Shown here: positions 1 through 64,000 of the stretch, piece after piece
Layout: every line of letters starts with the position of its first letter
Numbering within the stretch: the first letter of the stretch is position 1
Assembly (NCBI GenBank): GCA_965249275.1
Contig: CBDFLQ010000007.1
Span: forward strand, 768,001-832,000
Source: Dehalococcoidia bacterium
GTDB taxonomy: Bacteria > Chloroflexota > Dehalococcoidia > Plut-88900
Direction of reading: 5' to 3'
DNA length: 64,000 nt
Notes under the pieces: generated by a model
Seen by the model: the letters and a program-made list of their open reading frames with translations, nothing else
Told to the model about the DNA's origin: nothing
Database searches by the model: none
Made by a program: the position numbers and the translations under genes

Positions 1-667
1 AGGCCTTGGCATTAAACACGCCCCTCGTCTCTTGAGTCAAGGGCAAGCAGATTACCACGATGTCCGACACCTCAAGCAGGTCGTAGAACCGGTCAAGGGG
101 CCAGACATCCTCCACGAAGGATGGCTTATTCACATTTTCCGAGTCCAGTGCCAAGGTTCGCATCCCGAACCCCTGGGCCCGACGCGCCACCTCGACGCCC
201 GTGCCTCCAAGCCCAAACACGCCAAGGGTCATGCCCGCCAGTTCCCATGACCGGGCTCGGATTGGCATTCGGACACTCCATGTCTTCTCCCTGAGAGCAG
301 TGTGTATGCCCCGGGTAAGAGCCAGGATCAGGGCCCAGGCGTGGTCGGCCAGGTGGGTTCCGACGGTCCCCTTGGCGCTGGTAAGGATGATACCGCTCTC
401 CACGAAATCGTCGAAGAGCACACCGTCGATGCCCGAGCCTATGGACTGGACCCAGCGAAGGTTCTGTGCCTCGGCGAACATGGCCGGGGAGAAGTCTCCG
501 AAGACGACCTCCGTGTCACGTATCTCGGACTGAGTTTCCTCGGCCGTCTGGGGGACCACTATGTCGACATCTTCCGAAACGGCCTGGATTTTGCTCAAGT
601 ATTCTTGGGTGAAGCCTTCTGAAACGACGACATTCTCTTCCAGGCGCACGTTGATCATCAATTTCAT
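1..667 (-). CDS. D-2-hydroxyacid dehydrogenase, NAD(P)-dependent (3' end truncated by window edge)
   Basis: Translated manually (absent from ORF track): MKLMINVRLE...LRWVQSIGSGID...ELAGMTLGVFGLGGTGVEVARRAQGFGM...SDIVVICLPLTQETRG; Rossmann GxGxxG and the family PLT motif. Confidence 0.9.
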   Translation of the reverse strand, partial: MKLMINVRLEENVVVSEGFTQEYLSKIQAVSEDVDIVVPQTAEETQSEIRDTEVVFGDFSPAMFAEAQNLRWVQSIGSGIDGVLFDDFVESGIILTSAKGTVGTHLADHAWALILALTRGIHTALREKTWSVRMPIRARSWELAGMTLGVFGLGGTGVEVARRAQGFGMRTLALDSENVNKPSFVEDVWPLDRFYDLLEVSDIVVICLPLTQETRGVFNAKA

Positions 668-700
668 TTTCGTTCCTCTGTAGGCGAGTCGGGAGAAGGG

Positions 701-1906
701 TTAGGCGCCAAGGGCCCCGGCCTCTTCAAATACGGTCGCTAAGCGGGAGATGCCCTCCCGAATCGTCTCTTCATCCTGGTGGCCGAAAGCAAGTCTCAGG
801 AAATTCCTACCCTTCCCCGACGGCGAAAATATGGGGCCCGCTCCAAACCTGATTCCCTGCTCTTTCGCCTTCTCCAATACCGGCATGACGTCGGTCCGTT
901 CCGGGAAGCGGAGCCAGATGAACATGCCGCCCGGGGGATGAGAGCATTCCACGGCGGGCCCGAAACTTTCGCCGATGGCCGCAAGCATCACGTCTCGCCG
1001 CGACTTGTACAGCTGCGACACTTCATTTACGTGCTTGTCCCGGTGCTCTTCCAGGTAGTGGAGTGCAGCCAGGATAGAGAACTGGCTCGGGGTTGCACCT
1101 TGCTGGAGAGTGCCCACCCTTTCGGTGATCTCCGGCGGCGCTACTATCCAACCCAACCGCATCCCCGGCCCGATTATCTTGGACGAAGACCCGCAGTACA
1201 TCACCGACCCCGTATCGTCCATCGAGTGGATGGCTGGCTTGTTTTCGCCCTCGAACCGCAAGTCCGCGTAACAGTCGTCCTCGAATATGGGGACGCCGTG
1301 TCTCCGTCCAACGTCCAGGATTTGCGCCCGGCGCTCGGCGCCCATGTCCTGGCCTGTCGGGTTCTGGAAGGTAGGAACGGTGTAAATGTACTTGACCCGT
1401 TCACCGGCAGCCTTCAGCTCCACTATCTTCTCTTCCAGCAGATGGGGGTGCATTCCCTCGTCATCTCCACTCACTTCCACAATGTTGGCCTGGAACCGGC
1501 GCATCACCCGGATAGTGCCGTTGTATATGAACTCGTCGGTCAGTACCGTGTCGCCGGGATCGAGGAACAGTTCATTGAGCAGAACCAAGGCCTGCATGGA
1601 ACCCGCAGTCAGAGTGACGTCCTCCGCCTCGACCTTCATCCCCCTGTTCCGCGACAGGTTCTCTGCGACCAACCGACGCATGCCCGGATGCCCCTGTGGA
1701 TGAGGGTAGATGGCCAAGTCTTTCGCCTCCTCATCTAACCCCTTCTGCAAAGCCCGTACTAGATCTTTCGACGGGAACGTCTCTCCATCAGCGAAGGCTA
1801 TGGCGAAGTCATACTTGAAGCGCAGCGCCAGCGGGTTAACGGCATCGGGCTTGGGGGGAGTTGTTGAGGCGAATAGGGATTCGTAGTCGGGATGAGAGGC
1901 GGTCAT
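701..1906 (-). CDS. PLP-dependent aminotransferase class I/II (LysN/MocR-like, no HTH)
   Basis: YTVPTFQNPTG, FEDDCY, GSSSKIIGPGMRLGW (PLP Lys), PPGGMFIW. Confidence 0.92.
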   Translation of the reverse strand: MTASHPDYESLFASTTPPKPDAVNPLALRFKYDFAIAFADGETFPSKDLVRALQKGLDEEAKDLAIYPHPQGHPGMRRLVAENLSRNRGMKVEAEDVTLTAGSMQALVLLNELFLDPGDTVLTDEFIYNGTIRVMRRFQANIVEVSGDDEGMHPHLLEEKIVELKAAGERVKYIYTVPTFQNPTGQDMGAERRAQILDVGRRHGVPIFEDDCYADLRFEGENKPAIHSMDDTGSVMYCGSSSKIIGPGMRLGWIVAPPEITERVGTLQQGATPSQFSILAALHYLEEHRDKHVNEVSQLYKSRRDVMLAAIGESFGPAVECSHPPGGMFIWLRFPERTDVMPVLEKAKEQGIRFGAGPIFSPSGKGRNFLRLAFGHQDEETIREGISRLATVFEEAGALGA

Positions 1907-2057
1907 GTCACACTCCTATACAGACGGGTGCGGATTACATCCTCCCGCCATCTGAAGGCCGGGCCTCGGTTATACTACCATCATTGCCGTTTATCCTCCT
2001 CCCTTCATTTGACAATAAAGACGGCTGACCCTAGACTTTTCATCAAAGGAAATCAAA

Positions 2058-2150
2058 ACAAGGGGAGCTTGGAGAGCCAGGCTGAGAGGGCGGCCCAATA
2101 GATGCCGCCGACCCCTATGACCTGAACTGGGTAATGCCAGCGGAGGGACG
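2058..2150 (+). ncRNA. TPP riboswitch aptamer
   Basis: GGGGAGC...GCTGAGA...GACCC...GACCTGAACTGGGTAATGCCAGCGGAGGGA matches the THI-box consensus; directly upstream of thiG. Confidence 0.95.
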
Positions 2151-2162
2151 GGTATCGGACGC

Positions 2163-2194
2163 AAATGCCGCCTCCAGTAGGCGGCATTTTTGTT
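2163..2194 (+). terminator. Intrinsic terminator, expression platform of the TPP riboswitch
   Basis: AAATGCCGCC-TCCAGTA-GGCGGCATTT followed by TTGTT. Confidence 0.85.
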
Positions 2195-2233
2195 ATAGGG
2201 CCGACTTTCGGCCCATCAGGGGAGGGTGCAGAA

Positions 2234-3013
2234 TTGAAAAGGGACGACACCCTGACAATCGGGGAGCGGACTTTCAAGTCCAGGCTCATCCTGGGCACGG
2301 GGAAGTACCGCAATTATGAGGAGATGAACGCTTCCTTCGAAGCCTCGGGGGCGGAGATGATTACGGTTGCCCTTCGCAGGCTCGACCTGGACGACCCGTC
2401 ACAGAAGACGCTCCTGGACTACATCGACTGGAACAAGTACGTAATATTGCCCAACACCGCCGGGGCCCGGACCGCCGAGGAGGCTATCAGGACTGCTCGC
2501 CTGGCCAGGGCCATGGGCCTCTCCGACCTGGTAAAGCTGGAAGTTATCCCCGACTCCAAATATCTCCTGCCCGACCCAATCGGCACACTTGAAGCCGCCC
2601 GCGTCCTCGTCGATGAAGGTTTTGTGGTCCTGCCGTATATCAACGCCGATCCGGTACTCGCCATGCGTCTTCAGGAATTGGGCACGGCTACGGTGATGCC
2701 GTTGGCCTCACCTATAGGCTCGGGGCAAGGGATGGTCACCTTCGACCAGATAAAGATCATCATCGAGCAGGCGACGGTGCCTGTTGTCGTAGATGCGGGC
2801 ATAGGCGCTCCCTCCGATGCAGCAATTGCAATGGAAATGGGAGCTGATGCGTGCCTTGTGAACACCGCCGTGGCCCAGGCTGGAAACCCGGCCTTGATGG
2901 CCGAGGCGATGGCCCAGGCCGTCCAGGCAGGCCGAAGCGCTTTCCTGGCCGGACGCATGCCCAAGAAAGAATATGCCTCGGCCAGCAGTCCCCTGGAAGG
3001 GGTTATACGCTAA
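2234..3013 (+). CDS. thiG: Thiazole synthase
   Basis: [43 protein letters not shown]; TTG start after GGAGG (track start 2165 lies inside the terminator). Confidence 0.96.
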
Positions 3014-3100
3014 GGCCATTCCCTGCCGAAGGTGCTATCATGGCGCCGACTTTGTTTTAGCGGGTCTCGCCGCCCGAATAGTCCCTACAGGGAGGTCTCC

Positions 3101-4252
3101 GTGGCCAATTCATCCGACGTGCTGATAGCCGGTGGTGGAATAATCGGCTGCTCCATCGCCTATCATCTCGCTCAGCTGGGCATCAAAAGCACAATTATCG
3201 AACGGGAGTCCATAGGGAGCCAGGCCTCGGGGGCCGCAACCGGCCTGCTGGTTGCCCTGAAAGAGGCCGGAGCCCCGGAACCTTTCACCCGTCTCATCGA
3301 GGAGAGCTGCAAGCGCCATAAGGAGATCATCCCCGAGGTAGAAGAGCTTTCCAAGATCGACGCACAGTACGGGGACTTCGCCTGGATGGAAATCGCCTGC
3401 TCGGACAGCGAAGAGTCGGACCTCAAGGAAGCTTTCTCCGAGGTGCTTAACAGTCCCGCAGCGTCCTGGCTCTCGGAGTCGGACTTGAGAGAGCTTGAGT
3501 CCCGCGTAACCCAGGATGCCATCGGCGGCATATACATCGACGGGCAGGCACAGGTGGACGCCTACCGGCTGACCTTCGCCTTCGCCCAGGCCGCCGAGGC
3601 ACTCGGCGTCACTATCCGCTACGGCGAGGTTACGGGGCTCAGGACCGAGGCAGGACGAGTCAAAGGGCTGGACACCTCTCTCGGGCCCATAGACTCGGAC
3701 ACCGTAGTCCTGGCCATCGGCTCCTGGAGCAAGCGCATCGAGGAATGGATCGGCATGGACGTCCCCGTGGAGCCCCTGAAGGGGCAGACCATTCATGTCG
3801 AGATACCGGGCGCCCCACTCCCCTGCATGATCCACCACGTTGACCGGTACGTAGCCCCGAAGCTCGGCGGCACGGTTATCACCGGAACCTACGACGGCTT
3901 TATGGGTTTCGACACCACCATCCACGAGCAGGGCATCGTCAAGATCTCCGAGGGCGTCCTGAGCCTGTGCCCCGGCATCCTGGAGAGCAAGGTGGTAAGC
4001 CACGTGACCGGCCTGCGGCCCGCCTCCGCAGATTGGCTCCCGATCCTCGGGGCCGTGCCCTCCATAGAGGGCGCATACATAGCCACGGGGCACCAGCGTC
4101 TCGGCATCACCCTCAGCGCAATCACCGGCGAGGTAATGTCCCAGCTCATTAACGACGGCAAGCCCCGGCTCGATCTTCATCCCTTCCGGCTGGACAGGTT
4201 CGAAGGCGTCACAATGGAAATGGCCAGGGACCGCTTCGGGGCCGTCCACTGA
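3101..4252 (+). CDS. thiO: Glycine oxidase ThiO-like FAD oxidoreductase, copy 1
   Basis: GGGIIG FAD motif, QASGAATG, PLKGQ, GLRP, GHQRLGITLS; GTG start after GGAGG; thi operon context. Confidence 0.8.
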   Translation: MANSSDVLIAGGGIIGCSIAYHLAQLGIKSTIIERESIGSQASGAATGLLVALKEAGAPEPFTRLIEESCKRHKEIIPEVEELSKIDAQYGDFAWMEIACSDSEESDLKEAFSEVLNSPAASWLSESDLRELESRVTQDAIGGIYIDGQAQVDAYRLTFAFAQAAEALGVTIRYGEVTGLRTEAGRVKGLDTSLGPIDSDTVVLAIGSWSKRIEEWIGMDVPVEPLKGQTIHVEIPGAPLPCMIHHVDRYVAPKLGGTVITGTYDGFMGFDTTIHEQGIVKISEGVLSLCPGILESKVVSHVTGLRPASADWLPILGAVPSIEGAYIATGHQRLGITLSAITGEVMSQLINDGKPRLDLHPFRLDRFEGVTMEMARDRFGAVH

Positions 4253-4263
4253 TAGCCGGACCT

Positions 4264-4485
4264 ATGGCAACTCTCCTTGTAAACGGAAAACGCCGAGAAG
4301 TGGAGACGCCTGTCGACCTCTTGGGTTATCTGGCGTCACACAAGATTGAGCCGCGCATGATAGTCATCGAATACAACGGTGAAATCATCAAGCGGGACCG
4401 CTGGGAGGGGATTACCCTTCAGGATGGTGACAAGCTGGAAATAGTGCACATGGTGGCCGGGGGCGCCGGCCCGAGGTCCCAATGA
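4264..4485 (+). CDS. thiS: Sulfur carrier protein ThiS with C-terminal extension after GG
   Basis: LLVNGK...IEYNGEII...LQDGDKLEIVHMVAGG-AGPRSQ. Confidence 0.92.
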   Translation: MATLLVNGKRREVETPVDLLGYLASHKIEPRMIVIEYNGEIIKRDRWEGITLQDGDKLEIVHMVAGGAGPRSQ

Positions 4486-5615
4486 CCAACTCAACAGATG
4501 TAGCCATAATCGGCGGGGGGATTATGGGCGGTTCCATCGCCTACCATCTCGCAAAGCTGGGCGTAAAGTCCACCATATTTGAACGGGAGTCCATAGGGTG
4601 TGAGGCGTCCGGTGTAGCCACGGGCATGATCTCGGCCATGTCCATCGACTCCCCGGGCCCCTACCTTGACCTCGCCCGCGCCTCCTTCGAGAAGTACAAG
4701 ACCCTGATACCCGAGATGGAAGAGGCTTCGGGCGTCCACACTTATTACGGCGAGATCTCCTGGCTGGACCTGGCCTTCACCGAGGAAGACGAGGCAGTGA
4801 ACCGCGCCAACATGGAGTGGAGGCGCAGTCTCATGCCGAAGGTATCGTGGGTGACGGACGACGACCTTTACCGAATCGACCCCCGCATAACACGCGAAGC
4901 CAGGAGTGGGCTCTACCTTGAGGAACTGAACCAGGCCGACGCCTACAGGCTCACACTAGCCTACATCGGCGCTGCCGAATCTCTCGGCGTGGAGGTCCGC
5001 TACACCGACGTTAAGGGGTTGGAGAAGAATGGGGCTCGGGTGACGGGAATCATCACCGACGAGGAGGTTGTGGCCTGTGGGGCGGTAGTGCTGGCGATGG
5101 GCGCATGGACCTCCGAGGCCTCCGAGTGGATCGAGACCCCGGTACCCATCAGGCCTTTCAAGGGCCAGATGGTCGAGCTTCGGGCGCCGGGTCCACCGCT
5201 CGGGGCGAACATACACCACGGCCGCTCTTACGTCACATCCAAGCTCAATGGAACGATTCTGTCTGGCAGCTATGACGGTTTTCGGGGTTACGATAAGTCG
5301 GTGTCTCAAGAAGGGGTGGAACACGTCCTGGAAGGAGCGCTCAAGGTATGTCCGGCCATGGAGGAGGCATCAATCTCCTGGGTGATAACGGGGCTCAGAC
5401 CCGCAACCCCGGACGAAATCCCGATACTGGGCCCGGTCCCCGGTCTTGATGGCGCTTTCATTTCGGCGGGGCACATGCGAAAAGGTATAACCCTGGCGGC
5501 CATGAGCGGTGAAATGATCGCCGACTCAGTAGTCGGGAACGAACCCCGCCTCCCGATAGAGCCGTTCAGCCTGTCCCGCTTCGCTGATTGCCCCGACCCC
5601 TGGGCTAACTCCTAG
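4482..5615 (+). CDS. thiO: Glycine oxidase ThiO-like FAD oxidoreductase, copy 2
   Basis: Paralog of 3101-4252: GGGIMG, PFKGQ, GLRPATPD, GHMRKGITLA; ATGA overlap with thiS. Confidence 0.78.
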   Translation: MTNSTDVAIIGGGIMGGSIAYHLAKLGVKSTIFERESIGCEASGVATGMISAMSIDSPGPYLDLARASFEKYKTLIPEMEEASGVHTYYGEISWLDLAFTEEDEAVNRANMEWRRSLMPKVSWVTDDDLYRIDPRITREARSGLYLEELNQADAYRLTLAYIGAAESLGVEVRYTDVKGLEKNGARVTGIITDEEVVACGAVVLAMGAWTSEASEWIETPVPIRPFKGQMVELRAPGPPLGANIHHGRSYVTSKLNGTILSGSYDGFRGYDKSVSQEGVEHVLEGALKVCPAMEEASISWVITGLRPATPDEIPILGPVPGLDGAFISAGHMRKGITLAAMSGEMIADSVVGNEPRLPIEPFSLSRFADCPDPWANS

Positions 5616-5667
5616 CCCTTCCCAGTCCTGTACAATAGCTCCGAAACCCTTTGGGAGGCGTCCAATC

Positions 5668-6597
5668 ATGCTTGCTGGCAAAAAAACCAAGGTGGGCATC
5701 GCCGTGCCCCAGATGTTCCCATACGGGCCCGTGGACATGGGCTTCGTCGAGGAGCATCTCAGGCTCGTCGAGTCCCTCGGCTACGATAGCGTATGGACCC
5801 AGGACTCGGTTCTCGGGACTATGGACACCCTGGACCCGTTCACACTGCTGGCCTACGCCTCTACAGTCACCGAGAGGGTTGGCCTCGGTATTTCGGTGCT
5901 GGTGCTGCCATTCCAGAATCCCGTCCACCTGGCCAAGATATCGGCCAGCCTGGACCAGTTGTCGGGCGGACGTCTTATGCTGGGAGTTGGAATAGGCAAT
6001 CACGAAAAGAGATACCCTGCCTTCGGGTTCGATGACAAGCATCGCGTCACCCGGTTCGAGCACACCGTGGAGCTGATCAAACGGCTCTGGACCGAGCCTC
6101 AGGTCACCTTCAAAGACCGCTTCTGGGACTTGAAAAACGTGAGTATCAACCCCAAGCCTCTCCAGTCCCCCCGACCCCCCATCTGGTTCGGCGCCCACGC
6201 TGAGCCCGCTCTGGAACGTGCCGTGAGGATCGGCGACGGTTGGATGGGGGCAGGGTCGTCGACCACCAACAGCTTCAAGAGGTCAATAGCACACGTACGA
6301 AACTACATGGATGAGGTGGGTCGGGACCCGGGGACCTTTCCAGTGGGCAAACGTGTGTACATAGCCATCGACAACGACAAAGAGAGGGCTGCAGGAAGGC
6401 TGGAGGAATGGTTCGACGGTTACTACCACGACGCTGCGAGGGCCCGTAAGGTCTCGGTGTTCGGGTCCGAGGAGGAAGTCATCGACGGCCTGGGCCGGGT
6501 CATGGAAGAAGACCCGGACATTATCATGTTCAACCCCGTCTTCGACCTGATAGAGCACGCCGAGAGGCTGGCCAAGAACATCATCCCCAAGCTCTAA
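5668..6597 (+). CDS. LLM-class (luciferase-like) flavin/F420-dependent oxidoreductase
   Basis: GYDSVWTQD, LAKISASLDQLSGGRLMLGVGIG, PKPLQSPRPPIWFG. Confidence 0.92.
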   Translation: MLAGKKTKVGIAVPQMFPYGPVDMGFVEEHLRLVESLGYDSVWTQDSVLGTMDTLDPFTLLAYASTVTERVGLGISVLVLPFQNPVHLAKISASLDQLSGGRLMLGVGIGNHEKRYPAFGFDDKHRVTRFEHTVELIKRLWTEPQVTFKDRFWDLKNVSINPKPLQSPRPPIWFGAHAEPALERAVRIGDGWMGAGSSTTNSFKRSIAHVRNYMDEVGRDPGTFPVGKRVYIAIDNDKERAAGRLEEWFDGYYHDAARARKVSVFGSEEEVIDGLGRVMEEDPDIIMFNPVFDLIEHAERLAKNIIPKL

Positions 6598-6602
6598 CAG
6601 CC

Positions 6603-7640
6603 ATGCACATCATCGACTTCCGGAGCGACACCGTAACCCACCCCACCCCCGAGATGTATGACGCCATGCTCAACGCGGAGCTCGGAGATGACGAGTACGG
6701 CGACGACCCGACAGTCAACCGCCTGGAAGCCCTCGCCGCCGAGAAGCTCGGCAAGGAAGCTGCTCTTTTCACCGTCTCGGGCACCATGAGCAATCTCGTG
6801 GCCATCCTCACACATTGCAATAGGGGCGACGAGCTTATCGTTGGCGACCAGTCGCACCTCTTCCTGGAGGAGGGGGGCGGCGCTTCGGGCATCGGAAACG
6901 TCCACATCCAGACGCTCCCCAATGGAGAACGGGGTACCCTCGACCCTGACGAGGTGGAACAAGCCATCCGCCCCGACGATCCCCATGACCCGCCAACCGG
7001 CCTGATTGCCCTGGAGAACACTCATACCTACTGCGGCGGGTCCGTACTGACCCAGGACGAGATCGGGGAAGTGGCATCGGTGGCACGGCGGCATGGGCTC
7101 CCGCTCCACATTGACGGTGCGCGCATATTCAACGCATCGGTCTATCTGGAGACTCCCACCTCGGAGCTGGTGAAGGACGCGGACTCGGTGAGCTTCTGCT
7201 TATCGAAGGGACTGAGCTGCCCCATCGGCTCGATGCTCTGCGGCAGCGCCGAGTTCATCAACCAGGCCCGATACTGGCGGGAGACTCTGGGTGGTGGGAT
7301 GAGGCAGGTGGGAGTTATCGCTGCCGCGGGTGTCGTGGCGCTGGAGAGCATGATCGAACGGCTGGCCGAAGACCATTCCAACGCCCGACGCCTGGCTCGG
7401 GGCCTGAGCCAAATCCCCGGCATTGACATCGACCCGAAGAAATATCCCACCAACCAGGTCTACTTCAAGGTGGTGGATGGGCCTCCGCCCGACATTGCGG
7501 CACGGCTGGAGAGCCTCGGGATCAAGGGGGGCACGGGCGACAGAACGTGGCGGTTCGTGACCCACCACGGGATTGGGCCCGAAGATATAGACCAGGCCCT
7601 GGACATCGTTGAGTCGGTTTTCCGGGAGTACGCTTCCTAG
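6603..7640 (+). CDS. ltaE: Low-specificity L-threonine aldolase
   Basis: IDFRSDTVT, SGTMSN, LENTH, LHIDGARIFNA, FCLSKGL, LGGGMRQ. Confidence 0.93.
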   Translation: MHIIDFRSDTVTHPTPEMYDAMLNAELGDDEYGDDPTVNRLEALAAEKLGKEAALFTVSGTMSNLVAILTHCNRGDELIVGDQSHLFLEEGGGASGIGNVHIQTLPNGERGTLDPDEVEQAIRPDDPHDPPTGLIALENTHTYCGGSVLTQDEIGEVASVARRHGLPLHIDGARIFNASVYLETPTSELVKDADSVSFCLSKGLSCPIGSMLCGSAEFINQARYWRETLGGGMRQVGVIAAAGVVALESMIERLAEDHSNARRLARGLSQIPGIDIDPKKYPTNQVYFKVVDGPPPDIAARLESLGIKGGTGDRTWRFVTHHGIGPEDIDQALDIVESVFREYAS

Positions 7641-7999
7641 CCCTGCAGCAGGCACAATTCGTTGCCGTCCGGATCTGCGACTACGGTCCAACCCTCTCCC
7701 TCTTCCAAGAAAGACTCCAGCCGACTGCCTCCCAGAGCCTCGACTCGGGCCAAGGCTGCGGGCGTGTCCTTTACAACAATGTCCATGTGTACGCGAGTCT
7801 TGCTGGACTTCTTTTCGGGGACCGTTTGAAGATAAATTATCAGGCCACCGGGTATGGGTTCGAAGTTGAGGTAATGATCGTTCGATACATTGCGTTTAAC
7901 GCCAAGCAGAGCCGAATAAAAAGCCTCCGCGCGGGCCAGATCGGAAACGTCTATACCAACTTGGGTCAACACTCCCAGCGGCGCATTTTGTTCAGTCAT
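7637..7999 (-). CDS. VOC/glyoxalase family protein
   Basis: IDVSDLARAEAFYSALLG...KTRVHMD...ADPDGNELCL. Confidence 0.9.
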   Translation of the reverse strand: MTEQNAPLGVLTQVGIDVSDLARAEAFYSALLGVKRNVSNDHYLNFEPIPGGLIIYLQTVPEKKSSKTRVHMDIVVKDTPAALARVEALGGSRLESFLEEGEGWTVVADPDGNELCLLQG

Positions 8000-8036
8000 T
8001 TATACAACTCCTAATGAATCTGGAATGTCCATAAAC

Positions 8037-8429
8037 TCAGTCTTTCGAGGCTTTGCTATCCAGGTCGAATTTCAACAGGCAGAACTCGTTGCCATCCGGA
8101 TCGGCGAAGACTGCCAGACTGCCCGTCGGTTCCCCGTATTCCTCATTCAGAAGCCTGGCACCCAGGGCCTGGACCCTGGGCACGGCCGCTTTGACGTCGG
8201 GCACCGTCAGGTCGAAGTGGACCCGGGTCTTGGCGGTCTTCTTCTCCGGGACTTGCTGAAGGTAGACGATCATGCCATTGGGAACCGGCGTGAAGGCGAT
8301 GAACTGGTCCCATGCAGCGTATCGCTCAACACCTAGCAAGGCCGAATAGAATGCCTCTGCCCGCTCAAGATCGGAGACATCAATGCCAACATGGGTTAAG
8401 GCAGCTATAGCGCCGGATTGGTCTGTCAT
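8037..8429 (-). CDS. VOC/glyoxalase family protein (tandem paralog)
   Basis: IDVSDLERAEAFYSALLG...KTRVHFD...ADPDGNEFCL. Confidence 0.9.
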   Translation of the reverse strand: MTDQSGAIAALTHVGIDVSDLERAEAFYSALLGVERYAAWDQFIAFTPVPNGMIVYLQQVPEKKTAKTRVHFDLTVPDVKAAVPRVQALGARLLNEEYGEPTGSLAVFADPDGNEFCLLKFDLDSKASKD

Positions 8430-8483
8430 GGTTATTTCCTTACGTGAAGTCTGAGATCGTACACAATCCAGTAGATATTCTAC

Positions 8484-9914
8484 TTAACACACGGGACTAG
8501 CTACTACCCGCCCGTCAATCCTGCGCGGCAATAGGAGGCCTTTTTCCTTCGTCCCGAAAAGCTTGCCATCCTCAACCACAACCTCCCCTCGAAGGATGGT
8601 CATTACCGGCCACCCACGCACCTCCCATCCCACCCAGATGCTGTAGTCAGCGCCATGCAGGTCTGAAAGCTCAAGTGTCTTGTTGTAGTCGGGATCGATA
8701 ATGGCGATGTCCGCATCACTCCCGGGGCTCAGGGCCCCTTTTCTCGGGTAGAGCCCGAGCAGCCTCGCCGCATTCGCCGACGTTATGTCCACGAATCGCT
8801 CCAGGCTCATGCCCCGCTTCACCACCCCTTCGCTGTAGCCGATGCCCATCCGGGACTCGACACCCTCGCTGCCTCCAGTCGTGTCCTCGATAGTCTGGCC
8901 TCGGAGCTTGTGGGTCTTGCTGGTCCAAAGCTCATCAGTGGCAAGAGTGGACAGCTCGCCGTTAATCAGCCCTTCCCACAAGGCCGTCTGGTCCGCCTCG
9001 GTCTTCAGCGAGGGGTAGGTATGGTATAGGGCGCCGTCGGGCCTTTCGTAGTCCTTGTGGTTGAAGGAAGCGTAGTGGTGCAGGGTCTCGCCGTAGACCG
9101 GCAAACTCTTGGCCCGGGCCTCGGCTATTGCCTCCACTCCTTCCTTGGCGCTTACGTGAACGAGGTATAGGGCACAGTCCATCCACTCGGACAACCTGAT
9201 AACCCTCCTGAAAGATATGTCCTCAGACATGTTGTTGTGGACGTGGTGCATGTACTTGCGGTGCACCTGGCCGAGGTGGGCCTGCTTCTTGTACATGAAC
9301 ATCACTATGTCCTCGTCCTCGGCGTGGACAAGCATCATGCCGCCGCCCCGACCCACGTGGCCCATAATCTCCGCGAGGTGTCCGATGTCGGTCATCTGCT
9401 TGGGGCGGTGGGGGGTGGTGTTGGTGGTCCAGACCTTGAAGCTGGGATACCCCGCATCGATCACCTCCCCAATCTGCTCCATCACGCTGAAAGGCAGGTC
9501 TCCCTTGGTCGAGTAAAGAGAGACGTGATATGAGTAATCGACATGACTGTTGCCCTTGAATATGGCCTCTTTCTTCTCCAGGGTCTCGAACAGGTTCTCC
9601 CCGGGCTCCCAGTATGCGAAATCGACCAGCGTGGTAGTGCCGCCGAACAAACAGGCCCGGCTAACGTCCTCGATGCTGCCGGTGCTGACACCTTCGTGAG
9701 CCAAAGTAGGTACGGTCCAGGAGCAGTGAGCGTGGGGCTCGACACCTCCCGGCACCACGATCTTGCTGCGGGCGTCGATGACTCTTTCCACGTCCGCGGT
9801 CAGGGTGTCGGGTTCCGAGACTGCGACTATGTGCCCATCCTTCACCGCAACGTCCCAGAGGCCAATGCCCGTGGGTGTGACAACCCTTCCGCCCCGTAAC
9901 ACCAAATCAAGCAT
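8484..9914 (-). CDS. Dihydropyrimidinase/hydantoinase-family cyclic amidohydrolase
   Basis: PGGVEPHAH, GGTTT, SFK, VHAED, GETLHHY, LATDE, KGALSPGSDADI. Confidence 0.88.
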   Translation of the reverse strand: MLDLVLRGGRVVTPTGIGLWDVAVKDGHIVAVSEPDTLTADVERVIDARSKIVVPGGVEPHAHCSWTVPTLAHEGVSTGSIEDVSRACLFGGTTTLVDFAYWEPGENLFETLEKKEAIFKGNSHVDYSYHVSLYSTKGDLPFSVMEQIGEVIDAGYPSFKVWTTNTTPHRPKQMTDIGHLAEIMGHVGRGGGMMLVHAEDEDIVMFMYKKQAHLGQVHRKYMHHVHNNMSEDISFRRVIRLSEWMDCALYLVHVSAKEGVEAIAEARAKSLPVYGETLHHYASFNHKDYERPDGALYHTYPSLKTEADQTALWEGLINGELSTLATDELWTSKTHKLRGQTIEDTTGGSEGVESRMGIGYSEGVVKRGMSLERFVDITSANAARLLGLYPRKGALSPGSDADIAIIDPDYNKTLELSDLHGADYSIWVGWEVRGWPVMTILRGEVVVEDGKLFGTKEKGLLLPRRIDGRVVASPVC

Positions 9915-9946
9915 GTCGAGCCTCCTCTCCCAAAACGCTGTACAGC

Positions 9947-11245
9947 CTAATCGTATAGGTGGGCCGGATAGTCCATGCCCACGTGGCCTGCATCTTCTAA
10001 TCTCTTGTATTCCGTCTCCGTCACACCCAACAGCTCCTTGAAAACGTACTCGTTGTGCTCACCGAGCATGGGTGCTGGGAGCCTGATTCCGTTGGGTGTC
10101 TCCGCCATTTTCCACATCATGCCAGTATAGGCATGTCTTCCGGTCGCCGGCTGCTCCAGCTGCTCGAAATAGCCGCGGGCCACCATTTGAGGGTTTTCGT
10201 AAAGCTCCCGCTGATCGTTGACAGCGCCCGCGGGCACACCTTCGGCCTGGAGCAAGCTCATTAGCTCAACGTGGTCCTTGTCAGCCATCCATTCTTCAAG
10301 GTGGCCATCGATCTCCTCCTGGCAGCGGTAGCGCCCAAGAACCGTATCGAACCTCGAGTCCCGGGCCCAGGTGGGGTTGCCCATAGCTTTCTTCAGTGCC
10401 ACCCACTCTTCGTCACTCCCCACCGAGATTACAAGCCAGTTGTCCTCGCCTCTGCACCTGTAACAGCCCTGGGGGGCACGGGAGGGGTGGGAGTTGCCCA
10501 TAGCGCTCTGGGTGCGTCCGTTCACCTGCCAGTCGAGAGTTGACTCCGGGACATAGCTAAGTATTGCCTCGGTAGTTGCCACCTCCACCAGCTGCCCCTG
10601 TCCAGTCCTTTTGCGATGACACAGGGCCATGAGGACGGCAAACGCCCCGGTTACCCCACCAACGGCATCACCCAAAAATGACGTGCCGGCGTCCGTGAAG
10701 GGCCCGTCCCTGTACCCGCGTATCCACGTGTGCCCGGCCGTCGACTCCATCTGCGGACCCAACGCTCTGTACCTGGCATAGGGGCCGGTGAGCCCGTAGG
10801 CCGGAACGCGTACCATTATGATGTCCGGTCTGGCTTGACGCAGCTGATCATAGCTGGCGCCAATCTTGTCGTAGGTCTGGGGGACGTTGTTCTCGATCAC
10901 CACATCCGAAATGGATGCAAGCTGGAGATGGGTGTCCATGATGTCGGGGGCGGGTATATTCGAGGTCATGCTGAGCTTGTTGCGGCCGTGAATCTGGAAA
11001 ACCGCGTTTCGGTTCCAGTGGCGTTCCCCGGGGATTTCGTCGGGGTAGCTGCTTGCCCAATCGTATAGTCCGCGATCCATCGGTAGGATGCCGGTAGCTC
11101 GCGTCCCGTACTGGAATATGGAGATCGGCTCGACGCGAATGACCTCGGCGCCCCAGTCGGCCAGGAGCTGCGTTCCAAAAGGCCCGACCCAGGCGAGGGT
11201 CATATCGATGATCCGCACGCCTTCCAAAGGCAATCGCGCAGACAT
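9947..11245 (-). CDS. Class III CoA-transferase (CaiB/BaiF), catalytic-type subunit
   Basis: PLEGVRIIDMT...GPFGTQLLADWGAEVIRVE; GD(AVGG) at the active-site Asp position. Confidence 0.92.
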   Translation of the reverse strand: MSARLPLEGVRIIDMTLAWVGPFGTQLLADWGAEVIRVEPISIFQYGTRATGILPMDRGLYDWASSYPDEIPGERHWNRNAVFQIHGRNKLSMTSNIPAPDIMDTHLQLASISDVVIENNVPQTYDKIGASYDQLRQARPDIIMVRVPAYGLTGPYARYRALGPQMESTAGHTWIRGYRDGPFTDAGTSFLGDAVGGVTGAFAVLMALCHRKRTGQGQLVEVATTEAILSYVPESTLDWQVNGRTQSAMGNSHPSRAPQGCYRCRGEDNWLVISVGSDEEWVALKKAMGNPTWARDSRFDTVLGRYRCQEEIDGHLEEWMADKDHVELMSLLQAEGVPAGAVNDQRELYENPQMVARGYFEQLEQPATGRHAYTGMMWKMAETPNGIRLPAPMLGEHNEYVFKELLGVTETEYKRLEDAGHVGMDYPAHLYD

Positions 11246-12480
11246 TAAACAACCCCCTCCTGTCGCAGCATAGACAGCTCCCGGCGGCTCAATCCAAGAA
11301 TCCCGCAGTAGACATTCCGGTTGTGCTGGCCGATGGCCGGGGCGGGCCTACCAATCTGCCAAGGCGTACGATGCATGATCATGTGACGACTCGGAAAAAC
11401 TCGATATCCATGCGGGGTGTCCTCGACACCAGCCCATACGCCTCTCGCTCGGAACCCCGGGTCGGAGGCCACGCCTGCCGGATCGTAGAGCGGGGCTGAC
11501 AGGGTTCTTTGGGCCTGACTCTGTGCCCAGCTCTCTCCCTGGGTGCGGCCCGCCACCCATTCTGCCACCATCGCATCCAGCTTTCGTATCACGCGTGGGT
11601 TTGCAAGAGCCGTTGTCACGTCGACACCATTCTCTTCGAAGAAGTCCGGTGCGTTAAGAAGCTCAAGGAGCCTTGGGAACCTTCCGGCGGACTGCACGTC
11701 CATATACCCATCTTTACCAGGATAGACCTGGGAGAACCCCTTACTTTCGCCGGCGTACCGAGAGTACCGTCGGCCGGTGTATACGTGACTGAGCAAAAGC
11801 GCCGACTGTCTGTCGATAGTTCCGGCCTGGGTCTCCATAATCGATATGTCCAGGTGATCCCCCGAGCCCCCATGCCCCATCTGCCGGTACAATGCCGTAA
11901 GCGTGGCGATGGCAGCGACTTGGCCGGCGAAATACATCCCCACCCGTCCCCCGTGTTTCACCGGCTCTCGGCGGGCGGCGCCGGTGAAAAGCATGGGCCC
12001 TCCGGTCGCATACTCCACTATCTCCGTGGCCTTGTGATTTTTGTAAGGCCCGTTCTGTCCGAAATTGGAGATGGAAGTGAGGACCACGTTGGGGTTGATC
12101 TGCTTTAGTCGAGAGTAGCCCAGCCCGAAGCCTTTCATTACGCCCGGCCTGAAGCTCTCAACTATCACGTCAGCCCACAGGGCCAGCTCTTCAAAGAGTT
12201 TCACAGCTGCCGACCGTTTAAGGTCAAGCGTGACACCGAGCTTGTTCTGGTTCAGGAACTGGAATAGTGCGCTGGACTCGGCGTTGGGGAGGTCATTGTG
12301 GAACGGGCCGAGCCTACGCCCCGGATCACCGTGACCCGGCCTTTCAACCTTGATGACCTCCGCACCGTAGTCAGCAAGGAGCTTAGTGCAGAACGGCCCT
12401 GCGGCGTAGTGGGTCAGGTCCAGAACCCGTGTCCCGGTAAGGGCTTGTGGAGCAGGGGCGGTTTTAGGACGTTCCAACAT
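11245..12480 (-). CDS. Class III CoA-transferase (CaiB/BaiF), partner subunit
   Basis: ALTGTRVLDLT...GPFCTKLLADYGAEVIKVE, LNQNKLG, SISNFGQNGPY; start moved to MLERP. Confidence 0.9.
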   Translation of the reverse strand: MLERPKTAPAPQALTGTRVLDLTHYAAGPFCTKLLADYGAEVIKVERPGHGDPGRRLGPFHNDLPNAESSALFQFLNQNKLGVTLDLKRSAAVKLFEELALWADVIVESFRPGVMKGFGLGYSRLKQINPNVVLTSISNFGQNGPYKNHKATEIVEYATGGPMLFTGAARREPVKHGGRVGMYFAGQVAAIATLTALYRQMGHGGSGDHLDISIMETQAGTIDRQSALLLSHVYTGRRYSRYAGESKGFSQVYPGKDGYMDVQSAGRFPRLLELLNAPDFFEENGVDVTTALANPRVIRKLDAMVAEWVAGRTQGESWAQSQAQRTLSAPLYDPAGVASDPGFRARGVWAGVEDTPHGYRVFPSRHMIMHRTPWQIGRPAPAIGQHNRNVYCGILGLSRRELSMLRQEGVV

Positions 12481-12557
12481 GATAGTTGCGCTAATATAGC
12501 GGGGCGGATGTCTTTGGGCAATAATGTAGCTGCACATCTGCCCCCTGGAGACTACAT

Positions 12558-13490
12558 ATGGCAAAGCCGAAGTTCGGGTTTCACTACAGCCGTATCGAGA
12601 ACGTAATCCCTCCCCCCGACTTTGCGCATCTAGCCGAGGAGATGGAGTTTGACTCGGTGTGGGTGCCGGAGGCCCTGGTGAACGAGGTTCCGGCCGGGGA
12701 CATAATGATGACCATGAGCGCCCTGGTGCATCACAGCAGCAGCATAACCGTCGGGGCTGGGGCGGTGCTGCTGCCGTTGAGAAATCCCGTTGTGCTGGCC
12801 AAGGAGTTTGCTACGCTGGACATACACTCGGAAGGGCGGATCATAATCGGGTTCGGGGTGGGTGGACCTCCCGACTCCCACCCCGACGCCTTCGAAGCCT
12901 GCGGCGTGAGCATGCGGGAGAGGGGCAACCTCACCGACGAGGCGCTGGAAATCATGACCAAGCTCTGGACCGGCGAGGCCGTCGATCACCAAGGGAAATT
13001 TCAGAGCTTTTCCAACATCCGCCTGGAACCGAGGCCATATCAGCGTCCTCACCCACCCCTCTGGGCAGGAGGCGTATCCGAAAGAATGCTGAAGCGGGCG
13101 GCCCGTTACGCGGACGGTTTCTATCCAGTGCGCATCAACGCAGAGGAGTTCGCCGTATCCTGGTCGAAGATAATGCGATACGGAGAGGAACTGGGAAGGG
13201 ATGTTTCAGGAATGTCCCGGGCCATACATCTCTTCTATCGCATAGGGAGTACGCGGGAGGAAGCCCTGGCAGCAGGCGAGACGGAGTTAAACCGTCGGCG
13301 CGGGTTCGAGGTTTCTTTAGTCGACGATGGCAGATATGCCTTCGGGACTGTGGGCGATTGCACAAGGACGGTGGAGAGATTCCTGGATGCAGGTGTAGAC
13401 CACATAGTGTTCAACGCCATGACGCCTGCAGATGAGGTGCCGGAACAGCTAAACCTGCTGGTCGAAGGAGTGATATCCCGGTTCCGCTAG
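12558..13490 (+). CDS. LLM-class flavin/F420-dependent oxidoreductase
   Basis: FDSVWVPE, LAKEFATLD, GRIIIGFGVG, PRPYQRPHPPLWAGG. Confidence 0.92.
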   Translation: MAKPKFGFHYSRIENVIPPPDFAHLAEEMEFDSVWVPEALVNEVPAGDIMMTMSALVHHSSSITVGAGAVLLPLRNPVVLAKEFATLDIHSEGRIIIGFGVGGPPDSHPDAFEACGVSMRERGNLTDEALEIMTKLWTGEAVDHQGKFQSFSNIRLEPRPYQRPHPPLWAGGVSERMLKRAARYADGFYPVRINAEEFAVSWSKIMRYGEELGRDVSGMSRAIHLFYRIGSTREEALAAGETELNRRRGFEVSLVDDGRYAFGTVGDCTRTVERFLDAGVDHIVFNAMTPADEVPEQLNLLVEGVISRFR

Positions 13491-13497
13491 AGACCAA

Positions 13498-13770
13498 TCA
13501 CTCCGCCGAGATCGCATCCCAGAGCACCCAGCCTTCCTTTTCTTCACCATAGCGGACGTGGGCCCGCTGAGACAGGGAGCCATAGACGTCCTTCTGCTCT
13601 TCGAAGACCGTGACCTGAGTCGGGGCGGTGATCTCATGAAGGACCTGGGAGCCCTCCACCGCGCTCATGGGCTCGCTCCAGACCCGCACCACGCCGTTCC
13701 ATTTCTTTAGTATCGACTTGGTGACGTTGGCGCTGTAAGGCTCTACCTGTTCAACTTTGTTCATCGACAT
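13498..13770 (-). CDS. Small hypothetical protein, possibly SH3-like beta-barrel
   Basis: Overlaps the dnaJ 3' end; C-terminal [11 protein letters not shown] resembles SH3b. Confidence 0.6.
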
Positions 13771-14866
13771 CTTCTGTGGATCTCCTTCTTAGCTGCCGGT
13801 AATCTTCCAGCAAGCGCCTCTCTTCATCGCTAAGGTCGGTGGGCACTCCCACCCTGATCACCACGTACTCGTCACCGGTGCCCGAGCCCCTGAGATGGGG
13901 CAGCCCGTGCCCCGAAAGCCGAAACGTAGTCCCGTGCTGAGTGCTCTGCGGAAGGGTGACGGTCAGGGGTCCATCGAGGGTGGGAACGTCAACATCACCT
14001 CCGAGGGCTGCCGTCGCAATGTCTACCTCTTGTCTGACGTAGAGGTCCTGTCCACGGCGTTCGAAGCGGGGATCAGGTGCGACGTTGAGCACGACGAAGA
14101 GGTCACCGGGCAGGTCGGGGCCTGCTTCACCCTCGCCCGTCACCCGGAGCGCATGTCCATCCTCCACGCCCGCAGGCACATCCACCTCCAGGTCCACCGT
14201 CTCGACCGTCTTGCCCCGGCCTTCGCAGGTTGCACACGGCTCGGTGATGACCCTTCCGTTGCCCCGGCACGTCCCACAGGTCAATATCTGGCGCACCACC
14301 CCGAATCCCGAGCGCTCCTCCCGGACGGTGCGTCCCGACCCCCGGCACGATTCGCACTCTCCCTCTCCGCCGGCCTCCGCCCCCGAGCCCCGGCACCCGG
14401 CACAGGTCGAGGCCCGGTCCAGGGTAATGGTCTTCTTGAAGCCGCTTGCCACGTCATCCAAGGTTAGTTCAAGGTCATAACGGATGTCGGCGCCCTTGCG
14501 GGTGCGTTGGCGTGTCCTTGTCCGTCCACCGAACATGCCCCCGAAGGAGTCTCCACCGAACCCGAACAGGTCGCCCAGCCCGAACTCGCTGAACAAGTTG
14601 GAGAAGTCGACGCCACGGAAGATGTCTTCCTGGCTGAACCCATCAAGTCCGGCGTGGCCGTATGAGTTGTAGAGCTCGCGCTTCTTGGGGTCGTTGAGGA
14701 CGGCGTAAGCCTCATTGACGTCCTTCATGGTCTCTGCCGCAGAAGCGTCCCCCGGATTCCGGTCCGGGTGATACTTCATGGCGAGGTTGCGATAGGCTTT
14801 TTTTACGGCCTTCGCGTCGGCGTTCCGATCGACCCCCAGGACCTCATAGTAGTCCCGCTTGGCCAT
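13751..14866 (-). CDS. dnaJ: Class A DnaJ chaperone
   Basis: [13 protein letters not shown] motif, G/F region, four CxxCxGxG repeats. Confidence 0.96.
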
Positions 14867-14870
14867 CGGG

Positions 14871-15029
14871 TTAGCCTCCGGTGTATTTCCAGCTCACCTT
14901 GTCCCAGGTGTACGAGGCCGTATTGCACGCATTGCAGAGGACGGTCGTCACATCACCCTCGACTTGGTGACGTGCGCTGGCCAACTTCTTACACTTATTG
15001 CAATAGACCTTTTTTCTCGTTATGTTCAT
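14871..15029 (-). CDS. 52-aa zinc-ribbon microprotein
   Basis: Manual translation [52 protein letters not shown]; two CxxC; stop 4 nt before the dnaJ ATG. Confidence 0.75.
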
Positions 15030-15110
15030 GTAATACGCCTTAGCGACCTATTTGACTGTTGTCCTAATCTTCCGATACAGAGCGAATGGCGCGGGGCACG
15101 GCCCCGCACT

Positions 15111-15317
15111 TTACTTTTTGGCTGGCGGGTGCTGCCGGAATGCGGGCTTGGAGGGAATCCTTATGTAGTAGTCCACTTTGGAGGCCGTCGCTGACATCAG
15201 TTTCTGCCCCCCGACGCCACAGGTTGGACACGGGGCCAATTCATCCGCCCTGCTGATGGGCCTCATCAGCTCGAATTCCTTGCCGCAATCGGCGCAGTAG
15301 TATTCGTATATAGCCAT
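15111..15317 (-). CDS. FmdB-family zinc-ribbon protein
   Basis: MAIYEYYCADCGKEFE...CPTCG. Confidence 0.9.
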   Translation of the reverse strand: MAIYEYYCADCGKEFELMRPISRADELAPCPTCGVGGQKLMSATASKVDYYIRIPSKPAFRQHPPAKK

Positions 15318-15350
15318 GAAAGGTCTCCTGGAACAGGTGAAAGGGTGCTG

Positions 15351-15590
15351 CTACTCGTCCTCTTCGGGCTTCCAGCCCGTCTTTTCGAAGACCTCCTGCA
15401 GCTCCTGGATGCGGCCCTTGACTATATCCTGCACTTTGGACTCTATGTCCGGAGTGATAATCAGGAGCGCTATCTGGTTTTTACGATGCCAGACCTGCAG
15501 GTTTCCAAAGGTCTCCTGTACCCAGTAGCCCTTCTTGACCTGTTCTTCGATCAGGTAATCGGTCGGGGCTATGTCTTCAATATCGGCCAC
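15351..15590 (-). CDS. Hypothetical protein
   Basis: GTG start after GGAGG; co-oriented with FmdB/dnaJ. Confidence 0.7.
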   Translation of the reverse strand: MADIEDIAPTDYLIEEQVKKGYWVQETFGNLQVWHRKNQIALLIITPDIESKVQDIVKGRIQELQEVFEKTGWKPEEDE

Positions 15591-15755
15591 TGTTGCACCT
15601 CCAAAAGGGATCGGGCTGCCAATGGTTCCGCCGCCCGACTTTCGCCGAAGATAGTATACGTTGTCGGGGGAGTAAGTAAAGAATACGACGCTTTAGGCCA
15701 AGGGAACGGCAATTGACGGCTTTGCCAAGTGCTTTCCACTATGAGTCCCGTTAAA

Positions 15756-17063
15756 TCATTCCACGTGGGGATGGTACTCGTTGCCTATGTGGCCCATTTC
15801 CTCCAGCGTATCGTATTCGGAGTCGGTATAGCCCAAAAGGTCTTTGTAAACGTATTCATTGTGCTCACCGAGCCTCGGCGGGGGCGTACGGATAGCGTTT
15901 GGAGTCTCCGAAAGACGACCTATTATGGAGGGGTATTCGTGCTCCCCTGTGCCTGGCATCGAGATACGCTGGAAGAACTCCCGACCCCGGAGCTGCGGGT
16001 CATCATAAACTTCCCGGTGATTCGACACCTGCCCCGCAGGCACTCCCGCCTCCTGAAGCATCGACATCAAATCTCCCTTGTTTCGCTCGCGGGTCCACTC
16101 CGAGATCAGGGCGTCCAGTTCATCCTGGTTCTCATACCGGCTCAGGTAGCTAGCGAATTTCCTGTCGGCGGTCCATGACGGGCTGCCCATAACGCCGCAA
16201 AGCGCATCCCACTGCTCTTCCTTCTCGACAGCAATCACGATCCATTCGTCATCCCCCGAGCACGGATAGCAGCCGTGGGGGACCATAGTACGGTGCCGAT
16301 TCCCCAAGGTACGGTGGACCCGTCCATTCGCCAGCCGGTCTATGTTTACCTCGCTGATGTAGGACGTGAAGTTCTCCACCTGTGCCAGCTCGATCATCTG
16401 GCCCTTGCCGGTGCGCTGCCGATTCCTGAGGGCCATCATCACGGCAAGGGCGCAGTTTATCCCTCCCGCTGCGTCGCTGTAGAAGATGTCGGTCTGAAAA
16501 TCGAGGCTAAGATCAGGGTAGCCCCGCAGGCTGGCATGCCCCGAGACACCATCAATGTGGCTGCCGAGAGTTCGATATGTCCTGTAGGGTCCCTGCAGAC
16601 CAAACCCCGGCATTCGCACCATGATGAATCCAGGGTTGACCTCCCTGGCCCTTTCATAGGAGATGCCGAGCTTGTCGGCGGTGGTCGGCACGTTGTTCTC
16701 TATCAGCACGTCGGCGACGTGGAAAAGCCTCTGGAAGACCTCCTGGCCTCCGGGAGCGCCCAGGTTAACCGTCATGCTCTTCTTGTTGCGGGCATGGACG
16801 TTGAACGAAGGAGTCCTGTTCCAGGGCATGGGGCCCGGGTCCCATTCAGGATAGGCAGTATGCCAATCCGTGTCCGCAGAAATTTCGGCTTTTGATACCC
16901 GGGCCCGTTGACCGCGCGCCATCGGTTGGAAGTGGTCGATAGGCTCCAGGCGTATGACCTCGGCGCCCCAGTCTGCGAGCATCTGAGTGGCGTAGGGGCC
17001 CGCCCAGACAAGCGTTATGTCCAGGACCCGTATCCCATCCAACGGCAGCTTAGAGTTCGTCAT
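15756..17063 (-). CDS. Class III CoA-transferase, catalytic-type subunit
   Basis: True start MTNSKLPLDGIRVLD; SD(AAGG) active-site Asp; paralog of 9947-11245. Confidence 0.92.
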   Translation of the reverse strand: MTNSKLPLDGIRVLDITLVWAGPYATQMLADWGAEVIRLEPIDHFQPMARGQRARVSKAEISADTDWHTAYPEWDPGPMPWNRTPSFNVHARNKKSMTVNLGAPGGQEVFQRLFHVADVLIENNVPTTADKLGISYERAREVNPGFIMVRMPGFGLQGPYRTYRTLGSHIDGVSGHASLRGYPDLSLDFQTDIFYSDAAGGINCALAVMMALRNRQRTGKGQMIELAQVENFTSYISEVNIDRLANGRVHRTLGNRHRTMVPHGCYPCSGDDEWIVIAVEKEEQWDALCGVMGSPSWTADRKFASYLSRYENQDELDALISEWTRERNKGDLMSMLQEAGVPAGQVSNHREVYDDPQLRGREFFQRISMPGTGEHEYPSIIGRLSETPNAIRTPPPRLGEHNEYVYKDLLGYTDSEYDTLEEMGHIGNEYHPHVE

Positions 17064-17086
17064 GTACCTATCCGAGTAGAGGCGCC

Positions 17087-18292
17087 CTACACTACGCCTG
17101 CCTGTTTCAACTTGGAAACTTCTTCCCTGGAGAAACCCAGGAGGCCCCCGTAAACCTCCACGTTGTGCTGTCCAAGGGTTGGGGCGGGGCGGCGCATGGA
17201 CCACAGGCCTCCGTACATCTGGAACGACTTTCCGGGAATCCGCACCATGTCTCCGGGGGCCCTTTCGACGGTAGTCCAGTAGGCTCGGGCACGGAAGTTT
17301 GGGTCGGCGGTCAGAAGGGCGGAGTCGTAGACCGGCCCCGAAAGAATTCGGGACTCCTGGGCGGCGGCGAAGGCATCTGTTACGGGGCGTTCCTTCAACC
17401 ACGGGTCGAGCAGCGCATCGAAGAAATCGTGGCTTTCAGGCAATGAACGCGCCTCCATAGTGGCGAAGAGGGGCTCTTCCATTAGCTCGGGCATCCCTAA
17501 CATGTTCAATCCCTTGGGTATCAGATTGGCATCAGTGAACATGTTGAGATAGCCGTCCTGACAGAGGTGGACGGAGCCGCCGCCACTCTCTAAGGTCTCC
17601 CGCCGGGTGACGAAACCTGCGTACTGGTAGGCCAGGAGCATCGCGGAGGTGCGATCTATGCTCCCTGCCTGCACCTCCTGGATCGACTCGTCCACGTGCT
17701 CTCCCACACCTCTTTCGGACGTGCCTCTGAGCGAGATCATCGAGTGCAGAGCGCTCATGATGCCGGCGTGGAACTGAACGACGTGCGCCCCCACCTTCAC
17801 GGGCTCGCGGGACTGGAGGCCCGTCACGTACATCAGCCCCGACATTGCGTAGTACACAGCATCAGAGGCCTCGTATTCGCTGTAGGGGCCGTTCTGCCCG
17901 AAGTTGGATATAGAGGTGAGCACGATGCGAGGGTTGCGCTGTTTCATGGCCTCGTAGGAGAGGCCCATGGACGGCAGGGTCGAGGGCGAGAAGGTCTCGA
18001 CAACGAGATCGGCCCACTCGACCAGCTCCATGAATATCTTGGCCCCGGCGCGGGTCTCGGGGTCCAGGGTCACGCCCCGCTTGTTGTTGTTGAGGTAGCG
18101 GAAGAAGCCGCTCTTCTCTACGCCCGGCAGGTCGTCAATAAAGGGAGTGGAGGCTCGGCCGGGGTCCCCGGTCGGGGGTTCGACCAGAATGACGTCCGCC
18201 CCGAAATCAGCCATGAATTTCGTGCAGACGTGTCCGGGAATACGCCGGCTGATGTCCAGGACTCGTAGGTCTTGAAGCGCCTGATCGTGCAA
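17087..18292 (-). CDS. Class III CoA-transferase, partner subunit
   Basis: ALQDLRVLDIS, ADFGADVI, LNNNKRG, SISNFGQNGPY; paralog of 11245-12480. Confidence 0.9.
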   Translation of the reverse strand: MHDQALQDLRVLDISRRIPGHVCTKFMADFGADVILVEPPTGDPGRASTPFIDDLPGVEKSGFFRYLNNNKRGVTLDPETRAGAKIFMELVEWADLVVETFSPSTLPSMGLSYEAMKQRNPRIVLTSISNFGQNGPYSEYEASDAVYYAMSGLMYVTGLQSREPVKVGAHVVQFHAGIMSALHSMISLRGTSERGVGEHVDESIQEVQAGSIDRTSAMLLAYQYAGFVTRRETLESGGGSVHLCQDGYLNMFTDANLIPKGLNMLGMPELMEEPLFATMEARSLPESHDFFDALLDPWLKERPVTDAFAAAQESRILSGPVYDSALLTADPNFRARAYWTTVERAPGDMVRIPGKSFQMYGGLWSMRRPAPTLGQHNVEVYGGLLGFSREEVSKLKQAGVV

Positions 18293-18435
18293 TTCAGTGC
18301 TTCCGTTCGAACCGGGAAAAGATAGTCAAGATTCTATCACCACCGTAAACCTGCCCGATTCCACAGCTAGAGAGCATGGTGAACACGCTGTGCTCACTCA
18401 CAAGTGTGTCAATGAAGGACCGGCTCCCTCAGCCC

Positions 18436-18948
18436 CTATTCCGGTCCGACCTCGTCGGGGATGTACTCATCCTGTACTTCTACGGTGAGCCAGTTTTCGA
18501 AGCAGACGCCGCTGGAAAGGCTGGTCACACCAATCGTGGCCCGGCCCCCGAGTCCCCGCGCCTCACCCAGGACCTCGACGAACAGGTCGGTGGCGCCGCT
18601 GGACACCCTGTTCACGTCCGTGAAGTCGGGCGTACACACGACGAAGTTCAACGACCTCACGATGGCCACTATCTTGTCCAGGTCCCCGACTGCGTACTTG
18701 ATGCCCGCAAAGCAGTGGATCGCCGTGAGCCGTGCCGACTCGTAGCCCTGCTCAATGGTGACGTCCTTGCCCAGGGTCCCGATACCGACTGGCCCGCCGT
18801 CCTTCCAGGGAACGTGGCCGCTGAGGTACAGAACGTTTCCCACCCGGTGGTGGGACTTCATGGTGCCGAAGGTCGCGCCGGGGTAACCTTCCTTCGAGTA
18901 ATCGGGCAGAGTGATGCCCATCTCGGCCAGCTTTGCTTCTACTCTCAT
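18436..18948 (-). CDS. RidA/YjgF (YER057c/UK114) family protein
   Basis: VEAKLAEMGITLP, LYLSGH, GATDLFVEVLGE...GGRATIGVTSL. Confidence 0.85.
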   Translation of the reverse strand: MRVEAKLAEMGITLPDYSKEGYPGATFGTMKSHHRVGNVLYLSGHVPWKDGGPVGIGTLGKDVTIEQGYESARLTAIHCFAGIKYAVGDLDKIVAIVRSLNFVVCTPDFTDVNRVSSGATDLFVEVLGEARGLGGRATIGVTSLSSGVCFENWLTVEVQDEYIPDEVGPE

Positions 18949-18972
18949 GGCTGAGACCTCCGGACCGACAGG

Positions 18973-20139
18973 CTAATCAAATACCCTGATGATGTCGTAG
19001 GACGTGGTGCGCTGGGCGGGGATACGGCCAATGTCCTTAATCAGGCTCTGGAAATCCTCCGGCGACATGTACTGGCCGTAAGGCGCGCCCGCCGACCTGG
19101 ATATCTTCTCATTCATCAGCGTGCCGCCGAAGTCATTGGCCCCTGCGTTTAGGCAGACCTGGGCGAACTTCTGTCCAAGCTTGACCCACGACACCTGGAT
19201 GTTCTTAATCCAGTTGTTGAGCATGATTCGGGACACGGCGTGCATCCTCAGGTCTTCCATGCCTGTGGGCCCGGGTCTCACCCCGCCCTGCAGGTAAAGG
19301 GGCGAGTCCCAGTGAACGAACCCCAAGGGCACGAACTCGGTGATTCCGCCGGTCTCCTTCTGGATGTCCCGGATAAGGGCAATGTGGTTGGCCCAATGTA
19401 CCGGAGCGTCGATGTGGCCATACATGATGGTGGAGGTGGATGGCAACCCGACTTCGTGGGCGGTCTTGATAATCTCCACCCAGTTCTCGGCGCTGAGCTT
19501 GTTCTTGGTCAGGCGCTGCCTTATCTCGGTGTCGAGGATCTCGGCGGCGGTGCCAGGAATGGAACCCAGGCCTACTTCTTTGACCATGAGCAGGAAATCT
19601 CGGATGCTCAGGCCCGTCTTCTTGCTGCCGTACTGCACCTCGAAGGGCGAGAAGGCGTGGACGTGGATGCCCGGGACCCGCTCCTTGATGGCGATCAGCA
19701 TGTCCCGGTACTCGTAGCCGGTCATCTTCGGGTGGAGTCCGCCCTGCATGCAGACCTCCGTAGCTCCCGCCTCCCAGGCCTCCTCGGCCCGGTCGGCGAC
19801 CTGTTCAATGGTCAGGGTCTCAGCCTCTTCGTCACCGAAGTGCTTGGCGAAGGCGCAGAACTTGCAGCCCGTATAGCAGATATTGGTGAAGTTGATGTTG
19901 CGCACCGTAACGAAGGTGACCATGTCGCCGACGGTACGCTTTCGGAGCTCGTTGGCGGCGGCGCAGAGAGCGTGAAGCTCCAGGTCCTTTGCGTCGAAGA
20001 GCTTTATGGCCTCTTCCACCTCGATATCTACGCCGTTTAAGGCCCTGTCCAGGATACGCGCCGTTTCCGGCTCGACGGCCGAAAGAAGCCGGTCAAGGCT
20101 GGATTCAACGACTCCGGGAAATGCAGTATCAATTACCAT
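18973..20139 (-). CDS. cofH: FO synthase subunit CofH (radical SAM)
   Basis: RNINFTNICYTGCKFCAF, EVCMQGG, SIPGTAAEIL, NIQVSWVKLG, ANDFGGTLMNE. Confidence 0.94.
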   Translation of the reverse strand: MVIDTAFPGVVESSLDRLLSAVEPETARILDRALNGVDIEVEEAIKLFDAKDLELHALCAAANELRKRTVGDMVTFVTVRNINFTNICYTGCKFCAFAKHFGDEEAETLTIEQVADRAEEAWEAGATEVCMQGGLHPKMTGYEYRDMLIAIKERVPGIHVHAFSPFEVQYGSKKTGLSIRDFLLMVKEVGLGSIPGTAAEILDTEIRQRLTKNKLSAENWVEIIKTAHEVGLPSTSTIMYGHIDAPVHWANHIALIRDIQKETGGITEFVPLGFVHWDSPLYLQGGVRPGPTGMEDLRMHAVSRIMLNNWIKNIQVSWVKLGQKFAQVCLNAGANDFGGTLMNEKISRSAGAPYGQYMSPEDFQSLIKDIGRIPAQRTTSYDIIRVFD

Positions 20140-21332
20140 CGGGTCTCCTCATCCTTTACGTAGCCATCCTCATCTATGAAACCGCGCACTGCGGCCTCCA
20201 TGACGGGGTTCAGATATCCGGGTTTGTCCACAATGTATTCGGGGTAGATTGCCAGCCTCTCCTTCAACTCGTAGCCGAGAGACTCGGTGTTTTCCTTAAG
20301 CTCCGTGATCATGGGCCAGGCCTTCTCAGGGTTGATGAAGTCTTTGGTGACGGGGGATACGCCTCCCCAGTCGTTGATCCCGGAAGCCAGGTAGAACTGG
20401 TATGCGTCGGCGGTCAGGTTGGGTGGGGCCTGGATGTTCATTTCGGGGCCCAGGATTAGCCGAGCCAAGGCAATGGTGACGGCCATGTCCACCGCCGAAG
20501 GCTCTCCGTGGGCCCTCATGCGGGTGTCGGGCTTGGCGCGGAAGTTCTGGATTATCACTTCCTGAATGTGGCCGTACTCTTCCTGAAGCTCTTTGATGGC
20601 AAAAAGGGTGTCGACCCGTTCGTCCAAGGTCTCTCCGATGCCGATGAGCATGCCGGTGGTGAACGGGACCAGCATCTCGCCGGCGTAGCGCATTGTCTGG
20701 ATTCGTATTGCCGGGTCCTTGCCCACACTGCCGAAGTGGGCCTGTCCCCTCTCCAAGAGGCGCGGGCTGGAATTCTCCAGCATCAGGCCCATGCTAACCG
20801 TGACCTCGCGAAGCTGGGCCATCTCCTCACGCTCCAGCACCCCGGAGTTGCTGTGGGGAAGGAGGCCCGTCTCCTCGAATACCATGCGGCACATATCGAC
20901 AAGGTAGTCGGTCATGGAGGGGTACCCGAGCTCCTGAAGGTGCGTCCGAGCCATCCTGTGCACGTCTTCCGGCTTCTCACCGAGGCTGAAGAGGGCTTCT
21001 TTGCATCCCGCTTTCCGACCAGCCTTGGCCACGGCGAGCACCTCGCCGGGTGTCATGGTCTTGGCGTCGGGGTGCTTGGGGCCCTTGACGAAGGTGCAGT
21101 AGCCGCAGCGGTCTCGACACAGGTTGGTCAGGGGGATGAAAACCTTGCGGGAGTAGGCAACGCGCCGCCCCTTGGCACTTTCGGTGGTCCGGGCGGCGCA
21201 TGCGAGAAGAGCGGGAATCTCTGCGCCCTCGGCTCGGACCAGCCGGTATGCCTCTTCTCTCGATAGCGGCTTGCCGTCCAGGACTTGCTGCAGGCAACGC
21301 TCGATTTGGATATCGGTGGAAACGTAGACCAC
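20133..21332 (-). CDS. cofG: FO synthase subunit CofG (radical SAM)
   Basis: YSRKVFIPLTNLCRDRCGYCTF, QEVIIQNFRAKP, IQAPPNL, GINDWGGVSPVT. Confidence 0.95.
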   Translation of the reverse strand: MVYVSTDIQIERCLQQVLDGKPLSREEAYRLVRAEGAEIPALLACAARTTESAKGRRVAYSRKVFIPLTNLCRDRCGYCTFVKGPKHPDAKTMTPGEVLAVAKAGRKAGCKEALFSLGEKPEDVHRMARTHLQELGYPSMTDYLVDMCRMVFEETGLLPHSNSGVLEREEMAQLREVTVSMGLMLENSSPRLLERGQAHFGSVGKDPAIRIQTMRYAGEMLVPFTTGMLIGIGETLDERVDTLFAIKELQEEYGHIQEVIIQNFRAKPDTRMRAHGEPSAVDMAVTIALARLILGPEMNIQAPPNLTADAYQFYLASGINDWGGVSPVTKDFINPEKAWPMITELKENTESLGYELKERLAIYPEYIVDKPGYLNPVMEAAVRGFIDEDGYVKDEETRW

Positions 21333-21389
21333 GTGTGTCTCCGAGAGCGGCAGTTACCGTAGAGTCGTCAAAGTCGAGCGAGGAGTCAA

Positions 21390-21640
21390 AATAAGCCTGT
21401 CCAACAAGCTATCACGCGGAATGGCCGCGAGTCTATCCACACGCCTATTGAATGTCAAATCCACATGCCCTTCAGTTCCATATGGGTTAGCTAACATATG
21501 ACAATGAACCGAGACGTGGACAATCAATGGAAAACAGCTTTGTGTTTGATTGATTGCGGGGTGTAGGCACGATTTTTGATTGTTTGTTAATGGCGGGACT
21601 AACTCCAATTCTCGCGCCGCGAGCCATCCACGGTCGGTAG
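21390..21640. other. Candidate replication origin (degenerate DnaA boxes plus AT-rich tract)
   Basis: CTATCCACA 21433-41, AAATCCACA 21457-65, TTGTCCACG on minus strand 21515-23, CCATCCACG ~21624-32; T-rich stretch ~21538-21592; non-coding; near mnmE. Confidence 0.4.
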
Positions 21641-21855
21641 AGAAAAGGGGACATTGGGGCACTTGAAGTTTGAGTTACTCAAAAATTGCTCGCAGGCAGA
21701 GATTAGCGAAAAGAGGGGGTGAGGGGAAGGGGGTGATGTCACACCGTGGGAGCGACCTTCTAGAGAATTGGGTCTAGGAAAACGTGCAATCAGATTTGCT
21801 TGCCGCTTAATCCAGGAATCAGGAAATAGTATGAGGGCAAATTAAGAGGGTTAAG

Positions 21856-21884
21856 TTGACATTCCTGCCCATGATCGTTACATT
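21856..21884 (+). promoter_or_regulatory. Sigma70-type promoter for the RNA-NYN1 unit
   Basis: TTGACA-17 bp-TACATT. Confidence 0.75.
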
Positions 21885-21889
21885 TGCAG

Positions 21890-21983
21890 TATTAGAATCC
21901 ATTGGGTTACCTCCCGGTATACGGGACAAATAGGCACCCAATCATTAAAACCCCAGGGACGCCTTCGGCGTCCCTGAATTTTT
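21890..21983 (+). ncRNA. Putative structured small RNA plus terminator upstream of NYN1
   Basis: ATTGGGT(21901-07)/ACCCAAT(21936-42) enclosing TCCCG-GTATA-CGGGA; then CAGGGACGC-CTTCG-GCGTCCCTG(21954-76)-AATTTTT. Confidence 0.65.
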
Positions 21984-21999
21984 AGGAAACAATCTGACA

Positions 22000-22629
22000 A
22001 TGTCCATCGCCGCGAGAGAGCAGAATCGGATTCGCGTGATCGTGTTTGTCGACTTCTGGAACTTTCAGTTAATGGTCAACGACTTAGAGCGTGGTTTCCC
22101 GGTCGACTGGAAGAAGTTGGGACCCCTAATCGCACGGACTGCCCTGGAGGTCGTAGACGCTGACTCGCAGTTATCCTATCAAGGTATGAACGTATACGCT
22201 TCCTTTGATCCATTCGGTAAAAAGGACGAGGCCTTTCGCAGATGGGCTACGAATAGCCTGGACAAATTTTCCGGTGTACAGGTGACCATGATTCCACGGC
22301 AACGAAAGCGAAAGGGGTCCGTTTGCCCAGCATGTCATGAAGAGTTGTCGACATGTTACAAATGCGGTTCGGACATGAGAGGCACGGAAGAAAAGGGAGT
22401 CGATACACGCATTGTGACCGACATGATTAAGTTGGCTTGGGTTGACAACTATGATGTCGCCGTATTGCTTTCCTCGGACAAAGACTTCGTACCTGTCGTC
22501 GAATTTCTCGGTACACGAGGTATTAAGACCATACATGCAGCCTTTCCGCCTCAGGGTTCAATGCTGACGCAGCATTGCTGGGGCAACATCAGCATACCTA
22601 ACACAATGGAACAATTTAGACGCGCTTAG
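22000..22629 (+). CDS. NYN-domain (LabA/DUF88, PIN-like) RNase with zinc-ribbon insertion (NYN1)
   Basis: FVDFWN, CPAC-x6-CYKC, EEKGVD, SSDKDF; lower GC than flanks. Confidence 0.9.
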   Translation: MSIAAREQNRIRVIVFVDFWNFQLMVNDLERGFPVDWKKLGPLIARTALEVVDADSQLSYQGMNVYASFDPFGKKDEAFRRWATNSLDKFSGVQVTMIPRQRKRKGSVCPACHEELSTCYKCGSDMRGTEEKGVDTRIVTDMIKLAWVDNYDVAVLLSSDKDFVPVVEFLGTRGIKTIHAAFPPQGSMLTQHCWGNISIPNTMEQFRRA

Positions 22630-22682
22630 CCTCACGTTCGAGACTCACTTGCTCCTCCACCCGCAAGAAAATTGGTGAAGGT

Positions 22683-24020
22683 TTATTTGCCAATGCAGAA
22701 GCGGGAGAAGATGGTGTGGAGGAGGTCTTCGGTCACGGTCTCGCCGGTGATTTCTCCGAGGGCGGTCAGGGCGGCGGTGAGGTCTATGGTGACGAAGTCG
22801 TCGGGCAGGCCTTTAGTTAGGGCATTTTCCGCAGAGGCAAGGTGAGTTGCAGCAGATTCCAGGGCCGACTTGTGCCGAGCATTGGACACCAGTACCTCAC
22901 CCGACCCCAAACTCTTGCCGTTGAGCGCCACCTCAACCATCCTCTCCCTCAGCTCATCCAGGCCCTCCCCCGTGATCATGGAGGCCCGTACGGCGCCCGA
23001 TGGAACAACAGAGGGGTCGGCAATGTCCGGGAGGTCTGACTTGTTGGCGACCGTCACTGCTCCTTTGCCCGGGAGCCGACCAATCAGATTGAGGTCCTGG
23101 TCGGTGAGAGGTTGACTGGAGTCAAGGACGAGCAGGACAAGGTCGGCTTGGGCGAGAGCCTTGCGGCTGCGCTCTATGCCGAGATGCTCAACGGGGTCAG
23201 AGGTGTCGGTCAGTCCGGCGGTGTCCACCAGCACAAATGGGATGCCGTCGATATTGGTCACCTCTTCGACCGTGTCCCGGGTTGTACCGGCGATGGGTGT
23301 CACAATGGCCCTCTCTTGGTCGAGTAGGCGGTTGAGGAGGCTCGACTTGCCGACGTTGGGACGCCCCACTATCGCGACCCGGACGCCGTGGCGATAGACA
23401 ATACCCGTATCGGCGGCGCTAAGGAGTTGGCGGACAGCGGAAGCCGCGTCACGGATTGCAGGGAGGGGATCTTCGAGTGGGACATCGTCGTCCGGGAAGT
23501 CGATTCGCGCGGTTAGGTAGGCCAGGACTTCCAAAATGGCGGTGCGGGCTTCCTTGATACGCTGGGAGAGTCCGCCCTGAAGCCCGTTCATAGCAACTCT
23601 CAAGCTAGCGTCGGTCTTGGCTTCTATGACATCCAGGACGGCTTCGGCCTGGGTGAGATCTATGCGTCCGTTGAGGAAGGCGCGCAGGGTGAACTCGCCG
23701 GGACCCGCGGCACGGGCCCCGCAACGGAGAAGGGCTTCGAGAACGGCCTGCAGGGGTACGAGGCCGCCGTGCCCGTATATCTCGACGGTGTCCTCGCAGG
23801 TGTAGCTGTTGGGGGCCAGCATGCAGGTAGCCATCACCTCATCGAGGATCGACCCGTCGTCAGGGTCGACTATCCGGCCACGGCTCATATAGCGGTGGGA
23901 TAGTCGGCCGCTAAACACCTTCCCGGCAAGGGCAAGGGAATCGGGGCCGGAGAGCCGCACAACACCGATGGCCCCCTCACCTATGGGTGTGGCAATTGCG
24001 GCTATGGTATCGTCGTACAC
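22683..24020 (-). CDS. mnmE: tRNA modification GTPase MnmE/TrmE
   Basis: DTIAAIATP, GRPNVGKSS, GTTRD, DTAG, NKSD, C-terminal FSRFCIGK; GTG start after GGGAGG. Confidence 0.97.
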   Translation of the reverse strand: MYDDTIAAIATPIGEGAIGVVRLSGPDSLALAGKVFSGRLSHRYMSRGRIVDPDDGSILDEVMATCMLAPNSYTCEDTVEIYGHGGLVPLQAVLEALLRCGARAAGPGEFTLRAFLNGRIDLTQAEAVLDVIEAKTDASLRVAMNGLQGGLSQRIKEARTAILEVLAYLTARIDFPDDDVPLEDPLPAIRDAASAVRQLLSAADTGIVYRHGVRVAIVGRPNVGKSSLLNRLLDQERAIVTPIAGTTRDTVEEVTNIDGIPFVLVDTAGLTDTSDPVEHLGIERSRKALAQADLVLLVLDSSQPLTDQDLNLIGRLPGKGAVTVANKSDLPDIADPSVVPSGAVRASMITGEGLDELRERMVEVALNGKSLGSGEVLVSNARHKSALESAATHLASAENALTKGLPDDFVTIDLTAALTALGEITGETVTEDLLHTIFSRFCIGK

Positions 24021-24118
24021 AGCGTCGGGCCTCCCTCGCAGCAATTATATGCCAAGGGAGAAAACTCCAATGATGCAGGGGTGTCGGCTATACTGGGCCG
24101 GACTTCGGGAGGTCAAGA

Positions 24119-24802
24119 TTGCACAGACTCATCTTGTTCGACGTAGACCAGACTCTCATTAGTACCAGGGGCGGTGACCGAAAGGCACTCAACGATACAT
24201 TCCAGGAGCTGCATGGCATTGACGACGCCTTCGAAGGAATGAGTTTCGGGGGGCGGATGGACCTATCAATAATGGGCCAGGTCTATTCGCATTGGGGAGT
24301 CGCCGAAGTGGATCGGAGTCTCGGCGATTTCAAGGCACGGTATTTCGAGCTTCTGGAGCTGGTGCTGAAGGACTGGGAAATGGGTATCGTGTACCCGGGT
24401 ATACCTGAGTTGCTTAGAGCCCTGGACTCGAGAGCTGGGGTGCAGATAGGTCTGGCTACCGGGAACTTCCGGGAGTCGGCATTCATCAAGCTGCGGAAAT
24501 ATGGGCTTTACACCTTCTTTAAGGAAGGCGGCTTTGGGGGAGACCATCCGAACCGCCCCGAGGTCGTAGCCGACGCCATAGTCAAATGTCAGACACTCTC
24601 AGGGAAAGTCTACGAACGTGAGGATATTTTCGTCATCGGAGACTCGATTTCCGACGTGGAGGCGGGTCGGGCCAACGGCATAAACTCGGTAGCGGTGGCG
24701 ACGGGTCACTACGACACCACGAAGTTGAAGTCATTAGGCCCGACCTTCGTCTTCGAAGACCTGTCGGATACGGAGAAGGTGTTGGGCGCGTTGCTAGGCT
24801 AG
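24119..24802 (+). CDS. HAD-superfamily phosphatase
   Basis: LFDVDQTL, ATGN, VIGDSISDV. Confidence 0.9.
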   Translation: MHRLILFDVDQTLISTRGGDRKALNDTFQELHGIDDAFEGMSFGGRMDLSIMGQVYSHWGVAEVDRSLGDFKARYFELLELVLKDWEMGIVYPGIPELLRALDSRAGVQIGLATGNFRESAFIKLRKYGLYTFFKEGGFGGDHPNRPEVVADAIVKCQTLSGKVYEREDIFVIGDSISDVEAGRANGINSVAVATGHYDTTKLKSLGPTFVFEDLSDTEKVLGALLG

Positions 24803-24813
24803 GTGAGTGCGGA

Positions 24814-25527
24814 ATGTCCAGCTTTCAAAGACTTGTCCTCTTCGACGTAGATCTAACCCTGATCACCTCCACCGCGTGCAACCTACTCGCACTGAATAGC
24901 GCCTTTGAGCAAGTCCACGGAATACCCGATGCCTTTAATGACGTGCTGTTTGGCGGCGGACTGGACTTGCGGCTTATAACTGAGATGTATAGGAAATGGG
25001 GGCTGACAAAGGGCAACCTAGATGAACTCCCAGACCTATCGGAATTCAAGGCTGTCTACTTCGATCACCTTGAAAGGGGATTAGAGACCTGGACGGACGG
25101 CTACATATGTCCGGGGGCGAGGGAGGTACTGGAGGCGCTGGCACGGGAGCCGGGGGTGCAGCTGGGTTTGGAGACGGGCAATTTCAGGGAGGCCGCCTTC
25201 ATCAAGCTGCGTAGATTTGGGCTGGACAATTTTTTCGAAGTGGGAGGATTCGGGGGAGACTGGATGACCCGTACGGAAGTGGTGGCCGACGCTATAGCCA
25301 AGTGCCAGGCTATCTCGGGTAGGGTCTACGACCCAGGAGAAATATTTCTTATCGGCGACTCACCTTCGGACGTGGAGGCGGGGAAGGCAAACGAGATCAA
25401 CACAGTGGCGGTGGCGACGGGTCGTTGTGACACGGAGACACTACGGGCGCTGGGGCCGACGTTCGTCTTCGAAGACCTGTCGGATACGAAGAAGGTGTTG
25501 GACGCGCTCCTGGGAAGGGCGGGCTAG
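24814..25527 (+). CDS. HAD-superfamily phosphatase (tandem paralog)
   Basis: LFDVDLTL, ETGN, LIGDSPSDV. Confidence 0.9.
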   Translation: MSSFQRLVLFDVDLTLITSTACNLLALNSAFEQVHGIPDAFNDVLFGGGLDLRLITEMYRKWGLTKGNLDELPDLSEFKAVYFDHLERGLETWTDGYICPGAREVLEALAREPGVQLGLETGNFREAAFIKLRRFGLDNFFEVGGFGGDWMTRTEVVADAIAKCQAISGRVYDPGEIFLIGDSPSDVEAGKANEINTVAVATGRCDTETLRALGPTFVFEDLSDTKKVLDALLGRAG

Positions 25528-26990
25528 CCCGAGCTAAGCGATCTCTGGAACATGTGGTACTGCACGAACTTGGCCAGGGACCGGCAGGCCCTGCGCAGCG
25601 ATGTGTAGGCAAGGAGGCCCGCTTCGGAGAACTCCTGCTGGAGCTTCTGATAGTCCATCTTGATGCGGGGGTCCCGGATGCGGACCGGCAGCAGGATGAC
25701 GACAGGCTTGCCGTTGGAATGGTCCCTGGCGATCTCTGCAAAGTCCGCGGCAACGGCCTTTTCGGGCTCGGACGTAACGTCGGTGTATTCGTTGAGGCTA
25801 GGGATCATTAGCAGCATGTCGATGGACGGGTCTGCAGTGACGAGGCGCGCGGCCTGTTGCTGCTTGTCCCGGACATTGGCCATGAAGGAGAGGTCGACCG
25901 GGTTTCGGACGCTGTTTCCAGCGTCGGGGATGAACTCCCGGAGACGGGCGCTGGTCTCGGAGGACAGCTCAGCCATGTCCAGGCCTTCTTCAGAGCAGAT
26001 GTCCGAGGCAGCGACACTGTTGCCCCCACCGCTGCCGATCATGGCGAGTCGGTTGCTTCGAGGAGCTGGTAGCAGGTTGAAGGCCTGCATGACGTCTACG
26101 ACTTCTTCGACTGAACCGGCGCGGACGGCGCCCGTTTGTCGGAAGAAGGCATCCCATATCGCGCCCTGGCCGGCTAGGGAGCCGGTGTGGGAGGCAGCAG
26201 CTCGTGAGCCTGATTCGCTGAGGCCGCCCTTCCAGATGATTACGGGTTTACGTGGGTTTATCTCCTGCACCAGCTTCAAGAGCTTCGGGCCGTTCTTGAC
26301 ACCCTCAATGTACATGCCGATGGTATTGGTGCTCTCGTCCTGGCCCAGGAACTCAAGGTAGTCCGCGCTTTCGAGGACCAGTGCATTGCCAAAGCTGATT
26401 ACCTTGCTGACTCCTATCCCAACATCCGCGGCTCGGAATATGAAGTCCATGGCATGCCCGCCGCTCTGGGCGACAAAGGCGGCGCTACCGGACCTGTTGG
26501 TAATGTCGCCGATGGTGGAGAACTGGGCCGCCGGAGAGTGTACGCCGAGGCAGTTGGGCCCAACGACGCGGATGTGATTTCGGGTGGCTACCTCCCTGAC
26601 GACCTTTTCCATCTCGACGCCTTCGGCCGTGGAGGTCTCCGAGAAGCCGGAGGTGAAGACGTGGACATTGAGCGCGCCAACAGAGGCGCAGTCTTCCAGC
26701 ACCGTTGCCAGGAACCGGGCAGGTACGGAGACGGTCACCATTTCGGGGACCTCAGGGAGGGCGGAAACAGAGGGGTAAGACTTGAGGCCGAGAATTTCGT
26801 CGGCTTTGGGATTGACGGGATAAATCTTGCCGGGATAGCCGAGCTTGAGGAGATAGGGGATGAACTGGCCCGAGGGGTTACTCCAGCCGGGACCTTTCGC
26901 CGAGGTGATTCGGGAGGCGCCCACTAAAGCTACGGATTTGGGATTGAACGCCTTGGCGAAGTCGGGGCCGAGGGGGGTTATGGATTGAAT
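25524..26990 (-). CDS. Acyl-CoA synthetase (NDP-forming) alpha subunit / CoA-binding protein
   Basis: AFNPKSVALVGAS, GPNCLG, QSGG, AAASHTGSLAG (phospho-His), RNPVD; family-like N-terminus extends upstream of the track start to a probable ATT start. Confidence 0.88.
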   Translation of the reverse strand: MQSITPLGPDFAKAFNPKSVALVGASRITSAKGPGWSNPSGQFIPYLLKLGYPGKIYPVNPKADEILGLKSYPSVSALPEVPEMVTVSVPARFLATVLEDCASVGALNVHVFTSGFSETSTAEGVEMEKVVREVATRNHIRVVGPNCLGVHSPAAQFSTIGDITNRSGSAAFVAQSGGHAMDFIFRAADVGIGVSKVISFGNALVLESADYLEFLGQDESTNTIGMYIEGVKNGPKLLKLVQEINPRKPVIIWKGGLSESGSRAAASHTGSLAGQGAIWDAFFRQTGAVRAGSVEEVVDVMQAFNLLPAPRSNRLAMIGSGGGNSVAASDICSEEGLDMAELSSETSARLREFIPDAGNSVRNPVDLSFMANVRDKQQQAARLVTADPSIDMLLMIPSLNEYTDVTSEPEKAVAADFAEIARDHSNGKPVVILLPVRIRDPRIKMDYQKLQQEFSEAGLLAYTSLRRACRSLAKFVQYHMFQRSLSSG

Positions 26991-27104
26991 GAGTCTTTGT
27001 CCTTATAAAGGTTGCGGTATCGGCTGAGAGGCCCAGGGCTAAAGCTCCGGAACGCCGGTATTATAGCCGTCTGTGGGAGGAGCCTCAAGATGGGGCTGGG
27101 AGCA

Positions 27105-27734
27105 TCACCAATTCGCCGGTTTCGTGATGACGCCAACAGGGTCGGTTAGACTGTCAGGAAACTGGCTGATCCTCAGATGGCTCTTCCAGAGACGCTTGAC
27201 GTAGGTCGCTGCTTTGGCCAGGTCCATGGGGCTGGTGTTCCTGGCATCCGGGTTCACGAGGGTGACTCGAAGGTCCAGGTCGTCCCTGACGGACCTCATC
27301 GCACCGGCGAAATCAGCGTCATTGGAGACGACGACCGCCTGCTCATATTCCCCTTTGAAGCCATCGATCAAGAGTCGAGTCGCCAGATTTACGTCCGATC
27401 CCTTCTCTTCCGAGTCCTTAACCAAAACATGAGCGGGCAGGCCCGGTACGGGCTCGGCAAGAGGACGACGCTTTACTCCAGAGCGGAAGACGCCGTAGTA
27501 GAACTCAAAGTCCGGGAGGGTTGCCAGTGCTCTCAGGTACGCCTGCTGTCTTTGGGGTTGGGCAAGATTGCTGGGACGTGCATCTAATCGGGCGGTGAAG
27601 TAGCAAATCTTGTGGATGGTGTCCAGGGGAAAGAGGGTCTCGGCCATCTTCCGTAGGTCTAGCCATCTGAATGGGGTGTCTTTAAGGGCTCGGTAGTAGA
27701 GATTGAAGCCATCAATGTACAGATTGGTTATCAA
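27105..27734 (-). CDS. NYN-domain (PIN-like) RNase (NYN2)
   Basis: TNLYIDGFNLYY, YFTA, EEKGSDVNLA, VVSNDADF; TTG start after AGGA. Confidence 0.9.
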   Translation of the reverse strand: MITNLYIDGFNLYYRALKDTPFRWLDLRKMAETLFPLDTIHKICYFTARLDARPSNLAQPQRQQAYLRALATLPDFEFYYGVFRSGVKRRPLAEPVPGLPAHVLVKDSEEKGSDVNLATRLLIDGFKGEYEQAVVVSNDADFAGAMRSVRDDLDLRVTLVNPDARNTSPMDLAKAATYVKRLWKSHLRISQFPDSLTDPVGVITKPANW

Positions 27735-27756
27735 TCTCCGGTTCCTAATTCTCAAT

Positions 27757-27820
27757 CAAAGACAGAGACCGCCCTTTGAGGCGGTCTCGACCCTACCGCC
27801 GAGGCGATAGGGGTGGTAAA
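27757..27820 (-). ncRNA. Putative small RNA plus terminator upstream of NYN2 (copy 1)
   Basis: Minus strand: CCCTATCGC-CTCG-GCGGTAGGG hairpin, then GAGACCGCC-TCAAAG-GGCGGTCTC-TGTCTTT. Confidence 0.65.
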
Positions 27821-27823
27821 GGC

Positions 27824-27852
27824 AGAATAACTACCAGACACGCATCTGTCAA
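27824..27852 (-). promoter_or_regulatory. Sigma70-type promoter for the RNA-NYN2 unit
   Basis: Minus strand TTGACA-17 bp-TATTCT; copy 2 keeps TATTCT with -35 GCGACA. Confidence 0.75.
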
Positions 27853-28224
27853 TGCACTGTGCCAGTTCATCCGCGCACACAACGAAAAGGGTGTTTCGTC
27901 GGTATTCCCGCGACGATGGATACAAAGACAGAGACCGCCCTTTGAGGCGGTCTCGACTCTACCGTCGAATCGATAGGGGTGGTAAGGACAGAATAACTAG
28001 CAGACACGAATTTGTCGCTGCTTTTACCACTTCATCTGCGCACACAACGGAAAGGGAGTTTCGTTGGTATTCCACGTGACGATAGGCTGGGTTGGGGCAC
28101 TGGTAGCTTCCTGAACGCTAAGGTATACTCGCGGGCGCATGGCCCCGCCGCCACACTATCCTGAGCGAGGGCCAAGGAGACCTCTATATTAGACGACAGT
28201 TACAGAAACCATCTTAGGCCGAGA

Positions 28225-28737
28225 GTGGCCATTTTCATCGACGGAAGCAATCTTTATCATGCCATGGAAGAGTCCTGCAGACGAACGGACCTGAACTTCC
28301 CGAGGTTCGTGCAGAAATTGCTGCGGGGACGCCATCTGCTGAGGACCTATTACTACAATGTCCTCCAGGACAGCAGACGCAAGCCGCAGGGATTCGGGCA
28401 GCAGCAGAAGTTCCTCTCGGTGCTCCACAACACACCTTACCTGGAAGTGAAACTGGGCCGCTCCGCGATCAGGAAAGGCGTGGCGGTGGAAAAGGGCGTG
28501 GATATAATGCTGGCCACAGACATGCTCCAGTTAGCATGGAAAGACCTGTATGACACCGCAGTCCTGGTGAGCGGGGACGCCGACTTCGCCTACGCGGTAA
28601 AGACAGTCAAGGACATGGGCAAGTTCGTGGAAGTGGCCTGCTTCGAAGTCAATCAATCGAAAGATCTGGTAGAAATATCAGATTCTATAATTGAGCTTTC
28701 ACCGGAATTCTTCGAAGGGGTCTGGGCTAACAACTAA
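28225..28737 (+). CDS. NYN-domain LabA/DUF88 protein (NYN3); start may be ATA at 28186
   Basis: VAIFIDGSN, EKGVD, VSGDADF; AAGGAG at 28174-79; TATACT at ~28124. Confidence 0.9.
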   Translation: MAIFIDGSNLYHAMEESCRRTDLNFPRFVQKLLRGRHLLRTYYYNVLQDSRRKPQGFGQQQKFLSVLHNTPYLEVKLGRSAIRKGVAVEKGVDIMLATDMLQLAWKDLYDTAVLVSGDADFAYAVKTVKDMGKFVEVACFEVNQSKDLVEISDSIIELSPEFFEGVWANN

Positions 28738-28829
28738 AGTCCTGAACCCGGTTTTCTTCATACTCATGCGGAGAACGACACTGTTGCAAACCCGGCCCCC
28801 GGGCCACCCCGACATTGGGAGAGTCCCCA

Positions 28830-29150
28830 ATGTATCTTGACGGGCTCGAAATAGCGGGCTTGGGCGCGGGAATGGTCTTCCTGGCCCTAGTCGTAATGTT
28901 CGGGGCGACGTTGGGCCTGCGTATGACCATCGACAAGCTGGGAGCGGTCCGAATCGGGAAATCGCGTGCCGCTGCGGCCCCAACTGTCACCCCAACTATA
29001 GAGTCACCGCCTGTCTCCCCCTCCGCCATGCCTGAAGAGGCCCCTTCGGCAGAGCGCGTCCCCCGAGACAAGGCAGCGCGGGCCGCGGCCATTGCGGTCG
29101 CTCTTTACCTAACCGAGGAGGAAGAGGCCGAAGGCCGGCGCGGCCGGTAG
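28830..29150 (+). CDS. Na+-translocating decarboxylase gamma subunit (OadG-like)
   Basis: Single TM GMVFLAL, Pro/Ala linker, AAAIAVAL. Confidence 0.8.
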   Translation: MYLDGLEIAGLGAGMVFLALVVMFGATLGLRMTIDKLGAVRIGKSRAAAAPTVTPTIESPPVSPSAMPEEAPSAERVPRDKAARAAAIAVALYLTEEEEAEGRRGR

Positions 29151-29165
29151 AGCCACACGCCAAAG

Positions 29166-30305
29166 ATGCTTGTAGAGGAGCTTTTCGAAGGATTCCTAGG
29201 CCTCGAGTGGCGGGACGTCGTAATGATGCTCGTCGGGGGAGTCCTGATCTACCTCGCTATCAAGCACAAGTTCGAGCCCCTGCTTCTGCTGCCTATCGGC
29301 CTGGGGGCAATGGTGACGAATCTTCCCCTTGGCGGCGTGACGGGAGAGCACGGGGTGTTCGGGGTGCTGAAGAGCGCCGGTCTGGACAACGAGCTCTTCC
29401 CGCTGTTGATGTTCCTGGGGCTCGGGGCCCTGACGGACTTCACACCATTGCTGCAGCGTCCTTCTACGATGCTGCTTGGCGCGGCGGCCCAGGCCGGCAT
29501 CTTCGTTAGCCTGATGGCGGCCATAGCCCTGGACTTCTCGTTGAGGGAGGCCGGTTCTATCGCCATCATAGGATCGGCGGACGGGCCTACTACCATCTTC
29601 GTAGCCAGCCAACTCTGCCCGGACACCGAGACCTGTCAGAACGACGTGCTCGGCCCGGTAGTTGTGGCCGCCTACTCCTACATGGCAATGGTGCCCTTGA
29701 TCCAACCCCCGATAATGAAACTGCTGACTACCAAGGCAGAGCGCAGCATCCCCATGGAGTACACCGACAGAGAGGTGCCAAAACTCCTGCGAGTCATGTT
29801 CCCAATCATGGTGCTGTTAATCGGAGGGCTGCTGGCCCCCAAGGCAATACCGTTGCTTGGGATGTTCATGTTCGGGAACCTGATGAGGGAATCAAGGGTG
29901 GTGGACAGGCTGTCGAACACGGCCCAGAACTCGCTTATAAACATAGTGACTATCTTCCTGGGCCTCGTCATCGGCTCGACGATGACGGGAGAGAGTTTCC
30001 TAGACCTGGAGACGCTTAAGATACTGGGCCTCGGGCTGGGGGCTTTCATAATCGGTACGGCATCGGGGGTGATGTTCGGGAAAGCGATGAAGGTGCTGTC
30101 AGGTGGGAAGATCAATCCCTTGATAGGAGCCGCGGGTGTGTCGGCGGTGCCGATGGCTGCTCGGGTCGTTCAGCGGGTCGGGCAGAGCGAACGCTCGGAC
30201 AATTTCCTTCTCATGCATGCGATGGGCCCGAATGTAGCAGGGGTCATCGGCTCGGCGCTGGCCGGAGGGGTAATTCTCGCCCGGGTCCCGGCCCTCGCGG
30301 GCTAA
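29166..30305 (+). CDS. oadB: Na+-translocating decarboxylase beta subunit
   Basis: EPLLLLPIG, GALTDF, IIGSADGPT, AYSYMA, AGVSAVPMAARV, HAMGPNVAGVIGS. Confidence 0.93.
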   Translation: MLVEELFEGFLGLEWRDVVMMLVGGVLIYLAIKHKFEPLLLLPIGLGAMVTNLPLGGVTGEHGVFGVLKSAGLDNELFPLLMFLGLGALTDFTPLLQRPSTMLLGAAAQAGIFVSLMAAIALDFSLREAGSIAIIGSADGPTTIFVASQLCPDTETCQNDVLGPVVVAAYSYMAMVPLIQPPIMKLLTTKAERSIPMEYTDREVPKLLRVMFPIMVLLIGGLLAPKAIPLLGMFMFGNLMRESRVVDRLSNTAQNSLINIVTIFLGLVIGSTMTGESFLDLETLKILGLGLGAFIIGTASGVMFGKAMKVLSGGKINPLIGAAGVSAVPMAARVVQRVGQSERSDNFLLMHAMGPNVAGVIGSALAGGVILARVPALAG

Positions 30306-30342
30306 CCACTCACAATCCCGGCCCGGGCATCGGAGGTGAAAC

Positions 30343-31944
30343 ATGGCCTCGGAACATCTGATTCCAGATCTAATCGGCTATAACGGCAACGTCATAACCG
30401 TAGACCCCTACAAGCCTCGGGCCCAGGCCTTCGCCGTAAGGGAAGGCGCTTTCGTGGCGGTGGGAGACAATGATGAGATTAAGGATATGGCGGGGCCCCA
30501 CACCCGAAGGATGGACTTCGCGGGGAGCACGGTAGTACCCGGCTTCATCGACGCCCACATTCACGTCCTTAGCAGCGGGATTCGCCATGCCTTGATGGCC
30601 GACTGCGCCCTCCCTTCCATTGGCGAGATCCAGGAGGCCATACGCTTCAAGGCGGCGGACACGGCTGCCGGAGACTGGGTGCAGGGTTTCAAGTTCGACG
30701 ATACGAAAACGGTGGAGAACCGATTCCTCAATCGCCGAGACCTGGACGACGCCACCGGCCAGCACCCGATACTCGTGGCCCATCGGGCGGGGCACGTCTA
30801 CTACACAAACAGCATGGGGTTGAAAGCCCTCGGCATTGACAAGAACTCGCTGGACCCGCCGGGTGGACGCTACGGCCGAGACGAAGCAACTGGCGAGCTG
30901 GACGGCGTGTTGTACGAGACGGCAGCCGACCCTATCAGGTTCGAGTTGCTGTCGAAAGTCACGCCCGACGTGCGCCGAGAAGGCCTCAAGACTATTTGCA
31001 ATATGTTTGCCGCCGCCGGCCTGACCTCGGTGCACGATGCCCTGGTCACCAGCGATGACGTAGCCATCTACCAGGAAGCGTGGGAGCGGGGTGAGTTGCC
31101 ACTGAGGGTGTACATGCTGGTGCATTACAGGTATTTCGGAGGTTTCAAGGCGTCGGGGTTGAAGACGGGCTTCGGGGACGACCGGCTTCGTTTGGGCGGG
31201 ATCAAGATGGTCAGCGACGGAGCGATAGCCTCCCGCACAGCCTACCTGTCCCGACCCTACGAAGGAAGCGACAGCGATTGCGGAATCCGGGCGATTGCGC
31301 CGGATGAGCTGGAGGAGATGGTAAGAGAGGTCCACGACGCGGGCTACCAGGTCTGCGTACACGCGAACGGGGACGCTACCATAGACATGGTGCTGACCGC
31401 CTACGAGAAGGCGCAAAAGGCCAATCCTCGGCAGGACACTCGCCACAGGTTGGAGCATTGCACGCTGGTGAATCCGTCGTTGCTCAACAGGATGAAGGCG
31501 CTAGGAGCAGTGGCTACTCCCTTCTGCACTTATGTCTACTACCACGGCGAGAAGATGACATACTACGGGGAAGAGCGTGTGAAGTGGATGTTCGCACAGC
31601 GGTCGTTCCTGGACTATGGCGTCGTGGCGACGGGAGCTACGGACTACCCGCCAGGCCCCTACGAGCCGCTGCTCGGGATCCAGAGCTGTGTGACAAGGAC
31701 CGACATCAACGGCAACGTCTGGGGTGCGAACCAGCGCATATCAGTGGAAGAGGCGTTGAAGATATACACACTGCACAGCGCCTACGCCTCCTTCGAAGAG
31801 AACCTGAAGGGCTCCATCACCGCAGAGAAACTCGCCGACTTCACAGTCCTTGGCCGGGACCCGACCACCGTTGACCCACACACCATCAAGGACATCCCCA
31901 TCGAAATGACGGTGGTGGGTGGCGAACCGATCTACGAGGCGTAG
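30343..31944 (+). CDS. Amidohydrolase_3 (YtcJ-like) metallohydrolase
   Basis: PGFIDAHIH, GIKMVSDG, HANGD, RHRLEH, GATDYP. Confidence 0.92.
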   Translation: MASEHLIPDLIGYNGNVITVDPYKPRAQAFAVREGAFVAVGDNDEIKDMAGPHTRRMDFAGSTVVPGFIDAHIHVLSSGIRHALMADCALPSIGEIQEAIRFKAADTAAGDWVQGFKFDDTKTVENRFLNRRDLDDATGQHPILVAHRAGHVYYTNSMGLKALGIDKNSLDPPGGRYGRDEATGELDGVLYETAADPIRFELLSKVTPDVRREGLKTICNMFAAAGLTSVHDALVTSDDVAIYQEAWERGELPLRVYMLVHYRYFGGFKASGLKTGFGDDRLRLGGIKMVSDGAIASRTAYLSRPYEGSDSDCGIRAIAPDELEEMVREVHDAGYQVCVHANGDATIDMVLTAYEKAQKANPRQDTRHRLEHCTLVNPSLLNRMKALGAVATPFCTYVYYHGEKMTYYGEERVKWMFAQRSFLDYGVVATGATDYPPGPYEPLLGIQSCVTRTDINGNVWGANQRISVEEALKIYTLHSAYASFEENLKGSITAEKLADFTVLGRDPTTVDPHTIKDIPIEMTVVGGEPIYEA

Positions 31945-33555
31945 GTGGCTGTTATGCCATCCCCAGCCCTGACGCCCGACAAACTGATCGTCAACGCCAA
32001 CATTCTCACTGTTGACTCGCGCAATCCCCGCGCCGAGGCCCTGGCCATAAAGAACGGCAAGTTCGTGGCCGTTGGGGCTAACAAAGACGTGGAGCATTTG
32101 GCGGGGCCCGGGACCAAGGTCATCAACCTGGCGGGAAAGACCGTAGTTCCGGGGTTTATCGACGCACACATCCATGTAATGAGCACGGGGTGCAAACTCG
32201 TGTCCCGGATGGTGGACTGCGAGCTGCCGACCATCGGGCTGTTGCAGGAAGAGCTGAGGCTCAAGGCAAGGGAGACTCCGCCCGGCCAGTGGGTCATGGG
32301 CTTCAAGTACGACGATACCAAGACCCCGGAAGGCCGGATGCCGAGCCGCTGGGAGCTTGACGAGGTGAGCCGGGACCACCCGGTGATAGTGACGCACCGG
32401 GCCGGGCTCAAGAGTTCGGTCAATGAGAAGGGGCTGGAGGAATTCGGGGTGACGCGGGACTCGGCGGGGCCGATCTCGGGGCCTTACGAGAAAGACCCGG
32501 AGTCGGGGGAACCTAACGGCGTGCTGTACGAGGCAGGAGAGGAGCGAATCCGCTTCTTCCTGATGTCGCAGGTTAGTGCAGAGGAGCGGCGGCAGGGACT
32601 CAAAACGATAACCGGAATGTACGCTGCCGCTGGCCTGACCAGCGTCCACGATGCGATGGTCACCCCCGACGAAGTCAGCGTGTACCAGGACGCATGGGAG
32701 CGGGACGAGCTGCTGCTGCGGGTCTACATGCTGGTGCACGAGAACTATTTCGACACGTTTCGGAAGGCGGGCATAAGGACCGGCCTGGGGGACGACAAGC
32801 TGAAGTGGGGCGGAATCAAGCTGACCAACGATGGCGGGATAGCCACTCGGACAGCCTATCTAAGCGAGCCGTATATCGGAAGTAACGACCACGGGCTGAT
32901 GCTGTTCGAACAGGAAGAACTGGACGAAAAGATCCGGCGCATCCACGAGGCAGGATATCAGGCCTGCGTCCACTCCAACGGCGACGCGGCCATCGACATG
33001 ACTCTCCGGGCCTTCGAGCGTGCGCAGGAAGCCCACCCGAGACAAGGGGCACGGCACCGGATAGAGCACTGCACCGTGATGAATCCCGACCTATTGAGAA
33101 GGATAAGGGCGTTGGGCGTCGTCCCGACACCCTTCGGGGCATACGCTTATCAACACGGGGAGAAGATGCACTTCTATGGCGAGGAGCGGGCCAGGTGGAT
33201 GTTCGCGCATCGGGCTTTCCTGGACTACGGGATAACGTGCACGGGGGCGTCGGACTTCACGGCCAGCCCCTTCGAGCCGCTCCTGGGGATACAGTGCTGC
33301 GTTACCAGGACGGATAGCGAGGGTCGGGTCTGGGGCCCGAACCAGAAGGTGAGCATCGAGGAGGCGCTGAAGATTTACACGTTAAACGGGTCCTACGCCT
33401 CCTTCGAGGAGGGAACAAAGGGCTCGATTACGCCGGGCAAGCTGGCCGACCTCGTGGTCTTGGGCCAGGACTTGACCGAAGTGGACCCATTCAGCATCAA
33501 GGACATACCAGTCGAAATGACGATGGTCGGCGGGGAAGCGGTGTACGAGGGTTAG
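31945..33555 (+). CDS. Amidohydrolase_3 (YtcJ-like), tandem paralog
   Basis: PGFIDAHIH, GIKLTNDG, HSNGD, RHRIEH, GASDF. Confidence 0.92.
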   Translation: MAVMPSPALTPDKLIVNANILTVDSRNPRAEALAIKNGKFVAVGANKDVEHLAGPGTKVINLAGKTVVPGFIDAHIHVMSTGCKLVSRMVDCELPTIGLLQEELRLKARETPPGQWVMGFKYDDTKTPEGRMPSRWELDEVSRDHPVIVTHRAGLKSSVNEKGLEEFGVTRDSAGPISGPYEKDPESGEPNGVLYEAGEERIRFFLMSQVSAEERRQGLKTITGMYAAAGLTSVHDAMVTPDEVSVYQDAWERDELLLRVYMLVHENYFDTFRKAGIRTGLGDDKLKWGGIKLTNDGGIATRTAYLSEPYIGSNDHGLMLFEQEELDEKIRRIHEAGYQACVHSNGDAAIDMTLRAFERAQEAHPRQGARHRIEHCTVMNPDLLRRIRALGVVPTPFGAYAYQHGEKMHFYGEERARWMFAHRAFLDYGITCTGASDFTASPFEPLLGIQCCVTRTDSEGRVWGPNQKVSIEEALKIYTLNGSYASFEEGTKGSITPGKLADLVVLGQDLTEVDPFSIKDIPVEMTMVGGEAVYEG

Positions 33556-33580
33556 GAACGGGACAGGGAGGAAAGCGAAA

Positions 33581-34339
33581 ATGGCAGGCAAACTAGACGG
33601 CAAAGTGTGCGTCGTGACGGGTGGGAGCCTGGGTATCGGGAGCGGGACGGCCAAGGAGTGCGCCCGGGAGGGGGGACGGGTGGCGATACTCGACATTCAC
33701 GTAGAGGGTGGCCAGAGCACGGTTGCTGCGATACGGGAATCGGGGGGATCAGCTACCTTCATAGGGACGGACGTGTCCCAGGCCACAGAGGTGGAGGCTG
33801 CAGTCAAGAGAGTCGTCGAGGAATACGGGAAGATCGACGTGCTGGTGAATGCGGCAGCGCTACAGGTGCAGGCCCCCACCCTCCCCGAGGTCACGGAGGA
33901 AGAGTGGGACACTGTGATGGCCATAAATCTCAAAGGGCCCTTCCTATGCTGCAAGTACGTTATCCCGGAGATGCTAAAAAAAGGTGGTGGAGCGATAGTA
34001 AACGTCTCTTCGTCAGTCGTGCTGCGGGGGAGCGCGTTTTCCTTGCCGTACGCAGTGAGCAAGGCTGGGGTGATCCAGCTAACCAAGACTACGAACAGCC
34101 AATTCTGCAATAAGGGGATACGTGTAAATAGCGTGATCCCGGGGCTCGTGGACACGCCGGGGGCCCAGGGGGTCGAAGGCAAAGCGGGGATATTCGACGA
34201 GGTGGCGGCAGGTATACCTGTGGGCCGACCCGGCCAGCCAGAGGACATCGCCAAGCTTATCGTGTACCTGGCGTCGGATGATGCGGCGTACGTGTCGGGG
34301 GCCGCGATGGTGATAGACGGAGGAAGGAACTCTAAATGA
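33581..34339 (+). CDS. SDR-family oxidoreductase
   Basis: TGGSLGIG, YAVSK, IRVNSVIPG, IDGG. Confidence 0.93.
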   Translation: MAGKLDGKVCVVTGGSLGIGSGTAKECAREGGRVAILDIHVEGGQSTVAAIRESGGSATFIGTDVSQATEVEAAVKRVVEEYGKIDVLVNAAALQVQAPTLPEVTEEEWDTVMAINLKGPFLCCKYVIPEMLKKGGGAIVNVSSSVVLRGSAFSLPYAVSKAGVIQLTKTTNSQFCNKGIRVNSVIPGLVDTPGAQGVEGKAGIFDEVAAGIPVGRPGQPEDIAKLIVYLASDDAAYVSGAAMVIDGGRNSK

Positions 34340-35196
34340 GCAGGATTGTCGTGCTCGGGGCGGGGACGCCGACACCCACGCCCGCTCGCTTCGGATCGTC
34401 GTACGTCGTCGAGCTCAACGGACAGCACCTGATGTTCGACTGCGGCCCCGCTGCCACACACAAGCTCGTGAAGGCCGGTCTGTGGCCGACCCAGATAGAC
34501 CACCTATTCTTTACCCATCACCACTTCGACCATGACGTCGACTACCCCTGTTTCCTCCTCTGCCGGTGGGACCAGGGCGCAGGCCGGGAAAACCGGCTCA
34601 AGGTCTTCGGGCCGACGCTGACGGAGTCGATAACCGAGAAGCTGATAGGTGAGTCGGGGGCTTTTGCTCACGATTGGAAAGCTCGGGTGAACCACCCTGT
34701 AAGCCAACGAGTCTACGTGAACCGGGGCGGCACCCTGCCAAGGAGGCCTCCGGAAGTCGAGGCGCGGGACGTGGGGCCGGGAAAGGTGTGCTCGGGACCG
34801 GATTGGGAAGTAACCGCTGCGCCGGCGGAGCACGTGCAACCGTGGCTCGACTCCCTGGCCTATCGGCTGGAGACGGAATCGGGAAGCATCGTCTTTACGG
34901 GAGATACGCAGCCCTGCGATTCGGTAACGGAACTGGCCTCGGGCGCCGACACCCTGTTGTGCATGTGCTGGGACGATCAGGACGTGATGGACGAAAACGG
35001 CGAGCACGTGGGCCAGTGCGGGACCACGGGAGCCGCAAGAATGGCGCGGGATGCGGAGGTCCGCAGACTGGTGCTGGTGCACATGGGGCCCGGGCTTTCG
35101 GGGAGCGAGGCGAGGGGTAAGGCGGAGGCCGACGTGCAGGCAGTGTTTCCGGGAGAAGTGGTCTTCTCCGACGAGCTGATGTCCATCCCCCTCTAG
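34336..35196 (+). CDS. MBL-fold hydrolase (RNase Z/AtsA-like)
   Basis: LGAGTP, FDCG, THHHFDHD, FTGDT, LVLVH. Confidence 0.88.
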   Translation: MSRIVVLGAGTPTPTPARFGSSYVVELNGQHLMFDCGPAATHKLVKAGLWPTQIDHLFFTHHHFDHDVDYPCFLLCRWDQGAGRENRLKVFGPTLTESITEKLIGESGAFAHDWKARVNHPVSQRVYVNRGGTLPRRPPEVEARDVGPGKVCSGPDWEVTAAPAEHVQPWLDSLAYRLETESGSIVFTGDTQPCDSVTELASGADTLLCMCWDDQDVMDENGEHVGQCGTTGAARMARDAEVRRLVLVHMGPGLSGSEARGKAEADVQAVFPGEVVFSDELMSIPL

Positions 35197-35205
35197 CCTT
35201 GGCAG

Positions 35206-36468
35206 CTAGGTGGTTGGGGCAATAGCCTCCACCGCGACACCCCGGACGTAAATCCCCCTAGTCCTTCTTTCGATAGTAGTGATGGCTATGAAGGCCAGGA
35301 AGCCGCCGGCCGCCACCGACAACACCCACTCGGGCCCGAACCTGTCCCCGAGCGCTCCATTGCCAAAGTTTGCGAAGGACATGATGCCTGCGGCGTGAAG
35401 GATGTAAATGCTGGTCACCCGGCCCCGTATTCCGTCCGGCACTACGGACTGGATGAGGATTGACGAGAGGATCATAAATCCCGCTTGAGAAGCGCCCATA
35501 AAGGCGGTGGCCAACATGGCGAGCGGAAGGGTCGGGGCGAACGCAAGGCCAAGAGGGCTGAGGCCACTCACGATCCCATTGATGAGAAGGAGCCTGCCCC
35601 TTCTGTGGGGTGTTGAGAGGGGAGCTATGACTAAGGCTATCAAAAGCGCCCCGACACCGACCGTCACGTTCATCATGCTGACGCCGAAGGCGTCTGTGCC
35701 GAGCTTGGTCTCGGAAATCACTGGGAGAAGCGACTCGAAGGACATGACGAGGGCGCAGTGGAAGATCACAAGAGCGAAGACGCGGACCAGTACCGGGTGT
35801 CGGTAGGCATAGATGAATCCCTCAGCCAGGTTCCGCAGGTGGCCTCGGGCCGATTCGATGACGCCGGTGGAACGGGTGTGGATACGCAAGACGAGGAAGA
35901 TAGCAAGGGCGTAGGCGGCCGAGGCCATTGCAAAGGCCCATCCGATGTCGAGCAGGGCCAATATCGGAGCGATGGCGCCCGGGCCCAGGGCACGGGTCCC
36001 GTGAAAGGCTGCGTTGATCAGAGCGTAGGCGTTTACAAGGTTTCTTCTCGGAACGAGGTTGGCAGTCAGTGACTCAAGACCTGCAACTTGAGTAGCCATG
36101 GCGCTTCCGGTGACGAAGGCTATCACCACCAGATGCCAAACCTGGACAAAGCCGAGCAGCACCAGGAGGGCTGTGCCAACGTGAATGAGTATCTGGAACC
36201 CCATCGCCCAGGCCAAAAGGTCACGGCGTACCATTCTGTCGGCCATGAAACCCGCGAAGACGGGGACGAGAACGTAGGGGATCATGGCGGCGAAAATGAC
36301 CAAGCCGGCGGAGGCGCTGGAATTGTTCTCGGCGAGGTCGTAGGCGAGCCAGCCTCGGGCTACGATTACGGCCCAGGCACCGGCGTCGGCGCTGAGGGCC
36401 GCAAACCAGAGGTGCCGAAAGTCTCGGTGGGCCAGGGCCGGAAGGAATCGGTTGGCGGTTAGCTGCAA
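35206..36468 (-). CDS. MFS transporter
   Basis: ALAHRDFRHLW, GFMADRMVRR, VPDGIRGRV; ~12 hydrophobic segments; own TATAAT at 36501-06 on minus strand. Confidence 0.92.
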   Translation of the reverse strand: MQLTANRFLPALAHRDFRHLWFAALSADAGAWAVIVARGWLAYDLAENNSSASAGLVIFAAMIPYVLVPVFAGFMADRMVRRDLLAWAMGFQILIHVGTALLVLLGFVQVWHLVVIAFVTGSAMATQVAGLESLTANLVPRRNLVNAYALINAAFHGTRALGPGAIAPILALLDIGWAFAMASAAYALAIFLVLRIHTRSTGVIESARGHLRNLAEGFIYAYRHPVLVRVFALVIFHCALVMSFESLLPVISETKLGTDAFGVSMMNVTVGVGALLIALVIAPLSTPHRRGRLLLINGIVSGLSPLGLAFAPTLPLAMLATAFMGASQAGFMILSSILIQSVVPDGIRGRVTSIYILHAAGIMSFANFGNGALGDRFGPEWVLSVAAGGFLAFIAITTIERRTRGIYVRGVAVEAIAPTT

Positions 36469-36600
36469 GGTTTCATGGTCCGGGTATGAGGGCTGGGGGC
36501 ATTATAGACCTTTGGGGTGGGGGGCGGCACAGCCTCGCAATGTCGCCGGGATATTCGGTTGTGGGTTGGTGTTTAAGGTCTTTTGTTTGTGTGGCGGGTT

Positions 36601-37028
36601 GGCGATGGAAGACGCTTGCTGGACGCTGCCCCCGTTCCTGTGGCTCGGGTACTCCGACGCTCTGGGGCAAGGCGTCCGGCCCGCTTTTACCGCTGCTGCG
36701 GCCTGTGGCCCTGTATACGCTGGACATGGGCAGGGACCGTCAGGGCCACCAGGTCCGAGCCCGACTCCGGGGGTTGGCTGCACCGCATAAGGGCGGTAAG
36801 GAGACTCGTCCAGCGTCCGGGTGGAGCCTCTTGCAGGCGTAATATGTCCAAGTTTGCCGGTGCGACCCGGAGTGCAGGGACCACCGGCTCCCGGCTTGAT
36901 TGAGCGGTCGGGGTACCGAGAGGGCCTCGGCGCCGGGCCTATCCGACCGCTATTCCGCTTAAAGGAGCGGCTTCTCCGTTAGGAGCCTCACATGGAACTA
37001 TAGCGAACCAGGGCGTCTTTCCATCGCC
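36601..37028 (-). ncRNA. Unassigned ~430-nt highly structured element, putative large ncRNA (strand tentative)
   Basis: Ends pair (36601-15 with 37013-28; 36634-42 with 36989-98); about ten internal stems; 8-9 bp loop pseudoknots; no credible ORF. Confidence 0.6.
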
Positions 37029-37079
37029 TGGGAGTCAGGGAAGGGGACACGGGGCCCGGTGGGGATGAGGAGATGGCGG

Positions 37080-37122
37080 TCCTCCGTAGGCGGATGTTCC
37101 ATCCTCCGTAGGCGGACGTTCC
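37080..37122. repeat. Two 21-bp direct repeats (period 22)
   Basis: TCCTCCGTAGGCGGATGTTCC-A-TCCTCCGTAGGCGGACGTTCC. Confidence 0.85.
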
Positions 37123-37260
37123 GCTTTCGCTTGTGCCGCGGGCCTGCGCGAGGGCCGTTGGGATGGGCTGAGGCGTTGAGTCCTCGGGTGGGTCGGGTGG
37201 GCTTCCCTAGTGTTTGGTTCCTCCTTGGGTTTAGGGTGAGTGATTGGCCATTCAAGGGAG

Positions 37261-37290
37261 AATATAGTACATATGTACAAGTGTGGTCAA
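37261..37290 (-). promoter_or_regulatory. Promoter overlapped by a LexA-like SOS box
   Basis: Minus strand TTGACC-18 bp-TATATT; spacer contains palindrome GTAC-ATAT-GTAC (37267-78), resembling GNAC-N4-GTNC boxes. Confidence 0.6.
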
Positions 37291-37313
37291 GGGGTTCGTG
37301 TCACATTTTAGAG

Positions 37314-37498
37314 GGGGGTACCCCCACCCCAGATCCCTCGCGGAGCCTCGGGATGACAGATGAGATGGAGTCGGTTGGAGTCGGACTGACGGGACGGATG
37401 GGCGGTGCGTGGGTCTCCCCTCGCTCGACCCTTCGACCGCGCTCAGGGTGAGCGGCCCCACCCTGGGGATGGATTCCGGCTCGGGGGCCGGGATGAAG
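37314..37498. repeat. Cluster of REP-like palindromic elements
   Basis: AGATCCCTCGCGGAGCCTCGGGATGACA (37331-58), CCCTTCGACCGCGCTCAGGGTGAGCGG (37429-55), ATGGATTCCGGCTCGGGGGCCGGGATGAAG (37469-98). Confidence 0.65.
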
Positions 37499-37599
37499 AG
37501 GGGAGTGGAAGGGAGGTGTCGGAATATCGTTTGAAGTGGTTTTCGATGGGCCTTATACTCCGAGCTTGCCGGACGGTTGGGCCGGGGGAGGGACATGAT

Positions 37600-38310
37600 T
37601 TGGAAAACCTGATAGATATTCTGGAGTCGTTTAACCGGAAGGAGCGGTTTTATCTGCTCGCACAGGCCCTTCACGGGCATGGAGGCATTGAGAATCCGAG
37701 ATTTCAGATATCCGAGTCCTTCAGGTTGGACTTGGGTGAAGCAGTTGGGCTGCATGAACAAGGGATTACTATACCTAGCGATGCTTTTGTGGGGATGGAT
37801 TATCACCTGGATTCGATAGAAGGTAGTCTCGCCCTGACACATAAGGACAAATATCAGCACTATAACAAGAATAGAAAAGTGATTTTCGCCAATCTTGATG
37901 CCTCAGTTGCTGGAACACAACAAGATATTGATTTACTTGTAGCGTTCAAAGCTGAGAGCAAGTACCATTTGGTGCTTATAGAAGCCAAGGGATATTTGAG
38001 TTGGGATACACAGCAACTGTACTCCAAGGGGGAGCGGCTAAGACAAATCTTTGGCGAGAACGGAGATACATATTGTGACGATGTAGAACCACATTTCGTC
38101 ATGATGTCTGAGAACCAGCCTAAAATAGAAAATTGGCACGCTGACCGTCAACCTGCATGTTGGCCGAAATGGATGCGGAACAATAAAGGTGCACCCCTTC
38201 ACCTAACAATGTGTCTGCCAGCTAAAACCAATAAACGCAGAGTTGAGCGTTGTGATCGAGATGGAAATCCCGCAAAGTGTGAAGGGTATTTCCATTGCCC
38301 GTCAGGCTAA
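37600..38310 (+). CDS. Hypothetical protein, PD-(D/E)xK nuclease-like
   Basis: FNRKERFYL...QDIDLLVAF...LVLIEAKG; TTG start after GGAGG; low GC. Confidence 0.65.
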   Translation: MENLIDILESFNRKERFYLLAQALHGHGGIENPRFQISESFRLDLGEAVGLHEQGITIPSDAFVGMDYHLDSIEGSLALTHKDKYQHYNKNRKVIFANLDASVAGTQQDIDLLVAFKAESKYHLVLIEAKGYLSWDTQQLYSKGERLRQIFGENGDTYCDDVEPHFVMMSENQPKIENWHADRQPACWPKWMRNNKGAPLHLTMCLPAKTNKRRVERCDRDGNPAKCEGYFHCPSG

Positions 38311-38360
38311 TCTTTGCCTATAGTCATGTCTGACGAGACAAAAACTGGGTCGCTGTAGCA

Positions 38361-39566
38361 ATGGAAAACAACACTGCCGAAGCCGTAGTCATCGGGGCGG
38401 GGATTGTGGGCAGCAGCATTACGCACTATCTCTCGGAGAAGGGGATGGGTGTGACACTGCTGGACAAGGGGTCGATCGCGGGTGGGGCCACGGGCAAGGC
38501 CACTGCGGTCATACGGATGCACTACACGAACCCCTGGGACTCGGCGATGGCGAAGATTGGCGGGGATGTTTACTCGAACTGGGGAGACCTGATCGGTGGG
38601 GAGAGCGGTTTCGTCAACTCGGGGTTTGTGTTCATTGTCGGGGAGGGCGAAGAGGAGAAGCTGCGGGCCAACGTGGACATCCTCCGACAGGAGGCCGGTA
38701 TAAACACCTACGCCCTGGACCCCGAGTTCCTTCAGGAGCTCCTGCCCGAATGGTACGTCGGAGACGTCGGGGCGGCGGCCTACGAGCCCGACAGCGGATA
38801 CGGCGACCCTCACTCCGCTGCAACGGGCTTCGTGCGGCGGGCGCAGGAGTTGGGAGCGGAGGTGTCGCAGGGAGAAGAGGTGCTGAGGATTATTGAGGAG
38901 GGGGGCCGGGTGACGGGGGTCGAGACTAGCAAGAGGACTATTTCAACGGAAAAGGTGGTCTTGGCGGGCGGAGCGTGGTCGAAGGGGTTGGGGGCCGGGG
39001 TGGGACTCGACCTGCCAATCAACTGTATGATGCTATCTATTGGGGTGCTGAAGAGGCCGCCGGTGCTGCACGGGAGTCATCCCGCCTGCATTGATGCGGC
39101 GAACGGCATCTATTTCAGGCCCGAGCCTGGAGAGTTGACCCTGCTCGGATTCAGCAGTGTCGTCGACAGGCATGAGTCCCCCGAGAACCTGGACCCCGAC
39201 AACTACGATACTGAGCCCGACATGAGATGGTCCCTGCGGACCAGCCGCAGGATCGCGTCCCGGATACCGGCGATGGAAGACGCCGCATGGGTGAGGTCGT
39301 GGAGTGGGGTGGACGGCAACACGCCGGACGGACACCTGATTCTGGATAAGGCGCCGGGAATAGATGGCTTGTACCTGGCGGTGGGGATGAGCGGCACGGG
39401 TTTCAAGGTCGGACCCGCGGTTGGCAAGTGCATGTCGGAGCTGATCGTGGATGGGAAAGCGTCGAGTGTCGACATCCGGCCCTTCCGGTTGGCTCGCTTT
39501 GAAGAGGGGGAGGTACTGGTGGGGAAGCATGAATACAACTACTATCTGTTCAAGCAGGATGAATAA
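38361..39566 (+). CDS. FAD-dependent oxidoreductase (sarcosine oxidase beta/DadA family)
   Basis: IGAGIVG, GATGKATA, YEPDSGYGDP, TPDGH, GMSGTGFK. Confidence 0.9.
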   Translation: MENNTAEAVVIGAGIVGSSITHYLSEKGMGVTLLDKGSIAGGATGKATAVIRMHYTNPWDSAMAKIGGDVYSNWGDLIGGESGFVNSGFVFIVGEGEEEKLRANVDILRQEAGINTYALDPEFLQELLPEWYVGDVGAAAYEPDSGYGDPHSAATGFVRRAQELGAEVSQGEEVLRIIEEGGRVTGVETSKRTISTEKVVLAGGAWSKGLGAGVGLDLPINCMMLSIGVLKRPPVLHGSHPACIDAANGIYFRPEPGELTLLGFSSVVDRHESPENLDPDNYDTEPDMRWSLRTSRRIASRIPAMEDAAWVRSWSGVDGNTPDGHLILDKAPGIDGLYLAVGMSGTGFKVGPAVGKCMSELIVDGKASSVDIRPFRLARFEEGEVLVGKHEYNYYLFKQDE

Positions 39567-39581
39567 AGGGGGAGACTGGGA

Positions 39582-40595
39582 ATGAAAGATGTCAGTTTCA
39601 TAACCGATTATGTCGGAATCCCGACCTTCTACAATGCTCCGCAAATTAAGCTGGATGACGTGAAAGAAGGCATGGCGGTGGTCGCAGGGGCACCCATCGA
39701 CATGGGCATCCTGTTCATGAGGCCCGGGACGCGTTTCGGGCCGAGGAGCATCCGGGAGGCGTCCCTGATGTACAGGGGTCTGCAGGACGTCGCCTCCGAA
39801 AAAACCTCGGTGAACGTGGACACGCACATCGCCCGGCGCTTGAAGCCGCAGATCAACATCGGTGACCTGGGCGACTTCCACGTTAACCCGCAGGACATCA
39901 TGCAGACGACGGATTCGGTGATTGAGGGCATCGCCGACATAGTGAAGCTGGGAGGGGTACCGGTCCTGCTGGGTGGTGACCACTACCTCGCATATCCGGG
40001 TTTCGAGGGGTTTGCCAAAGGGTTGATGGAGCGGGGTGAGAGCCCGAAACTAGGCTATGTGCACATAGACACCCACACCGACTTCCGGGACAGATACGGG
40101 GATTTGGGGCGGTACAACCACGGCACATGCGCCCGACGGATCAGTGAGAACTCCGTGGTGTCCTACAAGAACATGAGCTGGGTCGGGCTGAACGGGACGA
40201 TAATGGACGCCGACATCTACCGGATGTACAAGAAGCAAGAGCTGAAGATGTCGACGGCCAATGACGTTCGTACGCATGGGATGGAGCACGTGCTTCGGCA
40301 GGCTATAGAGGAAGCGGCAGACGGAACGGACGCGGTCTACGTGAGTGTGGACATCGACGTCGTGGACGCATCTCAGGCACCCGGGACAGGGGCACCGGTT
40401 TTCGAAGGCATTCAGGCGACGGACCTGCTTGAGGCGATGTCAATATTGAGCGAATACGAATGCGTGAAGGCGATTGACCTTTGCGAGGTGTCCCCGCCTA
40501 TCGACTCGAACGGCAGGACAGCCTACCTGGCGGCCAGTGCCCTCGTCGGGTTCCTGGGCAATTACCTGTTCGACGTGGTGGACCTGGACAGCTAG
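39582..40595 (+). CDS. Ureohydrolase (agmatinase/arginase family), copy 1
   Basis: RPGTRFGPRSIR, GGDH, DTHTD, NHGT, SVDIDVVD, APGTG, DLCEV. Confidence 0.92.
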   Translation: MKDVSFITDYVGIPTFYNAPQIKLDDVKEGMAVVAGAPIDMGILFMRPGTRFGPRSIREASLMYRGLQDVASEKTSVNVDTHIARRLKPQINIGDLGDFHVNPQDIMQTTDSVIEGIADIVKLGGVPVLLGGDHYLAYPGFEGFAKGLMERGESPKLGYVHIDTHTDFRDRYGDLGRYNHGTCARRISENSVVSYKNMSWVGLNGTIMDADIYRMYKKQELKMSTANDVRTHGMEHVLRQAIEEAADGTDAVYVSVDIDVVDASQAPGTGAPVFEGIQATDLLEAMSILSEYECVKAIDLCEVSPPIDSNGRTAYLAASALVGFLGNYLFDVVDLDS

Positions 40596-40653
40596 GCAGA
40601 GATATGACCGTAGTGGTCGGGGCCGGGGCTCGACAAGAACTAGGAGACATGAC

Positions 40654-41667
40654 GTGAAAGATATTGGATTTATTACCACGTACGTCGGGATCCCGACTTT
40701 CTACAACGCTCCGTATATCGGGTTGGAGGACGTGAAAGAGGGGATGGCAGTGGTGGTGGGAGCGCCAATCGACAACGGCATCCTGTTCCCAAGGCTCGGG
40801 GCCCGGTTCGGCCCGAGAAGCATCCGTGAGGCGTCCCTTATGTACAGGGGTCTCCAGGACGTTGCCTCCGAAAAGACCTCGGTGAACGTGGACACGCACA
40901 TCGCCCGGCGGCTGAAGCCGCAGCTAAACCTGGGGGACATGGGTGACTTCCACGTTAACCCGCAGGACATCATGCAGACAACGGAATCGGTGATCGAGGG
41001 TATGTCGGACATCGTGAAGCTGGGAGGGGTCCCGATCCTGCTCGGCGGCGACCACTACCTGGCATACCCGGGTTTCGAGGGGTTTGCGCGGGGGCTGATG
41101 GAGAAGGGTGAGAATCCCAAGTTGGGGTACGTGCACATAGACAGCCACACGGACTTCCGGGACGGGTACGGGGATCTGGGACGGTACAACCACGGCACCT
41201 GCGCCCGAAGGATCAGCGAAAACTCCGTGGTGTCCTACAAGAACATGAGCTGGGTCGGGTTGAACGGCAGTGTTATGGACGCCGACATCTACAGGATGTA
41301 CAAGAAGCAAGAACTGAAGATGTCCACGGCGAAGGACGTTCGGACCAATGGGATGGAGCACGTGCTTCGGCAGGCGATAGAGGCAGCTGCGGACGGTACG
41401 GACGCGGTCTACGTCAGCGTGGACATCGACGTTGTCGACGCGTCCCATGCGCCCGGGACCGGAGTGCCGGTATTCGAGGGCATCGGGGCGAGGGACTTGC
41501 TGGAGGCAATGGCGATACTGAGCGAATACGACTGCATCAAGGCGCTGGACCTGTGTGAGGTGGCCCCACCCCTCGACCCGACCGGCAATACACCGTACCT
41601 GGCAGTCAATGGCCTCCTCGGCTTCCTGGGCGACTACCTGTACGACGTGGTTGATTTGGACAGCTAA
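40654..41667 (+). CDS. Ureohydrolase (agmatinase/arginase family), copy 2
   Basis: Close paralog; GGDH, DSHTD, SVDIDVVD; GTG start after AGGAG. Confidence 0.92.
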   Translation: MKDIGFITTYVGIPTFYNAPYIGLEDVKEGMAVVVGAPIDNGILFPRLGARFGPRSIREASLMYRGLQDVASEKTSVNVDTHIARRLKPQLNLGDMGDFHVNPQDIMQTTESVIEGMSDIVKLGGVPILLGGDHYLAYPGFEGFARGLMEKGENPKLGYVHIDSHTDFRDGYGDLGRYNHGTCARRISENSVVSYKNMSWVGLNGSVMDADIYRMYKKQELKMSTAKDVRTNGMEHVLRQAIEAAADGTDAVYVSVDIDVVDASHAPGTGVPVFEGIGARDLLEAMAILSEYDCIKALDLCEVAPPLDPTGNTPYLAVNGLLGFLGDYLYDVVDLDS

Positions 41668-41708
41668 GCCAGGGGAAGATTTCGCTTCTCACTCGCAGCA
41701 TGGTGTAA

Positions 41709-43271
41709 ATGCAAATGTTTGATCTACTGATTTCAGGCGGCCGAGTCATTGACGGCACGGGACAGACCTGGTTCCGCGCCGACGTGGGCGTGACCGGGGA
41801 CACGGTGACCGTCATCCGGGGGGAAGCGTCGGGAGTTCAGGCCGCGCGCACCATCGACGCCACGGGCTGTGTCGTCTCCCCCGGCTTCATCGACATGCAC
41901 TCCCACTCGGACCTCGCACTCCTGAACAACCCCAGGCACGAGGCCAAGCTCGCGCAAGGTGTCACGACGGACGCCCTGGGCCAGGACGGCCTGTCCTACG
42001 CCCCATCTTCTCCCGAAAAACTTGAGCAGCTCCTCTGGTACCTGGCCGCAGTCAACGGCAAGCCCCCGCCCGACATCCGTTGGGGCTCCGTAAAGGAGTT
42101 CCTGGACCTCTTCGATGAGAGGGCCGCATGCAACGTCGTCTACTTCGTGCCCCACGCCGCGGTCCGGGTCGAGGCTATGGGCTGGGAGCAGCGCCTCCCG
42201 AATGATGACGAGCTTTCCCACATGAAGTCCCTTGTCGAAGAAGGGATGAGGGACGGCGCATTCGGCTTCTCCACGGGCCTCACCTACGTCCCCGGCACCT
42301 ACAGCGACACGCATGAACTGACGGAGGTCTGCAAGAGTCTCCGGGCTTACGGCGGCACCTACATCACCCACTGCCGCTACCACCGGGGCGACGGTCTCCT
42401 GGACCCGTTCAGGGAGGCGATAGACATCGGCGCCGAGGCTGGGGTCTCGGTCCAGATTTCCCATTTCCACAGCCCCCTGGACGGCATGGGCGAGCGAATG
42501 ATCGGACTCATAGATGAGGGCCGCAACCGGGGCGTGGACGTCACCTTCGACCAGTACCCTTATCCCGCAGCCAGCACCCTATTACTCTCCCTGGTCCCGG
42601 CCTGGGTTCACGCCGGCGGGCCTTCCAGCTTCATGGCCCGAATCAACGATCCCGGTGTCCGCGAACAGATCGCCGACAGCGTCAACCCTCAATGGGGCGG
42701 CGACATGAGCGATTACGTTTTCAGCCAGATCGGCTCCGACAAGAACAAGGAGTGGGAGGGCCGGTCCCTGGAAGACATGGCTCGGGCCTGGGACAAGTCC
42801 ATAGTCGACACCGTTTGCGACCTGCTGATAGAGGAAAACCTGGATGTCGCTTTCGTAGCGCGAACGGGCAACCCCGACAACATACGCACCATCCTTCAGC
42901 ATCCAGCGCACATGGTCGGGAGTGACGGTCTGCTCACGGGCAACAAACCCAACCCACGTACCTACGGCACCTTCCCCTACCTGCTTGGTCAGCTGGCCCG
43001 TGACGAGGGCGTGGTCTCCCTTGAAGAAGCCGTGCGGAAGATGACATCCATCCCGGCGCAGAGGCTCGGGCTTTCGGATCGTGGGATTCTCCGCAATGGC
43101 ATGAAAGCCGACATCGTGGTCTTCAACCCCGACACCGTACAGGCAACGGCCACCTTCGATGAGCCAGAGCAGCTGCCCATCGGCATCTACTACGTTGTCG
43201 TCAACGGCAAGCTAGTCATCGACCGGGGAGAGCATACGGGGGCGCTGCCGGGTCGGGCCCTACGCCACTAG
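41709..43271 (+). CDS. N-acyl-D-amino-acid deacylase (D-aminoacylase)
   Basis: PGFIDMHSHSD, QGVTT, FSTGLTYVPG, DQYPY, GSDG, PRTYGTFP. Confidence 0.92.
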   Translation: MQMFDLLISGGRVIDGTGQTWFRADVGVTGDTVTVIRGEASGVQAARTIDATGCVVSPGFIDMHSHSDLALLNNPRHEAKLAQGVTTDALGQDGLSYAPSSPEKLEQLLWYLAAVNGKPPPDIRWGSVKEFLDLFDERAACNVVYFVPHAAVRVEAMGWEQRLPNDDELSHMKSLVEEGMRDGAFGFSTGLTYVPGTYSDTHELTEVCKSLRAYGGTYITHCRYHRGDGLLDPFREAIDIGAEAGVSVQISHFHSPLDGMGERMIGLIDEGRNRGVDVTFDQYPYPAASTLLLSLVPAWVHAGGPSSFMARINDPGVREQIADSVNPQWGGDMSDYVFSQIGSDKNKEWEGRSLEDMARAWDKSIVDTVCDLLIEENLDVAFVARTGNPDNIRTILQHPAHMVGSDGLLTGNKPNPRTYGTFPYLLGQLARDEGVVSLEEAVRKMTSIPAQRLGLSDRGILRNGMKADIVVFNPDTVQATATFDEPEQLPIGIYYVVVNGKLVIDRGEHTGALPGRALRH

Positions 43272-43357
43272 CAGCCCTTTCGGTTGACGGCCTTCGAGTG
43301 GTGGATGTAGCCTATTCCAAGGTTCGTTTGCACTGACCCTGAAGGGGAGGCACCCGG

Positions 43358-44329
43358 ATGACTGAGCAAGTCTTCGACATGGAAAAGTTCCAGGAGCAGG
43401 GCTATCTCGTGGCCCGGGACGTGCTGGACCCCGAGGTTGACCTCGCCCCTGTATTCACCGAGTACGAAGAACTGCTCGACCGTCTCTCTCGCATCTGGCT
43501 CCAAAGGGGCACGATCTCCAACACATTCGAGGGTCTACCGTTCAACGAACGGCTCGTCCAGATAGCCATCGCCACCCGAGGCAACTACTACCCCTACGTC
43601 GACATCTCCTTCACCCAGACCGACGTCGAAGAGCGTATGCCCGTCCACTCGGGCCCCGCAGTATTCAACTTACTCAGAAGTCCCCGTATGCTGGATGCCG
43701 TCGAGCAGTTCATCGGCCCGGAGATATATTGCAACCCCGTCCAGCATGTCCGTATCAAGCCACCCGAGAGCGCCCTCCCGGAAGACATGCTTAGCGACTC
43801 GTCGGTCGGGTACACGGCATGGCACCAGGACCAGGGCGTCATTATCCCCGATGCCGATGAATCTGACATTCTCACCGTCTGGCTCCCGGTCATAGAGGCC
43901 ACGGAGGAGAACGGCTGCATGGTGGTAGTGCCCGGAAGCCACAAGGCCGGGCTGGTGCCTCACTGCCCTCCCAAACCCAATGTGAAGCACGTGCACATTC
44001 TTGAAGAGCGACTCGGCGGAGACGCGATAGCTGTGCCCCTCAAGCCCGGCGACCTTCTATTCATGCACAAGCTGACCATGCACTGCTCGCTGCCCAACCG
44101 CAGCAACGACATTCGCTGGAGCTTCGATCTCCGCTACAACCCCACCGGCCAGGCTACGGGTCGGCCCTGGTTCCCCGGTTTCGTCGCCCGCAGCAAGGCC
44201 AACCCCGAGTCCGTCCTATCTGACCCAGACGAGTGGGCAACTCTCTGGGAGCGTGCCGGCGAAGTTCTGGCCAAGGGCCCGACTCCCGTCTACAACCGCT
44301 GGAGCCCCGGCGACCCCCTCTGCGCGTAA
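43358..44329 (+). CDS. PhyH-family 2OG-Fe(II) dioxygenase
   Basis: WHQD, LTVWLP, ENGCM, PGSHK, MHCSLPNRS, RWSFDLRY. Confidence 0.92.
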   Translation: MTEQVFDMEKFQEQGYLVARDVLDPEVDLAPVFTEYEELLDRLSRIWLQRGTISNTFEGLPFNERLVQIAIATRGNYYPYVDISFTQTDVEERMPVHSGPAVFNLLRSPRMLDAVEQFIGPEIYCNPVQHVRIKPPESALPEDMLSDSSVGYTAWHQDQGVIIPDADESDILTVWLPVIEATEENGCMVVVPGSHKAGLVPHCPPKPNVKHVHILEERLGGDAIAVPLKPGDLLFMHKLTMHCSLPNRSNDIRWSFDLRYNPTGQATGRPWFPGFVARSKANPESVLSDPDEWATLWERAGEVLAKGPTPVYNRWSPGDPLCA

Positions 44330-44770
44330 CCCTTTACTAATCGACAGATGGGCGGGGCGTCCATGACTCGCGCTGATAGGCAGGGCCGCTCGTGTTGTCG
44401 AAGATCCGCCGAGGCGGAAACCTGTAAGAGTATGAGCAGCGGGGCAGGTGATACCCGATTGTGACATGAGCCTATTGCCCCAGTCCCTACCCGCCCCCCT
44501 ATAATGTCCCATGCGTCCCTCTTCCCCATTACCTGTACCCTCAACCTTGGGAGAACGCGGGGATTTTCTCGCGGAACAATCAGACAGGCACGAGTATTTG
44601 AATGAGTCAATCAAAAACGCCGCTTTTGGCGGGTTGCAAGCCCCGTCGCCATTAACTGAAACCGTTACAGGTCGCTAATCAACGATAAGAGTCCAGCGTA
44701 AGGGCAGGGAGTCGGCGATGCTGTACACTAAGGGACACCAGTCCCGACACTAAATCGGAGGTCATATTTC

Positions 44771-45979
44771 ATGAGAGAAGTAGCCATTGTCAGCCCTGTT
44801 CGCACGCCGGTCGGAAGGTTCGGGGGAACCCTCAAAGACATACCTGCAGAGGACTTGGGGGCCTTGATTATCCGGGAGGCGGTGTCGAGGTCGGGGGTGG
44901 ACCCGGAGAGAATTGATGAGGTTGTGTTGGGACACGGGTATTCCAGCGGGGAGAACCCGGCCATTGGTAGGTTGTGCGCCATGAAGGCCGACCTGCCACT
45001 ACAGGTAACGGGTTACCAGCTGGACCGGAGGTGCTCGTCGGGGCTGCAGGCGATATTGAATGCTGCAATGCTTGTCCAGACCGACAATGCCGACGTGGTG
45101 ATCGCGGGCGGAGCGGAGAGCATGAGCGGGGTAGAGTACTACACCACCAAGGCTCGGTGGGGAGGCCGGATGGGGTCCATGACTCTCCACGACCGGCTGG
45201 TAAGGAGCAGGGAGGCGTCGTCTCCCGAGGAGAGGTTCGGATACATAGCCGGGATGATCGGGACGGCGCAGAACGTTGCCGATCATTACGAGATTTCCAG
45301 GGAAGAGCAGGACGAGTATTCCTTGCGCAGCCATCAGCGCGCTGTGGCCGCAGTAGAGGCGGCCAAGTTCAAGGATGAGATAGTTCCGGTTCCCGTGCCC
45401 CAGCGCCGGGGCCCACCCGTGATGTTCGAAGCGGACGAGGGGCCCCGCAAGGACACCTCAATGGAATCCCTGGGCAAGCTGAGGCCGTTGATGAAGGACG
45501 GCTCGGTGACGGCGGGCAACTCTAGCTCACAGAACGATGCCGCGTCGGTGTGCCTGGTGGTTGCAGCAGATAAGCTGGACGAGTTGGGACTCGAGCCGAT
45601 GGCCTACCTGAAGGGATGGGCGTCGGCGGGGGTGCACCCGGCCTACATGGGGGTCGGGCCTGTGCCGGCAGTCAACAAGCTGTTTGCCAAGACGGGATAC
45701 GGATGGCGTGACATCGACCTTATCGAGTTGAACGAGGCCTTTGCTTCCCAGGTACTCTCAGTCGTGCATCAATGGCAGGCCCCCAGGGACGACATCCACG
45801 AGATTCTGAACGTTAATGGGTCGGGGATATCCCTCGGTCACCCCATAGCGGCCACCGGGGCCCGGATCCTGGCAACGATGTTGTATGAGATGAAGCGCCG
45901 GGGCTCGAAGCTCGGGTTGGAGACGATGTGCGTGGGCGGAGGGCAGGGCGTAGCCGCACTGTTCGAGCTGGCGGCGTAA
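44771..45979 (+). CDS. Acetyl-CoA C-acyltransferase (thiolase)
   Basis: RRCSSGL, GGAESMS, ELNEAF, LGHPIAATG, MCVGGGQG. Confidence 0.95.
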   Translation: MREVAIVSPVRTPVGRFGGTLKDIPAEDLGALIIREAVSRSGVDPERIDEVVLGHGYSSGENPAIGRLCAMKADLPLQVTGYQLDRRCSSGLQAILNAAMLVQTDNADVVIAGGAESMSGVEYYTTKARWGGRMGSMTLHDRLVRSREASSPEERFGYIAGMIGTAQNVADHYEISREEQDEYSLRSHQRAVAAVEAAKFKDEIVPVPVPQRRGPPVMFEADEGPRKDTSMESLGKLRPLMKDGSVTAGNSSSQNDAASVCLVVAADKLDELGLEPMAYLKGWASAGVHPAYMGVGPVPAVNKLFAKTGYGWRDIDLIELNEAFASQVLSVVHQWQAPRDDIHEILNVNGSGISLGHPIAATGARILATMLYEMKRRGSKLGLETMCVGGGQGVAALFELAA

Positions 45980-45993
45980 CAGGCTATTAAGCC

Positions 45994-46953
45994 ATGACTA
46001 CATCACTCTTTTCCGTCTATAGCCAGCGGGAGAACCGTGTCACGGCTGCCTTTCTGGCTGTTTTGGAAAGGTTGAGCCTACCGAATATGGATCGCATCCT
46101 GCAAGCACTGCTTGGGAACAGGGACTTTAGGTTAGTTAGGTTCCAAAATCAGCCCGCGGGAATCAAATCTAGACCCGACGGCATTATCAAGACAAGCTCC
46201 TCCATCTGGATTGAGACCAAGACAAGCGAAAATGTGGTGGACCACGACCAAATTTCCAGACACCTAGAGGGCCTCCAGGGCAAGCAGAAGTTGCTTCTAC
46301 TGACACCAGATGACTTCAGGCCTGCATGCCTGCACAAAGATGTCTCATGGTCGAACTTCATCACTTTAACCAAGGCTATCCGGAAAAGTCTCGACGATAG
46401 GGATGACCCCGCCTCCGAGAGGGAAGCGTTTCTGCTCAGAGAACTCATAAGGCTGTTTGATGATCAAGGACTCTTAGTTTCTACCGAGAAGAGAGTTCTT
46501 GTATTTCCCGCTCCGGGTGCATGGCCTATGTATCGGAGCCTAAGTGTATATAGAAGATCGACTGGTAGATCATTCCGAAAATCGGCCTATATAGGCTTCT
46601 ACACTGATGGTGAAATCAAACCGACCGTGCCCAGAATTAAGTCGGAAATCAAGTCCATTGACCTTAGAAACCAAGAGCAGATCGAAACACTTGATGAAAA
46701 ACAGAGAGAGTACGTACAAGAGCTCAAGAAGAAGATAGACAGTAACGCATTGTGGCATCAATTCCCCCATGCTTTTCACCTGATGTTTTTAAGTGATCCA
46801 GACGATGAAGAAACTGTGAAGTTGACAAACTCTGTCAAGAACGACAAGAAAGGCAGAGGCGGGAAGGGGACTGCGTTTACTCAGAGCTTTACATACGTCA
46901 ACTTGGATAAACTAAAAGTAGCGCGCACTACTGGAGACCTTAGAGATGGCTGA
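45994..46953 (+). CDS. Hypothetical protein, PD-(D/E)xK nuclease-like
   Basis: QRENRVT...SRPDGII...IWIETK...QISRH; lower GC. Confidence 0.65.
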   Translation: MTTSLFSVYSQRENRVTAAFLAVLERLSLPNMDRILQALLGNRDFRLVRFQNQPAGIKSRPDGIIKTSSSIWIETKTSENVVDHDQISRHLEGLQGKQKLLLLTPDDFRPACLHKDVSWSNFITLTKAIRKSLDDRDDPASEREAFLLRELIRLFDDQGLLVSTEKRVLVFPAPGAWPMYRSLSVYRRSTGRSFRKSAYIGFYTDGEIKPTVPRIKSEIKSIDLRNQEQIETLDEKQREYVQELKKKIDSNALWHQFPHAFHLMFLSDPDDEETVKLTNSVKNDKKGRGGKGTAFTQSFTYVNLDKLKVARTTGDLRDG

Positions 46954-46988
46954 TGTTCCGTTACGGGCTGAAATAACCTGTTTTTGAC

Positions 46989-47669
46989 ATGAACGGAATC
47001 CACGACATGGGTGGCATGCACGGATTTGGCCCCGTGCCCATCGAAACCGATGAGCCGGTCTTCCACGAGCCTTGGGAGGGTCGGGTATACGCTATGGCAA
47101 TCGCTGCGGGGCAGAAACGGCTCATGGCGCCCGGAGGTCTGAGGCCGTTCATCGAGGAACTGGAGCCGGCGCGTTATCTGAGGTCAAGCTACTACGAAAG
47201 GTGGATGGGTGCGCTGGAAGACGCCCTTGTCAGGAAGGGCGTTACCACCAGGGAGGAGCTTGACGGCCTGACGGCGCATTTCGCAGAGGACCCGGAGTCC
47301 GTGCCCGAGCGCCGTGAGGATCCCGGGCAGGCTTCCACTATGGCGGCGGCCATATACAGGCACAGATCGCCGCAACGGGAGACCGAGGCGGAGCCAAGAT
47401 TCAAGGTCGGGGATCGGGTGCGGGCACGCACTATCAACCCGCAGGGCCATACTCGGCTGCCGAGATATATACGTGGAAGATCGGGTGTCGTGACCCGGCT
47501 GCACGGGGTGCACAGCTTCGACGACACCAAGGCGCAAGGGCTCGGGCCCCAGCCTCAGCACATCTATAACGTCAGGTTCGAGGCGCGGGAACTCTGGGGC
47601 GAAGAGGCATCGGAAACGGAATCGGTTTATATCGACATGTGGGACAGTTATCTGGACTCAGAGGACTAG
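46989..47669 (+). CDS. nthB: Nitrile hydratase beta subunit
   Basis: MNGIHDMGGMHGFGP, FHEPWEGR, SYYERW, GHTRLPRYIRG, ELWG. Confidence 0.96.
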   Translation: MNGIHDMGGMHGFGPVPIETDEPVFHEPWEGRVYAMAIAAGQKRLMAPGGLRPFIEELEPARYLRSSYYERWMGALEDALVRKGVTTREELDGLTAHFAEDPESVPERREDPGQASTMAAAIYRHRSPQRETEAEPRFKVGDRVRARTINPQGHTRLPRYIRGRSGVVTRLHGVHSFDDTKAQGLGPQPQHIYNVRFEARELWGEEASETESVYIDMWDSYLDSED

Positions 47670-47672
47670 GCA

Positions 47673-48305
47673 ATGAGCGAACACCACGACGATCATGACC
47701 ACGAGCACGAGGCGGAATCCTATGCCTCGCTGCGTACCAAGGCACTGGAATCCCTGCTTGTGGAAAAGGGCTACGTTACCACAGACGCCATCGATGCGCT
47801 GGTGAAGACCTACGAAGAGGACATAGGGCCCATGAACGGGGCCAGGGTCGTGGCCAGGGCGTGGGTCGACCAAGAATACAAAGCGCGCTTGCTACAGGAT
47901 GGGACCAAGGCTATCGCAGAATTGGGGTTCCAGGGAGCGGAAGGTTCGGAGATTGTGGTTTTGGAGAACACGGCGAATGTCCACAACGCCGTTGTCTGTA
48001 CGTTGTGCTCATGCTACCCGTGGCCGGTGCTCGGCCTCCCGCCGACGTGGTACAAGTCCTTCGCGTACCGTTCTCGGATGGTAATCGAGCCGCGAGAGGT
48101 GCTGAAAGAGTTCGGGATGGATGTAGAGGAGTCGATCGAGTTACGGGTCTGGGACAGCAACGCAGAGATCAGATACATGGTTCTGCCCGAGCGGCCATCC
48201 GGGACGGAAGGGATGAGCGAGGACGAATTGGCCGAGCTGGTGACAAGGGACTCGATGGTCGGGGTGGCTAAGGCTCGGATGCCGGAGGCGGTGGGGAGGG
48301 GTTAG
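47673..48305 (+). CDS. nthA: Nitrile hydratase alpha subunit, Co-type
   Basis: [10 protein letters not shown] (CTLCSC-Y cobalt signature), [18 protein letters not shown]. Confidence 0.97.
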
Positions 48306-48366
48306 GCTGAGACCGGACCCAAAGGTTGTGCCGTAGGCGAGTAGTGGCCGGACAGGAGAAAATACG

Positions 48367-48603
48367 ATGGCAATAATCGAAAAGGAAATCATCGCCTATG
48401 ATCTGATGCGCGATGAGCTTGAGGCGAAGCACCATGGTGAATGGGTTTTGGTGCATGACCAGAAGTTAATTGGCCTCTATAAAACGTTCCAAGAAGCGGC
48501 CAACATAGCAACTAGGAGGTTCGGGCGCGGGCCATACCTAATAAAGAAAATCGGGGAAGGCCCGCTCAAATTGCCATCCAGTGTGCTGTTCAGGAAGCTC
48601 TGA
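48367..48603 (+). CDS. DUF5678-like small protein
   Basis: ELEAKHHGEWVLVHDQKLIG...FGRGPYLIKKIG. Confidence 0.7.
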   Translation: MAIIEKEIIAYDLMRDELEAKHHGEWVLVHDQKLIGLYKTFQEAANIATRRFGRGPYLIKKIGEGPLKLPSSVLFRKL

Positions 48604-49055
48604 TGGTACGAATTGAGTGTGGATTCCCAGACGCCCCTAATGAATTGGTAGATGCTGGCCCCACAATTCCGGTTATAGTTGGTGCTCTTTCTACAATCGA
48701 AGATGAACAAGCAATCCCCCCGGGATTCAATGAATTCCCGTGTGCTGCATTAATTGATACGGGAGCCAACCATTGCTGTATAGATGCAACACTTGCTAGT
48801 GCCCTGGACTTGCCAACTATCGGCAAGGAGCGGGTAGGTGGAGTTCACGGAGTAGAAGACGTCAACGTGTATCTGGCTCAAGTCAAGGTTACCGGTGTCA
48901 ATACGATAATGCAGGGACGATTTACAGGTGTTCAACTGCGGTCCGCAGGGCTTCCTTTGGTATTGCTTGGGAGAGATTTCTTAAGCATGTACTCTATGGA
49001 CTACCAAGGACCATCGGGGTCGGTAGTCCTCAGAGATGAAGACTCTTTAGGATAA
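48603..49055 (+). CDS. Retropepsin-like aspartyl protease
   Basis: ALIDTGA catalytic motif and LLGRDFL; low GC; TGATG coupling to the upstream gene. Confidence 0.85.
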   Translation: MVRIECGFPDAPNELVDAGPTIPVIVGALSTIEDEQAIPPGFNEFPCAALIDTGANHCCIDATLASALDLPTIGKERVGGVHGVEDVNVYLAQVKVTGVNTIMQGRFTGVQLRSAGLPLVLLGRDFLSMYSMDYQGPSGSVVLRDEDSLG

Positions 49056-49393
49056 TGAACCGGGCCACAGACAACCAAATCTCGGGGATGGGTGGGGAGG
49101 TGGCTTTGCCGCGCAAGAACGGCGAGTTGGTATTCGAGATGCCGTGGGAGAGCCGTGCCTTTGGGTTGGCTGTCAGTCTGAGCGACGCAGGTGTGGTGGA
49201 GTGGCCGAAGTTCAGGGAAGCGCTGGTCACGGCGATCAAGGAGTCGGAGCGGGACGAGGACGGGCGTTCCTACTACCAGCAATGGCGCTCGGCGCTGGAA
49301 AAGGTTGCCTTGGAGAAGGGACTTGTGTCGGAAGAGAGTATGGACGGGCGGATGAGGTGGCTGGAAGAGGAATCGAGGCACGGGCACGATTAG
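49055..49393 (+). CDS. Nitrile hydratase accessory/activator protein (P14K-like)
   Basis: LPRKNGELVFEMPWESRAFG...YYQQWRSALE...HGHD. Confidence 0.9.
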   Translation: MNRATDNQISGMGGEVALPRKNGELVFEMPWESRAFGLAVSLSDAGVVEWPKFREALVTAIKESERDEDGRSYYQQWRSALEKVALEKGLVSEESMDGRMRWLEEESRHGHD

Positions 49394-49497
49394 AGCGGTT
49401 TCGGGGCCTTGGTTCAATTGAGTGGCGGATTCACATATAATCCCCGCGGCCCCCAACAACTCAAACTAAACACGTAGCTACAAGGGAGGTAGAGCAG

Positions 49498-50670
49498 ATG
49501 CTGTTTGGCAGCGTCTTCATGTTCAGGGACCCGGGCCTATCCACTCCATACGACCAACTCGTTAGGGAGATGAGGGAGTACGTGCTGATGATGGAGGAGT
49601 TGGGTTTCGACTACCTTTGGCTCGGGGAGCACCACCTGGGGCTGGAGGGGTTCGGCAACTCTCCCAACCCACTTATGGTCGCCGCGGACATGGCGAGCCG
49701 TACAAAGAACATGCGTATCGGGTTTGCCTGCCTGGTCCCGACGCTCTGGCATCCGCTGAGACTGGCCGAGGACGTGGCCACACTTGACCACCTCACTGAA
49801 GGCCGGATAGAGATCGGGTTTGGCCGGGGGCCCTGGCCCCGGGACACGGTGCCTTTCCACCCGAACGCGGACCCGCGAGACAAGGCCACGTCTCGGCAGC
49901 TGATGCGGGAGAACATCGAGATTCTGGTCAAGGCCTGGACGGAGGACGTGTTCTCCCACCAGGGCGAGAACTGGACTCTGCCCCCGCCGGAGATACCGTG
50001 GAACACCCCTTTCGCGCCGCCCGACCCCAGGGCGACCAAGGACGGGATAATTACGAAGCTGGCCGTTTACCCGAAGCCGTACCAGAAGCCTTATCCGCAA
50101 TTGTGGGGTACGGTATCGTCGCCGAACTCGCTGAAGCAGACGGCGGAATTGGGGTTCAACGCGGTGACGTGGAGGCCCTCGGTGCTACAGATCCGGGAAT
50201 GGTGCGAGATATACGCGTCCATCAGGTCGGAGAGGGAGGGTAGGCCGTTTGGGTTGGGGGAGGGGTGGGCGGTACAAAGGAACACCTACGTCGCCGACTC
50301 CATGGAGGAGGCTAAGGACGATGCAGAGGAGGCGTTCCTGAGAGCTCACGGCTTTGTGAGCAGCTTCCACACCGACATGACCCAGTCCCTTCGGTTCTAC
50401 ATGAACCCGGGGGAGAAACCGACGCCCGATATGAATCTCGACTGGGACTTTCTGAATGAGCGCCAATTCCTCGCCGGACCCCCGGACCACGTCGCCGAGA
50501 AGGTGCACGAGCTTCAGGAGGTCTGCGGCGTGAACCACCTTCTGACCAACTTCCCCGGCGGCGGTGGGATACCCCATCACAAAGTGTTGCGCTCTCTCGA
50601 ACTGTTCGGCACAAAAGTCATGCCACAGTTCAGGAAAGAGTCCAAGCCCACGCCGTTGGCGGCAGGTTAG
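49498..50670 (+). CDS. LLM-class flavin-dependent oxidoreductase
   Basis: WLGEHH, HPLRLAEDVATLD, GFGRG, PKPYQKPYP. Confidence 0.92.
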   Translation: MLFGSVFMFRDPGLSTPYDQLVREMREYVLMMEELGFDYLWLGEHHLGLEGFGNSPNPLMVAADMASRTKNMRIGFACLVPTLWHPLRLAEDVATLDHLTEGRIEIGFGRGPWPRDTVPFHPNADPRDKATSRQLMRENIEILVKAWTEDVFSHQGENWTLPPPEIPWNTPFAPPDPRATKDGIITKLAVYPKPYQKPYPQLWGTVSSPNSLKQTAELGFNAVTWRPSVLQIREWCEIYASIRSEREGRPFGLGEGWAVQRNTYVADSMEEAKDDAEEAFLRAHGFVSSFHTDMTQSLRFYMNPGEKPTPDMNLDWDFLNERQFLAGPPDHVAEKVHELQEVCGVNHLLTNFPGGGGIPHHKVLRSLELFGTKVMPQFRKESKPTPLAAG

Positions 50671-50693
50671 GGTATGGGCCCGCTAAGGGATTT

Positions 50694-50752
50694 CACTCTC
50701 ACTCTCCTCAGCGAGCCTACGGCGCTAGCCCTCTCCCATCGAGGGAGAGGGC
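50694..50752. repeat. REP-like palindrome
   Basis: GCCCTCTCCC-ATCGA-GGGAGAGGGC 10-bp inverted repeat (50728-52) preceded by CTCTCACTCT. Confidence 0.7.
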
Positions 50753-50769
50753 ACCGGAGGAGTGGATAA

Positions 50770-52539
50770 TTGCTGCCTAGAAGAAGCAAAGTAGAGCACA
50801 CGCGGGCCACATCTCTAACAGGCGAGACTAACGTCGCCGTTCCGATGAGGGACGGCACCGTACTCCGGGCGGACGTGTATCGTCCAAGCGGACCGGGAAA
50901 GTGGCCCGTGCTCCTGTCCCGGATACCTTACGGAAAGCATAAGCCGCGGTACCGGACACTGCACTTGGACGTCGTGAGAGCAGCGGCTCGCGGGTATGCG
51001 GTGGTGATACAGGACGTGAGGGGCAGACATGCTTCGGAGGGGGAATGGTACCCGTTCAGGTTCGATGGTCAGGACGGATTCGACACCGTAGAATGGTGCG
51101 CTTCCCAGCCGTGGAGCGACGGTAACGTGGGGATGTTCGGGATGTCGTACCACGGAGCCACACAATGGCTGGCCGCCGCCGAGTCCCCGCCATCCCTCAG
51201 GGCGATTGCTCCCGGCTTGACCTCGGCCGACCTCTACGACAGCTGGACGTACCTCGGCGGGGCCTTCGGGTTGTGGTGGACGGGCCACTGGTCGGCGGGT
51301 TTCGTGCTGGACAACCTCGCAGACACGCCGCCGGAGCTGAAAGATGCCGTCGCAGAGACACGCAAATGGGCCCGCGAGCCCATGGCTCTGTCGACCCACC
51401 TGCCCATTCGGGACATGCCCGGCCTTAAGAAAGTCGCCGATTACTACTACGACTGGATGGACCACCCGACATACGACGATTATTGGAAGAAGATCGGGGC
51501 GTGGGACCGGCTAGCCAACGTTAAGGTGCCTGTTCTGAGCATCGGCGGGTACTTCGACAGTTTCATCAGGGGAACTCTGCGCTCCTACGGATGGTTGAAG
51601 GAAAATGGGTCGACTGACGCTGTACGAGAGCAGCAGCACATGGTCCTGGGACCGTGGATACACAGCCATCTGCTTCCCGCCAACGCAGGACAGCGGTATT
51701 TCGGAGGTGGGGCGTCGGGGGATGGAATCGACTATCACGGGATGGTGCTGGCGTGGTACGACCACTGGCTGAAGGGAGAGGACAACGGGATTACCACCGA
51801 CCCGCGGGCCTACTATTTCACGATGGGCGACAACCAATGGCAGGAGGCCGAGTCCTGGCCTCCCACGGCTCGAGACACGTCCTTCTTCCTCCGGAGCGGG
51901 GGTCGAGCCAATAGCAGGCACGGCGACGGGTCACTCAGCCTCGAGGCACCAAGAGAACAAGAGCCCGGCGATTCCTACCTGCACAATCCTCTGAACCCCG
52001 TCCCGACAGTCGGTGGGCCCTACGTCCGCGGGATACCGGGCTTTGTTGACGCAGGTTCGATAGAACAGACGGCCGCCGAGGTTCGGGAGGATGTGCTGAT
52101 ATACACCTCCGCGCCGATGGATAAGCGGCGGGAAGTGACAGGGCAGGTCCAGCTAGTCTTGTGGGCAGCATCGTCGGCACGGGACACGGACTGGGCGGTC
52201 ACAGTTAGCGTAGTTGAGCCGAGCGGTGCATCCTATAACGTATGCGAAGGGATATTAAGGGCGTCGTACCGGGAATCGCTGGAAGCGCCAGCCCCGATAG
52301 AACCGGGCCAGGTCTATGAATACACGATAGATTTGGGCCCAACCTCCATAGCATTCCAGCCGGGGCAGTCTATACGACTGCGGATTGCGTCCAGCAACTT
52401 CCCGGCTTTTGCAAGAAACCTCGGGACGGGAAGCCAGGCTCATATGGCGTCGGCGGCTGATGCTGTCACTGCTGTTCAGACGGTACTGCACGATGCGGCG
52501 CACCCTTCACGGCTTGTGTTGCCGGTAGTCGAATCTTAG
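50770..52539 (+). CDS. CocE/NonD-family serine hydrolase
   Basis: PMRDG, RIPYGK, QDVRGR, GMSYHG (nucleophile), GYFD, GPWIH. Confidence 0.93.
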   Translation: MLPRRSKVEHTRATSLTGETNVAVPMRDGTVLRADVYRPSGPGKWPVLLSRIPYGKHKPRYRTLHLDVVRAAARGYAVVIQDVRGRHASEGEWYPFRFDGQDGFDTVEWCASQPWSDGNVGMFGMSYHGATQWLAAAESPPSLRAIAPGLTSADLYDSWTYLGGAFGLWWTGHWSAGFVLDNLADTPPELKDAVAETRKWAREPMALSTHLPIRDMPGLKKVADYYYDWMDHPTYDDYWKKIGAWDRLANVKVPVLSIGGYFDSFIRGTLRSYGWLKENGSTDAVREQQHMVLGPWIHSHLLPANAGQRYFGGGASGDGIDYHGMVLAWYDHWLKGEDNGITTDPRAYYFTMGDNQWQEAESWPPTARDTSFFLRSGGRANSRHGDGSLSLEAPREQEPGDSYLHNPLNPVPTVGGPYVRGIPGFVDAGSIEQTAAEVREDVLIYTSAPMDKRREVTGQVQLVLWAASSARDTDWAVTVSVVEPSGASYNVCEGILRASYRESLEAPAPIEPGQVYEYTIDLGPTSIAFQPGQSIRLRIASSNFPAFARNLGTGSQAHMASAADAVTAVQTVLHDAAHPSRLVLPVVES

Positions 52540-52571
52540 TCCCGCAAGCGTAGCCCCAGGGGGGAAAGCCG

Positions 52572-53606
52572 ATGAAGGCAGATTTCAGTGTAGGCATGGG
52601 CCGGAACTTGGCTATCTCAGAGGTGGCATCTCATTCGAGGCTGGCGGAAGACTGCGGCTTCTCCCACCTAACCATGATCGACTCTCAGAACCTCTCCCGC
52701 GACGTGTACTCGATGATGACCCTTGCGGCGCTCAACACGAACCGTATCAAGATCGGGCACGGCGTGACGAACCCGTTCACCCGGCACCCATCGGTGACGG
52801 CCACCGCGTCGGCGACGATAAACGAGGTGTCGGGCGGCAGAGCGTTCGTGGGGATCGGGGCTGGGTTCAGCTCGGTGATGACTATGGGCATGAACGCCAG
52901 AACCATGCAGGAGTTCCGAGACACGGTGCAGTTCATAAAGGACTACACAGCGGGCCGGGAAGTGGAGTATCACGGATCAAAGATGCACTCGGAATGGATA
53001 CGGAAGCCCGTGCCCGTCTATATGGCATCCATAGGGTTGCGCTCGTTGCGGATGGCGGGGGAGCTGGCAGACGGCGTCATGCTGGGGGGAGTCCACCCGG
53101 AGATGATGAAGTGGAACCTGGAACAGATTGCTCGGGGCGCAGAATCGGTAGGTCGGGACCCGGGAGAGATAGACATCTGGGCAAGGACAGAGATCCTGGT
53201 GGCCGATTCCAAGGAGGAGGCTCGCCGGGAGGTGGCATCCTACGCCATGAGCTGGGCTTGTAGTTTCTACGGATCACTGTTCCGTCGGAAAGCCCCCGAG
53301 ATAGAGGACCTGCGCCAGCGTATCGAGCGTGCGGAGCCGGGTCTTATAGACGAGATGCGGATTGCCTACGAAGCCTTCGACCCGTACCAGCACGAGAAGA
53401 CGGACGCCGACCACGCCAAGCTGGCATCCCAAAGACTGATCGACTTCTACCTGATGCCCGGCACCCCCGATGATATCGGGGAACAGATATCAGGGGTGCT
53501 GCCCCTGGGAGTCAACAACATCTCCACGGTGCTATTCACCATCATCGACAAGAAGGGGATGATGAGGCGGATCAGCAGGGAGATTATGCCGATGTTTAGC
53601 GACTAG
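52572..53606 (+). CDS. LLM-class F420-dependent oxidoreductase (Mer-like)
   Basis: DSQNLSRD, GHGVTNPFTRHP, GGRAFVGIGAG, AGELADGV. Confidence 0.9.
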   Translation: MKADFSVGMGRNLAISEVASHSRLAEDCGFSHLTMIDSQNLSRDVYSMMTLAALNTNRIKIGHGVTNPFTRHPSVTATASATINEVSGGRAFVGIGAGFSSVMTMGMNARTMQEFRDTVQFIKDYTAGREVEYHGSKMHSEWIRKPVPVYMASIGLRSLRMAGELADGVMLGGVHPEMMKWNLEQIARGAESVGRDPGEIDIWARTEILVADSKEEARREVASYAMSWACSFYGSLFRRKAPEIEDLRQRIERAEPGLIDEMRIAYEAFDPYQHEKTDADHAKLASQRLIDFYLMPGTPDDIGEQISGVLPLGVNNISTVLFTIIDKKGMMRRISREIMPMFSD

Positions 53607-53638
53607 GAGCCGCTTGCGCTCCTTGGCTCGGTGCCCGA

Positions 53639-54727
53639 CTAACCTCGCTTCTGCGTTTGGGCCCATTCAGGGTCTGATGCCGTGACGAGGCTGGGGATTG
53701 TAAAGCGGAAGTCGCAGACCTTGTCACCTCGAGTTTTCACCTTGGACCAGCCGACCACTCCATCGGGGTGAAAACCCTCCACCAGTCCTCTGTGGACTTC
53801 CATGTCGTAGATGTACCCGAAAGCCAGGCCGCGCTGGCCTTCTTCGGCCCAGACCTCGGCACAGGGGCAGTAGGTGCAGGTAGAGTGCATGACTCCGGGC
53901 GAGAGATGATTGGAGCCGCGGAACACGAAGGCCGTCGAGTTGGGGTCCCGACGCTCGATGATTTCGGTCCATGACTCGAAGTTGAGAGGCATTTCAGCGG
54001 CTAGGGCTTCTTCCTTCATTCCCTCGGCCCGTTCGTAGCCGAAATCGTAGAGGGACTTGCGCATGATCTCCTCACCCGAGGCGTCGAACCGAGCCTCGAG
54101 GGCCTGGGCCACGTACATGCCAAGGGAACCGAAGACACCGAATGTTCGCCGGGAGAAGCGGATTGAATCGGCTGTTTTTGCGAGGAGGTCTGAAGGCGGG
54201 GCGTCGGAGGCGTTTGAGGTATCGCCGGAGCAGGTGAAGGTGATGGTCAGCGGGCCGGAGGCGTCGGCAGGGATGTCAGAGTGGGAAACCGACATCTGCT
54301 CGTCGAATCCCTCGACGATACCCTGTAGGGTGTTGGTCCAGTAGGAGGCGAGAATCTCGCCTCCTTCGTGATTGGCAAAGTAGTCGCTGCCGGGGACGGT
54401 CGGAAGGGTTACGGTGACCTCTGCGGGTCCACCCTGGATTTGAACCACGGAGTCGGGGTGGGCGAAGACCAAGTCGGATACGTCCCAGGCCCTGAGGAGG
54501 GACAGGGCGTCGTTGCCTGAGGCAAGGGTGGCGGGATTTTGCCGCATCGATTCGCCGCGGTAATGGCCGCAGAGTCGGAATCCCTCTTCCAGGGCACGCA
54601 GACCCGCATCGCCGAGCCGGGTCCCGGTGTAGCGCCCCAGGTGTCTAAGGAGCATCCAGTAATATTCGTTGATAATCTTCAGGGCTGATATACGCTGGTC
54701 TCGGGAGTCAGCCGCGTTGGCGATCAT
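53639..54727 (-). CDS. Tandem L-2-amino-thiazoline-4-carboxylate hydrolase-like (V4R/ATC) domain protein
   Basis: C-terminal YCPCAEVW...TRGDKVCDFRF; N-terminal half has the same topology without Cys. Confidence 0.6.
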   Translation of the reverse strand: MIANAADSRDQRISALKIINEYYWMLLRHLGRYTGTRLGDAGLRALEEGFRLCGHYRGESMRQNPATLASGNDALSLLRAWDVSDLVFAHPDSVVQIQGGPAEVTVTLPTVPGSDYFANHEGGEILASYWTNTLQGIVEGFDEQMSVSHSDIPADASGPLTITFTCSGDTSNASDAPPSDLLAKTADSIRFSRRTFGVFGSLGMYVAQALEARFDASGEEIMRKSLYDFGYERAEGMKEEALAAEMPLNFESWTEIIERRDPNSTAFVFRGSNHLSPGVMHSTCTYCPCAEVWAEEGQRGLAFGYIYDMEVHRGLVEGFHPDGVVGWSKVKTRGDKVCDFRFTIPSLVTASDPEWAQTQKRG

Positions 54728-54779
54728 GGCAATCTCCTTGTGAACTATGCCGGCAGACAGGACGCAGGGGCAGCCTAGG

Positions 54780-55922
54780 CTACCACTGTACGAACATGGG
54801 CATGACTACGTGGACGTAGCTGACGCCCTCGGAGGGAGAGAGGGGCCTGAGGACGCCCGGGCTGGAGGGGCTGGAAGTTTCCAGGGCGACCATACCGTGG
54901 CCCAGGACGCCAAGAACCTCAGTGAGGTACTTGGCGTTGAAGGCGATCTTCGCAGGGTCACCCTCAATGGTGGCGGTGATCTTGCCTTTGTTGTCGCCGA
55001 CTTCCTCGGAGCGGGCTTCGATGGATAGACCGCCGATACCGTCCTCTTCGCCTTCGAAGGTCTGCAAGCGGACTATGCCGCTGCCGTCCCGGGCAAAGAT
55101 AGATGCGGCGCGCGTGGCCCTGGCGAATTCTCCCACGTCAACTGTGGTCTTGGAAACGTGCTCCTTGGGGACCAGTTGGCTGTAGTTGGGGAAGGTGCCC
55201 TGGATAAGCTGTGAAACGACGGCGGCAGTCTCGAACTGGAACAAGACCTGGGTCTTGCCCTCGTTAACTTTGATCTTAACGGGGTAGTCCTTGCCGGATG
55301 CGAGGCGGCTCACTTCCTGGAGGGACTTCGCGGGCACGATGATAGCGCTGCTCTCGGGGACCTCGTCGGCGAGCTTGGTTTCGTGGACAGCCAGGCGAAA
55401 TCCGTCGGCCGCGGCAAGAACGAGTCCGCCGTCCTTGATCTCGATCTGGACGCCAGTCAGGACAGGGCGGGAATCCTCAGTAGCAGCAGCAAAGGCAACC
55501 CCATCAATAGCCTGCTTCAGGAGTTCAGTGCCTATGTTGACCTCGAAGCCGTCGTCGACGGTTGGAGTGGGGGGGAATTCCTCAGGATCCGTGCCCGCGA
55601 TGTTGGCCTGGAATCGGGCGCACGTGACATTGAGGCTCTTGCCTCCGGGTGCGCCGGTAAGGTGGACCTCCTCGGAGGGGAGAGACCCGACGAACTCACC
55701 GAGAAGACGAGCCGGTACGGTCACGACCCCTTCTTCCTCAACCTTGGCTCCGATCCAGGTGGTTATGGTAAGTTCAAGGTTGGTGGCCGAGAGTTTGAGT
55801 CGGCCTCCATCGGTGGAGATAAGGACATTACTGGTAATGGGGAGGGGAGTACGTGAGGCTACGGCTCGGCCTACGTCGGCTAGTGCAGCGTTCAAATTCT
55901 CCTGAAGACAGTCGACCTTCAT
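54780..55922 (-). CDS. dnaN: DNA polymerase III beta clamp
   Basis: LSATNLE, RPVLTG, AADGFRL, GTFPNY, IAFNAKYL, VVMPM. Confidence 0.97.
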   Translation of the reverse strand: MKVDCLQENLNAALADVGRAVASRTPLPITSNVLISTDGGRLKLSATNLELTITTWIGAKVEEEGVVTVPARLLGEFVGSLPSEEVHLTGAPGGKSLNVTCARFQANIAGTDPEEFPPTPTVDDGFEVNIGTELLKQAIDGVAFAAATEDSRPVLTGVQIEIKDGGLVLAAADGFRLAVHETKLADEVPESSAIIVPAKSLQEVSRLASGKDYPVKIKVNEGKTQVLFQFETAAVVSQLIQGTFPNYSQLVPKEHVSKTTVDVGEFARATRAASIFARDGSGIVRLQTFEGEEDGIGGLSIEARSEEVGDNKGKITATIEGDPAKIAFNAKYLTEVLGVLGHGMVALETSSPSSPGVLRPLSPSEGVSYVHVVMPMFVQW

Positions 55923-55996
55923 TTGGGGGTTCCTAAGTAGGGGATTTGGGGCAAGTATACATCAGCGCCGAAAAACGGGTCTAGGGGAAAAGTTAA

Positions 55997-56035
55997 GAAA
56001 AAGGGCCTCTCGCACAGTGCGAGAGGCCCTTTTTC
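55997..56035. terminator. Bidirectional intrinsic terminator
   Basis: GAAAAAGGGCCTCTCGCAC-A-GTGCGAGAGGCCCTTTTTC. Confidence 0.9.
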
Positions 56036-56056
56036 CGTGGTCAGGGTCTGTGCCGG

Positions 56057-56299
56057 TTAGAGCCCTACGGCGAGGCGTATGACCAAGATGAACAGGCCCA
56101 GCAGCAGGATACCGCTGAGAATGGTCAACCTGTGGTCTTGAAGGATCGGCTTGAAAGGCCGCAGAAAGGGCATTACAACAGCCGAGTAGGGCCCCTCAAA
56201 AGGCTGCATTAGCAGCTCGACCAACTGGAAGATCGGTTTCAGGATGGGGACCAGGACCATATCGTACAGGCTGAGGATCGGTTTTAAGAGCATGTCCAT
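56057..56299 (-). CDS. Small membrane protein with KPI(L/F) repeats
   Basis: AGGAG RBS; C-terminal TM helix; follows the urate-oxidase-N gene. Confidence 0.7.
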   Translation of the reverse strand: MDMLLKPILSLYDMVLVPILKPIFQLVELLMQPFEGPYSAVVMPFLRPFKPILQDHRLTILSGILLLGLFILVIRLAVGL

Positions 56300-56339
56300 G
56301 ATTACACTCCTGCTTTATGGTGTTCAATCAACCCCTATG

Positions 56340-56864
56340 CTAGCTCCACAGAACGCCGAGGTGACCCGAGGCGATCATGAAGAAGAGCATGGGTATGGAG
56401 AGGAGCGTATTGGTCCGGGAGGCGAGAAGCGCCGTGCCAGCCCAGGACGCGTCGGGACCGGGGGCGTCGGGATTTTCCGACTGAGCGACGTTCGCGGCGA
56501 TAATCTTCTTCTGATTGGGCCAGATGATCAGCCAGACGTTCAGGAACATGATGGTGCCGAGTCCGGCGCCGATCATGAGGGACTTGAATGAGGCCGATTC
56601 TATGTACCCATCCCAACTTCCAAGCTGGAAACCGCGGGAGATTATCCAGGCGGTGCCACCAAGGAAGGTGATTAGGGCGGACCAACGGAACCACCACAGG
56701 GCCGTAGGCACAAGGTTGACGAAAGCGTCTCGCCTGGAGCCTCCCTCCATCTTAGGGAAAGAAGTGGTCTGAACAAAGTTGAAGTAGTATAGGAGCCCTA
56801 TCCACGTGATCCCTGCGATGACATGAACCCAGCGCAGGGAACCCATGTAGTATTCCCAAGCCAT
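56340..56864 (-). CDS. Urate oxidase N-terminal (DUF989/PuuD-N-like) membrane protein
   Basis: LRWVHVIAGITWIGLLYYFN, WWFRW, IMFLNVWLIIWPNQKK, ASRTNT; start MAWEYY after GGAGG. Confidence 0.85.
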   Translation of the reverse strand: MAWEYYMGSLRWVHVIAGITWIGLLYYFNFVQTTSFPKMEGGSRRDAFVNLVPTALWWFRWSALITFLGGTAWIISRGFQLGSWDGYIESASFKSLMIGAGLGTIMFLNVWLIIWPNQKKIIAANVAQSENPDAPGPDASWAGTALLASRTNTLLSIPMLFFMIASGHLGVLWS

Positions 56865-57093
56865 AGCGTCCTCCGTAGTTTCTTGTAATTTCCGAGAATC
56901 GAGGTTATGGCAACCGCCCATCCAAGGTCCTCAGAATCCGCCAAATGAACCAACGGTGTACGTACCCTGCTTCTCCCCCTTTCCTGAAGCTTTTCGGCGT
57001 CCGGGCGGACGCCAGAACAGGACCAATGGAGTGAATATACTACAATGGGGCGTCTATTCCAAGGGGCGGGGGGTGCGGGATGCCCAGCGACAT

Positions 57094-57432
57094 TCAGCCT
57101 CCCAGCAGGGCGATGAAGTCTTCCCTGGGTGGGGAAAAGATGTCCAGAGCCAGGGCCTTGCCAGAAGTTGCGACGGCCCGGTGCACGACACCCGAAGGTA
57201 CTAAGTAAGCGTCGCCCTTCTTAATCATGCGTACGTCGCCGTCTATGGTGAGCTCAAACTCACCTTCCAGGCACATGCCGGCCTGCTCGTTGGGGTGGGT
57301 GTGGTTCGGGACCTCGGCGCCGGGTTCCAGGGTGATGAACACCATCATGACCTTGTCGCCCCAAAGGGGTTGTATGTGGGCGCCAGGGGCAATTTCCTTG
57401 CTCTTCAGGGCCTTGGGGTCGTAGAAGGGCAT
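57094..57432 (-). CDS. Cupin domain protein
   Basis: HTHPNEQ, PSGVVH, LDIFSPPRED; start MPFYD. Confidence 0.9.
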   Translation of the reverse strand: MPFYDPKALKSKEIAPGAHIQPLWGDKVMMVFITLEPGAEVPNHTHPNEQAGMCLEGEFELTIDGDVRMIKKGDAYLVPSGVVHRAVATSGKALALDIFSPPREDFIALLGG

Positions 57433-57533
57433 TACTGTTCTCCTTGGCTGTGATATAAGTCCGAACGGCGGGGACATGTTACCACTCCGGGAAATGTATA
57501 ATGGCTTGACAGCAAGCATTTGGGGGAGGGGAT

Positions 57534-58541
57534 ATGAAGGCTCAACGAATAATCTCGACCATCGATTCGCACACTGCAGGGGAACGGACGCGGATGATTA
57601 CGGGGGGTGTGCAGAACATCCCGGGTTCGAGCATGGCGGAGAAGAAGAGCTATTTCATCGAGCACCTGGACTCGGTGAGGAAAGTGTTGACGCTGGAGCC
57701 TCGGGGGGACGCCGAGCTTATCGGCGCGGTGCTTACGACCCCGGTGAACGAGGGGAGCGACTTGGGCGTGATGTTCTTCGACTCCCTGGGCTTCGAAGGG
57801 ATGTGCGGGCACGGCACCATCGGAATTGTCACCACGCTTATCGAGACCGGGCAGATTACGCCGGTACATCCCTTTACCGAAGTAAGGCTGGACACGGTTA
57901 CCGGTACTGTAGAGGCGCGTGCCAAGGTCGACCACGAAGGCAATGTGTCGGAGGTGACCATCCGCAACGTGCCTTCCTTCGTCTACATGCAGGACGCACA
58001 AGTTGACTTCGAAGGCGGCAAGGTGCTGACGGACATCGTGTACGGGGGCAACTTCTTCGCGATACTGCCGGTGGAGCGGCTGGGGATGGAGCTAGCCCCG
58101 AGCAACGTGGGCAAACTGGTGGAGCGGGGCATCGCCTTTCGGGATGCGGCGCGGGAGCAGCTTGAGATAAGCCATCCCACGGAGCCCGACATCAACCCGT
58201 TGCATGGTGTAGAGATGTACGTGGACAACCCTTCGCCGGGAGTTCACGCACGAAACATCATGACGTTTGCCCAACACTCGTTTGATCGGTCGCCGTGTGG
58301 GACGGGAACGTCGGCGCGGTTGGCGCTGCTTCACGCCCAAGGCCGCCTGGAAGTGGGGGAGGAATTCGTACACGAAAGCATTCTGGGCACGGTGTTCCGC
58401 AGCCGGATAGTCGAAGAGAGCAGAGTGGACGGGTATCCGGCGATCATACCGGAGGTCACCGGGTCGGCGTACCTGACGGGATCACACCAATTCTACATCG
58501 ACAGCCGCGACCCGTTGAAAGAAGGATTCCTGCTGGGATAG
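57534..58541 (+). CDS. Proline racemase / 4-hydroxyproline epimerase family
   Basis: DSHTAGE, EPRG, MCGHG, DRSPCGTGTSAR (Cys/Cys dyad). Confidence 0.93.
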   Translation: MKAQRIISTIDSHTAGERTRMITGGVQNIPGSSMAEKKSYFIEHLDSVRKVLTLEPRGDAELIGAVLTTPVNEGSDLGVMFFDSLGFEGMCGHGTIGIVTTLIETGQITPVHPFTEVRLDTVTGTVEARAKVDHEGNVSEVTIRNVPSFVYMQDAQVDFEGGKVLTDIVYGGNFFAILPVERLGMELAPSNVGKLVERGIAFRDAAREQLEISHPTEPDINPLHGVEMYVDNPSPGVHARNIMTFAQHSFDRSPCGTGTSARLALLHAQGRLEVGEEFVHESILGTVFRSRIVEESRVDGYPAIIPEVTGSAYLTGSHQFYIDSRDPLKEGFLLG

Positions 58542-58570
58542 AGGGATGGGGCCAAGGGGCCCGGACGGAA

Positions 58571-58879
58571 CTAGCTATCCAATAGGGCGTCCCAGGGATT
58601 GACGAAGGAGCGGATGGAGATGGGTTGGTCCAGCAGGGGCTCGAGGGTCTTGACGGACGCCTCGTGCTGGGGACTCGAGTCCCACTTCTCCCAATCCTCT
58701 AAGGAGTGCCAGGTACTGACGATAATGACGGTGCGGGGGTCTGCAGTGTCGGAGAGGGTCTCGCCGGAAACGTAGCCTGGGAAGGTAGTGGCATGCTCTC
58801 GCATTTCCAGGATTTTATCGGAAGCCTCGGACTCTTGGCCTTCTTTGATGTGTCTTTCGATAAGGACTCGTACTAGCAT
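58571..58879 (-). CDS. Antibiotic biosynthesis monooxygenase (ABM) family
   Basis: PGYVSGETL...STWHSLEDWEKW. Confidence 0.88.
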   Translation of the reverse strand: MLVRVLIERHIKEGQESEASDKILEMREHATTFPGYVSGETLSDTADPRTVIIVSTWHSLEDWEKWDSSPQHEASVKTLEPLLDQPISIRSFVNPWDALLDS

Positions 58880-59039
58880 GATCTCATCTCCCTTCAGCCT
58901 GGGGCCGCTGCCGAAGTCGGAGCGGAATCCGTTCTGCGGGGCCCGTTCGACGGCGGGTTAACGGGGCAATCTGTTGCAGCCGAAAATCGCCGTGGAGCAA
59001 TACTATTATAGCAACTGCGGATGAGCCGCGTTGCAGGAC

Positions 59040-59459
59040 CTAGCCGAACAACCCCTTTTTCTTCCTGCCGAGCTTCGACAGGAAGCCGAACCACTGAGCC
59101 TCAGCCTTTTGCTTACGGTCCAGGTCCTTGATGCGTTGCTTCATGGTATCGATGACCTTTTGGTCCTCGCCCTTGTCGAGCCAGTAGCCGTGCTCTTCCT
59201 TACAGGTGTCGATGGGGAGGTTGTAGGCCCGGTAGTTGAAGGTGGTCATACGGGCGCCGCAGACGGGGCAGTCGATGTCGCTGGCCCGTGGGTTGTACTC
59301 CATCATTCCCTTGAGCTCGTCCTTGTCGAAGGCGGTGTCTTCCAGCTGGTCGAGCTCGACGTGATCTAGCCACAGGCCGTCACAACTGGGACACCGGTCG
59401 ATATCGATGCCCTTGTGCTTTTCCAAGTTGAGGTCTACGGCGCATCTGGGACAGTTCAT
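59040..59459 (-). CDS. Tandem zf-TFIIB zinc-ribbon protein
   Basis: CPRC...IDRCPSCDGLWLD and CPVC...IDTCKEEHGYWLDKGE. Confidence 0.88.
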   Translation of the reverse strand: MNCPRCAVDLNLEKHKGIDIDRCPSCDGLWLDHVELDQLEDTAFDKDELKGMMEYNPRASDIDCPVCGARMTTFNYRAYNLPIDTCKEEHGYWLDKGEDQKVIDTMKQRIKDLDRKQKAEAQWFGFLSKLGRKKKGLFG

Positions 59460-59482
59460 GAATGTCTCTCCGGGGTTCGGGA

Positions 59483-59842
59483 CTATTCTAGGATTTCGGT
59501 TTCCATAGGCGGGTTGATGGATATGTGGGCGAAGGAGGAGTGCTTGGTGGCCCCATGCCAGTGGACCTCTCCCGGTGGGACGTGGATGACCATGCCGGGT
59601 GTCATTACCTGTTCCTCTTCCCGGGTAGCAACGATGCCTTCGCCCTCGGTGGCGAGGAGGACCTGATCGTTGGTGTGGGTGTGGAACTTGGTACGGGCGC
59701 CGGCGGCGAAGTAGACATGGAGCATGCCGAGGGAGTCGGTGTGGTCCTTGCTGATCAAGGGTTGGGTGCGGACCTCACCACCAGTGAATATGGGCATGGA
59801 ACTGATTGCTTTGTCGATTTTGGCAGGGTCGATGACGTTCAT
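59483..59842 (-). CDS. Cupin domain protein
   Basis: FTGGEV, GARTKFHTH, VHWHGAT; start MNVID after GGAGG. Confidence 0.9.
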   Translation of the reverse strand: MNVIDPAKIDKAISSMPIFTGGEVRTQPLISKDHTDSLGMLHVYFAAGARTKFHTHTNDQVLLATEGEGIVATREEEQVMTPGMVIHVPPGEVHWHGATKHSSFAHISINPPMETEILE

Positions 59843-60037
59843 GTTTCCTCCGGTAAGGCAGGAGATGTGGATTAGTTTGATGATAACATACCACAAGCCT
59901 TGATCGTTCTTAGGGCTCTTGAAATTGCTCGACGAGAACTGAGAGAGATGACCCTTTCGATAGGTATCTCTCTACATTGACTTTGAACATGGGGCAGGGA
60001 CAGAATGTCGGGGAATTGGAATTGGGGGTAGTTTGAA

Positions 60038-60253
60038 ATGGTGGGTAAGCAGTCTCGAGGGTATAACGAGAAGCTAACCAGGGAGGACGTGGCCCGGTTA
60101 GCCCAACTCAGGGGCTTGCCGGTTGAAGAGTCGGACCTGGACGAGATCAGATACCGCCTTAACGCGCTCAGCGACGCCCTCGCCGCTCTCGTTGACCCGG
60201 AACTGGACTCGACCGATCCTTTGCCTATTCTGTTGGACAGGGAGGGGGCTTAA
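60038..60253 (+). CDS. GatC/AtzG-like small amidase partner
   Basis: LTREDVARLAQL...LDSTDP; coupled to the amidase gene. Confidence 0.7.
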   Translation: MVGKQSRGYNEKLTREDVARLAQLRGLPVEESDLDEIRYRLNALSDALAALVDPELDSTDPLPILLDREGA

Positions 60254-60254
60254 C

Positions 60255-61673
60255 TTGCCAGGAACTGACTTGATCTATCGGCCGGCGCATGAGCTTGGGT
60301 CGCTGATGCGGGAGCGTAAGTTGTCTCCTGTGGAAGTGGTGGACGCGTATCTAGAGCGCATTGAAGCTATAGACTCAAAGGTGAGGGCGTATATCACTGT
60401 GTGTGGTGACGAGGCTCGTACGCAGGCTCGGGAGGCGGAGGCGGCCATTTCGAAAGGCAACTACATCGGGCCGATGCACGGGATACCGGTGGCGGTGAAG
60501 GACCAGTTCGACACGAACGGCATAAAGACTACGATGGGGTCTCGTATCTTTTCTGAAAACGTGCCGGATGGAGACTCTACGGTGGTCACCAAGCTGCGAG
60601 AGTCGGGGTCTATCCTGCTCGGCAAGCTGAACATGACCGAGTTCGCTTTCGGGGACACGCGAGAGTACGTGTTTGGCACTCCGAGGAATCCGTGGAACCT
60701 GGACAGAAGTCCGGGGATGTCCAGCAGCGGATCGGGGATAGCAGTGGCGGCCGGGATGACAGCGGTGGCCATTGGAGAGGACACGGGGGGCTCGGTTAGA
60801 TATCCGGCTTCCATGTGCGGGATAGTCGGATTGAGGCCAACTACCGGCAGGATAAGCCGGTACCGGGTGTTCCCGATGTGCTGGTCCATGGACATTGCGG
60901 GGCCGATGGCGCGTACGGTCCGGGACTGTGCCGACCTTCTCTCCGTAATAGCGGGGCGCGACCCCCAAGACCCGATGACGAGTCCTCGATCCGTAGATGA
61001 CTACTCATCGGGGTTGGATGCCGGGGTGAAGGGGCTGAAGGTCGGGTTTCTGCCTCAGCTGATTGATATGGACGGGATCGACCCCGACACCCGGGACGCG
61101 GTGAACGCCACGCGGGAGGTGTTCAAGGGGCTGGGGGCGGAGGTGGTCGACATTAATATACCGATGCTGGAACTGGCAGGGCCAATATATATAGCAATAG
61201 GTGACTCCGACGCTGCAGACTCCCATGAGTCTTTGCTGAGGGAACGGCACCGGGACTACGACGTCGCCACTCGTACCCGGCTAATGGCGGCCAGCCTGAT
61301 ACCGGCTTCGTTGTACCATCGGGCGCAGAGGGCGAGGGAGCTGCTGAGACGGCTGCTAATCAAGGCTTTAGGAGAGGTGGACGTGCTGGTCAGTCCGGTG
61401 GTCGCGACTGCTCCCCCGGAGATTAACGAGGTAAAGCGAGTTTTTGTGAGCGAGGCGGACGTCCGGGAGCGGATATTCGGGGCACGGGGCATGACTACCC
61501 CCTACAACCTGGCAGGACTTCCCGCTATTTCAATACCGTGCGGGTTTTCAAGGGACAGACTGCCCATCGGGTTGCAGATTGCGGGGAGAGCTTTCGACGA
61601 GGCAACGGTGTTGAGGGTATCAGCGGCATACGAAGGCGCAACCGACTGGCACAAGCAGGTTCCGCCCATTTAG
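60255..61673 (+). CDS. Amidase signature family (GatA/AtzE-like)
   Basis: VAVKD, GKLNMTEFA, GMSSSGS, GEDTGGSVRYP (K-S-S triad); TTG start. Confidence 0.92.
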   Translation: MPGTDLIYRPAHELGSLMRERKLSPVEVVDAYLERIEAIDSKVRAYITVCGDEARTQAREAEAAISKGNYIGPMHGIPVAVKDQFDTNGIKTTMGSRIFSENVPDGDSTVVTKLRESGSILLGKLNMTEFAFGDTREYVFGTPRNPWNLDRSPGMSSSGSGIAVAAGMTAVAIGEDTGGSVRYPASMCGIVGLRPTTGRISRYRVFPMCWSMDIAGPMARTVRDCADLLSVIAGRDPQDPMTSPRSVDDYSSGLDAGVKGLKVGFLPQLIDMDGIDPDTRDAVNATREVFKGLGAEVVDINIPMLELAGPIYIAIGDSDAADSHESLLRERHRDYDVATRTRLMAASLIPASLYHRAQRARELLRRLLIKALGEVDVLVSPVVATAPPEINEVKRVFVSEADVRERIFGARGMTTPYNLAGLPAISIPCGFSRDRLPIGLQIAGRAFDEATVLRVSAAYEGATDWHKQVPPI

Positions 61674-61692
61674 GCATAACGCGTTGATAAAG

Positions 61693-61730
61693 AAACGGGC
61701 GGGTCAGCCTTGGGCTTGACCCGCCCGTTT
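61693..61730. terminator. Bidirectional terminator between convergent genes
   Basis: AAACGGGCGGGTCA...TGACCCGCCCGTTT. Confidence 0.88.
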
Positions 61731-61747
61731 ACGTTCTGAAGAAAGGC

Positions 61748-62884
61748 TTAGCTGCCGTTGGAGAAACGGTAGAGCTTGGCGGCGGTGTCCCGGATGATCT
61801 TCATTCGCTTGACGTCGTCCTTGAGGCCCTTGAGGTTGTTTTTGATGGTCTCCTGGGAGTCGGGCCAGACGCCGTCTGGGTGGGGGTAGTCGGAACCCCA
61901 CATGACGTTGTCTTCACCAATGAAGTCGATCATGTCTCCGGCGAAGGCTTCCTTTTGGAAGGTGGAATAGCCTTGGCGTCGCCAGTAATCGCTGGGAATC
62001 ATCGAGAGCGAGGCGTCGCCCTCATCCTCGTGGTCCATGCGGTCTAGGACGTAGGGAATCCAGGTAACGCCGCATTCACCAAGGACAAACTTGAGGTTGG
62101 GGAATCGTTCGCAGGCGCCCGAAAGGACCATGCTTGCGAGGATTTCGGCGCCGGAGAGCTGGAACGTAACCATGTTGATGACACGGTGGGTCAACGCGTA
62201 GAGCTCGGCGTCTCCGGGTTCCGGGGGCCTGGGATACAGGCCCGTGGTGTGGAAGGATAAGGAGATTTCGCATTCGGCGGCGGCCTCCCAGAGGACGTCC
62301 CAATCGCTGTAGTACATGGGCTTGACGGCAGTCCCGACACCGAACTCCACGCCTACGAGTCCCATGGCGGCGGCCCTGCGAAGCTCATCAGCGGCGGCCT
62401 GGGGGTCGTGGTTGGGGAGACAGGCGAGACCGCGGAGCCTATCCGGGCGCTTGCTTGTGAAGTCGGCGATCCAATCGTTGTAGACACGATATACGGAGGC
62501 AACGAGCTCCTGGTCTTTTAGTTTGGCGGCAACGGCGAACATGCCGTAGATGACCTCGGCGTCGACGCCGTCCATGTCCTGGTCTTTAATCCTAAGGTCG
62601 AGGTCGGTGGGGTGGTACCGGCCCTCAGCGGCGTCCTGGATGAAGCCGGTTGCGTCCATCTTGTCGACACGGGTCCTCATGCCGGGGTTATAAGTGCCGA
62701 CCTTGCTGAAGTGTCCGACGTCTTCCAGGTAGGTGCCATCGGCCCACCACTGATTGATGCCGTCCCGGGACTCGACCCTGGGGACTCGGTCCGCATACTG
62801 GGATGGGGCCTGGGAGGTAAATAGGTCCCAGGGCAGGTAGCCGAGGTCCACGTGAGAGTCCGCGGAGATTATGTTGTATTGCAT
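61748..62884 (-). CDS. Amidohydrolase_2 family metallohydrolase/decarboxylase
   Basis: ISADSH, DMDGVDAEVIY, YNDW, WGSDYPHPD. Confidence 0.92.
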   Translation of the reverse strand: MQYNIISADSHVDLGYLPWDLFTSQAPSQYADRVPRVESRDGINQWWADGTYLEDVGHFSKVGTYNPGMRTRVDKMDATGFIQDAAEGRYHPTDLDLRIKDQDMDGVDAEVIYGMFAVAAKLKDQELVASVYRVYNDWIADFTSKRPDRLRGLACLPNHDPQAAADELRRAAAMGLVGVEFGVGTAVKPMYYSDWDVLWEAAAECEISLSFHTTGLYPRPPEPGDAELYALTHRVINMVTFQLSGAEILASMVLSGACERFPNLKFVLGECGVTWIPYVLDRMDHEDEGDASLSMIPSDYWRRQGYSTFQKEAFAGDMIDFIGEDNVMWGSDYPHPDGVWPDSQETIKNNLKGLKDDVKRMKIIRDTAAKLYRFSNGS

Positions 62885-62992
62885 TGTCCCCTCCTATGGG
62901 TATGCGCACGCCAGTCTTATTGAGGGGAGGATAGCACCGAGGGGGATTAAGTCAAGGTGGGGGAAAGGGTCCAGAATGACGGAAAAGGAGAG

Positions 62993-63712
62993 TTAGCCGA
63001 AGCCGATGCCTTGCTCTTTTAGGCTGACGAACTTTTTTTCGTCGGGGTGGCCGATGATTACGTGGTCCAGGACGTCTATGCCGAGAAGGTTGCCGGCCTT
63101 GACGAGGTCGGTGGTGACGGCCCTGTCCTGGGAACTGGGGGTCGGGTTACCGGAAGGATGGTTGTGTACGACAACGATGGAGGTGGCGTTGGCCTTTACG
63201 GCAGCCCTGAACACTTCCGAGGCCCTGATCTGGGAGGAATTTACGTTGCCTATGTAGACTTCGTGGACTTCCATGACCCGGTTCTTGGTGTCAAGAAGGA
63301 CTACTTTCAGATGTTCCTGGGTGAATAGGCTCATCTCGTCTCCAAGGATTTCGAAAACATCCTCCGGATTTTCGATGCGCCGCTTGTCCAGTCGTGGGTC
63401 ATTGCGAAGGCGTTGGCCGAGTTCCAGTCCTGCCATAATCTGTGAGGCCTTGGCTTTGCCAATTCCGTCGAGCTGGGTTAGTTCACTGAAGGTGGCTCGG
63501 GCCAGTCCCCGCAACGTGCCATATTTGGAGATAACGCGCTTAGCCATGTCCAGAGCGCTTTCCCGATTGTTGCCGGTGCGCAACAGGATGGCAATTAGCT
63601 CCGCGTGGCCAAGGTTTTGCGCCCCGTAATTCTGGAGCCGCTCTCGAGGCCTTTCGTCCGAGGGCATCTCGGATATGCGAAGGGTGTAACGAGGTTGGGG
63701 TTCTTCCGGCAT
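62993..63712 (-). CDS. radC: RadC (HhH + JAB/MPN domain)
   Basis: ERPRERL, ELIAILLRTG, HNHPSGNPTPS, VLDHVII. Confidence 0.96.
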   Translation of the reverse strand: MPEEPQPRYTLRISEMPSDERPRERLQNYGAQNLGHAELIAILLRTGNNRESALDMAKRVISKYGTLRGLARATFSELTQLDGIGKAKASQIMAGLELGQRLRNDPRLDKRRIENPEDVFEILGDEMSLFTQEHLKVVLLDTKNRVMEVHEVYIGNVNSSQIRASEVFRAAVKANATSIVVVHNHPSGNPTPSSQDRAVTTDLVKAGNLLGIDVLDHVIIGHPDEKKFVSLKEQGIGFG

Positions 63713-63851
63713 TTTAAGGCTTTAGCGTCCCGATAACGCGGGGGCACTTTAAGAAGCCATAGCATGCCTAGATAGTCTTAATGTGTCAACTTTGGATTCC
63801 CGATTTGTCGGGAATGCCAATTATGCAATGGTCTCATAGTAGAAGTCCGGG

Positions 63852-64000
63852 TCAGCTCTTCAGCTTGACCATCTCCGGGTCGTAGAGGGGTTCCCGGGAG
63901 ACGGTGGCGTCAAGAAGCTCGCCAAAGTATTCAATCTGGACCTTTGTCCCTACCTCGGCGTGTTCGATTGGGAGATAGCCGTAGGCGACGCCCCTGCCGA
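63852..64000 (-). CDS. C-terminus of a GcvT-family protein (dimethylglycine/sarcosine dehydrogenase-like), partial
   Basis: Manual translation GRGVAYGYLPIEHAEVGTKVQIEYFGELLDATVSREPLYDPEMVKLKS*. Confidence 0.8.
   Translation of the reverse strand, partial: GRGVAYGYLPIEHAEVGTKVQIEYFGELLDATVSREPLYDPEMVKLKS

Follow-up and report, generated by a model that had tools for sequence, protein, structure and literature searches.

The two small RNAs that precede NYN-domain RNase genes in the window, the whole 64-kb stretch of DNA that was analysed, are by comparative sequence analysis real, conserved RNA genes, each with a covarying structure of its own. Across phyla, plasmids and a prophage each RNA co-occurs with its own NYN subfamily in the sequences compared, and this close tie between RNA and protein is sound as a new annotation whatever the mechanism behind it. 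The proteins concerned, NYN1 and NYN2, are probably (at a rough probability of 0.55) the protein halves of type III-like modules in which a toxin is paired with an RNA antitoxin. The positions of the features are collected in Table 1.

Table 1. Features of the NYN1 and NYN2 modules and of the comparison gene NYN3, in window coordinates
Feature	Position	Strand	Basis
Promoter of NYN1-type RNA, sigma-70-like	21856..21884	+	TTGACA-17-TACATT, 10/12 consensus matches
NYN1-type small RNA, ~96 nt	21888..21983	+	Model R2, 70.8 bits, E 1.9e-16
NYN1, NYN-domain RNase	22000..22629	+	ATG start 16 nt past RNA; Pfam NYN E 1.5e-14
NYN2, HEC-09-type NYN-domain RNase	27105..27734	-	TTG start 22 nt past RNA; Pfam NYN E 1.2e-7
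Proximal NYN2-type RNA unit	27757..27852	-	R1 match 73.2 bits, E 1e-18; promoter, terminator, covariation
Distal NYN2-type RNA unit	27923..28018	-	R1 match 66.2 bits; direct repeat of proximal unit
NYN3, LabA/TIGR00288-like NYN protein, comparison case	28225..28737	+	Pfam NYN E 1.5e-25

The promoter of the NYN1-type RNA is composed of a -35 box at 21856-21861 and a -10 box at 21879-21884 separated by a spacer of 17, and in homologous NYN1 loci a promoter occupies the same position with a different sequence. The RNA contains a nested hairpin with an outer stem (21901-21907/21936-21942) and an inner stem (21913-21916/21922-21925), followed by the terminator stem (21954-21976) and a U tail encoded by AATTTTT, and is the sole match to its covariance model both in the window and in its own genome. 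In the NYN2 module the proximal promoter (TTGACA at 27852-27847 and TATTCT at 27829-27824, 10/12 consensus matches) precedes an RNA spanning 27820-27757, with hairpin H1 at 27812-27791 formed by 9 bp (27812-27804 paired with 27799-27791), hairpin H2, the terminator, at 27788-27765, and a U-rich tail. The promoter, nested hairpin and terminator that a preliminary description had proposed for NYN1, and the promoter, 9-bp hairpin and terminator proposed for NYN2, are all found where they had been placed and are not a chance pattern. The TTG start of NYN2 at 27734 is backed by homologues.

Absent from that description is a tandem duplication of the NYN2 cassette, with copies at 27757-27908 and 27923-28073 that are offset by ~166 nt and 86-89% identical in a repeat search; Tandem Repeats Finder at the settings used did not report this 166-nt duplication. 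The distal unit comprises an RNA at 27986-27923 with its terminator at 27954-27931 and has a weaker promoter (-35 GCGACA at 28018-28013, TATTCT at 27995-27990). Repeat searches give no short internal repeats in either the NYN1- or the NYN2-type RNA of the window, and both RNA regions are unique by BLAST of the own genome. Metatranscriptome contigs (Logan, four runs) are from relatives at 90-95% likeness, with ends, strand and level not readable from them; in some, the ~55-60-nt RNA motif alone matches and the flanking sequence is unrelated. One contig covers 27103-27470 at a depth of 2290 in one run.

The NYN2-type RNA defines family R1 (~65 nt), in which a C-rich 5' end is followed by a hairpin capped with UUCG and then by a terminator hairpin. 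Family R2, defined by the NYN1-type RNA, is a long hairpin in two parts with a terminator of the CCCCAGGG type after it. Double compensatory changes are present in 16 of the 17 pairs of the R1 seed (49 sequences) and in 12 of the 15 pairs of the R2 seed (58 sequences). With seed sequences chosen through fold-based filters and by eye, which inflates the percentages paired and leaves the compensatory changes unaffected, 92.9% of cells are paired in the R1 seed compared with 75.8% when shuffled (the observed value being reached by 0 of 500 shuffles) and 39-50% when the partners are slid, and 95.1% are paired in the R2 seed compared with 68.5% shuffled and 37-45% slid. Stems held by compensatory change indicate that in these alignments it is the shape that is conserved and not the sequence. 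The two RNAs are alike in architecture only, as had been thought from the window alone: each model finds just its own RNA there, with no cross-match of R1 to the NYN1-type RNA or of R2 to the NYN2-type RNA. Rfam 15 at permissive thresholds has no match at the window RNA positions, none to the RNAs in 12 diverse loci and, in seven plasmid or phage loci, only RNAI, which lies elsewhere than the RNAs. The two RNA families defined here are ones that Rfam does not have.

Linkage to the nuclease genes is close, R1 matching 96 of 100 sources with an NYN2-type gene (107 matches in all) and R2 matching 82 of 87 NYN1-family sources, with two of the five misses having <45 nt of upstream sequence. R1 was not found at three loci with distant NYN2-like genes (L028, L038 and L039, 34-40% identity) or at L068, which lies at a contig end. 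Conserved upstream structure among homologues, the check that had been suggested for the candidate modules, is therefore present for both RNAs, which covary and are tightly linked to their own NYN subfamily. The proposed order of promoter, RNA, terminator and nuclease gene proves to be the rule, with 90 of the 107 R1 copies lying ahead of the gene on its own strand, the terminator between RNA and NYN gene and a usual RNA-to-start gap of 12-25 nt. The remaining copies are upstream on the opposite strand (8), downstream and convergent (6) or downstream on the same strand (3), and the 16 R1 loci of non-standard orientation have one NYN2-type ORF each; two R2 copies, in L166 and L204, are divergent. 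For 68 of the 107 R1 copies a promoter matching the consensus at 9 or more of 12 positions lies ahead of the RNA; among random windows the figure is 0.9%. Because the linkage is kept in all four orientations, and many copies have their own promoter, the RNA is best regarded as a separate trans-acting gene and not as a leader.

NYN1, NYN2 and NYN3 all score above the Pfam NYN cut-off (PF01936); neither NYN1 nor NYN2 is covered by an NCBIfam model, and sequence-profile searches of the PDB gave no match. The acidic PIN-fold residues said earlier to be kept in NYN1 and NYN2 are invariant across both families, as D18, N21, E131, K132, D135, D160 and D162 in the NYN1 type (6 sequences) and as D8, N11, E110, K111, D114, D139 and D141 in the NYN2 type (60 sequences). 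NYN1 additionally has a CxxC...CxxC insert, of which the four cysteines are invariant in the family alignment together with the acidic residues. The AF2 model of NYN2 (pLDDT 94.7) has the NYN structures 2qip, 6fdl and 5yaa as its top matches, the latter two being MARF1 NYN domains matched with a Foldseek E value of ~2e-5. The match of NYN2 to the PADLOC profile HEC-09 (PDLC04163) is full-length (E 8e-35, positions 6-202 of 203), and that of NYN1 is partial (residues 114-186). HEC-09 is described, in the accessible part of the source, as an Hma-embedded candidate defence gene whose product is an NYN RNase resembling MARF1, in which three aspartates are conserved, and the same part states that when cloned with its native promoter region it gave no protection against the phages tested. 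Clustered at 50% identity, the bacterial NYN family numbers 395 clusters at E<=1e-30, a figure that rises to 2353 at E<=1e-10; relatives are known from at least 527 species-level genomes and from 442 plasmid records.

The NYN2-type module is found on plasmids of 4.5-4.6 kb, both of the typed ones (L215 and L226) being mobilisable, and L215 otherwise has only mobilisation genes and one hypothetical CDS. Further copies are on Leptospira and Paenarthrobacter plasmids and in a Mycobacterium prophage, where the module has the integrase on one side and the immunity repressor on the other, and the NYN1 type occurs with its RNA on a 6.3-kb plasmid. Two to three R1 units are present at 10 loci. On small E. 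coli and Klebsiella plasmids the NYN gene is preceded by tandem hairpin repeats of 29-33 nt, four in L215, L225 and L226 and five in L227, with one terminator. Start codons of 80 NYN2-type genes, assigned by a nearest-start heuristic, are ATG in 32, TTG in 25, GTG in 17, non-canonical in five and unassigned in one, TTG, GTG and CTG together accounting for 47.

Among 61 related genomes there are 32 R1 matches, of which 21 adjoin an intact NYN gene, two adjoin a disrupted one and nine are orphans; in the own genome R1 and R2 match only beside NYN genes. At the orphans of two genomes (G002 and G005) the interior of NYN2 has been cleanly deleted, with its first and last codons left in place, and in a third (G003) NYN1 is deleted likewise (window 22020-22602 missing) with an intact RNA scoring 70.7 bits. 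The NYN gene almost never occurs without the RNA, and the RNA often outlives clean deletion of the NYN ORF. Two pattern scans of viral contigs gave seven loci, five of them R1-positive. NYN accompanies the RNA at two of the five, one of these being truncated at the contig end; of the other three, L229 and L230 are strong orphans and one is weak. These five are too few for phage-borne orphan RNAs to be interpreted as anti-defence decoys.

NYN3 had been put forward as an internal control lacking the cassette. It has no RNA of its own, neither R1 nor R2 giving a match for it on its strand in the window, but the distal NYN2-type unit sits ~240 nt upstream on the opposite strand. Two genomes (G025 and G035) have NYN3-like genes and no R1 match anywhere. 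The window modules are surrounded by genes that look metabolic, as judged from their translations, with no recognisable defence island, and no small protein gene accompanies NYN1 or NYN2.

In the proposed mechanism the RNA would bind the NYN RNase and hold it inactive as a type III-like antitoxin, probably in the form of a pseudo-substrate hairpin. Regnase-type NYN enzymes such as Regnase-1 recognise stem-loops, which makes such a pseudo-substrate plausible. With the usual layout the nuclease would be made only through terminator read-through and from weak start codons, so that the RNA would be in large excess. Loss of the RNA supply, through plasmid loss or through transcription shut-off in phage infection, would then free the RNase and could lead to post-segregational killing or abortive infection. 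The weak starts, intervening terminator, duplicated RNA genes and plasmid hairpin arrays fit a type III-like toxin-antitoxin module, as do the rarity of NYN genes without the RNA and the retention of the RNA after NYN deletion, and the mobile context and the match of NYN2 to the HEC-09 defence candidate count in its favour. Counting against it are an RNA that in most loci, the window included, is not a short-repeat array as in ToxI, CptI and TenpI, the lack of defence reported for the tested relative HEC-09 in the accessible part of its description, the position of the window modules among metabolic genes, and the NYN2-like genes without the RNA, three of them distant and one at a contig end. 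Orphan RNAs that are intact and have good promoters also count against it, since the RNA may serve a separate function. A wider generalisation, for which the odds seem about even, extends this scheme to the stand-alone bacterial NYN RNases of the HEC-09 kind. Together they would make up one large superfamily, found across phyla, whose members are protein-RNA modules for toxin-antitoxin control or abortive infection, with the hairpin RNA acting as a pseudo-substrate inhibitor. It would be a fourth type III family, built on NYN, and would include two or more covarying RNA classes, with others probably to be added from enterobacterial and Xanthomonas plasmids. The generalisation would also explain why HEC-09 looked inert in an assay of the single gene.

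The same linkage data also fit an RNA that the NYN nuclease requires as a scaffold, specificity determinant, sensor or dedicated processing substrate instead of being inhibited by it, an unlikely arrangement that nevertheless deserves weight. The near absence of NYN genes without the RNA is consistent with it, and conservation of the hairpin shape and C-rich 5' end across phyla is as expected of a functional ribonucleoprotein; the hairpin conservation exceeds what is expected of a fast-evolving antitoxin, and an essential cofactor fits it equally well. A cofactor needs no large excess over its protein, however, and the terminator before the gene, the frequent TTG, GTG and CTG starts, the duplicated RNA genes and the four- to five-copy arrays all point to a protein that is kept low. 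Repeated clean ORF deletions with the RNA retained likewise suggest that the protein is the costly part.

If the hairpins did no more than tune NYN expression, as a transcription attenuator or an autoregulatory 5' UTR, they would be expected always 5' and on the same strand. Most R1 copies and nearly all R2 copies do lie directly upstream in this way with a terminator 12-25 nt before the start, but the 17 R1 copies that are on the opposite strand or downstream, many with their own promoter, the two divergent R2 copies, the orphan RNAs remaining after ORF deletion and the absence by eye of a conserved anti-terminator alternative argue otherwise, and the orientation data largely refute a leader, making it very improbable. 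There is similarly little to expect of a type I-like block of translation in which the RNA pairs with the NYN mRNA, for instance at a G-rich ribosome-binding site: the C-rich 5' end could by eye pair with the G-rich Shine-Dalgarno sequence of the Dehalococcoidia clade, but over 40 loci the predicted RNA-mRNA 5' duplexes are no better for cognate than for non-cognate partners (mean -39.0 vs -38.7 kcal/mol; cognate median rank 21.5 of 40, permutation fraction 0.30), and the compensatory stems conserve shape rather than sequence. Orphan copies in genomes and on two viral contigs would suit an RNA that is functionally unconnected with NYN, whether an independent small RNA or a mobile promoter-terminator cassette. 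Such hitch-hiking is scarcely credible given linkage at nearly all sources over many phyla and in four orientations, distinct RNA classes that go with distinct NYN subfamilies, and the restriction of R1 and R2 to the vicinity of NYN genes in the own genome.

The toxin-antitoxin reading, if true, would extend the protein-RNA (type III) class by a toxin fold and by RNA architectures that are new to it, and would give a function to a large bacterial family annotated just as 'NYN domain-containing protein'. The 4.6-kb E. coli plasmids offer a tractable model for the NYN-RNA pairing, and the RNA-protein linkage ought to alter the way in which candidates of the HEC-09 type are cloned and assayed.

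As outlined in the accessible part of a published account, in a typical type III operon the promoter is followed by a non-coding RNA, then by a Rho-independent terminator and finally by the endoribonuclease gene, and families are defined by toxin sequence homology, with three still listed (PMC13682666). The literature searched contains no type III family built on NYN. The NYN modules share with ToxIN, CptIN and TenpIN the order of promoter, RNA, terminator and endoribonuclease, including the terminator between RNA and gene. The lactococcal type III member is AbiQ, the preliminary description having named AbiF. RNA dosage that appears to exceed protein dosage, and plasmids and prophages as homes, are further likenesses to type III systems, and the tandem repeats on the small E. 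coli and Klebsiella plasmids resemble a ToxI array. Differences occur in the protein, the toxin candidate having an NYN/PIN-like and not a ToxN/AbiQ-like fold; NYN1 and NYN2 match Pfam NYN only and the NYN2 model matches NYN structures, which places them outside the ToxN-like families. The RNA differs in being mostly a single two-hairpin unit instead of a repeat array, the window loci having no short tandem antitoxin repeats and only the whole ~166-nt NYN2 unit duplicated, and in that its gene need not share the orientation of the nuclease gene. Unlike HEC-09, which the accessible part of its source presents as a single-gene candidate, NYN2 has an RNA partner, and unlike the Hma-embedded HEC-09 the window copies are in no recognisable defence island. 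NYN2 shares its fold and acidic active site with MARF1 and other eukaryotic NYN RNases, whereas these enzymes are not known to have a dedicated partner RNA gene and work in another cellular setting. VapBC and similar systems are small, mobile two-gene modules with a PIN-like metal-dependent RNase as toxin. The NYN modules have such an RNase as the presumed toxin as well, and in place of the upstream-encoded protein antitoxin of VapBC they have a conserved RNA.

Inspection of the NYN2 locus shows a feature overlooked in the preliminary description, in that the promoter-hairpin-terminator cassette is doubled in tandem, with its units spaced ~166 nt apart and sharing 86-89% identity. The scan and search results for the window are collected in the table, where R1 and R2 are the covariance models for the NYN2-type and NYN1-type small RNAs, respectively. 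Both promoters named in the preliminary description are recovered by a neutral consensus scan, and BLAST finds no further copies of either window RNA region elsewhere in the 2.9-Mb genome. The closest syntenic relative (L019, 1105-1499, on G003:C7) carries three tandem RNA units before the NYN2 orthologue, so the unit number varies within the genus. A second NYN2-type module of the source genome (L033, G000:C5:50313-51013, 46% protein identity) has its own diverged R1 RNA (59.2 bits), and its start codon may be ATC because ATG, GTG, and TTG are absent near the conserved N terminus. Between the NYN modules of the window lie two adjacent paralogous plus-strand ORFs of 227 and 237 amino acids (24119-24802 and 24814-25527), with long direct repeats at 72-89% identity reflecting a tandem gene duplication. 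Just 3' of the NYN2 stop codon a promoter-like TTGAGG-17-TATAAT (27088-27060, minus strand, 10/12 matches) probably serves the next minus-strand gene.

Features of the NYN modules in the window
Feature	Position	Strand	Remark
NYN1	22000-22629	+	NYN-domain ORF
NYN2	27105-27734	-	NYN-domain ORF
NYN3	28225-28737	+	NYN-domain ORF
Promoter of NYN1-side RNA	21856-21884	+	10/12 matches, neutral consensus scan
Promoter of NYN2-side RNA	27852-27824	-	10/12 matches, neutral consensus scan
Terminator	21954-21976		neutral consensus scan
Terminator	27788-27765		neutral consensus scan
Terminator	27954-27931		neutral consensus scan
R1 match	27757-27820		one of only two R1 matches
R1 match	27923-27986		one of only two R1 matches
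R2 match	21888-21983		only R2 match

Close homologues of NYN2 in related genomes have differing flanks and promoter sequences and retain the RNA element. The NYN2-type RNA is composed of a C-rich 5' end, a hairpin mostly capped by UUCG, a 2-3-nt linker, and a GC-rich terminator hairpin with a U-rich tail. With each species represented by one genome, a scan returns at least 527 NYN2 relatives, and the best 80 of these loci belong, as assigned from record titles, to Chloroflexota, Actinomycetota, Acidobacteriota, Gemmatimonadota, Verrucomicrobiota, Proteobacteria, and candidate phyla. A fold-based filter left 84 R1 candidates in 64 loci, and the seed (n = 49) comprises 47 sequences chosen by eye together with the two window units. 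Compensatory double changes occur in 16/16 RNAalifold pairs of this seed, and in our own 17-pair structure 92.9% of cells are paired compared with 75.8% in shuffled seeds (0/500 reach 92.9%) and 39-50% with the partners slid, the filter inflating the percentage paired and not the compensatory changes. The search set contained 100 sources, namely the window and 99 loci with an NYN2-type gene, with the duplicates L018 and L040, the NYN3-like L029 and L030, and the NYN1-type L017 omitted. R1 gives 107 matches (58 outside the seed) in 96 of these sources; the four with no match are three distant loci (L028, L038, and L039; 34-40% identity) and L068, whose contig stops 23 nt after the gene.

NYN1 homologues are scarce (1/60 related genomes and 5/400 genomes of the phylum), and at least 233 are present on metagenome contigs, of which the best 80 were kept. 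Upstream of the homologues a promoter precedes a long bipartite hairpin, which opens after a conserved CCC and is joined by an AUUA-rich linker to a CCCCAGGG-type terminator. The hairpin filter, which included the terminator helix only, gave 85 R2 candidates in 70 sources, and 58 chosen by eye form the seed. Double changes are found in 12/15 pairs, the outer stem covaries in 5/5 pairs, and 95.1% of cells are paired compared with 68.5% shuffled and 37-45% slid. The check for covarying upstream RNA structure proposed in the preliminary description has been run for homologues of NYN1 and NYN2, and compensatory changes are present in both. R2 matches 82/87 sources, including divergent matches in L166 and L204, and misses L162 and L172, which have <45 nt of upstream sequence, and L152, L160, and L161, in which a diverged opposite-strand copy is visible by eye.

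The acidic NYN residues pointed out in the preliminary description are invariant in the NYN1 and NYN2 families alike. Family members are single-domain proteins in almost all cases (about 205-230 residues) and form 395 clusters at 50% identity with E<=1e-30 and 2353 with E<=1e-10. The PADLOC profile for the candidate defence gene HEC-09 gives a full-length match to NYN2 (E 8e-35) and a partial one to NYN1. The consulted part of the HEC-09 report describes a MARF1-like NYN RNase embedded in Hma defence loci, with protection absent against the phages assayed and an RNA partner unmentioned in that part (bioRxiv 10.1101/2024.01.29.577857); how the HEC-09 construct was made may be relevant to whether it contained the RNA. 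Sequence profiles found no solved relative. For NYN2 an AlphaFold2 model (mean pLDDT 94.7) was built from 60 aligned sequences, and among PDB entries it most closely resembles 2qip and the MARF1 NYN domains 6fdl and 5yaa.

NYN2 relatives are found by protein in 442 plasmid records, most at <=30% identity. The R1 RNA lies upstream of NYN on a Leptospira plasmid (38.2 bits) and is convergent with NYN on a Paenarthrobacter plasmid (49.9 bits) and in the Mycobacterium prophage prophiGD43A-1 (60.7 bits), where the module is flanked by the integrase and the immunity repressor. On a 6.3-kb Novacetimonas plasmid an NYN1 relative is found with the R2 RNA (62.3 bits) 13 nt 5' of its start. Some plasmid NYN-domain genes of this broad family (e.g. 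OW969600.1 and CP030170.1) are labelled "6-hydroxy-3-succinoylpyridine 3-monooxygenase HspA" or hydroxylase, which looks like a propagated misannotation. A 444-nt metatranscriptome contig from one run matches the 3' half of NYN2 (window 27103-27470) at ~90% identity, with a mean word depth of ~2290 compared with ~14-20 for neighbouring genes, such contigs being from relatives and silent on RNA ends and levels, and their depth a poor measure of expression.

In the common layout the nuclease would be transcribed only by read-through of the RNA's terminator. Start codons of 80 NYN2-type genes, called heuristically as the closest in-frame start 5' of the YIDG motif, are ATG (32), TTG (25), GTG (17), and non-canonical CTG or ATC (5), with one unplaced. 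Two or three RNA units are present at ten loci, including the window (two) and G003 (three). Mobilisable 4.5-4.6-kb plasmids of E. coli and Klebsiella have a single promoter ahead of a tandem array of four 29-33-nt repeats (five on one plasmid), each composed of a C-rich linker and a 7-bp hairpin with compensatory changes in the last repeat, and the array is followed by a single strong terminator and then the ATG of NYN. R1 matches the last repeat and terminator weakly (17.9 bits), and the array module is present in 10/5426 complete E. coli genomes, plasmid-borne in all ten. By analogy of layout, these putative antitoxin arrays are the closest counterpart to ToxI. L220 (Klebsiella 5.7-kb plasmid), L221 (Xanthomonas), and L222 and L223 (E. 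coli plasmids) encode NYN proteins with ~28-33% identity to NYN2 and, by eye, their genes follow a promoter and a structured region, with a strong terminator 10-20 nt 5' of the start codon; a GCGAUUAAGUUACGCG-containing element occurs by eye in two copies in L220 and one in L223. These upstream regions look like further RNA classes.

Across 61 related genomes R1 gives 32 matches in 15 genomes. Cross-checking with protein matches and fetched regions places 21 beside an intact NYN2-type gene and 2 beside a disrupted one (L133, truncated, and L037, with three TGA codons), and 9 are orphans. Eight orphans were inspected, leaving out the weak match G007:2074996. Synteny was scored for the seven other than G010, and six of these are at the syntenic position of a paired locus whereas L131 (G059) is not. 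In G002 and G005 a clean deletion has removed NYN2 apart from ~11 codons at its start and ~3 at its end, with the RNA and promoter intact. In the same 61 genomes R2 matches the source genome, G036 (paired), and G003, where the NYN1 ORF interior (window 22020-22602) is exactly absent and the RNA is kept (70.7 bits). These orphan loci indicate repeated loss of the nuclease with retention of the RNA, among genomes that are related and hence non-independent samples. Apart from one at a contig end, no close family member lacking the RNA was seen, and three of the best 80 NYN2-type genes are broken (L051, L056, and L061). Judging from the genome comparison, the neighbouring RNA might serve NYN3 as well, as both persist in G002 and G005 after the NYN2 deletion, although NYN3-like genes elsewhere occur without an R1 RNA. 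Two IMG/VR viral contigs (L229, 1115-1178, and L230, 653-717) carry strong R1 copies (62.5 and 63.9 bits) with no NYN2-type ORF within the fetched flanks and an integrase-like ORF near the L229 copy; these orphan RNAs could be remnants or phage-borne decoys.

The placement of the RNA bears on whether it is purely a cis-acting leader of the NYN gene. R1 copies lie upstream on the gene's strand in 90/107 cases, with a typical distance of 12-25 nt to the start codon, whereas 8/107 are upstream on the opposite strand (all Acidobacteriota) and others are downstream, 6/107 convergent and 3/107 on the same strand. The 16 loci with a displaced RNA have one NYN2-type ORF apiece, which leaves no second copy for these RNAs to lead. 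At 68/107 R1 copies a sigma-70-like promoter (>=9/12 matches) ends 6-15 nt 5' of the RNA, a score reached by only 0.9% of random windows drawn from these loci, and 5/8 divergent copies have an 11/12 promoter. The orientations and own promoters together argue against a purely cis-acting leader.

Specific pairing of the RNA with the NYN mRNA is not supported, as the RNAs of 40 loci form duplexes with their own mRNA that are no better than those with mRNAs of other loci (median rank 21.5/40, permutation fraction 0.30). The chief alternative left standing has the RNA as a required cofactor or substrate of the nuclease, which accounts for the linkage as well as an antitoxin does but leaves unexplained the features that keep protein dosage below that of the RNA and the repeated loss of the ORF alone. 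We moderately favor the reading of a putative NYN RNase toxin with a candidate small RNA antidote.

A search of full-text literature found no paper tying an NYN protein to an RNA antitoxin, in agreement with the preliminary description, which knew of no characterised NYN-based type III toxin-antitoxin family. [quoted passage not shown] The NYN modules have this operon logic in common, and the enterobacterial plasmid modules also have a repeat array; in contrast, the NYN proteins fall outside the toxin families and the window modules do not have the antitoxin repeats, and for these two reasons the modules are kept apart from the known families. From their sequences they are filed here as putative modules that would work like a type III system, outside the known families.

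Follow-up and report, generated by a model that had tools for sequence, protein, structure and literature searches.

The 428-nt structured stretch at positions 36601 to 37028 of the window, the 64-kb piece of DNA analyzed here, is almost certainly the interior of a mobile, non-autonomous repeat. Some 50 copies of the full unit are scattered over each genome of one marine Dehalococcoidia genus. A preliminary description of the window had proposed that the stretch was a lone large noncoding RNA (ncRNA) or ribozyme gene, a proposal that we abandoned, as the stretch is the core of one of 53 to 54 units in its genome. The same description had named many copies with target-site duplications as the mark of a MITE, and this alternative prevailed because the unit is a long MITE-like element with terminal inverted repeats (TIRs), 5-bp duplications and clean empty sites in sister species. 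A false lead is thereby removed: a strongly folded, Rfam-negative stretch of 430 nt is part of a repeat family and not a lone new ribozyme gene.

The full unit measures about 0.75 to 0.9 kb and consists of TG...CA terminal inverted repeats, an A block, a clamp with its core, a B tail, and a C block. The clamp, GGCGATGGAAG...CTTCCATCGCC, is invariant and encloses a core of about 400 nt. The copy in the window spans approximately 36514 to 37330 (~0.8 kb). Its left end (36514 to 36543) has diverged: the G-rich GGGGTGGGGGG at 36514 to 36524 mirrors CCCCCACCCC at 37321 to 37330, judging by eye from the inverted G/C runs, and the left inverted repeat in its canonical form, TGTACTCGTTCGGTAGGTTAGTGACAC, as carried by other copies, is unrecognizable there. 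Homology to the element-free orthologous locus of genome G003 stops at about 36522, and repeat coverage climbs to 10 to 19 copies from 36544 on, where the A block begins. The latter (36544 to 36600) adjoins the clamp and was aligned across 30 units; it is a conserved flank, T/G-rich as read here and thus A/C-rich on the minus strand. The 5' half of the clamp, GGCGATGGAAGACGC (36601 to 36615), whose 11 outer bases hardly vary from unit to unit, pairs with the 3' half, GCGTCTTTCCATCGCC (37013 to 37028). Between them lies a structured core of type "a" (cluster 0; 36616 to 37012), which was the body of the preliminary description. The B tail (37029 to 37079; about 34 to 36 BLAST copies) is another conserved flank, with the invariant GAGGAGATGGCG at its end.

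Two tandem 22-nt mini-repeats (CCTCCGTAGGCGGAYGTTCC...) are inserted between the B and C blocks at 37080 to 37122; they correspond to a gap in 8 of 10 aligned copies and are absent there from most other units. The C block (minus strand, 37123 to 37260), for which 54 copies were aligned, would be the leader if the promoter fires. It comprises a variable hairpin, a conserved CGAGGACTCAACG...CCCATCCCAA and AAGGAGG (complement of 37220 to 37226), with no start codon after it. The promoter-like site, TTGACC-18-TATATT (minus strand, 37261 to 37290), reads leftwards into B, core, and A. The right end (37291 to 37330) contains GTGTCAC (37298 to 37304), common to the right inverted repeat of other copies, followed by GGGGGGTACCCCCACCCC. 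Outside the element, downstream of the unit and in the same direction as the promoter, lies a gene for an MFS_3 transporter (35206 to 36468, minus strand; Pfam E 9e-38), which is conserved in all nine genomes of the genus.

A clamp of 15 to 25 bp is present in all units, and its halves are 310 to 542 nt apart in 53 of the 53 testable units of the source genome (G000, 2.9 Mb). When the extensions of the clamp were paired, cognate halves reached -24.6 kcal/mol versus -20.9 kcal/mol for non-cognate ones, a small difference given a standard deviation of about 5.

Searching the source genome with the stretch returned 55 matches, 10 of them near full length, and this genome holds 54 C blocks and 53 complete units. 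This multicopy nature lay beyond the view of the preliminary description. All nine genomes of the genus gave matches, from 35 to at least 67 each, whereas none of 32 genomes from other genera did; at the level of the order, 9 of 12 genomes had matches. A scan of contigs identified at least 79 loci and, among the matches listed, all came from six chromosomes of the same genus. Taking some 53 units, each ~0.8 kb long, in a genome of 2.9 Mb, we estimate that the family makes up roughly 1.5% of each genome across the genus.

Several lines of evidence indicate that the units have moved. Patterns for the left TIR, TGTACTCGTTCGGTAGGTTAGTGACAC, and the right TIR, ...GTGATGTCACCCCTCTATGTGAACGGGATCA, matched 22 and 17 sites in the source genome, respectively, versus none for the reversed-pattern controls, and paired left and right TIRs are 730 to 880 bp apart. 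Canonical inverted repeats are found in only about 20 of the 53 units of that genome, the window copy being without them, and three of the nine genus genomes (G004, G006, and G007) had no match to the TIR patterns. Among 27 TIR-bounded units, the 5-bp target-site duplications agreed at 5/5 positions in 14, 4/5 in 8, 3/5 in 1, and 2/5 in 4, compared with 0 at 5/5 and 1 at 4/5 in a shifted control. For the window copy, whose ends have diverged, such a duplication is not demonstrable. At two loci, a unit is present in the source genome and missing from G003 and G001, where the target, GCATT or CCCYG, occurs just once. The window locus itself is filled in four and empty in five of the nine genus genomes, and the difference there is a complex 1.8-kb block. 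The locus is thus not conserved because the element is mobile.

MITEs are usually well under about 500 bp. With 739 to 1213 bp between TIR ends, the units are long for this class, and we therefore file them as a MITE-like, non-autonomous derivative of an insertion sequence (IS). They share with MITEs dispersed copies, TIRs, a duplication of fixed length, precise empty sites, and the lack of an internal transposase gene, but not the small size. We also considered whether the core might be mobile in its own right and have entered a clamp that was previously empty. This was rejected: type-a cores occur only inside units (10 of 10 BLAST copies), and none of 53 units has an empty clamp.

A candidate mobilizer is a 1056-bp IS481-like IS encoding a 329-amino-acid (aa) rve protein. 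The genome that harbors the window has 11 copies of this IS, which has TGT ends and makes a 5-bp duplication. We chose the name IS481 on the strength of the rve domain, the ends and the length of the duplication, rather than from a database assignment. Its inverted repeat, TGTAAGTGTTAGGTAATTCGTTGACAG, is identical to the TGTACTCGTTCGGTAGGTTAGTGACAC of the unit at 17 of 27 positions, as counted by eye. Like this IS, the unit has termini that start with TGT and a 5-bp duplication; unlike it, the unit has no transposase gene, and the interiors share nothing. The similar ends and equal duplication length suggest that the IS481-family transposase of the 1056-bp IS may act in trans to mobilize the units. 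Pairing left and right TIR matches in six genomes revealed no autonomous element with the unit's ends. The only long TIR pair, of 2.07 kb in genome G002, was rejected as the parent, as it contains a nested, unrelated 423-aa rve IS with inverted repeats of its own.

The interiors of the units are heterogeneous. The type-a core is represented by 10 copies in the source genome and by 34 distinct sequences in the genus, inside units only. At least 18 unrelated core types exist, their size being held at about 310 to 560 nt, and no motif common to cores of different types could be seen. At the three shared loci, all three carry different core clusters in sister species, with flanks and duplication unchanged. 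The borders of the exchanged cassettes coincide exactly with the clamp halves. Inversion of the core at the clamp was considered and rejected, with 2674 long matches in the same orientation versus 2 artefactual ones.

The structure of the stretch is real, with some covariation. When rebuilt from the window sequence, the 12 nested helices and the three pseudoknot helices of the preliminary description were all fully complementary at the positions it gave, the closing rod (36601 to 36615 with 37013 to 37028) has the single bulge described, and the 9-mer GCAGGGACC occurs at both 36730 to 36738 and 36874 to 36882. One pseudoknot (36626 to 36631 with 36728 to 36733) overlaps the CGCT/AGCG helix by two bases. 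The shuffling check called for in that description was also borne out, with z of about -3 on both strands. The plus strand of 36601 to 37028 folds at -213.3 kcal/mol (z -2.99), which none of 100 dinucleotide shuffles matched, and the minus strand at -199.0 kcal/mol (z -3.25), which 2 of 100 matched. Folds of single sequences, for this copy and for other core types, were slightly more stable on the plus strand, and 11 core types fold with z values from -1.4 to -8.

Pairing and covariation were counted on an alignment of 34 homologous cores. The structure first drawn was paired in 90.0% of cells, versus 34 to 43% with partners slid, a percentage that is inflated because the structure was derived from one of the aligned sequences; in the clamp helix (the 36601 to 36615 side), 97.8% of cells were paired. 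Pairs changed on both sides numbered 15, compared with 5 to 8 with partners slid and 9.0 +/- 1.8 after shuffling, with none of 500 shuffles reaching 15. Another measure, counting further pair types, gave the structure no support (40 versus 42.6, with 472 of 500 shuffles as high). Covariation in the core is modest, with one pair-type measure not supporting it.

As the preliminary description had anticipated, the 428-nt stretch has no Rfam family match. At gathering thresholds, the sole match in the whole 64-kb window was a TPP riboswitch at 2051 to 2165, outside the element. With E up to 10, the region from 36300 to 37700 gave three weak, chance-level matches, all far below the gathering score, and 14 loci with other core types gave none with E up to 0.1. 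Among the families in Rfam 15, neither RNase P, tmRNA, SRP, 6S and group I/II introns nor HEARO, GOLLD, ROOL, OLE, and raiA matched the element anywhere near the gathering score. No catalytic hallmark was found, and nothing pointed to catalysis.

Promoter-like features suggest that the stretch may well be transcribed. A search of sequencing runs listed 23, of which 20 contain part of the stretch, and no RNA run was among those listed as containing it. The site in the window scores 10 of 12, and two sites were found in the region versus 0.2 expected. Of 54 copies, 52 retain the motif TTGAYN-17/18-TAnnnT with a varying spacer, AAGGAGG follows 25 to 39 nt past the -10 element in 52 of 54, and the same promoter-like site is the only one inside two other units that we examined. 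A small open reading frame (ORF) after AAGGAGG was discounted, since the consensus has no ATG, GTG, or TTG for 60 nt and the copies differ by indels. No terminator was seen after the core on either strand in the window unit and in the two other units, so a discrete RNA would need processing.

Crude ORF calls place the downstream gene in the same direction as the promoter in 40 of 53 units, and in 38 of 50 when high GC3 was required (binomial p 3e-4). This bias could reflect target choice near promoters or selection against antisense read-through, without any benefit. The flanking ORFs are diverse, which led us to reject one shared downstream gene family, as the idea of an IS-borne leader would have it; the flanking genes are metabolic, and the units have no linked gene for a protein partner.

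Indications of the strand conflict. A preference for the minus strand, put forward in the preliminary description, was upheld insofar as the only promoter-like site reads that way, but G..A tetraloops favor the plus strand. The CTCC-NNNN-GGAG hairpin keeps G..A in its loop on the plus strand (GTTA 19, GTAA 11, GTGA 9, GAAA 2, and GGGA 1), and distinct GNRA tetraloops number 9 on the plus versus 3 on the minus strand. Wobble-type mismatches favor the minus strand, with 32 versus 16 columns, or 39 versus 27 in pairs predicted on both strands. In the clamp alone, wobble pairs were of plus type in 114 cases versus 85 of minus type, a count that is uninformative, as the alignment is unreliable past about 25 nt.

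The account that we favor, and which we regard as reasonably probable as a whole, is that of a MITE-like unit moved by an IS481-family transposase, with its own promoter, a clamp-closed leader that acts at the RNA level, and cores swapped by gene conversion. The transposase would move the units in trans, and a conserved sigma-70-like promoter within each unit would drive its transcription, on the minus strand of the window. The transcript would cross a leader whose ribosome-binding-like AAGGAGG starts no ORF, then a core of about 400 nt shut by the invariant 11-bp clamp and a variable rod, before leaving the element and running on into the neighboring gene. At the level of RNA, the fold would be retained as a compact leader module closed by the clamp, in which the long clamp is a plausible site for a double-strand RNase and AAGGAGG a plausible 5' stabilizer, making the whole unit a portable promoter-plus-leader. 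Cores would be free to diverge provided that the fold and clamp closure persist, and ectopic gene conversion via the conserved flanks would swap them between copies.

A less likely explanation, although one that carries some weight, is that the fold has no role as RNA. It would reflect DNA-level hairpins, single-stranded or cruciform, used in transposition, replication, or the recombination that swaps cores, or else leftovers of the element's origin, and the promoter would be a relic of the parent IS. Structure scores that are equally strong on both strands, a clamp holding both kinds of wobble-type mismatch, strand tests that disagree and the position of the clamp halves at the cassette borders are all consistent with it. 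It accounts poorly, however, for the promoter-like site and AAGGAGG, which persist in 52 of 54 copies, whatever the core type, amid a varying spacer and varying neighboring bases; this pattern points to purifying selection on expression. Moreover, the core is made of multibranched local hairpins with some compensatory changes and is no simple fold-back, and cores always keep one orientation within the inverted clamp halves, which argues against frequent recombination at the clamp itself.

We find it rather doubtful that each unit is a mobile gene for a large, structured, trans-acting RNA of a new class, in which the core would be a guide, a decoy, a regulator of the transposase or of host targets, or a ribozyme. 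The at least 18 interchangeable cores of ~400 nt would then be processed at the clamp and act in trans instead of serving as passive leaders, perhaps steering or restraining the IS481-like transposase or joining in core exchange, a proposal that we hold equally doubtful. A conserved promoter in each unit, the constrained size and strong folding of all the core types, a conserved clamp resembling a processing stem, the fixed orientation of the core and the lack of Rfam matches for any core type tested would fit such genes. Yet there is no terminator past the core on either strand, no linked protein partner gene among the diverse metabolic neighbors, no visible motif common to the different core types, and no catalytic hallmark, and the inverted repeats, duplications and IS-like ends account for the copy number without an RNA role. 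Chance complementarity in GC-rich intergenic DNA, or a protein-coding stretch, is very improbable. A G+C content of 64% in the cores inflates pairing and several ORFs of 53 to 118 aa overlap the stretch, but the pairing exceeds chance as first described, with z of about -3 against dinucleotide shuffles and helices retained across 34 diverged copies at the paired fraction given above; three ORFs across the core have no Pfam match, and single-base indels between close copies break every reading frame.

The family is unusual among bacterial MITEs in its size of ~0.8 kb, in the promoter and ribosome-binding-like site of nearly every copy, and in its location mostly upstream of genes. It is also unusual in that invariant clamp halves hold completely different structured cores, and that a given locus can carry one core in one species and another in its sister species. 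An active promoter would mean that a mobile cassette of promoter and leader may drive or modulate some 50 genes in each genome of these uncultured marine bacteria. The exchange of cores would be a natural example of RNA domains swapped as modules. Annotation efforts that look for ncRNAs in this lineage should mask the family first. A literature search found nothing joining Dehalococcoidia with MITE and insertion sequence, and among the matches listed for IS481 and MITE, given there in partial form, none concerned this lineage.

Parts of the unit recall known systems. HEARO/omega RNAs (IscB/TnpB) and the bridge RNAs of IS110 are multicopy, strongly folded, and tied to mobile elements, and may occur without an adjacent protein gene. 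The core is likewise noncoding, strongly folded, multicopy, and tied to a mobile element. In contrast with those RNAs, it has no Rfam match, HEARO included, no TnpB, IscB, or IS110 gene lies beside the units, and the ends and duplications are of the DDE cut- or copy-and-paste kind. STAB-SD is a 5' mRNA stabilizer of Bacillus cryIIIA. The unit has a perfect Shine-Dalgarno-like AAGGAGG that precedes no start codon and lies about 30 nt from where the 5' end is predicted, and this may be likened to STAB-SD by analogy only.

Bacterial MITEs that act at the transcript level offer a further parallel, among them the Correia/NEMIS elements of Neisseria, which are described in the available part of PMC2229807 as intergenic, non-autonomous elements of 105 to 155 bp, with tens to hundreds of copies, TIRs, duplications, and putative promoters. 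According to the same partial text, stem-loops formed by their inverted repeats in transcripts are reportedly cut by RNase III, affecting neighboring genes (PMC2229807). As far as that text goes, the units are similarly non-autonomous, intergenic, and multicopy, with TIRs, target-site duplications, and a putative promoter, and the working model of a transcript stem-loop, RNase III and an effect on the neighbor might apply to them by analogy. Compared with the elements as portrayed there, the unit is about 5 to 8 times longer (0.75 to 0.9 kb), its paired ends enclose a multibranched core of ~400 nt, its ends are IS481-like, and at least 18 unrelated core types are exchanged between copies within one set of flanks.

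The intergenic region from 36544 to 37510 is a patchwork of repeat modules, with 10 to 70 copies each, including REP-like pieces and the 22-nt mini-repeat. BIMEs, NIMEs, and RIMEs are mosaic intergenic repeats. The patchwork is similar to this class, which is named in the portion of PMC3184786 available; relative to what is given there, it differs in that the main module is one large transposable unit with defined ends and no chain of short palindromes. The 22-nt mini-repeat has 47 copies in the genome, including those at 805081 and 805103 of contig C7, which are the copies at 37081 and 37103 of the window.

We rebuilt from coordinates the pairings of 36601-37028, a stretch that a preliminary description had proposed as a large structured ncRNA or ribozyme with pseudoknots. 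All 12 nested and all 3 pseudoknot helices were fully complementary, the sole blemish being that one pseudoknot helix (PK3, 36626-36631/36728-36733) has two bases in common with the CGCT/AGCG helix. The plus strand of the 428-nt stretch folded at -213.3 kcal/mol (z -2.99, 0/100 shuffles as good) and the minus strand at -199.0 kcal/mol (z -3.25, 2/100 shuffles as good). The existence of a folded stretch was thus confirmed. A scan of the whole window against Rfam 15 at gathering scores gave no match to the element, and a search of 36300-37700 at E values up to 10 returned three chance-level matches and nothing else. The window's only Rfam match was a TPP riboswitch (RF00059) at 2051-2165 on the plus strand, scoring 60.6 bits, above its gathering score.

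With 36560-37080 as a query, the window's own genome, G000 (2.9 Mb, 7 contigs, 87% complete), gave 55 matches, 10 of them near full length with 78 to 100% identity, and BLAST coverage showed the intergenic stretch 36544-37510 to be a patchwork of modules with 10 to 70 copies each. The borders of the repeat unit were defined from alignments of its copies. In the window orientation, it comprises an A block (36544-36600), a 5′ clamp half (GGCGATGGAAG..., from 36601), a core of approximately 400 nt between the clamp halves, a 3′ clamp half (...CTTCCATCGCC, to 37028), a B tail (37029-37079) and a C block (37123 to about 37310). One of the 54 C blocks in G000 is interrupted by a contig end; both clamp halves, spaced by 310 to 542 nt, were present in 53/53 remaining units. 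From the alignments and these counts, therefore, the stretch is the core and clamp of one unit. The unit has no coding capacity, since 3 ORFs across the core had no Pfam match and single-base indels separate close copies.

A 22-nt mini-repeat (CCTCCNNAGGCGGAYNTTCC...; window 37080-37122) occurs in 47 copies in G000, and a reversed-pattern control gave 0. The mini-repeat forms tandem runs of 2 to 3 in some places, and its position within units varies, in the gap between the left terminal inverted repeat (TIR) and the A block or in that between the B tail and the C block. To the right of the window unit, 37331-37510 holds more short repeat modules with 30 to 70 copies each in the genome (e.g., ...CCCTCGCGGAGCCTCGGGATGACAG...), which look like REP-type palindromic repeats and flank other units too.

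Many units end in imperfect inverted repeats with TG...CA termini (left, TGTACTCGTTCGGTAGGTTAGTGACAC; right, ...GTGATGTCACCCCTCTATGTGAACGGGATCA). Pattern searches of G000 detected 22 left ends and 17 right ends, with 0 in reversed-pattern controls; such ends were found in 6/9 genomes of the genus, and paired left and right ends lay 730 to 880 bp apart. For target-site duplications, the five bases outside each end were compared in 27 units with both repeats, against a shifted control. They matched at 5/5 positions in 14 units (control, 0), at 4/5 in 8 (control, 1), at 3/5 in 1 (control, 5) and at 2/5 in 4 (control, 3); matches at 1/5 or 0/5 were seen in no unit and in 15 and 3 controls, respectively. 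Two loci provide textbook empty sites. At locus 1, G000 reads ...GCATT[TG...CA]GCATT..., and the sister genomes G003 and G001 have one GCATT and lack the element. At locus 2, G000 reads ...CCCTG[TG...CA]CCCTG..., and the same two genomes have one CCCCG or CCCCA. The unit is a transposable element, and the reading of the stretch as an isolated novel ncRNA or ribozyme was abandoned because it is multicopy with target-site duplications, which the preliminary description had itself named as evidence against that reading.

At the window locus, upstream of an MFS_3 transporter gene, G000, G002, G005 and G006 carry the element and G001, G003, G004, G007 and G008 lack it, the difference between filled and empty loci being a complex 1.8-kb block. 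No duplication could be demonstrated there because the ends of the window copy have diverged (GGGGTGGGGGG...CCCCCACCCC). The presence of the unit in G006 (MFS identity, 80%) but not in the closer G003 (92%) implies loss or independent gain. Only about 140 to 260 nt separate the MFS gene from a DAO oxidoreductase gene (38361-39566) in the five sister genomes without the element; in G000 this gap (compared region, 36523-38359) is occupied by the unit, by short repeats and by an ORF (37405-38310) without a Pfam match, of which only a part recurs in G005 and G006.

No larger element with the ends of the unit was found. A single 2.07-kb end pair, in G002, was rejected as a candidate, being a unit with a nested unrelated IS (423-aa rve ORF, own inverted repeats); this IS is inserted between the -35 box of the unit promoter and the right TIR (locus L065, G002:C1:659100-661500). 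The 22 matches to rve-type ISs in G000 include three families, of 1056 bp (329-aa ORF, 11 copies), 1344 bp (401 aa, 8 copies) and 1231 bp (about 380 aa, 2 copies), with examples at C7:509900-511100, C6:65607 and C7:168912 and at loci L148-L159; several adjoin units. The 1056-bp IS ends in TGT...ACA, is flanked by a 5-bp duplication and carries an inverted repeat (TGTAAGTGTTAGGTAATTCGTTGACAG) identical to the left end of the unit at 17 of 27 positions by manual count. It is the likely mobilizer of the units in trans. In many units the right end is adjoined by pieces like the termini of the 1344-bp and 1231-bp ISs (TCACCCTCACCCTAGCCCTCTCCCAT...), suggestive of a second MITE family.

At all three loci filled in more than one species (3/3), the core was wholly different between species and the flanks were orthologous. 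At the window locus, the core belongs to sequence cluster 0 (G000), 3 (G002 and G005) or 5 (G006); at locus 1, to cluster 1 (G000 and G002) or 9 (G005); and at locus 2, to cluster 0 (G000), 9 (G005) or 3 (G002). The CCCTG duplication of locus 2 is common to all three species, indicating a single insertion followed by core replacement. The clamp halves, with 15 and 21 identical bases, mark the points where similarity is lost, and the flanks are mosaic. No inverted cores were found, with 2674 long same-orientation matches versus 2 artefacts in which one locus was read on both strands. The cores thus behave as exchangeable cassettes. They are probably swapped by ectopic gene conversion between copies, via the conserved flanks, though a dedicated mechanism for their exchange may exist.

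The 146 distinct cores collected fall into 18 sequence clusters, and representatives of 11 core types folded strongly on both strands (z -1.4 to -8). The clamp's outer 11 bp are kept in all types, whereas the inner rod is type specific (e.g., GACGC/GCGTC versus GGTCC/GGACC); without the invariant part, cognate rod halves paired at -24.6 and non-cognate halves at -20.9 kcal/mol, a small gain in stability only. We compared 34 sequences, 68 to 99% identical, of type a, the core type of the window copy. The structure originally proposed was paired in 90.0% of cells, and 15 pairs had changes on both sides, versus 9.0 ± 1.8 when shuffled (0/500) and 5 to 8 with slid partners; a measure of further pair types was not raised in these 34 sequences. 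One pair covaries in the pseudoknot helix PK1 (36717-36725/36808-36816), where 21 sequences have U-A, 6 have C-G and 7 have C.A. The type-a pairing and both-side changes therefore argue, with moderate strength, for a conserved fold with some covariation.

The preference for the minus strand expressed in the preliminary description agreed with promoter direction, mismatch types and consensus energy but not with tetraloop counts. The only promoter-like site reads on the minus strand. Mismatch columns with A.C only (G.U on the minus strand) outnumbered those with G.T only by 32 to 16 in the helices first described and by 39 to 27 for pairs predicted on both strands in eight clusters, and the type-a consensus fold had an energy of -108.0 kcal/mol on the minus and -92.8 kcal/mol on the plus strand. 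Conversely, a CTCC-NNNN-GGAG hairpin keeps G..A on the plus strand (GTTA 19, GTAA 11, GTGA 9, GAAA 2 and GGGA 1; n = 54), where there are 9 distinct GNRA tetraloops versus 3 on the minus strand, which has 3 additional UNCG loops. A search of sequencing runs listed 23, of which 20 contained part of the stretch, and no RNA run was among these. On balance, we lean towards the minus strand as the one on which the fold may work as RNA.

The promoter-like site (TTGACC-18-TATATT; 37290-37261, minus strand) lies in the C block and reads into the core. TTGAYN, a 17- or 18-nt spacer of variable sequence and TAnnnT are retained in 52/54 C blocks, and an exact AAGGAGG is found 25 to 39 nt past the -10 box, also in 52/54. 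In two other units the same site was the sole promoter-like site within the element (11/12 matches each). No start codon follows AAGGAGG in the C-block consensus, and no terminator-like site was found after the core in the window copy and those two units. By crude ORF calls, the gene past the A block runs in the direction of the unit promoter in 40/53 units, and in 38/50 with high-GC3 ORFs only (binomial p = 3e-4); the gene on the opposite side is divergent in 34/53. The unit most likely acts as a mobile promoter-leader cassette. At three closely inspected loci, a host promoter directly adjoins the unit, as judged by eye, and target choice could therefore account for part of the orientation bias.

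Host promoter-like TATAAT boxes within approximately 10 to 30 nt of a unit were seen at locus L014 (2045-2072), in the right flank of locus L002 and in the window (36503-36508), which hints at an insertion preference for promoter regions. Within the left TIR (L002, 1411-1431, plus strand), canonical units have an inward-facing terminator-like hairpin with a T-run, which could stop flank-derived transcripts entering on the window-plus strand.

The element was present in 8/8 other genomes of the genus, and 0/32 genomes from other genera in the same family and class had a match. Order-wide, it was found in 9/12 genomes, with at least 35 to 67 scored matches each, the 3 without it being those of other genera. 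A search of genomes of 185,579 species with a 22-base C-block pattern gave at least 79 loci among the matches listed, all on six chromosomes with the title 'MAG: Dehalococcoidia bacterium', the closed genomes of the genus.

Like MITEs, the unit has many copies, inverted repeats, target-site duplications and empty sites and no transposase; at 739 to 1213 bp between ends, however, it exceeds the usual MITE size. Putative promoters are known from bacterial MITEs, and Neisseria MITEs form transcript stem-loops that are cut by RNase III, with effects on neighboring genes (PMC2229807); the latter are the closest working analogy. The unit is set apart from known MITEs by its size, conserved promoter and AAGGAGG, clamp round a large multibranched core, many core types and core exchange, and is an unusually elaborate long MITE-like element. 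The literature collection searched yielded nothing on such elements in Dehalococcoidia.

The window contains further repeats. Two tandem copies of an approximately 165-nt repeat, 89% identical and with a GC hairpin (GAGACCGCC...GGCGGTCTC), lie at 27757-28073. Diverged direct-repeat pairs of 200 to 300 nt and 70 to 81% identity were found at 24437-25514, 30902-33556 and 39571-40942, with spacings of 716, about 1611 and 1072 nt, respectively, and are probably tandem paralogous genes.
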